Positions 1 to 26,340 of a DNA stretch of 26,340 nucleotides are shown in pieces; position 1 is the first letter of the stretch; every line of letters begins with the position of its first letter. Below the pieces are notes generated by a model, which did not search any database, was not told where the DNA came from, and saw nothing but the letters and a program-made list of their open reading frames with translations. Position numbers and translations under genes: made by a program. The stretch comes from a virus (taxonomy: Duplodnaviria; Caudoviricetes). The stretch spans positions 1 through 26,340 of the IMG/VR virus record IMGVR_UViG_3300025639_000017. The stretch is one strand, 5' to 3'.

Positions 1-495
1 CGTGGGTGTGACTGACACTCCTAAGTTAGTATTCTGCCACTCCGATGCAACACTGTTGTACATCAGTAAGTCGTTATTCTGAACACTAGCGACAGTAACA
101 TCAGTTAAATCATTTACCGCTGATGCTCCACCGCCTCCTCCAGAACTAACAAGCACCCCATACGCCACAACCTGTAACGTATCGCCTGTGCTAGCGCCTG
201 TGCCCAATGTAACTGTTGTACCATCGGTTGCCGTGTAATCTGCTGCGTCAAGTAGGACACCGTTTAGAAATACGTGTATAGATGCTGCTGTGTACGCCAG
301 TGTCTTGCTACCCGTATCGGCCCCTGTGAATGCGGTCTGGCCACTTGTTGCAGTGTAGGTGAAGCTTGTGGTGCCACCCGTCTGCACTTCCCAAGCTGAC
401 CCATTGTATTTGTAGGTCGTGCCCTTCATTGCGAGGGTGTCGTCTGCGGCTGGACTTGCTGGAAAACCACCGTCTGAATAATCAAATGCTGCCAT
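1..495 (-). CDS. Tail fibre/structural protein, 5' part (runs off the window edge)
   Basis: Not in the ORF track. Read manually from ATG at 495 with RBS AGGAGA (501-506): MAAFDYSDGGFPASPAADDTLAMKGTTYKYNGSAWEVQTGGTTSFTYTATSGQTAFTGAD...IHVFLNGVLLDAADYTATDGTTVTLGTGA...SGGGGGASAVNDLTDV..., open to position 1. These motifs are typical of aquatic phage fibre proteins. Confidence 0.85.
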   Translation of the reverse strand, partial: MAAFDYSDGGFPASPAADDTLAMKGTTYKYNGSAWEVQTGGTTSFTYTATSGQTAFTGADTGSKTLAYTAASIHVFLNGVLLDAADYTATDGTTVTLGTGASTGDTLQVVAYGVLVSSGGGGGASAVNDLTDVTVASVQNNDLLMYNSVASEWQNTNLGVSVTPT

Positions 496-504
496 GTGTT
501 TCTC

Positions 505-1488
505 CTAAGAAGTCTTAATGCCGTAGAGGTAGAACTCACCTTGAGTGATGTCAGTTGATTGCGCAGACCACTGGAAAGTGAGGCTAGTTACAGCTTCTTT
601 TTTTGTATACATAGACCACGCTCTATTTGACGACCAAGTTCCAGCCATAGAAGATGTAGAACTATGGCGGTTAGCTACACCCTCAACAGAAGCCGTAGTG
701 AATCGAGTAGAACTACCAGAAATTAATGCCACGGTAGCATTTACGTGACCTCCGACCTTTACACCGTCGCCAGCTAAATTCATTCCGTAATACTGTTGAT
801 TGCCGCCGTAGTACCGATATTCTGCTGGGCTGGTGTAACCATCTTCCCCATTTATCTGCAAAACTGGGTCATAATAGCTCGTACTGTCGTGGGCCATGCC
901 ACGAACAACTATCTGTAATTGAGAGTAGCCAGTTAAATCTAATGATGTAAATGCCACGCTACTAACATCGCTGGTTACTATAGTCGATGAAATTAATTCG
1001 ACAACACCACCACCGCCACCACCCGAAGCGGCTGCGGCTGCTGTACCATTGGCACTTGAAATATCTAGCCAAGCGGCATCGGTGCCGTCGGTTACACGGA
1101 CATAAAGCACACCATTAGCAGTGTCGTACCACTGATCGCCAACTGCTGGGCTAGTAGGGGCTGTGGCTGCGGAAGTCATGTTGACGCCGCCTAAGCCTGC
1201 CACATCAGCAGCGGTCAGTGCTTGGTAACAGGTATCCCCTGCCGACCATGCCTGATCACCGAAACTGGACTCCGCGTTCTTGGTTACGCCGGTCAACGTC
1301 CAGTGTGTGCTGTTGTCAGCACGCCCTGTGTAGGTGATGATTTCGATCTGCGTGTCCGACTTGAGTGTCAATCGCCCAACGGCAGGTACGTCTTTATTCG
1401 GAGCGACAGCCTTAACCACATCAATACTCGTTGCACCAATGGCAACCGCTGCATGGAGTGTCGTTGATACGTTATTTTCAAAGGCCAT
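505..1488 (-). CDS. Tail fibre protein (327 aa)
   Basis: N-terminal fibre-anchor-like domain (EIITYTGR...LTGVTK...AWSAGD...LTAA), a TAPTSPAVGDQWYDTANGVLYV motif, a poly-Gly linker and a C-terminal beta domain ending GEFYLYGIK; lies within the fibre module. Confidence 0.8.
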   Translation of the reverse strand: MAFENNVSTTLHAAVAIGATSIDVVKAVAPNKDVPAVGRLTLKSDTQIEIITYTGRADNSTHWTLTGVTKNAESSFGDQAWSAGDTCYQALTAADVAGLGGVNMTSAATAPTSPAVGDQWYDTANGVLYVRVTDGTDAAWLDISSANGTAAAAASGGGGGGVVELISSTIVTSDVSSVAFTSLDLTGYSQLQIVVRGMAHDSTSYYDPVLQINGEDGYTSPAEYRYYGGNQQYYGMNLAGDGVKVGGHVNATVALISGSSTRFTTASVEGVANRHSSTSSMAGTWSSNRAWSMYTKKEAVTSLTFQWSAQSTDITQGEFYLYGIKTS

Positions 1489-1489
1489 G

Positions 1490-1762
1490 TTATACGTCCT
1501 TGATTTTCAATTTGAAATTTACTTCTTTTGCGCGACCCTGATTCGTGATGACTAGGGTCGATACCACATACGTCTTCTTATTGACGCCACCCGACACCCA
1601 TAGTTTGGGGATTGCCGTAGCCGCATCAGTGGTTTCAATGGTCAAACCTGCGGGGGATGACGTAACTGTTGTCGTTAAAATAGCGTCCCCCGCCTTTAAC
1701 CAGGAGGTGAAATCGACGTCGTAATCCAGACGCTCGATAGGTTGCTTTGTGAACGATTCCAT
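1490..1762 (-). CDS. Putative fibre-tail adaptor protein (90 aa)
   Basis: FTKQPIERLDYDVDFTSWL...LWVSGG...Y.V...T..GR pattern of small Ig-like phage fibre-adaptor proteins; tightly coupled to neighbouring genes. Confidence 0.7.
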   Translation of the reverse strand: MESFTKQPIERLDYDVDFTSWLKAGDAILTTTVTSSPAGLTIETTDAATAIPKLWVSGGVNKKTYVVSTLVITNQGRAKEVNFKLKIKDV

Positions 1763-1774
1763 AAACTAATCTCT

Positions 1775-4081
1775 CTAGGCTGCTTCAGCGAAGGTGACAC
1801 GGGAGTCGCCTTCTACTGTGATTATTCGGGAGGCTGACTCTATATTGATTGCCCTGTTTTCAGCCTCAACAAGAATAAGAATTCCGTTGCTGCGAGTGCC
1901 CTCTTGAGCTACTAGAGTGAATGCCACATCAAGAGCTGCGGAGGCAGTAATGGTAACGTCAGGGACTTCTTTTACACTTTGTGGTTGTGCTGCAATTTCA
2001 GCTGTGCATTCCACGATGGCATGAGCAGTTTTGAAGTGCTGCTGCTCCTCACCAAAGACACTACAAACACCTTCGGCTATAGCACTCACGTACGTCGAAA
2101 TGTTACTGACCGCTGTGGCATCACTGGACGCGACAATGGAGGTGTGCCCGACTGCAACCTTGTGACTGGCCGAAACAGTGACGCCATAGCCGCTTACATT
2201 GGCGGTGGCGTTAGCCAAATTAACAGCGGATTCAGTGATGTCACTTGATGACACTGCTGAAGCTGAAACAATGAGTATGTTGTGAGCATAAGCAACGGCA
2301 TTGGCTGAGGCCAAAATCCCAACAACCAACAAACTAGTAGCTTCAGCGGTAACTGTCGCTCTTGGGGAGTAAGCATCAGTTAGGGTAGCCGAACCTACAA
2401 GGAACCTACCACCAATAGCGTACACCGATGAAGATGCAGTAATAAGTGCGTCGCCCGTAGTGAAGCTGCTGCCAGTGGCGGACACATCACTGCTTGCCGC
2501 AACACTCGCATTACCGTAAACGGGATGATAGAACCATGAGGAAGCGACAATATCAGCCGAAACCCCAACATCGGCTTGCGCATGTATGATCCCGTACACT
2601 GACGCAGTAACAGCTGCCTCACATTCCAGAGCAACAATCTGTTCGCTACTTACGCTAGCGGCGGCGACTACTTCTGCGTGAGGTACTGGAGTGGAAACCC
2701 AAGTTTCAGTGTGGACAAACTCATCAACGTAATAATAGTAGCCAGCAAATCCACCGTTATTTCCTGCGGAGTATATCCCACCGCTTTGTAGACCTACCGA
2801 ACTGAGAATAGAGCCCGCCCACGAATTGCGTGGTCCGTTAGAAACCCCTGGAACATTCGTGAACGAAGAATAAGGCGTCGTGCTTGCCTCGAAATAGTTA
2901 GCACCAGTGATGTGTTCCCACGCGTCGGTAACAAGGAGGTATCCGGCATTTATAGCAGCCTCAGCAAACACGTTTTTAAACACAGACGACACTGCGGATA
3001 GTGTAGCGTTACACTCAACCAGAGCCTCACCGAAGGCCCATGTTCCAGCATCCGCAACCGTTTCACATGATGTATTTACGCTTGCATTGCCATGTAGCAG
3101 ACGGTGCGCATTTGCCGATGCATCAAGGCTCGCTGAAGCATTAATGTCTGCGACCACACGCTTATAGATAACTGGCTGCGACGATACACTCGCTAGACAA
3201 GTAGCTTGGGCAAAACTTCCTGTTGTGATAAGTCCTTCGGCAGTGACTTGTGCTGAAGGTACTGGGGTATCAATCCATACAGACTGAATTGAACTTTGTT
3301 CAATATCATGGACAGGAATCTGGAAGTTTACAGGGTAGGTGGCACCAAGATAGGAGAACTGTTTTGTCTCAGAATAATTCCAACCCTGCGACGAACCTTC
3401 TCGCATATCACCATCGAGCCGGTATGTGTCCCAAAAGGAATCATATTGATCATCCCCTGTCGCTGACCCATACTCGACTGTCCAATACTGTCCTGGCCGG
3501 AGCACATATTGAGCCACTTTCCAGTGCTTGTTACCAGAAAGATCTGTGAAGTAGCCCGTCTTAACGCCGAAACGAGTCGAACTGATTGGCGTCCACACCA
3601 CCTGATTTTCGTAGTGACCCGCCATATTAGCAAGTGCGAAGATGACCTTACCTGAGTTAGCAGTAAGGTGAGCGTCTGCCTCTAATAAAGCAGACGCGTA
3701 GGCCACCCTCGATCCTACAGCAACATTCGTTGCTTGAGCCGTAACGTACACGACTGCTTGCCTGTGAACTACAGCATTAGCATCACTGCTTGCTGCGCAT
3801 ACAATTTCAGCATTACTGAATTGGATTCCATACCCGTCTGCATCTGCACCAGCAGTACAAGACATTGACGCCGTAGCCACCGCTGAACGAACCACAAATT
3901 GCGTAGTCGATAGTGCCACACCAGCAGCCGAGGCCGTGGTAAACGCGTGTAGGAAAACTTGTGCAGAAGCCGTAGCCTCCGCACCAAACGACGCCGACCC
4001 CTCATGCGTAACCGCTGCCGAAGCAGAGATGACGTTCCCACGTACCCCTATTGGGTGTGTGTTGAGGGCGGCGAAGTTCAT
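1775..4081 (-). CDS. Long Ala/Ser/Val-rich fibre backbone protein with two aromatic-rich inserts (768 aa)
   Basis: Quasi-repetitive A/S/T/V beta-strand-like sequence; N-terminal MNFAALN; sits between the small fibre-subunit gene and the adaptor gene. Confidence 0.7.
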   Translation of the reverse strand: MNFAALNTHPIGVRGNVISASAAVTHEGSASFGAEATASAQVFLHAFTTASAAGVALSTTQFVVRSAVATASMSCTAGADADGYGIQFSNAEIVCAASSDANAVVHRQAVVYVTAQATNVAVGSRVAYASALLEADAHLTANSGKVIFALANMAGHYENQVVWTPISSTRFGVKTGYFTDLSGNKHWKVAQYVLRPGQYWTVEYGSATGDDQYDSFWDTYRLDGDMREGSSQGWNYSETKQFSYLGATYPVNFQIPVHDIEQSSIQSVWIDTPVPSAQVTAEGLITTGSFAQATCLASVSSQPVIYKRVVADINASASLDASANAHRLLHGNASVNTSCETVADAGTWAFGEALVECNATLSAVSSVFKNVFAEAAINAGYLLVTDAWEHITGANYFEASTTPYSSFTNVPGVSNGPRNSWAGSILSSVGLQSGGIYSAGNNGGFAGYYYYVDEFVHTETWVSTPVPHAEVVAAASVSSEQIVALECEAAVTASVYGIIHAQADVGVSADIVASSWFYHPVYGNASVAASSDVSATGSSFTTGDALITASSSVYAIGGRFLVGSATLTDAYSPRATVTAEATSLLVVGILASANAVAYAHNILIVSASAVSSSDITESAVNLANATANVSGYGVTVSASHKVAVGHTSIVASSDATAVSNISTYVSAIAEGVCSVFGEEQQHFKTAHAIVECTAEIAAQPQSVKEVPDVTITASAALDVAFTLVAQEGTRSNGILILVEAENRAINIESASRIITVEGDSRVTFAEAA

Positions 4082-4086
4082 TTAGA

Positions 4087-4473
4087 TTACTGTAGCTGCA
4101 CAGTTACGCCGTTCACTGCGAAGGACAATACATCGTCGGCAGTTAAGGTCTTACTGTTCTGCAAGTTTGTGTGATACAGCAAGTTGCCACCCGTGGTCGC
4201 ATCGTAAATACCGATGTGGGTTACTGTGACAGAGCTCCCGACTAAAGCAGGGAACTGGATCTGAGTACCTGTGGAGGTTTGGCCACCAGAGATTGCACCG
4301 AAGGTCATGGCCTCCCGAGCATAGCCAGACCAGTTACACTCACTGCCCGAACCCGCATCGGTTGGATCTGAGGTAAACACTGCCAAATAAGCAGTCGAAA
4401 TAGTTGGAAATGTGCCGCCTTTTAAGGTGGCATCGAGGACTTTTTCCTCGAGGTAATCTGAAAATTTAGACAT
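4087..4473 (-). CDS. Small fibre subunit protein (128 aa)
   Basis: Likely true start is ATG 4473 (MSKFSDYLEEKVLD) with RBS GGAG at 4480-4483. Motifs YLAVFTSDPTDAG, GYAR and THIGIYDATTGGNLL are typical of a widespread small phage fibre/virion protein family. Confidence 0.85.
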   Translation of the reverse strand: MSKFSDYLEEKVLDATLKGGTFPTISTAYLAVFTSDPTDAGSGSECNWSGYAREAMTFGAISGGQTSTGTQIQFPALVGSSVTVTHIGIYDATTGGNLLYHTNLQNSKTLTADDVLSFAVNGVTVQLQ

Positions 4474-4535
4474 CGCTAACTCCAAAAGTTTTCTAATATA
4501 AAATGCAAAAATGCTCCATAAGTATATCACCTTTA

Positions 4536-4552
4536 TATAAGCACTGCTTATA
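4536..4552. promoter_or_regulatory. 17-bp palindrome copy 1 (TATAAGCACTGCTTATA), upstream of the fibre module
   Basis: Perfect 8-bp inverted repeat with a 1-nt centre. On the minus strand it is followed by an extended -10-like TGaTATACT. Repeated elsewhere in the window. Confidence 0.7.
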
Positions 4553-7500
4553 ATTGAGAGTAGATCGGGGTGAGGCGTTTTGCCAGGTCACCCATGTCTC
4601 CAGTGAAGAACGTTTCAAGGGTTCCTGCCGTTGGCCCCAGCGCAGTGACCACTCCGCTACGCCCGTAGTCCCCTGCATCTGACATCATTTTGATGATGGA
4701 CATTGGGCCTAAAATACCGGTACGATCGATTAGCTCAAAAAGATAGCCTAGGATGCCTTCATCGTCTCCGCCACCATTTTTGCCCAAAGCTCCTTTTATC
4801 AGTTCCCTGGTCTGTAGGGCCAGCGCAGCCAATGGCATAAGTACGCCGAACATAAGTCCGACTGACATCATTGCACCAATCTTATCGCCCTCTTTCCAAC
4901 GCGACTTCGACTCACGTAGAACACCACCGACGACAATCTGACCGAATGAATAGAAGAAACTTTTCAGTTGCCAAATCAGCATAAAACGAGGGTCCGATGC
5001 CCACGTAGGTCTGTGTGCTGCATTAGGTCGGATAATGGCTTCATCTACGAAATTAAGGATCGCCTCTTGGACCGCCTCACCCTCGGGGGTTGTTAGATCT
5101 AACGTGTCAGTCTCAACATCGTAACCTTTGAACACTGTTTCAGGCGTAAGGCCCAGTTCTTCCAGATACCGCAGGCTGCGCTTGTCACCCTCGGCGGCTT
5201 TTTTCGCATGGTGCGATATGAAATCACGGCCCATATTGGCTGAAATTACTCGAGTCATTCGAGTCCACTGTTCCAAACCAATTGCTCTGAAATACCGGTC
5301 CGACCATTTACGTGCGCCTGGATCAATAAACTCTGAGTTGTACGCTTGGTGTAAAGCCTCTTGTACTGCCTCACGGGACGCCGCGCCTACCCGCTCTGCG
5401 AACAGGATTTGCTCATCGCGCGTTTGTTTGCTCATGTACTCGCGCCACGTACCCATTGCGCTTTTGAAACCGTGCATATCTTTTGAGCGAATAATCGGGT
5501 TACCGATGTCGGTGAACGATGCAATTACGGAGTAAAGTAGGGTCGTAGAGAACTGGAGCGCCGCCATGTAGCTTTGGTACTTGTTCCATTTGGGGTCGAT
5601 GTGTGCACCCAAACGCCCTAGGTAGCCCATCACTATTTTTTGCGCCTGCGCTTTCTGCTTAGGCGACATCTGTTGGATTAAGCGCTCAGCCTGGTCTTTA
5701 ACAACATTGTATTCGGCGTGCTTAGTCGCCTGTTTCAGGTACAGTTGAACAGCAACCAAAGGGTCCTGATAAAAATCCTGATCCTGTAGCGACTTCGCAT
5801 CCATATTCTTTAACACACGTTGCATCTTGGCGTTGAACTGAGGGCCAAATACCTCGTGGTTAGGGATGTCCTCGATAAATGCACCATCGTTTTCGAGCAT
5901 GGCTCTCATTATTGTTTGCGATTCGCGCTTGTTGAGCCCCGCCTTTTTCAACTCAGCCAAAAATGCATCAGGGTCCGCGTGTATCGCCTGGATATTGTAT
6001 ACGACGGGGAAGTAGTTCTGTATTTTCCCGATTTTAGGTATACGTTTTTTGAGGTACTCACTGTGGAACCGATCAAAGAAATTGGCCAGTTGCTGCCGCA
6101 TCTTAGGGTCTATTGATTGGTCAATAGTCACACCTGCCTGCATTTCTTCCAGGACTTTGTGCGCGTGCTTCGGGTCACCCCCCAACACTTCTGCGAACTG
6201 TGCGTTCCACTTATCCAGCGCGTGATGCTGCTTATTAAGCATGTCCCCTTCGCCGCGCGTACGGCTTTGAGTGCGGTGGTAAAACAGGTTAGCGAACGCC
6301 GGTCCGTGCTTACCCAATCGAGTACGTGCATATTGGTCAGCCGATAAGGTCACTTTCAACATGCCGGACACGATGTCGCTACTCCACATTTCACCCATCA
6401 ACTCCGTAAGCCGCTGTACGGCTTTTGAATCAATGAGGTCAGCGATGGCCAACGCGATTGGGTCCCTCTCGAAGTCACCGAAATTCGGGACCACAATATT
6501 TGTGTCCTTGTTTGATGAGGTGCTGCGGCGTTTCGTAGCTTGTACTTTTTTACGGGGCTTAGGCTCACTGTTTCCGAACGTTGCATCAGTGTCGTCTAGC
6601 ATGACGAAATTGACCTCGCCCTGATTGCGGCCCACTACCTCGTCCATAAACTCGTCGAATGTCTCGTTCAACGTAGCCCTTTCCTTCATATCACGCAAAG
6701 CGCCCCGCGCCTTTGGAGACACGCCGCTCTCTAATTCGCGCCGCACAAACTGACGGGAACGGTTCCAAATGGTCGCAAGCTGACCCGCTACCTTTTTGAA
6801 AAAGGCCTCAGTGAAGTGCCCAGGCTTTTCAGTTTGTTTTTTGGCCCATGCGCTTGTTTGGTCTGCGAACCACTCTTCAAAGCCTTTTTTGTCGTTCGTG
6901 TATGTATAGCTACCCGCTTTTTTGCTCAACCGCTCTTTGCTGAATTGCTTCCAAAGCCGCTCCTGCTGAGCTTTAGGGAGCGCATCCCACATGTCCCACA
7001 TCACAATATGGCCCATCTCGTGGCCCAATATGAAAATTTGTTCCGCCTGTCGGTAGTCGTTGTCCGCCGTTCTATTAAGAACAATGTATTTAGCGCCACC
7101 ATGGCTGACTGCCGCAGCTTTTGCGCCTTTGTTAAGCACCGTGTCCGCAGAGGCGCGCACTTCCGTTGGGATAGACGTGCCATCGATCTCGTCCCTAAAC
7201 ACGATGTGTATATCACCGCCGATATTCAGGGTCTTTTTTATGGCATCAATATAGTTTTGGAACAGGTCAGGTACGCTGCCCCACGCCGTAGTGCCGTTTT
7301 TCGACGTGCGCTGTTGCTGCTCAGCACCCGTACTGTTCGCCTCGGCGTCCTTTGCTGCCTGAGCTTCTGCCCGCTGTCTTTTACTGTCATTGATGGTCTT
7401 TTTAGGGTTGGACTTTGGCTTCGGCTTGTTCTTTGGGCGTCGGTCGCTGTAGATTATCGGGTTGCCGTTCTCGTCTACTTGGCGCTGTTTATTATCCGCC

Positions 7501-10049
7501 TGCCTGGTGTTGTTTTCCGACATTTCCTGTGTTGTTGAAGTAGTTTCCAGCTTCTCCTCAACACTTGTTTTTATGCGGTTGACGCTATCGACAGCGGGAT
7601 CAAGTAGCTCGTATAAATCGCTAAGCCTTTGTTTCGCGTAGTCTAGTTTTTGGGTACTGGCCTCAGACTGATTTGGGCCTGCCTGCTGGGCCTCAATCTC
7701 GAGGTCCGCCACCTTTTGTTGCTGCTTATCTATCCTAGTTTCTAGCTCACTTAGGTTCGACTCTGCTTTTATCAGATCACGTTCGTTCATGCCTGCAACG
7801 TCTGCCATGCCTGACTTGTTGGACTTGCTCTTTTGAACCCACGAGGCTTTTAAATTGCCCCATGTATAGGCGTTTCTACCCTTCCTCGACACGACTGTGC
7901 TGTCGGGCATGATGTTCTCGTCGAACACATAACCGAGATTGGCCATCTCTTGGGCCATGCGTTGAAAACCAGTTAATAAGAGTTGAGGATAATCAGCCTC
8001 GAAATCGACGGACTTCTCTTTGTTGTTAATCCGCATTCCTGCGTGTGCCATTTCCGTTGGGGATATCCTAGTGCGCTTGCCATCGGGTGCTGCAACTTGC
8101 ACTGTCCTATCAACACCGCCCTGTTTAGTGCCAGCCCGGGCTTTTTTAACACCCTCGTTTACAAGCTCGCTGACGTCTTCCCTGTCGTCCAACATCGAGG
8201 TCTCTTCAATGAACTCAAGGCCATCTTTTGTTACGACTTCGTACTGTTTGCCTGGGTTCTCTTCTTTGAGCTTGGCAACACGGTTATGGATCGATTTGCG
8301 GCCAGGTTTATAACCCTCGTTATTCTTACCCTTCCCGACGAGTGTTTCTTCCAGCCCGGCTTCGCGTAGGTCGTTGGCCCCTGCCTCTGCCTCGTTCATG
8401 GCTATCGTTTGCTCTGCCTGCAATTCTTCATCACGGGTGAGCGGGATAGTATTCGCGGTTTGGTGTTTGTTCAGTTCCTCACGCACAAGCTCTTGGAAAC
8501 GGTTCTGGCCCATCTTATCGGCACGAAGATTTAGTTCCTGTATGGCAGCTGCCGCTGATTCTTGTGTAGCTGGATCAGCCGCTAACAGCCCATCGCTTTC
8601 CACCTCTTGCACCATCGCGAGTAGGTCCACGATTGGAGCTTCCGCCATGTTCTCTTGGCTTAGGTCAGAGGCATCAAATGCCATGCCTGCTGATGTCGTA
8701 CTCCCGCTATCGAAAGATACCCCACCACTTAGGTCAGAGGGCATTGGGTTATTGTCTAATGCTGGTGTTGATGGTGCTGATGGCAGCTGTGGTAAGTCGG
8801 TGCCTTGTGGCGTTTGCCCATCGGGCGGTTGTTGCGATCTACGTTCGGCGAGGATATCACGCGTTTCTTGTACGGTATGTTTTGCCTGCTGTGCGACGTT
8901 GCCTACAGCCTTGCCCCCCATACCCAGTGCTCTGCCTGACATAAGACCTGCAAACGCAGCTTCTGACAACCGCATTGTTGCACTTTTTAAATCGTAGTTT
9001 GGGTCCTGGGCAAAACGCTGTGCGACCATAAGGCCTTCCTGCCCAGTCTCGGCGATGAGCTCGGAGATCCCCTGTTTCGCACCTGCTTTGACAACACCAC
9101 CTGTTAAGTTGCGTAGGTAGGCTCCTTTTTTGTAGTGGTCTGCCCCTGCTAGTTTCTTCACAGACTTGATGAATCTAGCCTCCGGTAATACGTCCATCAC
9201 CGCGAAAGGTACACCCATAGCAAACGCTAACTGGGCTGCGTCTTGCTCACCTACACCCGACTCCATTGATTCTTGGAATGAGGACGATACGCCTTGGATG
9301 TAACCCGAAGCGTGCGCACCCATCGATGCGCCCTTTGCCCTAGCCATGGCTTTTGATTTAGCCATCCGTTTTAGGGCATCTTGTGCCACTTCAGCCTGTA
9401 GTTTGGTCCCACGGCCTTTTCCATGCTCTACTATGGCGTCTCTTACGACACGCTTTAGCTGGTTCTTCGCGACAAGTCCGGTGACTGCTAATGGTGCGCT
9501 AGCCACACCGCCGGTTGTAAAACCACCCGCAACAAAACCACCCGCAGCCCATGCTAGCGAGTCGAGTGCAGACGGTAAGGCTTGGTTAACTGTGTAATTG
9601 GTGAGCTCACTAAAGTCCCCAAGTAGGTCTAGAGTGGATTTCGACCCATCGCCTTTATAAGCACTTGCAAGGTCACCTACGAAATCCTCAAACTTGACTA
9701 GGTGCTGTGTTACTCTACCAGCCCGCTCATCGATACTTTGAGCCCTGTCAAATAACTCGGCCCCCTCTTCGTCGTCTCCGACTGCAAAGTTAAATGCAGA
9801 TCGTGCGGTGAGGTATGAGGACTCCAACCCCATGAAACCCGCTTTTCTGCCAGCCGCGCCTGCGGAAAGGTTTGTGGGCGTGATCCCTGTGCCTTGGTCA
9901 ATATCCGTTTGTAATGAGCTGATCGACCCCGCCAATGATTCCCGTTCAGTGTACAGCTGTTTTAGCTGGTCAGCTTTCTTAGCCTCACCCTGGGATATTT
10001 GCCCACGGAGTTGCTCCCTTAGTGCTTTAAGCTCAGTTAGTGAGGCCAT
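4548..10049 (-). CDS. Large internal virion/DNA ejection protein with a zincin-like metallopeptidase motif (1833 aa)
   Basis: Largest ORF and last of the internal-virion cluster. It has Gly/Ala-rich hydrophobic N-terminal segments, coiled coils, HEMGH followed by EEWFAD, and a helical C-terminal region with hydrophobic segments. Confidence 0.8.
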   Translation of the reverse strand: MASLTELKALREQLRGQISQGEAKKADQLKQLYTERESLAGSISSLQTDIDQGTGITPTNLSAGAAGRKAGFMGLESSYLTARSAFNFAVGDDEEGAELFDRAQSIDERAGRVTQHLVKFEDFVGDLASAYKGDGSKSTLDLLGDFSELTNYTVNQALPSALDSLAWAAGGFVAGGFTTGGVASAPLAVTGLVAKNQLKRVVRDAIVEHGKGRGTKLQAEVAQDALKRMAKSKAMARAKGASMGAHASGYIQGVSSSFQESMESGVGEQDAAQLAFAMGVPFAVMDVLPEARFIKSVKKLAGADHYKKGAYLRNLTGGVVKAGAKQGISELIAETGQEGLMVAQRFAQDPNYDLKSATMRLSEAAFAGLMSGRALGMGGKAVGNVAQQAKHTVQETRDILAERRSQQPPDGQTPQGTDLPQLPSAPSTPALDNNPMPSDLSGGVSFDSGSTTSAGMAFDASDLSQENMAEAPIVDLLAMVQEVESDGLLAADPATQESAAAAIQELNLRADKMGQNRFQELVREELNKHQTANTIPLTRDEELQAEQTIAMNEAEAGANDLREAGLEETLVGKGKNNEGYKPGRKSIHNRVAKLKEENPGKQYEVVTKDGLEFIEETSMLDDREDVSELVNEGVKKARAGTKQGGVDRTVQVAAPDGKRTRISPTEMAHAGMRINNKEKSVDFEADYPQLLLTGFQRMAQEMANLGYVFDENIMPDSTVVSRKGRNAYTWGNLKASWVQKSKSNKSGMADVAGMNERDLIKAESNLSELETRIDKQQQKVADLEIEAQQAGPNQSEASTQKLDYAKQRLSDLYELLDPAVDSVNRIKTSVEEKLETTSTTQEMSENNTRQADNKQRQVDENGNPIIYSDRRPKNKPKPKSNPKKTINDSKRQRAEAQAAKDAEANSTGAEQQQRTSKNGTTAWGSVPDLFQNYIDAIKKTLNIGGDIHIVFRDEIDGTSIPTEVRASADTVLNKGAKAAAVSHGGAKYIVLNRTADNDYRQAEQIFILGHEMGHIVMWDMWDALPKAQQERLWKQFSKERLSKKAGSYTYTNDKKGFEEWFADQTSAWAKKQTEKPGHFTEAFFKKVAGQLATIWNRSRQFVRRELESGVSPKARGALRDMKERATLNETFDEFMDEVVGRNQGEVNFVMLDDTDATFGNSEPKPRKKVQATKRRSTSSNKDTNIVVPNFGDFERDPIALAIADLIDSKAVQRLTELMGEMWSSDIVSGMLKVTLSADQYARTRLGKHGPAFANLFYHRTQSRTRGEGDMLNKQHHALDKWNAQFAEVLGGDPKHAHKVLEEMQAGVTIDQSIDPKMRQQLANFFDRFHSEYLKKRIPKIGKIQNYFPVVYNIQAIHADPDAFLAELKKAGLNKRESQTIMRAMLENDGAFIEDIPNHEVFGPQFNAKMQRVLKNMDAKSLQDQDFYQDPLVAVQLYLKQATKHAEYNVVKDQAERLIQQMSPKQKAQAQKIVMGYLGRLGAHIDPKWNKYQSYMAALQFSTTLLYSVIASFTDIGNPIIRSKDMHGFKSAMGTWREYMSKQTRDEQILFAERVGAASREAVQEALHQAYNSEFIDPGARKWSDRYFRAIGLEQWTRMTRVISANMGRDFISHHAKKAAEGDKRSLRYLEELGLTPETVFKGYDVETDTLDLTTPEGEAVQEAILNFVDEAIIRPNAAHRPTWASDPRFMLIWQLKSFFYSFGQIVVGGVLRESKSRWKEGDKIGAMMSVGLMFGVLMPLAALALQTRELIKGALGKNGGGDDEGILGYLFELIDRTGILGPMSIIKMMSDAGDYGRSGVVTALGPTAGTLETFFTGDMGDLAKRLTPIYSQL

Positions 10050-10051
10050 GT

Positions 10052-12331
10052 TTATTGGTTCCCGGACTCGATTCCCTTGATCATAGCGTCAACGCTCGCG
10101 AACCTCTTTTTCTGATTCTCAAGTTTAGATGTGACTATGCCAGAACTGACTTCACTCGGGGTTTTTAACAAGTCCTCTAGGACCTCACGCACCGCAACCG
10201 AGCTAATTTCACTTATATTGAAGTCCCGATCAGCGTGCTGTTCGCCCATGTCGTCCCACAACTGGATGTTTCCGGTATTTGGGTCTAGGGAGAAGCTCTT
10301 TGTTACGCGATCCAATGGGTTATGCACGTCATCTTCGTCTGACCCTTTGGCCCAATCGTACGGCTGGAAGAGGCCGTATATTGACAGCTCATTTAACAAG
10401 TATTGGTTCAGGTTCTGCGACAGGAGATTTTGCTCCAATTGTGGCAGCGGGTTATCTTCTGTGGCCACGGACAACTGTTGGGTTAGACTCGTAATGGAAT
10501 CCTCGAGGTCTAGGCCGTCCTCGCCCTCGTTGTTGTGCATCGCAACCAATGCGCTTTGTACGTCCTGTGGTCTACCATCAGTAGGGTCATTAAATCTCCA
10601 CTGCTGCTTACCGTTGATATCCAGTGATACGACTGACCCATCGGCCAACGTTTTGATCGTAGGCTTGTCAGCGGCAGCTTGGTTTTTTAGCTCTTGAACG
10701 GCTAGGTCGCCTTGCTCGATGATCTGTTGTTTCATAAGACCAACAGAATCAGAGGAAAATACCCCCAAATCGAGCACGCGCTGAATAGACTCGCGGTCAA
10801 TGAAACCAAACGCTTCTAGTCGTTTAAGGTTAAATAGGGTTTTTGCATCAATCCCTTTTTGGGATGGCCTCAGATTATCTGCGATCTGTTGCGCTTGTTC
10901 TACCTTCTCGCCCGCAGTTTTAGGCATAGCCGCTTTGATCTGTGCTTCGACAGCGGCCTCTTTTGGCGTGCCAACGAAGGACATGGGCATCATCTCATTG
11001 GCGGTGGCGTTGTTTGCGGCTTTTTGCTGCCCTTCGGTCAGGTCAGTTGCTACCCTTCGCTCACCGTTTTTCAGCTGGGTCAAAGCGTCTATGGCTGTTT
11101 TATGCCTCGCCTGCTCCACTTTCTGCTCGTCAGTCAGCACCGTGTTTCTTTTCCCTCCTCTCCTTACAGTGGGAGGACGGATTTTTTTCATGTCTGCTTT
11201 ATGTTCGTTTATGGCGCGGTCAATTTGGGTGTCCGAAATTTGACCTAGGAACTCGGGGTCATAGGCGTCGACATCCTCAATGGTGTTAATGCTGGCCAAG
11301 GCTGTATTGATCACTGTATTACTACGACCGGGGGACCTTCCTTTTACGGGCTGTAGGTCTGGCGCAGCACCGTCGACTGTACCCAACGGTGCCGGGGTTA
11401 CCTGTACTGTCGATTGGTTAGTAGGGGCCTGGGTAGTGCCTGATTGCTCCAACTCGCCACCGAGTTCTATGGCGGTGCTTACCGTTTGGTTGTTAAGTAA
11501 ACCTGGGGGCTGGCCCGTAATCTGGCTGATGGTATCGGCCATACTTTGCGCAGCCGCCGGCATGGGCAAACCTTTTGCGTTAAAATAGGCGGCGTCGATT
11601 TGACTTTTAATGATGCCAAACGACTGGAGGTTTCCAGCGGATATTGGGTCACCCTGCTGCGCTGTTCTGTACTTGGACAGGTATACCTCTTTCTCAGGGT
11701 TTTTTGGGTCATACAACTGTATTACGTGCCTGCCGTCCTCAAGTGGGACGATACTCTTAACGAAGTAATCCTCACCTTCTGACCCTGAAAAAAGAGACTG
11801 TCGGATACCATCTTGGTTGAGCTGGTCGACGTAACGGGCTGTTAGCTCTGGGGTACTGAAAATCTGCTCTGCGCTAATTGGTTCATTACCCACAACAAAA
11901 TTCTCAAAATAGCTCGGGGCTGAATTTTCAATCCTCGATGCCTGTAGGGCCAGTGCATTGGTGTCATTTTCAATTTTTTGGCCTGCGGTTTGCGCACTGG
12001 CAAATTCAGTTTGTGTCTTAGTGAAATTAGTGTCCGCTTCGGTGCCTGCTAATGTAGCGGCTCGTTGTGGCTGAGCCTCCTTGTACACTTTCGCAGTGTG
12101 GTCCGAGGTCACCTTCGCCTGACGTTTGCTTTCGCCTAGGTTAGCGTAGTTGTATGCGAGATTCGTAGCATGTTCATTCCGGCGTTGCTCATGATCCACC
12201 CCGAACTGGCGTTTCTGCTCAGCGAATTGGCCCAGCTGTAACGCAAGGTTTGCCTCAAACTGCTTGTTCTGCAATTCCGCTTGTTGGCGACCCAAGACTG
12301 CGCCTAAAATCGGGTTATTGTATCCGGCCAT
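10052..12331 (-). CDS. Internal virion (ejection) protein (759 aa)
   Basis: Gln/Ala-rich coiled-coil N-terminus; position in the podovirus ejection-protein cluster; tight gene coupling. Confidence 0.7.
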   Translation of the reverse strand: MAGYNNPILGAVLGRQQAELQNKQFEANLALQLGQFAEQKRQFGVDHEQRRNEHATNLAYNYANLGESKRQAKVTSDHTAKVYKEAQPQRAATLAGTEADTNFTKTQTEFASAQTAGQKIENDTNALALQASRIENSAPSYFENFVVGNEPISAEQIFSTPELTARYVDQLNQDGIRQSLFSGSEGEDYFVKSIVPLEDGRHVIQLYDPKNPEKEVYLSKYRTAQQGDPISAGNLQSFGIIKSQIDAAYFNAKGLPMPAAAQSMADTISQITGQPPGLLNNQTVSTAIELGGELEQSGTTQAPTNQSTVQVTPAPLGTVDGAAPDLQPVKGRSPGRSNTVINTALASINTIEDVDAYDPEFLGQISDTQIDRAINEHKADMKKIRPPTVRRGGKRNTVLTDEQKVEQARHKTAIDALTQLKNGERRVATDLTEGQQKAANNATANEMMPMSFVGTPKEAAVEAQIKAAMPKTAGEKVEQAQQIADNLRPSQKGIDAKTLFNLKRLEAFGFIDRESIQRVLDLGVFSSDSVGLMKQQIIEQGDLAVQELKNQAAADKPTIKTLADGSVVSLDINGKQQWRFNDPTDGRPQDVQSALVAMHNNEGEDGLDLEDSITSLTQQLSVATEDNPLPQLEQNLLSQNLNQYLLNELSIYGLFQPYDWAKGSDEDDVHNPLDRVTKSFSLDPNTGNIQLWDDMGEQHADRDFNISEISSVAVREVLEDLLKTPSEVSSGIVTSKLENQKKRFASVDAMIKGIESGNQ

Positions 12332-12332
12332 T

Positions 12333-13112
12333 TTACATCCCCATCCCGAAAATTGTTCCTATTGCATTCATGTTGGCAGCGTGTGCGCTCGCCCTATCCC
12401 GTTGGTATGCGGCTTCTCTTGATGCATCCATACCAGCGGCAGACCCTAGCCCATCCATCGCCACTTTTAGCTGTTCTTTGCCTATGCCCATAAGGGATGC
12501 TTTGAGACCTAAGTTCCTGTCGCGCTGATCGATGGCGGAGTTATTAACTGCGCCCGCATACGATGCCGAATCGCCCAACGAACTCATGCGTTTTGACGCG
12601 GCCAGTTGGGCAGGCGTCATAGTTGCGCCGTAACGACTCATTGTGCGTTGTTGTATATCCGACGACACTTGCTGACCTAAAACTTGAGACTTCTTGGCTG
12701 AGTCGATTATTGCTGTGCTGTCCGTGTCGGCCAACATGCCTTCTTCCATCTCGCCGTACGTCTCTAGGTAGTTCTTGAGCTCATCACGGGTGATGCTGGC
12801 TAATGTGTCGCCTGCGCTTGGTCCTGACTCAACTGCGGACGCCACTTGTTGGCCGCCGCCGCTGTTGCCACCGCTGCTGTTGCCACCATTGCGCGCATTG
12901 GCCGCGTCAATTTGGGGTTTGCGGGCAGCACTCACGCGCTCTGCCTCGGACATAGCGCTCCAAGATGAGTCTCCGCTCATTGCGGCTTCGTGCGAACGTA
13001 GACTGTATTCGTCCTTTGCAGCGTCGTTCATGCCATATATTGTTTGGTTTACGAAACGGTCTTTAGGACTTTTAGACGTTTTTCCGAGTTCGTACTCTTT
13101 CACTTGCGCCAT
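12333..13112 (-). CDS. Internal virion/pilot-like protein (259 aa)
   Basis: Ala/Gly/Ser/Met-rich, helical, ends in a Gly-rich hydrophobic tail (NAIGTIFGMGM); cluster position. Confidence 0.65.
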   Translation of the reverse strand: MAQVKEYELGKTSKSPKDRFVNQTIYGMNDAAKDEYSLRSHEAAMSGDSSWSAMSEAERVSAARKPQIDAANARNGGNSSGGNSGGGQQVASAVESGPSAGDTLASITRDELKNYLETYGEMEEGMLADTDSTAIIDSAKKSQVLGQQVSSDIQQRTMSRYGATMTPAQLAASKRMSSLGDSASYAGAVNNSAIDQRDRNLGLKASLMGIGKEQLKVAMDGLGSAAGMDASREAAYQRDRASAHAANMNAIGTIFGMGM

Positions 13113-13122
13113 GGTATCTGCC

Positions 13123-13713
13123 TTATGATAATTTCTTTAACTGGGCGATCAGTTCGTCCGTTTTTGAAGTGTCGAATGGGTTGGCTTTTCTATACATGCC
13201 TGCTCCTAGGTCCATCCCGAACGCCGTATTGGTGTCCTGCATACTGCTCGATGCTTGCGCCTTGGCTATGAGTTCCTGGTTGTCAGCTCTAGCTGCGGTG
13301 GATAGACCTGCCATGGCAGACGTTCTGCCACCCTGCCCCACGCGCAATGCGCCTAGCTGGGCCTTATCTTTGACGTCCTGCGCCGTACTCGTGGCTGATA
13401 TTAATGCACCCCCCAGAGCGTTGGTTTGCGCAACACCCTGTTTGGATTGGCCCATCATAGAGCGACCGCTGCCAAAGCCCCCGCTAGAATTAGAAGTACC
13501 CAAGCCTGCACCTTGACTGCCAGAAAAGGCTTGAGCTGAGTCAGCATTAGCTCGACCACCAAGGACGCCAGAAACATCGCGCCCAGACTCCTTAACAAAA
13601 CCCGCTTCAAGGGGGCGGTAAAGGTCTTTATGGCGGTCAGATATCGTGAGGGCGTTCTCGACTGTTGCTTTTTCATATTCACTTGGTGGTGCTTTTTTTG
13701 CTGAATTACCCAT
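13123..13713 (-). CDS. Internal virion protein (196 aa)
   Basis: MG-S-K-APP-type N-terminus and Gly/Ala/Ser-rich body typical of the first small ejection protein; overlaps the upstream gene. Confidence 0.65.
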   Translation of the reverse strand: MGNSAKKAPPSEYEKATVENALTISDRHKDLYRPLEAGFVKESGRDVSGVLGGRANADSAQAFSGSQGAGLGTSNSSGGFGSGRSMMGQSKQGVAQTNALGGALISATSTAQDVKDKAQLGALRVGQGGRTSAMAGLSTAARADNQELIAKAQASSSMQDTNTAFGMDLGAGMYRKANPFDTSKTDELIAQLKKLS

Positions 13714-14140
13714 TATTCTTTACCTGACATCGATAAGTTACGCAGACAGGTGAGAAACCTAGTTCCTTAACCCGTCTACCCCAACCCAAACGGGCTGAGT
13801 TAAATTCAATACGTTCGACGCCGATTTTGGCAGCTAGGTCATACCCTGCGGCAACAGCCTCGGCGAACACGTTCATTCCCTGGCGTAACCAAAGGTGGTC
13901 GATCATTAGCGTGGGGGCCCGCTCGTACCCTGAATCATATTGGCTGAGTATTGCAAAACCATAACGATCTGCTCCGTCCTCAACCCAATACAAATGGATC
14001 TCACCTGCCATCAATTGGTGATAGATGTCAGCAGGCAAAAACTCCGCCCCCACTTTACGGATGATCTCCATCATCCCGCCGTGGAAGTATTCATAATTTT
14101 TACGGATACTGGCTTTTGTTGCAGGGACGAGTTCTACCAT
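13706..14140 (-). CDS. GNAT-like (acetyltransferase-fold) protein (144 aa)
   Basis: LMIDHLW...G.ERIEFNSARLGWGRRVKELGF pattern; in podoviruses such genes commonly precede the ejection proteins. Confidence 0.6.
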   Translation of the reverse strand: MVELVPATKASIRKNYEYFHGGMMEIIRKVGAEFLPADIYHQLMAGEIHLYWVEDGADRYGFAILSQYDSGYERAPTLMIDHLWLRQGMNVFAEAVAAGYDLAAKIGVERIEFNSARLGWGRRVKELGFSPVCVTYRCQVKNNG

Positions 14141-14766
14141 TACAGACCTCCGTACCGGACCGTCCGTCGGGTTGGACCTCGCCGACCATCAGCCCTGCTT
14201 TTTGCGTCGCGGATATGAGCCTCAAACTCCATTTCGTGTTTCATTGCACGTTGTGGGTTGGCCCATGGCATGTCTTGTGAGTTGAATAAATTAGCCAAAG
14301 CACCCGCCATAATGCCGTCGACATAGTCTTCGACAAAATCTGTTTGGACGCTTGTGGCGGTCAGCGTAGGTTTTAGCGACACAGACATGCTGACAGCATC
14401 GTCCGACTTTATCGGTACGGGCACCAAATGCAGTGTCTTACTGCTCGCTCGTATATAACTTGTCGGTGTAGACTGTTCAGTCCGCCACATTGGGTTGGCG
14501 TGGGTTGCCCCCTGCTCCGTGTCGGGTTCCAGTTCTTTTTGGGCTACGGTTACAGATAGGATTTCGACAACACTCGTCTTACTAGGAAGGTCGAAGTCAT
14601 ACTCATACTCGCCCGCATAGGTGTCGATTGGATCGAGGTTTGCGCGATAGGCACCACTGCGTTTACAGAAACTACGCACCGCGTCTTTAATAGCCTTTTC
14701 CACTACAAACTCAGGACAGCCTGCTATGTGGTAAGGGAGAAGGCCAACCATATCTTTGTAGTTCAT
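14140..14766 (-). CDS. Head-tail adaptor-like/neck protein 2 (208 aa)
   Basis: GCPEFVVEKAIKDAVRSFC N-terminus, LHLVPVP, and a C-terminal GALANL...PWANPQRA; position after the first adaptor. Confidence 0.65.
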   Translation of the reverse strand: MNYKDMVGLLPYHIAGCPEFVVEKAIKDAVRSFCKRSGAYRANLDPIDTYAGEYEYDFDLPSKTSVVEILSVTVAQKELEPDTEQGATHANPMWRTEQSTPTSYIRASSKTLHLVPVPIKSDDAVSMSVSLKPTLTATSVQTDFVEDYVDGIMAGALANLFNSQDMPWANPQRAMKHEMEFEAHIRDAKSRADGRRGPTRRTVRYGGL

Positions 14767-14775
14767 AAGCTACTC

Positions 14776-15435
14776 CTAAACTATTTGAGTTGCCTCGGTC
14801 TGTACATTAGGACTCGAAAAACCGTCCGCTTGCGTCTTCATGCCTAGACTCGTTGTGAATAGCTGGTAGTGCTGACCGCTTCGTTGTGCATTACCCGCAT
14901 GGTCGCTGTCCTTGCCATAGGCGCGGAACAACACATAATCGAGTAAACCGTTTGCATATACATCGGGAATGCTGATGTCGCCTCCCGAGGTTACAGGTGT
15001 AGGTGTTGCCGCGTAGATAACTTCAAGGTAGCCACCGCCAGTATTAGGCGGGTACACATAGTAGTTGGTGGGGTCCAGGTCATCGAACATGTAATGCTTC
15101 ACGTTCGCAGTGGCCGTTTCGCTATGCCAATCCGGCAGCTGGGTGTCAAGCACCTCACGATCAATAATGCGCACTGCTCGCGCGCCTCCGCCTGATGCAC
15201 TCATATTCCGAACGATACGCAACAGGCCTAAACCTGATGCAGGGATCGACTGCTTGGTGCCACTCGACAGTGTTAGTGTCTCGTTTTTCGCGCCAACAGA
15301 TGGTTTGAACAGGCAAACTTCACGCTGACCATCATTAATCCAATCGAGCAGTTCAGCGGTCGGCCAACGTACACCCGTCGTGTCTTGGATCAGTACCTGT
15401 GCTCGGTTAATAATACTATCGACTGGTACAGTCAT
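14776..15435 (-). CDS. Head-tail adaptor protein (DUF6682-like, 219 aa)
   Basis: IINRAQVLIQD...RW...ELLDWINDGQRE, YYVYPP and LLDYVLFRAYGKDSD motifs of podoviral adaptor proteins. Confidence 0.75.
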   Translation of the reverse strand: MTVPVDSIINRAQVLIQDTTGVRWPTAELLDWINDGQREVCLFKPSVGAKNETLTLSSGTKQSIPASGLGLLRIVRNMSASGGGARAVRIIDREVLDTQLPDWHSETATANVKHYMFDDLDPTNYYVYPPNTGGGYLEVIYAATPTPVTSGGDISIPDVYANGLLDYVLFRAYGKDSDHAGNAQRSGQHYQLFTTSLGMKTQADGFSSPNVQTEATQIV

Positions 15436-15815
15436 TACATTTCCCCAATTACAGCCCAGGCTGTGTCGCGTTGCTTAGAAGTGATGTCGTAGCCCAGGAT
15501 CTTTTCGATACTGCGGACCCTAGGTTCACCATTTTTTGAGAAGGCTTTATCGTCGCCCTTGTTCATCAGTTGCTCAATTGCAGCCGCGATTTCCATGGCG
15601 CGGTCCTCTTCTGAGACCTCATCCATTTCAACTGCGAGTGGCGCAGGTTCAGCAACTGATTTGTTAATCTGTGGTTGTTTGCCCACTGGGTATGCACCAG
15701 CAGCAATACATTCGTCCACTATAAGTGGGGGGACTTCTTGCGCTACGCCAGCCTCAAACCAAACGGATTGTCCGCTTAGAGAAGCAATGTGCAGTGCCTT
15801 ATCAGAAATCAACAT
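15435..15815 (-). CDS. Conserved hypothetical virion-associated protein (126 aa)
   Basis: RBS GGAG at 15824-15827; C-terminal F-K-GEP...LG..IT...RD.AW helical motif; immediately downstream of the capsid gene. Confidence 0.75.
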   Translation of the reverse strand: MLISDKALHIASLSGQSVWFEAGVAQEVPPLIVDECIAAGAYPVGKQPQINKSVAEPAPLAVEMDEVSEEDRAMEIAAAIEQLMNKGDDKAFSKNGEPRVRSIEKILGYDITSKQRDTAWAVIGEM

Positions 15816-15827
15816 AATAAAAACTCC

Positions 15828-15855
15828 AAAAAGCCCCCGACGCTAGGCCGGGGGA
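15828..15855 (-). terminator. Rho-independent terminator after the major capsid gene
   Basis: Minus strand CCCCCGGC-CTAGC-GTCGGGGG-CTTTTT just after the capsid stop codon. Confidence 0.75.
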
Positions 15856-15870
15856 AGAGGCCCTATTGGG

Positions 15871-16980
15871 TTACAGCGCGGTGTCTAATGCGATCACACC
15901 AAAGTCTTGGGTGTCGCCAGTTACCATGCTGGTGTACTTAGGCTTACGGAAGCCTAAAATCTTACCTACGGAGATACCATGCTGGTTACCGTAGTCATAG
16001 GTTTCTTCAACCCAGTCTGCATCGTTGATGTCGGCTAATGCCAATGCCTGTGCACCACAGAACAAAGCGCGTTGACCGTCTACTGTGCCAGTAGCACCAA
16101 ACTTAGAACCAGACGCTTCACCAGAGGTGTCGTATACATGGCGGAATTCGTGAACCATCACGCCGTCTACCATTACGCTTGAAGTACCGGAGAACAAACC
16201 GTTGCCTGAACCTCGAACACCTGCGTTACGAACGTTAGCCAAGAAGTCAGAATCTAACTTCAGATCAGCCATACCTTGTGGGGTGACGAACATGTGGAAC
16301 ATCTCTTCACCACCTTTACCACGCACACCACGGATGTAGTGGTCTTTGGCATAAGCTTTAAGGTTCACAATAGTCTTGTAACCCATGATGTCAGAAGCAG
16401 TTAGGTTGCCTGTAGATACAGTACCGTCAGCTTTAGCGATCAAATGACGCTTGCTGGTTGGCGCAGTTACGTCACCGGCGTATTCCATGTCACCCAAGTT
16501 TTGGCCAGTTGCGTTTACAGCACGAGTACCACCGTTGTTCTTCTTGGTATATGCCAAGCCAGACAAGGTTAAAAATGCTACTTGGTCCATACGGTCAGCG
16601 ATCCAGTACGCCAAGGCGTCCTTAGAGGCTTCACGGAAATTAACGATGGACTTCTGGTCAGCCAAACGGCCAGCCAAACGGTTTGCGTTACGCAATTGGT
16701 CAATGCGAACAATGATGTCAGAGCTAGATAGCGCTTCTTCATTGCCTTCCAATGTGTAGTCGCCTACAACACCGTCGCCAGACAAATCGGCAAGTAGAGT
16801 TAAAACAGCGCGTGCGCCCTTCTCACTCTTGGTTAAGTCAGTGATACGCTGAACCATGGCGTTAGAGCCAGTGCCTGCGAATTGGTTGATGAAGGAAGCA
16901 TTTCGAGCTGCTTTCCAAAAATCACGGGACCATACGGTCTTTTGCTCTGAAGTCAGAGCGGCAAAATTAGTTAATGCCAT
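15871..16980 (-). CDS. Major capsid protein, N4-gp56/DUF4043 family (369 aa)
   Basis: MALTNFAALT...WSRDFW, LTKSEKGARAVLTLLADL.GDG..GD.TLEGNEE and C-terminal DFGVIALDTA; RBS GAGGT; strongly biased codon usage. Confidence 0.93.
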   Translation of the reverse strand: MALTNFAALTSEQKTVWSRDFWKAARNASFINQFAGTGSNAMVQRITDLTKSEKGARAVLTLLADLSGDGVVGDYTLEGNEEALSSSDIIVRIDQLRNANRLAGRLADQKSIVNFREASKDALAYWIADRMDQVAFLTLSGLAYTKKNNGGTRAVNATGQNLGDMEYAGDVTAPTSKRHLIAKADGTVSTGNLTASDIMGYKTIVNLKAYAKDHYIRGVRGKGGEEMFHMFVTPQGMADLKLDSDFLANVRNAGVRGSGNGLFSGTSSVMVDGVMVHEFRHVYDTSGEASGSKFGATGTVDGQRALFCGAQALALADINDADWVEETYDYGNQHGISVGKILGFRKPKYTSMVTGDTQDFGVIALDTAL

Positions 16981-17002
16981 GAGTATTTACCTCTTAAAAT
17001 AA

Positions 17003-17019
17003 TATAAGTACTGCTTATA
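17003..17019. promoter_or_regulatory. 17-bp palindrome copy 2 (TATAAGTACTGCTTATA)
   Basis: One mismatch to copy 1; 22 nt upstream of the capsid ATG, just before the RBS. Confidence 0.7.
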
Positions 17020-17020
17020 A

Positions 17021-17209
17021 AAGTCGCCATTCATCAAGCAGGGGCGACAACCACTGCATGTGTTGGACGTGTCGTGTCCGAACGAAATAGCGACCTTTTA
17101 AAGAGGGACGAACTCATGGCCTTATTGAGCTAGGCGAGGGCTACCACGTATCGTGTGGGGGTCGAAAACTTAGGCTTGGACAGTTGTCGTACTGTAAGAC
17201 GAGCCTTTG
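17021..17209 (-). ncRNA. Putative structured RNA/capsid mRNA leader
   Basis: No credible ORF; at least six stems can be paired by eye; recurrent ACGA(C/U)A hairpin loops and UCGU segments; bracketed by palindrome copies 2 and 3. Confidence 0.6.
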
Positions 17210-17215
17210 CGTATA

Positions 17216-17232
17216 TATTAGCACAGCTTATA
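17216..17232. promoter_or_regulatory. 17-bp palindrome copy 3 (TATTAGCACAGCTTATA)
   Basis: Two mismatches to copy 1. On the minus strand it contains TGcTAATAT (extended -10-like), which would place a start near 17209. Confidence 0.6.
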
Positions 17233-17255
17233 TCTTAAGGGAAACGATGACCCCA

Positions 17256-17513
17256 CTAGAACAGGTCATCAATCACCGCTGGCGTGTACTCACCGAGGTA
17301 CGCACTCTCGATGTTGTACTCCATAAACTCCTTCGCTTCTCCATACCCCATACCCCGTTCTGCGAGGCATTCGAGAATCTTTTGGGCCGAGTAGGCAACC
17401 CTAGGGTTGCCACTCATGCACAAATTAACGCCAATAATGGCCTCATCCAAACCATCGAAAAACACCAGTTCGGGATGGTCCTCGACGTAGGCAGCCGTAA
17501 TTGCCTCGCGCAT
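17256..17513 (-). CDS. Conserved hypothetical phage protein (85 aa)
   Basis: DGLDEAIIG...VAY...GM...EA.EF.EYNI..AYLGEYTP pattern, recalled as common in aquatic phages; its start overlaps the scaffold stop codon. Confidence 0.8.
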   Translation of the reverse strand: MREAITAAYVEDHPELVFFDGLDEAIIGVNLCMSGNPRVAYSAQKILECLAERGMGYGEAKEFMEYNIESAYLGEYTPAVIDDLF

Positions 17514-18526
17514 TAGCCGAAATCACCGCGTAAACGCTTCATTTGGGCTTCAGACAACTTGTCAAAGTCCGTATCAGTCATCATGGTGATGTCGATCGTT
17601 TCTTCAGTTCGTGTTGTTGCACTCTCGCCTGCTAATTTCGCTGGCTGTTTATTAGCGGCTTCCAGTTTCTGCTCAACGTTCGTTGTACGTTTCTTGGCTG
17701 TGGGCTTTTTCGCAACAGTTTTTGGTTGGAGCAATTCCGGCGCATTGGATGCCAAGGTTAAACGAACCGCTTTACGCAGTGCGTCTGCCGATGGCATGCC
17801 TGCATCAGCGTACAACCCCATCAGTTCGTTGGCTTCCTGGATCATCTCCTGATCAGCCTGGTCACTGGATGTGTCCAACACTGGGTACGCAGCGACCATG
17901 TCCGCCACAGCGGTGTCTAAATCCAGCTGCTGTTTGGTGACATTAGTCGTGTTACTGATGTCATTTCGCAGCTCACTGGCCATAGATTCACGTTCAGCTG
18001 TACGAATCTCTTTGCGCACCGCTTTTGCCTTGTCCGTCTCACCGTCCAAGACAGCTTCCATATACTCAGCTTCCTTAGAATCGAAATCGAACTCTGGTTT
18101 TTCTGGTTCCTTGGGCTTAGCGGCCTCTTCCAATTTCGCTAAACGGTCCTCCAGTTGGCGGCGTCGAGCAATCTCTTCATCCATACGGGACTTCGGCACC
18201 ATGTGAGGCTTTTCCTCGGCCTTCTCAGCCTCTACAGAAGCCTCCTCAGCGTCTTCTTCGGCGGCCTCTTCTACGACTTCCTCTTCCTCGAGTTCGTCGC
18301 TCACAGCGGCTTCTGCGTCGCCCTCAGTGGTTTCCTCGGCAACTTCCTCAGTGGTTTCCTCGGCAACTTCCTCAGTGGTTTCCTCAGCGGCTTCCTCAAC
18401 CACAGCCTCTGGATCGTCACCGCGATCAAGGCCCTCCAGGTCGTCTTGTTCGATTGCATCAGCACCTGCAAATTGGTCGTAGTTTTCGTCGTGGTCTAAA
18501 TTTTCTGCTGCATTGGATTTAGGCAT
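17513..18526 (-). CDS. Capsid scaffolding protein (337 aa)
   Basis: Highly acidic N-terminus, VPKSRMDE coiled coil, C-terminal MKRLRGDF; located between portal and capsid; RBS GGAGG. Confidence 0.8.
   Translation of the reverse strand: MPKSNAAENLDHDENYDQFAGADAIEQDDLEGLDRGDDPEAVVEEAAEETTEEVAEETTEEVAEETTEGDAEAAVSDELEEEEVVEEAAEEDAEEASVEAEKAEEKPHMVPKSRMDEEIARRRQLEDRLAKLEEAAKPKEPEKPEFDFDSKEAEYMEAVLDGETDKAKAVRKEIRTAERESMASELRNDISNTTNVTKQQLDLDTAVADMVAAYPVLDTSSDQADQEMIQEANELMGLYADAGMPSADALRKAVRLTLASNAPELLQPKTVAKKPTAKKRTTNVEQKLEAANKQPAKLAGESATTRTEETIDITMMTDTDFDKLSEAQMKRLRGDFG
18322..18393 (-). repeat. 24-bp in-frame tandem repeat x3 (encodes the EVAEETTE repeat)
   Basis: cctcagtggtttcctcggcaactt at 18322 and 18346, with a variant copy at 18370. 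Confidence 0.9.
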
Positions 18527-18549
18527 AGGGCCTCCAGGTTATATTAGTT

Positions 18550-20673
18550 TTAAAGTTCTACTTGCTTGGGCTTTTGAGCCTCTTGTTGTTTCCCACCGAT
18601 CCGCATTATTTCTGCCGCAATCTTAGTGGTTGCTTGGGTATCCGATGCTTGTTGCTTCTGGGTTGCGGACAACTCAGCCAACTGCATACGCACGTCCAAT
18701 TCTTGGCGTTTCAGGTCGATTTGAGCTTGGAGTTCAGCCATTTCCTTGTCAGGCTGCGTCTCTAAGTCGTGTGCCTTGGCTGTATTGAGCATGGCTTGCG
18801 ACTGAAGGTTTGCAGACTCGGCTTGTAGCTTCTGTAGCTCCAACTTCACCTGTTCCATCTGGATCTGTTGTTGCATCTGTGCGGCTTCTTGCTGTTCAGG
18901 TGACTGTTCAACACCGGTCACCATGCGGATACGCTTGGCCAACTCACCCTTACGCTGCAAATGGGAGTACTCGATGATGGCGTCGTCCGGAATCGCGATG
19001 CCCACTTGACGTAGCTGCAAGGCTTCTGCGAACTGAGACTCGTCGAAACTGTCACGCGCTGGCATGGTGGCAATTACCACATCGTATTCGCCCACAGTCA
19101 TGTCGTTGATCACCTCACCTTCCGGTGTCATCTGGTTCAACACGATCTCTTCACGAGGCTTCATCGGGTCTTCATCACGAGTAATCTGGATCACGCGCTC
19201 CTCGGAGTAGAACGACTGCACCAAACAGAGGATATTCTGGGCAACATACATGCGTGTCTTGGCCAGATTGTCCAGTGGCACTTGGATTTGGATCTGACCA
19301 CGGTTTTGCTTGGCCTGAATGGCCACACCTGACACCTCTGGGCTGTCCTGACCGAGCATCGCATCGGATACACCGGAGATCTCTTTGATGTTATTGGCAG
19401 CTTTCATGCCAATGCGATCGAGGCCCGTTGGAATTTGGTTCGGTGAAATCTTCGCAGGGGCGCTTGAACCACGGTTATATTCGAGTACTAGGCCCGTTGC
19501 GGCACCGCGCGCTGCCAAATCGTCCGAAGTCATCCCGTTTAGCGAGCCTGTCTCCACGATCCAACCGCTGTTTGCTGTGGTGTTTACAATGTGCAGTTCT
19601 TGTGAACTGATCTTGTTCAGCTGTTCTTGAGGCGAAAGCAAGTTGCGCACCATGCCGAAAGGCTTTCCACGACGGAAATAAGGGAAATACGGGACAATTG
19701 TGAAGTTTTTGTATGGCGACCAGTCGTCGTGCAGCACAACATTGTCCGCTGTGATGGTCCAACGGACCTTTTTGATCAGTTTTTTAAGCATACCGAGGCC
19801 ATATTCCTTGGCGAACAGCTCAGATTGCTCCTCGTCCCAGGATTCAGGCACACGACGCATGTCTTTTGTCTTCGGATCAACGAAATGTGGGGTCATTACC
19901 AGTTTTCGATGCTGTCTTTCGACCACTCGGACGGCTTTCAGGGTGCGTTTATCGTCAAAATCACCCCCGCGTACCTCACTATTCATGGTGTCACCGTAGG
20001 TCACGTCGCGTGCCTCGGCTACATCCATTGAATCACGGCCTAAATGCTCACCATTTTCGGCAATTGTGCGCAGCCGGTCGGCTTTTTCTTGGCCATATTG
20101 CTGCTCAATGTCGTCTAAACTCAACCATTTGGTCTTAATGACCTCATTCCATGTGGTTGGGTCGTAGTCCTTAGCATCAGGGTCAGGCAAAATGTCCAGC
20201 GGGTCTTCCGCCGTGACCTGCACTTCCCCCTCGATGTGGTCATCGAAGTTCATGCGGATGTCAAAATAGCCGCGATCTTGGATTACACCATCAGAAAACA
20301 CCTGACTTTCCAAATAATCGTACTGGTTATTGTCACTAATCTGCATGTACAGTTTGGTGAGCACTGCCGCAACCTCATCTGAGGAGTTACGTCGAGGCTT
20401 GAACTGCGTGTCAGCACGTTTAGAGGCTTGCTCCCCCAGTATGGTGTTAACAGTACTCAAAATGGTGTTGATCGTTAGGTGTGGGCGACCCTCCGAGTCC
20501 AACGCGTCAATGTCAGTTTGGTCCCACTGCTCACCCCGATAGTATCGGTCGCATTTCATTGCGGTTTTTATATAGTCGAGATGACCTGCATCTCGTGCCC
20601 GAACGTACCGAGCCCAGTTTGTTTCTACGATCTTACCTTCTTTAAGGGGGTCGATCTTCGTCTTCTTTGCCAT
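18550..20673 (-). CDS. Portal protein, P22-like (707 aa)
   Basis: YYRGEQW...GRP.LTIN, PQEQLNK, EISGVSDAMLG...SGVAI motifs; Gln-rich C-terminal coiled-coil barrel; follows TerL. Confidence 0.92.
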   Translation of the reverse strand: MAKKTKIDPLKEGKIVETNWARYVRARDAGHLDYIKTAMKCDRYYRGEQWDQTDIDALDSEGRPHLTINTILSTVNTILGEQASKRADTQFKPRRNSSDEVAAVLTKLYMQISDNNQYDYLESQVFSDGVIQDRGYFDIRMNFDDHIEGEVQVTAEDPLDILPDPDAKDYDPTTWNEVIKTKWLSLDDIEQQYGQEKADRLRTIAENGEHLGRDSMDVAEARDVTYGDTMNSEVRGGDFDDKRTLKAVRVVERQHRKLVMTPHFVDPKTKDMRRVPESWDEEQSELFAKEYGLGMLKKLIKKVRWTITADNVVLHDDWSPYKNFTIVPYFPYFRRGKPFGMVRNLLSPQEQLNKISSQELHIVNTTANSGWIVETGSLNGMTSDDLAARGAATGLVLEYNRGSSAPAKISPNQIPTGLDRIGMKAANNIKEISGVSDAMLGQDSPEVSGVAIQAKQNRGQIQIQVPLDNLAKTRMYVAQNILCLVQSFYSEERVIQITRDEDPMKPREEIVLNQMTPEGEVINDMTVGEYDVVIATMPARDSFDESQFAEALQLRQVGIAIPDDAIIEYSHLQRKGELAKRIRMVTGVEQSPEQQEAAQMQQQIQMEQVKLELQKLQAESANLQSQAMLNTAKAHDLETQPDKEMAELQAQIDLKRQELDVRMQLAELSATQKQQASDTQATTKIAAEIMRIGGKQQEAQKPKQVEL

Positions 20674-20675
20674 AG

Positions 20676-22475
20676 CTATGCACTCATCGCTGATTTACGG
20701 TGGTTAGGGGCCAATAACCCGGGAAGTTTGTCTTTCCACGACGGGATGGACTCCTTTTTATCTACAATGGTGCTGAATTCGGACATCATGAGTCCGACCC
20801 ACGCCAAGCCGTCGACTTGGTCATCGTGTACACCGTTCGGGAAACGCAGCATCTCGGCCATGAGCCCTGCATTCCACAATTCAAACTTCGGGAAGAACAC
20901 CATTCCCTGTTGCATCCGGCCTTGGATGGCACGGGCACGAGCTTCTTTGTCTCTGCGCCCTGTTTTTAACTCTTTCACGTACATTTCGTGCAGTTTTCGC
21001 TCTGCAATACGCTTGTGTAGGAACGGACCAAGGGCCATTTCGATGTGACCTCGCTCTATACCAACGATCGATGGGCGATATTCCTCATAAACGTCGAGGA
21101 TTTTCTCCACTAACTCGTAACCGTCCCACTTACCGCGCTCAACGTGCATGACATACATCTTGTCGTCTTGGTCTATGCCCACCACAACGCCCACTGAAAA
21201 GTCATTTCGGTCTGCTTTACCAATCGCAAGGTCCCATGCGCAATACACCCTGAGCTTTTTCTTATCGAGCAGCCCCTCGCGGTAGTACTTGAACATACCC
21301 ATTTTGAAATAATCGCCCTCGTCGGCAACTGGGTTTTGTTGATACAGCGCTGACCAGTCACGGGGACCGACGGCCTTCTGAATCCGCATCAATGCGTCCG
21401 AATCGTACCGTGCAGGGTGCAATGGTTCGTTCTTACGGCGGTATTTTTCATCCTCTTCGGCAATGGCGGGGTATTTGATCACTTCCCATGTGTCACCGCC
21501 CTGCTTCTCCTGTTCTAGGAGCCAGCCTGCGAGGTCATCGTCGTGCCAACGGGTTAGGATCACCAGTACGCCACCGCCCGGTGAGAGGCGTGTATAGGCC
21601 GTTGACGTGTACCAGTCCTTTGCGCCTTGTCGTGACACCGCCGATTCCGCTTCATCGCGGTTTTTTACGGGGTCATCGATGACTAAAATATGGGCACCCT
21701 TACCGGTGATTGCACCGCCTACACCCGCTGCGGTGTAACCACCGCCAACGGACGTTAGCCATTGCTCAGCGGACTGCGATTCAGGGTCAAGTCGCGTTTC
21801 AAACAGTGAGTGGTACTGCGTATCACGCAACAGACCACGCACTTTGCGCGAAAACCCCATGGCCAACGATCCAGAATAGGAACAGGCAATGAATTCGTGA
21901 TTTGGGTAACGCCCAAGGTGCCATGCAGGAAAGGTTTTTGACGCCAATTCGGATTTTCCGTGGCGCGGCGGCATAAACAGCATCAAACGTGGTGACTTTT
22001 TAGCTGCAACGTCGTCCGAAAACTGCTCAAGACGCAAACAAATGTCCTTATGCACCCAGCCTGGGATATATTGCTCGTTGAACCGTTGCACAAAGGGCAA
22101 CAGGTGCCTCCGAGCCAGCTCGCGCTTCGCTAATTCAGCCTTCGCCGCCATCTGAGGGTCAAATTGGCCCTGCTCATCTTTGAAATCGGGCTGCTTACCT
22201 AGGTCTTGCTTTTCCAATGTGTCTCGTTCCGACTGTTTTACGCGTTTTTTGTGCAGCTTCACGTTCATTTCCGCTGCCCGAGCCTTATGTTCGTCTTCTT
22301 TCTCTTTCAAGAACTCCCACTTGCGCTTCGGGTCCTTGATGATGGCCTGGTAGGCACGGCGATCACCGAAATTTTTACACTTCTGGCAGACCGTTTGAGC
22401 ATTTTCGTTGCTGAACAGCGTCAATGGCCGTTCCTCATTACAAAATGAGCATTTTTTCGTGTCTTTAACCGCCAT
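20676..22475 (-). CDS. terL: Terminase large subunit (599 aa)
   Basis: Walker A MPPRHGKS, Walker B ILVIDD, TRWHDDDL, nuclease motifs AWDLA and HDDQVD. Likely start is ATG 22475 with RBS GGAGGT (22481-22486). Confidence 0.95.
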   Translation of the reverse strand: MAVKDTKKCSFCNEERPLTLFSNENAQTVCQKCKNFGDRRAYQAIIKDPKRKWEFLKEKEDEHKARAAEMNVKLHKKRVKQSERDTLEKQDLGKQPDFKDEQGQFDPQMAAKAELAKRELARRHLLPFVQRFNEQYIPGWVHKDICLRLEQFSDDVAAKKSPRLMLFMPPRHGKSELASKTFPAWHLGRYPNHEFIACSYSGSLAMGFSRKVRGLLRDTQYHSLFETRLDPESQSAEQWLTSVGGGYTAAGVGGAITGKGAHILVIDDPVKNRDEAESAVSRQGAKDWYTSTAYTRLSPGGGVLVILTRWHDDDLAGWLLEQEKQGGDTWEVIKYPAIAEEDEKYRRKNEPLHPARYDSDALMRIQKAVGPRDWSALYQQNPVADEGDYFKMGMFKYYREGLLDKKKLRVYCAWDLAIGKADRNDFSVGVVVGIDQDDKMYVMHVERGKWDGYELVEKILDVYEEYRPSIVGIERGHIEMALGPFLHKRIAERKLHEMYVKELKTGRRDKEARARAIQGRMQQGMVFFPKFELWNAGLMAEMLRFPNGVHDDQVDGLAWVGLMMSEFSTIVDKKESIPSWKDKLPGLLAPNHRKSAMSA

Positions 22476-22968
22476 CAGTGACCTCCACTTCCGTAAACTC
22501 GCCATCGACCGTTGCACCAGGATCAAAGTGCGTGTTGCCTAGCCCAGCTAATTTGAGCAGGTCCGCGTCGGTCGCTGCTTCAATGTGCCGTTCGGAGTTG
22601 ATATTCACACTCACGGTCTGGATCTTTTGTGGCTCGTAGAGGCCATGCATCTTGGCAATCTCTCGCAGTGCAGCGACCTCTTCCGTCGAGGTGCCACTCT
22701 TTCGATGTGCCTCAAAGAACAGTTTCGTGATACTCCCACGCGTCACTGCAACCTCTTCAAACTCCATGTTCCTGAAATGGGTCAATGTGCGTTGGATTAC
22801 AGGACTCTTTAGCAGCTGTGCGCCACGGTATTTGTCGAGTCCTGCATTGCTCGCTGCCTCTTGCGATGAATAACCGAGCAAATAGAAGCGCACAAACTGC
22901 TCTTGCTGCCGGGTTAGCCTCGGTAGCACCTCTACTTCTTTTTCAAAAGCGTCTTCTGCTAGTTCCAT
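22465..22968 (-). CDS. terS: Terminase small subunit (167 aa)
   Basis: LTRQQEQFVRFYL...EAASNAG HTH pattern, ALREIAKMHGLY; overlaps the TerL start. Confidence 0.85.
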   Translation of the reverse strand: MELAEDAFEKEVEVLPRLTRQQEQFVRFYLLGYSSQEAASNAGLDKYRGAQLLKSPVIQRTLTHFRNMEFEEVAVTRGSITKLFFEAHRKSGTSTEEVAALREIAKMHGLYEPQKIQTVSVNINSERHIEAATDADLLKLAGLGNTHFDPGATVDGEFTEVEVTDGG

Positions 22969-22978
22969 AATGTTGGCC

Positions 22979-22995
22979 TATAAGCACTGCTTATA
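22979..22995. promoter_or_regulatory. 17-bp palindrome copy 4 (TATAAGCACTGCTTATA)
   Basis: Identical to copy 1; fills most of the 29-bp gap between the HNH gene and terS. Confidence 0.7.
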
Positions 22996-22997
22996 TT

Positions 22998-23411
22998 TTA
23001 TTTCGGTCTAACGCCGAATTTGTGTTGAAACAACTGCCATGCGAAAAACTCTACGTCCTCATCTCTGGCAACATTTTTACAATAGTTGTACATCGCACAC
23101 ACCACCCGTGTGTTATTGGGTGTATACCCTTGTGCGTTGTCAATACGATCCAAACTTAAACTGTATGGGTGCTTTGTGTACCGCTCGTCCTTTGTGTAGT
23201 CAAATGGTATCCCCGTCATTGCACAACGCCCATCTTGCTTTGCAATCTCCCCCACTATCCAATCGAGTGTGATGGTGAACTCCAGTCCTTTTAACTTTGC
23301 GCGCCGTTTCGCTGTCTGGAAAATCTGTTTTGGCCTGCCATCTTCGCTGTAGTAACGGCGTTGTTGGCTCCGATTTTTCTGGTCGCGTCTCTTCTGTGAG
23401 TCTTGCAACAA
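22998..23411 (-). CDS. HNH/His-Me finger endonuclease-like protein (137 aa)
   Basis: AKRRAK..GLEFTIT, GRCAMTG, SLDRIDNAQGYTPNN.RVVC..YN..KN motif; TTG start, exact start uncertain. Confidence 0.85.
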   Translation of the reverse strand: MLQDSQKRRDQKNRSQQRRYYSEDGRPKQIFQTAKRRAKLKGLEFTITLDWIVGEIAKQDGRCAMTGIPFDYTKDERYTKHPYSLSLDRIDNAQGYTPNNTRVVCAMYNYCKNVARDEDVEFFAWQLFQHKFGVRPK

Positions 23412-23424
23412 TAACCCTACTATA

Positions 23425-23441
23425 TATTAGCTGTGCTTATA
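23425..23441. promoter_or_regulatory. 17-bp palindrome copy 5 (TATTAGCTGTGCTTATA)
   Basis: Variant at the head of the late region; overlaps a minus-strand TGaTACTAT extended -10-like element. Confidence 0.6.
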
Positions 23442-23680
23442 GTATCACGTATAGAAAATTTAGAAAAATTATTTGTAAAATAATACTCCATGATCCCGGC
23501 TCGCTGGGTTTGGGACTCCTTCCGTGGAGCCCACCCCTTCCCCGATTCCGGATATGGAACCTTGTTTTCGGTTTTTACCCCAAGGGACCCCTATCCCTTT
23601 TCTCCTTTCGTTTCTCGCTACGCTCGCCCCGATCGTCTTCTCCTAATGTCATTTTCGACATTACTTTAGGAGATTACCCC

Positions 23681-23923
23681 ATGAAGACTTTACTTACTGC
23701 CTTGTTTGTTTCAACCACTCGCTTTGTTGTTCTTGTCATGTTCACGCTGGCCTTGATGTACGTGACGTTTATGTTCTTCGGTTTACTTGGTGGCATCTTG
23801 ATGTTGCTCGCTGTGCTGTTGCTTGAGCGTGTAGCGCATTGGTGGCGTGTACTGCGCGCAGTCGCTGTATTTGCACCCAGTGCGGCTACCATCTTACGTG
23901 CCTTTAAAGGAGCAAAGTCATGA
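23681..23923 (+). CDS. Small membrane protein (80 aa), first early gene
   Basis: RBS AGGAG at 23668-23672, ATG 23681 (MKTLLTALFVS...); long hydrophobic segments. Confidence 0.75.
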   Translation: MKTLLTALFVSTTRFVVLVMFTLALMYVTFMFFGLLGGILMLLAVLLLERVAHWWRVLRAVAVFAPSAATILRAFKGAKS

Positions 23924-24102
23924 ACAAATACATCCAACTGGGTTTCTCCATTGTGGCTAGCCTCTGTGGCATAGCCTTTGTCACTGCGCTCATCGTTTCA
24001 CCTGAGTTCCTAGGCATGGCGGTGGCGGTGTCGTTCGCCGTGCCGCCGGTCGCATGGGTCACGTACCGTCTCTACACCCTGTTCACCGGAGGTGAGTCAT
24101 GA
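23920..24102 (+). CDS. Small membrane protein (60 aa)
   Basis: RBS AGGAG, ATGA overlap, two hydrophobic helices. Confidence 0.8.
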   Translation: MNKYIQLGFSIVASLCGIAFVTALIVSPEFLGMAVAVSFAVPPVAWVTYRLYTLFTGGES

Positions 24103-24236
24103 GCAAGCTATTCGTTATCGCACTGTGCACGGTGTTCACTGCCGTGCTGGCGACGATCGATGGGCGTAGTGCAACGCTGTACGCCTGCTTCTGCATTGGC
24201 TGCTACATCTGCCTTGAGCAGATCACAGAGCAGTAA
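24099..24236 (+). CDS. Small Cys-rich membrane protein (45 aa)
   Basis: Not in the ORF track. RBS GGAGGT, ATGA overlap; MSKLFVIALCTVFTAVLATIDGRSATLYACFCIGCYICLEQITEQ. Confidence 0.7.
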   Translation: MSKLFVIALCTVFTAVLATIDGRSATLYACFCIGCYICLEQITEQ

Positions 24237-24255
24237 CCATGCACCGTAATAGACC

Positions 24256-24304
24256 AAGGGACAGCGCTCAACGTGCGTAGCACGTTGAGCGTTCGTCCTT
24301 TTCT
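24256..24304 (+). promoter_or_regulatory. Long hairpin (terminator, processing site or hairpin promoter)
   Basis: Perfect 12-bp stem 24265-24276/24280-24291 with a GTA loop, extended by GGAC/GTCC and followed by a T-rich tract. Confidence 0.55.
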
Positions 24305-24336
24305 TGTGTCATTCAACGCACAAGGAGGCAAATGAC

Positions 24337-24525
24337 ATGTACGACATCGTACCAAAAGGGCTAGGGCCTGATCCCCTAGAGCAGCTGCTTCAAGCTGAAC
24401 GTCGCGCCGAGTATCGCTGGGACGTCGAACTTGAGGCAGATTATCCAACACAAACCCGCGAGCAGTTCGTTCGCAACAACGCCCATCGTCGGGCACAACA
24501 TACATTGGAGAAGCATCATGACTAA
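24337..24525 (+). CDS. Hypothetical protein (62 aa)
   Basis: RBS AAGGAGG at 24322-24328, ATG 24337 (MYDIVPKGLGPDPLEQLL...). Confidence 0.7.
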   Translation: MYDIVPKGLGPDPLEQLLQAERRAEYRWDVELEADYPTQTREQFVRNNAHRRAQHTLEKHHD

Positions 24526-25207
24526 AGTACTTACTAAGGCACACGCTGCCGACATCAACACCACCGACGCACCTTGGACAGAGAGTGCAGAGACTTCGGA
24601 CACGTTTACCCTGACCGAGGCCCTTCGCACTTATCTGCAAGAGCAGGTGGATTTCATTGCCGATCGCGCCGTGTCGCAACTCGGTATCATTGCCAACTGG
24701 GCCAACATCGCCGCGTTCCAGACGCCCGCGTCCTACGACCAGATGTTTGGTAACGACTATGGCCTCGCCATGGACAGTAACCAGAAGCTGCTGAAGTATT
24801 GTGCGCAGTCCGTGGCCGGTGACCCCGAGTCGCTGGTACAGGTTCGCGCCACGGGCAGCGTGTACGGTACACAGGACGCCAGCGGCGCGCAAAGCACGGT
24901 GCACAGCGACACGGATCAAAACAAGATCCAGGTCAACGAGATGGCGTTCGAGGCCATTACCAACGCCTCAGAGCGTTACAACAAGGCCGTCGCTGACATC
25001 GTGTTGCTCAACACGAGCTTCGGCATGGAACCCACGACGTCGCGCGAAGAACGCTACGAGTTGTGGATTGCCAAGGAGCGCGACATGAAGCGTCGTAAGC
25101 AGGAGAACCAAGCCCGTAGTGAGGCGAAGTTCGCGGCCAACGCCCAACGGGACGACGTCGTGGTGCAACTGCACAAGGTGGCACAGACCACCGCGCACTT
25201 GATCTAA
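24518..25207 (+). CDS. Hypothetical early protein (229 aa)
   Basis: RBS GGAG, ATG 24518 (MTKVLTKAHAAD...); GC3-rich codon usage; basic helical C-terminus; followed by a terminator. Confidence 0.85.
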   Translation: MTKVLTKAHAADINTTDAPWTESAETSDTFTLTEALRTYLQEQVDFIADRAVSQLGIIANWANIAAFQTPASYDQMFGNDYGLAMDSNQKLLKYCAQSVAGDPESLVQVRATGSVYGTQDASGAQSTVHSDTDQNKIQVNEMAFEAITNASERYNKAVADIVLLNTSFGMEPTTSREERYELWIAKERDMKRRKQENQARSEAKFAANAQRDDVVVQLHKVAQTTAHLI

Positions 25208-25228
25208 CCAACGCACAAGGTGCACAGT

Positions 25229-25255
25229 AAGAGGGTCCTTCGGGGCCCTTTTTTT
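25229..25255 (+). terminator. Rho-independent terminator
   Basis: AGGGTCC-TTCG-GGGCCCT followed by a T tract; C(UUCG)G tetraloop. Confidence 0.92.
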
Positions 25256-25348
25256 ATGCCTCGGTCACACTGACCAACGCCCACTGACCCCCGCGCGCCG
25301 GTCGCTGGCCAATGGGCACTGGATGTCGCGTTTTGAACAGTTTTCTTA

Positions 25349-25364
25349 TTGAACGATCGTTCAA
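25349..25364. promoter_or_regulatory. Perfect 16-bp palindrome TTGAACGATCGTTCAA (operator-like)
   Basis: Exact self-reverse-complement in non-coding DNA. Confidence 0.5.
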
Positions 25365-25444
25365 GTTGGTGGTCACTAACGTACCCAAATCGGCCTCTAG
25401 CCTTAGTGCCACGTACAAAGTTCCAATAATGTCGACATTCCTTG

Positions 25445-25893
25445 GGACAGCAGATTTTGACTTTCAACATACTGTTTATTACGTAGACACTGTTTTTTCA
25501 TGAATATAAGAAATAAAAAAGGTGGTTTGCTGTCCAGATGTGCTTGAAAGCCTTGCTACCATTGCCTTACAGCGTGGACAGCAAATTAGGCCCTTTTTTC
25601 ATTTGCTGTCCACAATGATACCTGTTTTTACGATGCCCTGAAACGCACGGCGCACTAGGGCTAGCGAGCAGTATCACTATTACCGACTTTACCGAGATGG
25701 ACAGCAAATGCCAAAAGTGGGACAGCAAATGGCCAAAACACCCTATTTTGGGACAGGAGATTTAGGGGTATTATGTTAAATTGTCTTACTACTATACATA
25801 TATTGATATACACTAGACCTAAACCATTCATCAAAGTAATATCTGGGACAGCAAATGCCATTTTGGGACAGCAAATGGACAAATCTCCTGTCC
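25445..25893. repeat. Iteron array (GGACAGCAAAT x10), probable replication origin
   Basis: Forward copies at 25445, 25576, 25699, 25720, 25751, 25846 and 25866; inverted copies at 25526, 25601 and 25883; AT-rich stretches at about 25495-25520 and 25770-25842. Confidence 0.75.
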
Positions 25894-25916
25894 AACGTCG
25901 CAAATAGAACATTGAC

Positions 25917-25986
25917 CAACGCACAACGCACAACGCACAACGCACAACGCACAGCGCACAACGCACAGCGCACAACGCACAACGCC
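25917..25986 (+). repeat. Heptamer tandem repeat (CAACGCA/CAGCGCA) x10
   Basis: Ten contiguous 7-nt units, two with an A>G change and the last CAACGCC. Confidence 0.95.
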
Positions 25987-26006
25987 CATTGGGCAAGGAG
26001 CAGATC

Positions 26007-26195
26007 ATGTCACAAACAGAGCCTACAGACGAGGTCATCACCCTCACCCGCCAGCAATTGTGGGTAGCTTTTGCCCCCACATTCAATTTCGAGTTGGACG
26101 AAGAAGCATTATTAGAGAAGGCATTGCACCGTGGTTTTGTTACACTTGTAGGTGAAGACCAGTATTTGGTCAACCAAAACTACAGGAGTATGTAA
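26007..26195 (+). CDS. Hypothetical protein (62 aa)
   Basis: RBS AAGGAG, ATG 26007 (MSQTEPTDEVITLTRQQLW...). Confidence 0.75.
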   Translation: MSQTEPTDEVITLTRQQLWVAFAPTFNFELDEEALLEKALHRGFVTLVGEDQYLVNQNYRSM

Positions 26196-26340
26196 TGCCA
26201 CAAGGTATGGACGCCACCTCACGCAAATTGTTTGCTGGCGAGTTATGTGTTGGATGTGCCGAATATGAAGAAGTAACGTGCGTCGGCGAAGGCTACTCAA
26301 TCTACTGCACAAATTGTGAAGTGATCGCCGCGCAAACCGA
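26195..26340 (+). CDS. Putative zinc-ribbon protein, partial
   Basis: RBS AGGAG, TAATG overlap; MPQGMDATSRKLFAGELCVGCAEYEEVTCVGEGYSIYCTNCEVIAAQT..., two CxxC pairs; open to the window end. Confidence 0.65.
   Translation, partial: MPQGMDATSRKLFAGELCVGCAEYEEVTCVGEGYSIYCTNCEVIAAQT

Follow-up and report, generated by a model that had tools for sequence, protein, structure and literature searches.

What is the purpose of the 275 nt that precede the major capsid gene of a tailed phage? The question arises from a 26,340-nt stretch of phage DNA (the window), whose minus strand carries, in this order, the large terminase, a P22-like portal, a 337-aa ORF, an 85-aa ORF, a gap of 275 nt, the capsid gene and an intrinsic terminator-like hairpin (15834-15854). 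The capsid gene (15871-16980) encodes a protein of 369 aa of PF13252 / phrog_334, named as the N4-gp56 family in the sources, and a Shine-Dalgarno-like sequence lies before it at 16989-16995. The gap is likely to be the 5' untranslated leader of the major-capsid mRNA. The 337-aa ORF (17513-18526), which follows the portal, is acidic and is called scaffold-like here by position and composition only; no family match was found for the scaffold-like ORFs, and PHROG scans give them no name. Within it, 12-nt repeats at 18231-18410 code for an acidic low-complexity stretch.

The original prediction saw in this gap a structured RNA bracketed by two palindromes, with three ACGA hairpins (17195-17180, 17158-17144 and 17079-17065), three complementary UCGU tetramers and a stem AGGCU/AGCCU. 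All of these letters are found at the places named on the minus strand. Hairpins with four Watson-Crick pairs and a loop of 6-8 nt beginning with ACGA occur eight times in the window, both strands included, and three of the eight are in this stretch of 189 nt. As a nested fold the stretch has no unusual stability (z -0.66), as would be the case were much of its pairing in pseudoknots.

The leader is predicted to fold into up to six small pseudoknots placed back to back. In each, a hairpin loop would pair with an adjacent single strand to give two stems with short loops, which is the H-type arrangement. They are of two types, A and B, and their order from the 5' end is A1, A2, B1, B2, A3, B3. 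In A1 (17202-17180), (U)CGU pairs with the loop ACG(A) and the second stem is ACAGU/ACUGU. In A2 (17165-17144), UCG pairs with the loop CGA, the fourth pair being A.A, and the second stem is CCAC/GUGG. B1 (17142-17119) has an AGC/GCU hairpin whose loop bases GCC pair with GGC past an A-rich linker, and in B2 (17115-17091) a GAG/CUC hairpin offers CGUCC to GGUCG, with one U.U, past UUUAAAA. A3 (17085-17065) pairs UCGU with the loop ACGA over the second stem GGAC/GUCC. Lastly B3 (17057-17023) is a predicted 10-bp pseudoknot made of GCAG/CUGC and GUCGCC/GGCGAC. The stem AGGCU/AGCCU (17206-17202 with 17176-17172) encloses A1 as a predicted 5'-terminal stem, and may form in place of the complete A1 pseudoknot. 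Each unit has only 6-10 pairs. The linkers between units are A/U-rich, and B3 ends 43 nt 5' of the AUG, after which A/U-rich sequence runs on towards the ribosome site.

This fold departs from the earlier one in several places. The tetramer at 17111-17108, which had been taken for a free partner, lies in the B2 strand whose partner is GGUCG. The partner of the second loop, UCGA at 17165-17162, had been overlooked, as had the predicted pseudoknots B1, B2 and B3. A search for pseudoknots that uses no motif places A1, A3 and B3 above threshold (3 against 0.67, with a maximum of 2 in 60 shuffles), B3 having the top score of the window units. A2, B1 and B2 fall under the threshold and rest on the family pattern; B1 and B2 are the weakest units of the array.

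The family pattern comes from searches with the capsid protein, which gave 339 sequences including the window, of which 311 had usable leaders; 193 of these were distinct, 125 remained after clustering and 122 have at least 44% capsid identity. The test for type-A units was anchored only on the stem closing a CGA-N-A loop, and the partner was then sought upstream. Across the 122 non-redundant leaders a CG was found 9-14 nt 5' of the loop CG in 175 of 193 anchored hairpins. The base after this upstream CG and the base before the loop CG form a Watson-Crick pair in 136 of the 175, a count reached by none of 10000 shuffles, which give 71.5 +/- 5.3; the pairs are U-A (86), C-G (37), G-C (8) and A-U (5). 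A first pass had given 107 Watson-Crick pairs out of 155. The leaders share ancestry, however, and a tree-aware test of pairs goes in the right direction and is not significant, at low power (3.9 against 1.1, p 0.375; 2.9 against 0.0, p 0.25). The type-A loops are 6-11 nt long, and their first base varies with the upstream partner; the CG/CG core and the loop ACGAYAC are nearly invariant across the family. By eye, the first unit of three leaders (L046, L047 and L050) shows a bulged form, with the partner UCAGU upstream of the ACGA hairpin.

Type-B pairing, between a hairpin loop and bases past an A-rich linker, occurs in 61 of 163 cases, against 26.5 in swapped controls with a maximum of 40 in 1000 swaps. 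Pseudoknots found without any motif number 2.57 per leader as against 0.69 in shuffled sequence, and are more frequent than in the shuffles in 107 of the 122 leaders and less frequent in three. The strict type-A units are also well localised: over 121 loci, the final 250 nt of the sense strand hold 124 of them, while every other bin on either strand holds 0-3. The number, order and type of units are freely interchangeable between phages.

The window and its nearest relatives add a second line of evidence. In 13 close relatives the pairs of the units are kept in 99.8% of 611 cells. Five compensatory pairs were found, all of them within the hairpin stems of A1 and A2, and all four pairs of the A2 stem CCAC/GUGG are compensatory. 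The outer stem AGGCU/AGCCU is paired in 100% of the 13 sequences, with two compensatory pairs. The loop-pairing stems are invariant and therefore add no support from these relatives; B1 and B3 are likewise invariant, and the hairpin of A3 varies on one side only. In one relative (L001) U17202 changes with the outer stem and not with the loop, implying that A1 has a loop helix of three pairs or an alternative fold. Taken with the covariation in the 122 leaders, the compensatory changes in hairpins 1 and 2 and in AGGCU/AGCCU bear out the proposal of an RNA under structural selection. The same does not hold for CGACC/GGUCG, proposed to close a multibranch domain: only 67.7% of its cells are paired, and two of its five pairs are broken in 11 and 10 of the 13.

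Pairing further downstream was also considered. In 12 of the 13 close relatives 17120-17113 can pair over 8 bp with 16983-16976, across the capsid start codon; this would compete with B1 and B2, and might serve as a switch particular to the clade. Over the whole family, pairing with the start region hardly exceeds that in swapped controls (16.9 against 16.3 +/- 0.17). Extending the fold to the start codon (z -3.16) brings in a long stem that covers the ribosome site and AUG; this was rejected as the core mechanism, because its Shine-Dalgarno half is lost in 10 of the 13 relatives and because of the marginal family-wide pairing.

Where transcription might begin is suggested by the palindromes. 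A 17-bp palindrome is present in five copies (4536-4552, 17003-17019, 17216-17232, 22979-22995 and 23425-23441), giving ten strand matches where 1.06 are expected by chance. Every copy is just 5' of a minus-strand gene and overlaps a -10-like box, and the palindromes are likely to be an operator or promoter of late genes. The copy at 17216-17232 is conserved in 13 relatives and does overlap the extended -10-like sequence ascribed to it (TG at 17223-17222, hexamer at 17220-17215). Transcription is thus predicted to start near 17209-17207, a few bases 5' of the first unit. Scanning for sigma-70 sites gave no complete promoter at the leader, and the -35 box is poor in the window's clade. In a count made without a shuffle control, 33 of 63 leaders show a -10-like hexamer ending 7-12 nt upstream of their first strict unit, so that the first knot is likely to form only a few bases from the 5' end. 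The second copy, 17003-17019, lies between the array and the ribosome site and is present in three of 82 leaders, all in the window's clade. It may be a second promoter or an operator; as a promoter, it may yield capsid mRNA without the array.

A scan of the window for terminators found no terminator-like site after the array. A marine RNA library contains a contig of a 97% relative, 1467 nt long with 46 differences, which spans 17264-15798 and hence leader, gene and terminator. It is weakly consistent with a leader-plus-capsid transcript, since the contig reveals neither the strand nor the ends nor the level of an RNA, and the library may contain DNA. The RNA run X2 contributes a small share, consisting of capsid-gene pieces only, and 6341-15678 is without contigs in either run, an absence to which no evidential weight is given. 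Both runs have contigs at 24409-25223, around a 238-aa ORF and its neighbours, with a terminator-like hairpin near 25230-25259.

These results bear on how the tetramers and loops are used. It had been suggested that the UCGU segments kiss the ACGA loops, within or between molecules of a discrete RNA that acts in head assembly or packaging like the pRNA of phi29, a transcript in its own right whose copies join into a ring on the prohead. The tetramers of A1 and A3 are identical, so that in the window each could pair with the other's loop; that of A1 sits in an internal loop which a covarying stem closes; and the second palindrome could bound a separate RNA. However, in 30 leaders whose loops differ from one another the tetramer matches the loop of its own hairpin in 52 cases, another loop in seven and neither in nine (31, four and seven in the first pass), which points to local H-type pseudoknots and not to kissing across units. 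The spacing from tetramer to hairpin, which varies, is held within 5-10 nt, the multibranch stem is not conserved, the number of units differs between phages, and the RNA runs on into the capsid gene in the contig, with no terminator-like site in between. Thus the pairing of UCGU with ACGA stands and its topology does not, and we regard a discrete kissing RNA as very unlikely. A part as a capsid leader is possible, and a ring subunit is disfavoured by the varying number and order of units and by the joining of leader and capsid gene in one contig. The leader shares with pRNA only the idea of short complementary loops; its pairing is local, and its RNA appears joined to the capsid gene. Exchange of strands between two molecules with identical units may still take place, being compatible with the sequence.

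The repeats could instead act as DNA, in the form of TCGT-N-ACGA operators or single-stranded hairpins. TCGT and ACGA are indeed inverted repeats in DNA, and the reverse complement of the leaders scores as many generic pseudoknots (2.31 per leader). This explanation is hardly credible, given the variable 5 to 10 nt spacer, the covariation of the second stems and the position of the array just after a promoter-like box. At the pairs, moreover, G.U exceeds A.C by 16 to 5, which points to the sense strand.

On the basis of these observations we hypothesise that the array is a serial barrier to RNase E that shields the capsid mRNA, so that more capsid protein is made; we put the probability of this at about 0.45. 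Transcription would start a few bases 5' of the first unit, and the units would fold one after another as they are transcribed. The chain of pseudoknots would then present serial obstacles to RNase E, presumably the enzyme concerned, as it scans from the 5' end. The capsid message would stay intact and translatable, and the yield of the most abundant protein of the virion would rise. The named hosts of the relatives are Proteobacteria, which have RNase E. H-type pseudoknots of 8, 11 and 15 bp are described as hindering RNase E scanning in proportion to their size, while plain hairpins and kissing loops do not hinder it (PMC9943677). A chain of small knots with short spacers, free in number and type, fits a serial barrier, and such interchangeability suits a role based on shape. 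Like the obstacle knots of that work, the leader units are predicted to be small coaxial H-type pseudoknots in a 5' UTR, and the type-B units have a pair count similar to the 8-bp BWYV knot; those knots were engineered, single and placed in E. coli reporters (PMC9943677), whereas the leader array is natural and tandem. Against the barrier, the window units have fewer pairs than the 11-bp knot, itself rated a modest obstacle (PMC9943677).

The distribution of the units among phages provides further evidence. A scan of viral contigs for the motif, with a pattern derived from leaders of the PF13252 family, gave at least 120 loci, and 107 of those 120 records were searched for the capsid gene. Among the matches listed, 25 of the 107 have a PF13252 gene, and in 22 it is no more than 1.5 kb downstream on the same strand: directly in seven and about 1-1.4 kb away in 15. 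Four of the seven direct loci are contigs already in the capsid-first set. Again among the matches listed, a full second stem is present at 14 of the 22 capsid-linked loci, compared with eight of the 85 others (p 4e-7). A scan with a two-unit pattern gave five loci, all apparently chance matches in coding sequence. The tie of the array to the PF13252 family is partly built in, as the scan pattern came from that family, and for the same reason other families may carry arrays that the scan missed.

Seven motif-first loci were studied in full. Each has the unit, an acidic ORF of 272-386 aa, 28-85 nt and then the capsid gene, and in three the portal gene precedes the unit. Position and composition suggest that the ORFs between unit and capsid gene are scaffold-like. 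These scaffold-first loci, from distant phages with the PF13252 capsid, together with those where the capsid gene follows directly, show that the unit heads the capsid-coding stretch whichever of the two genes comes first. The units keep to the 250 nt upstream of the capsid gene or of a scaffold-like gene directly preceding it. At one scaffold-first locus (L393) a tRNA gene (927-998) lies between portal and scaffold-like gene, and the first unit directly follows the tRNA CCA, where processing would create a new 5' end; this single case favours the barrier. At four others (L345, L353, L355 and L392) the last unit ends a few bases 5' of the Shine-Dalgarno sequence, which suits an operator and speaks against the barrier. 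In addition, a passive barrier would need neither a near-invariant CG/CG core and ACGAYAC loop nor an association with a single capsid family.

The operator in question would be a set of repeated pseudoknot sites for unassembled capsid or scaffold subunits, whose cooperative binding tunes translation of the head operon in the manner of gp32. By analogy with gene 32 this is possible, and we rate it as less probable than the barrier. The conserved loop sequence in several copies fits it, as do the units found before PF13252 capsid operons in either gene order in the 22 records, and so does the start-codon pairing of the window's clade that competes with B1 and B2. There is a precedent in gene 32 of T4 and T2, where an H-type leader pseudoknot is described tens of bases before the AUG, followed by an A/U-rich stretch (PMC3014915). 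The capsid leader resembles it in having pseudoknot B3 followed by an A/U-rich run to the ribosome site; the gene 32 operator is followed by a gene for a nucleic-acid-binding protein that binds it (PMC3014915), and the gene downstream of the leader encodes a capsid protein, a candidate binder under this reading. Two phages with the same capsid family, Bcep22 and Eline, lack the unit and have instead a CsrA-like gene just upstream. On the other hand, the last strict A unit is a median of 80 nt from the AUG (range 35-201), pairing with the start region across the family hardly rises above its controls, and the tie to the capsid family, besides being partly built into the scan, is explained by shared descent too. 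Nor was any constant small regulator gene found beside the array across relatives. The 85-aa ORF (17256-17513, phrog_13182), between the scaffold-like gene and the promoter-like box, belongs to a large viral family without names and has a confident predicted fold; in relatives its place is taken by other small ORFs or none, making it an inconstant neighbour. As the array's regulator it was rejected: it has only unnamed viral look-alikes and is absent beside most arrays.

A wider version of the operator would make the array a multivalent platform for free PF13252 capsid or scaffold subunits, which senses unassembled protein, sets translation of the head genes and may collect newly made subunits at the mRNA that encodes them, so initiating procapsid assembly. 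We think this unlikely; we know of no such role for an RNA platform in tailed DNA phages. Still less probable, in our judgement, is that the array enhances translation by loading 30S subunits via bS1. Pseudoknots are named as high-affinity targets of bS1 (PMC10931766), and the A/U-rich linkers and the A/U-rich stretch before the ribosome site would suit it, but such loading leaves unexplained why the first unit lies by the putative 5' end, as much as 200 nt from the AUG. Enhancement through bS1 is compatible with a barrier to RNase E, and the two are not exclusive.

Cultured phages carry related units. KPP25 (a Pseudomonas phage), AP1, phiA008 and KLEP18-1 have variant units with C-G at the covarying pair, two of them in the leader of KPP25; the last unit of AP1 and those of KLEP18-1 were read by eye. 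Inspection of the leaders of P13771, Bcep22 and Eline showed no clear unit. In Bcep22 (L085:1163-1460) and Eline (L086:628-1500), the two with the CsrA-like gene, an AGGA hairpin can be seen by eye whose 3' arm can pair over 8 bp with the spacer before the AUG. The phage group is large, with 4750 capsid proteins at E up to 1e-60.

Is this a known RNA? With E values up to 1 allowed, the covariance models of Rfam 15 do not match the leader of the window, of 14 relatives or of 20 motif-first loci, in keeping with the original prediction, which recognised no named family; the models, which include STAXI, mini-ykkC, ykkC-III and GP20-a/b, do not score pseudoknot pairs. Literature searches, with most subscription papers outside their scope, found no description of a capsid-leader pseudoknot array. 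The upstream pseudoknot domain of Tobamovirus has several small pseudoknots back to back which raise expression; the capsid leader is similar in arrangement, but is in the 5' leader of a DNA phage gene and not in the 3' UTR of a plant RNA virus. The Guanidine-II riboswitch has the loop letters ACGR, with guanidine carboxylase or SugE-like genes downstream. In this riboswitch (mini-ykkC) the conserved four-base loops of two hairpins kiss each other, upstream of guanidine genes (PMC5558903); the capsid leader also has repeated hairpins with ACGA-containing loops, but these are 6-11 nt long, pair with their own upstream tetramer and stand before head genes.

STAXI (RF01728) is described as two or three tandem copies of a pseudoknot, in Enterobacteriales, with UUCG tetraloops and near DNA-handling genes (Ssb, topoisomerase, antirestriction, integrase) (PMC2864571). 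The leader units are similarly repeated, but they adjoin scaffold-like and capsid genes, have the longer loops and give no STAXI match at E up to 1. Two candidate structured RNAs of Fremin et al. (2023), DNAVirus_3698 and DNAVirus_865, lie within 25 nt of capsid_maj_N4 genes (PMC10690425). The first is 85 nt long, comes from marine and freshwater sources with four Gammaproteobacteria hosts, and precedes 37 such genes; the second has a strong coding signal in their table, and the main text describes no pseudoknot for either (PMC10690425). Compared by its table description only, DNAVirus_3698 may be part of the family described here. Leader pseudoknots and tandem pseudoknots are therefore already known kinds, from gene 32 and STAXI as described in those reports, and the capsid-leader family is absent from Rfam.

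The leader thus represents a modular family of RNAs, absent from the catalogue, in a large group of tailed phages that includes the cultured Pseudomonas phage KPP25. To our knowledge, the amount of capsid protein in phages and its ratio to scaffold are rarely explained at the RNA level. If the array is an operator, it would provide a feedback loop linking head assembly and translation. If it is a barrier, it would be a natural example of pseudoknots hindering RNase E in series, and would offer a compact element for making bacterial mRNA more stable.
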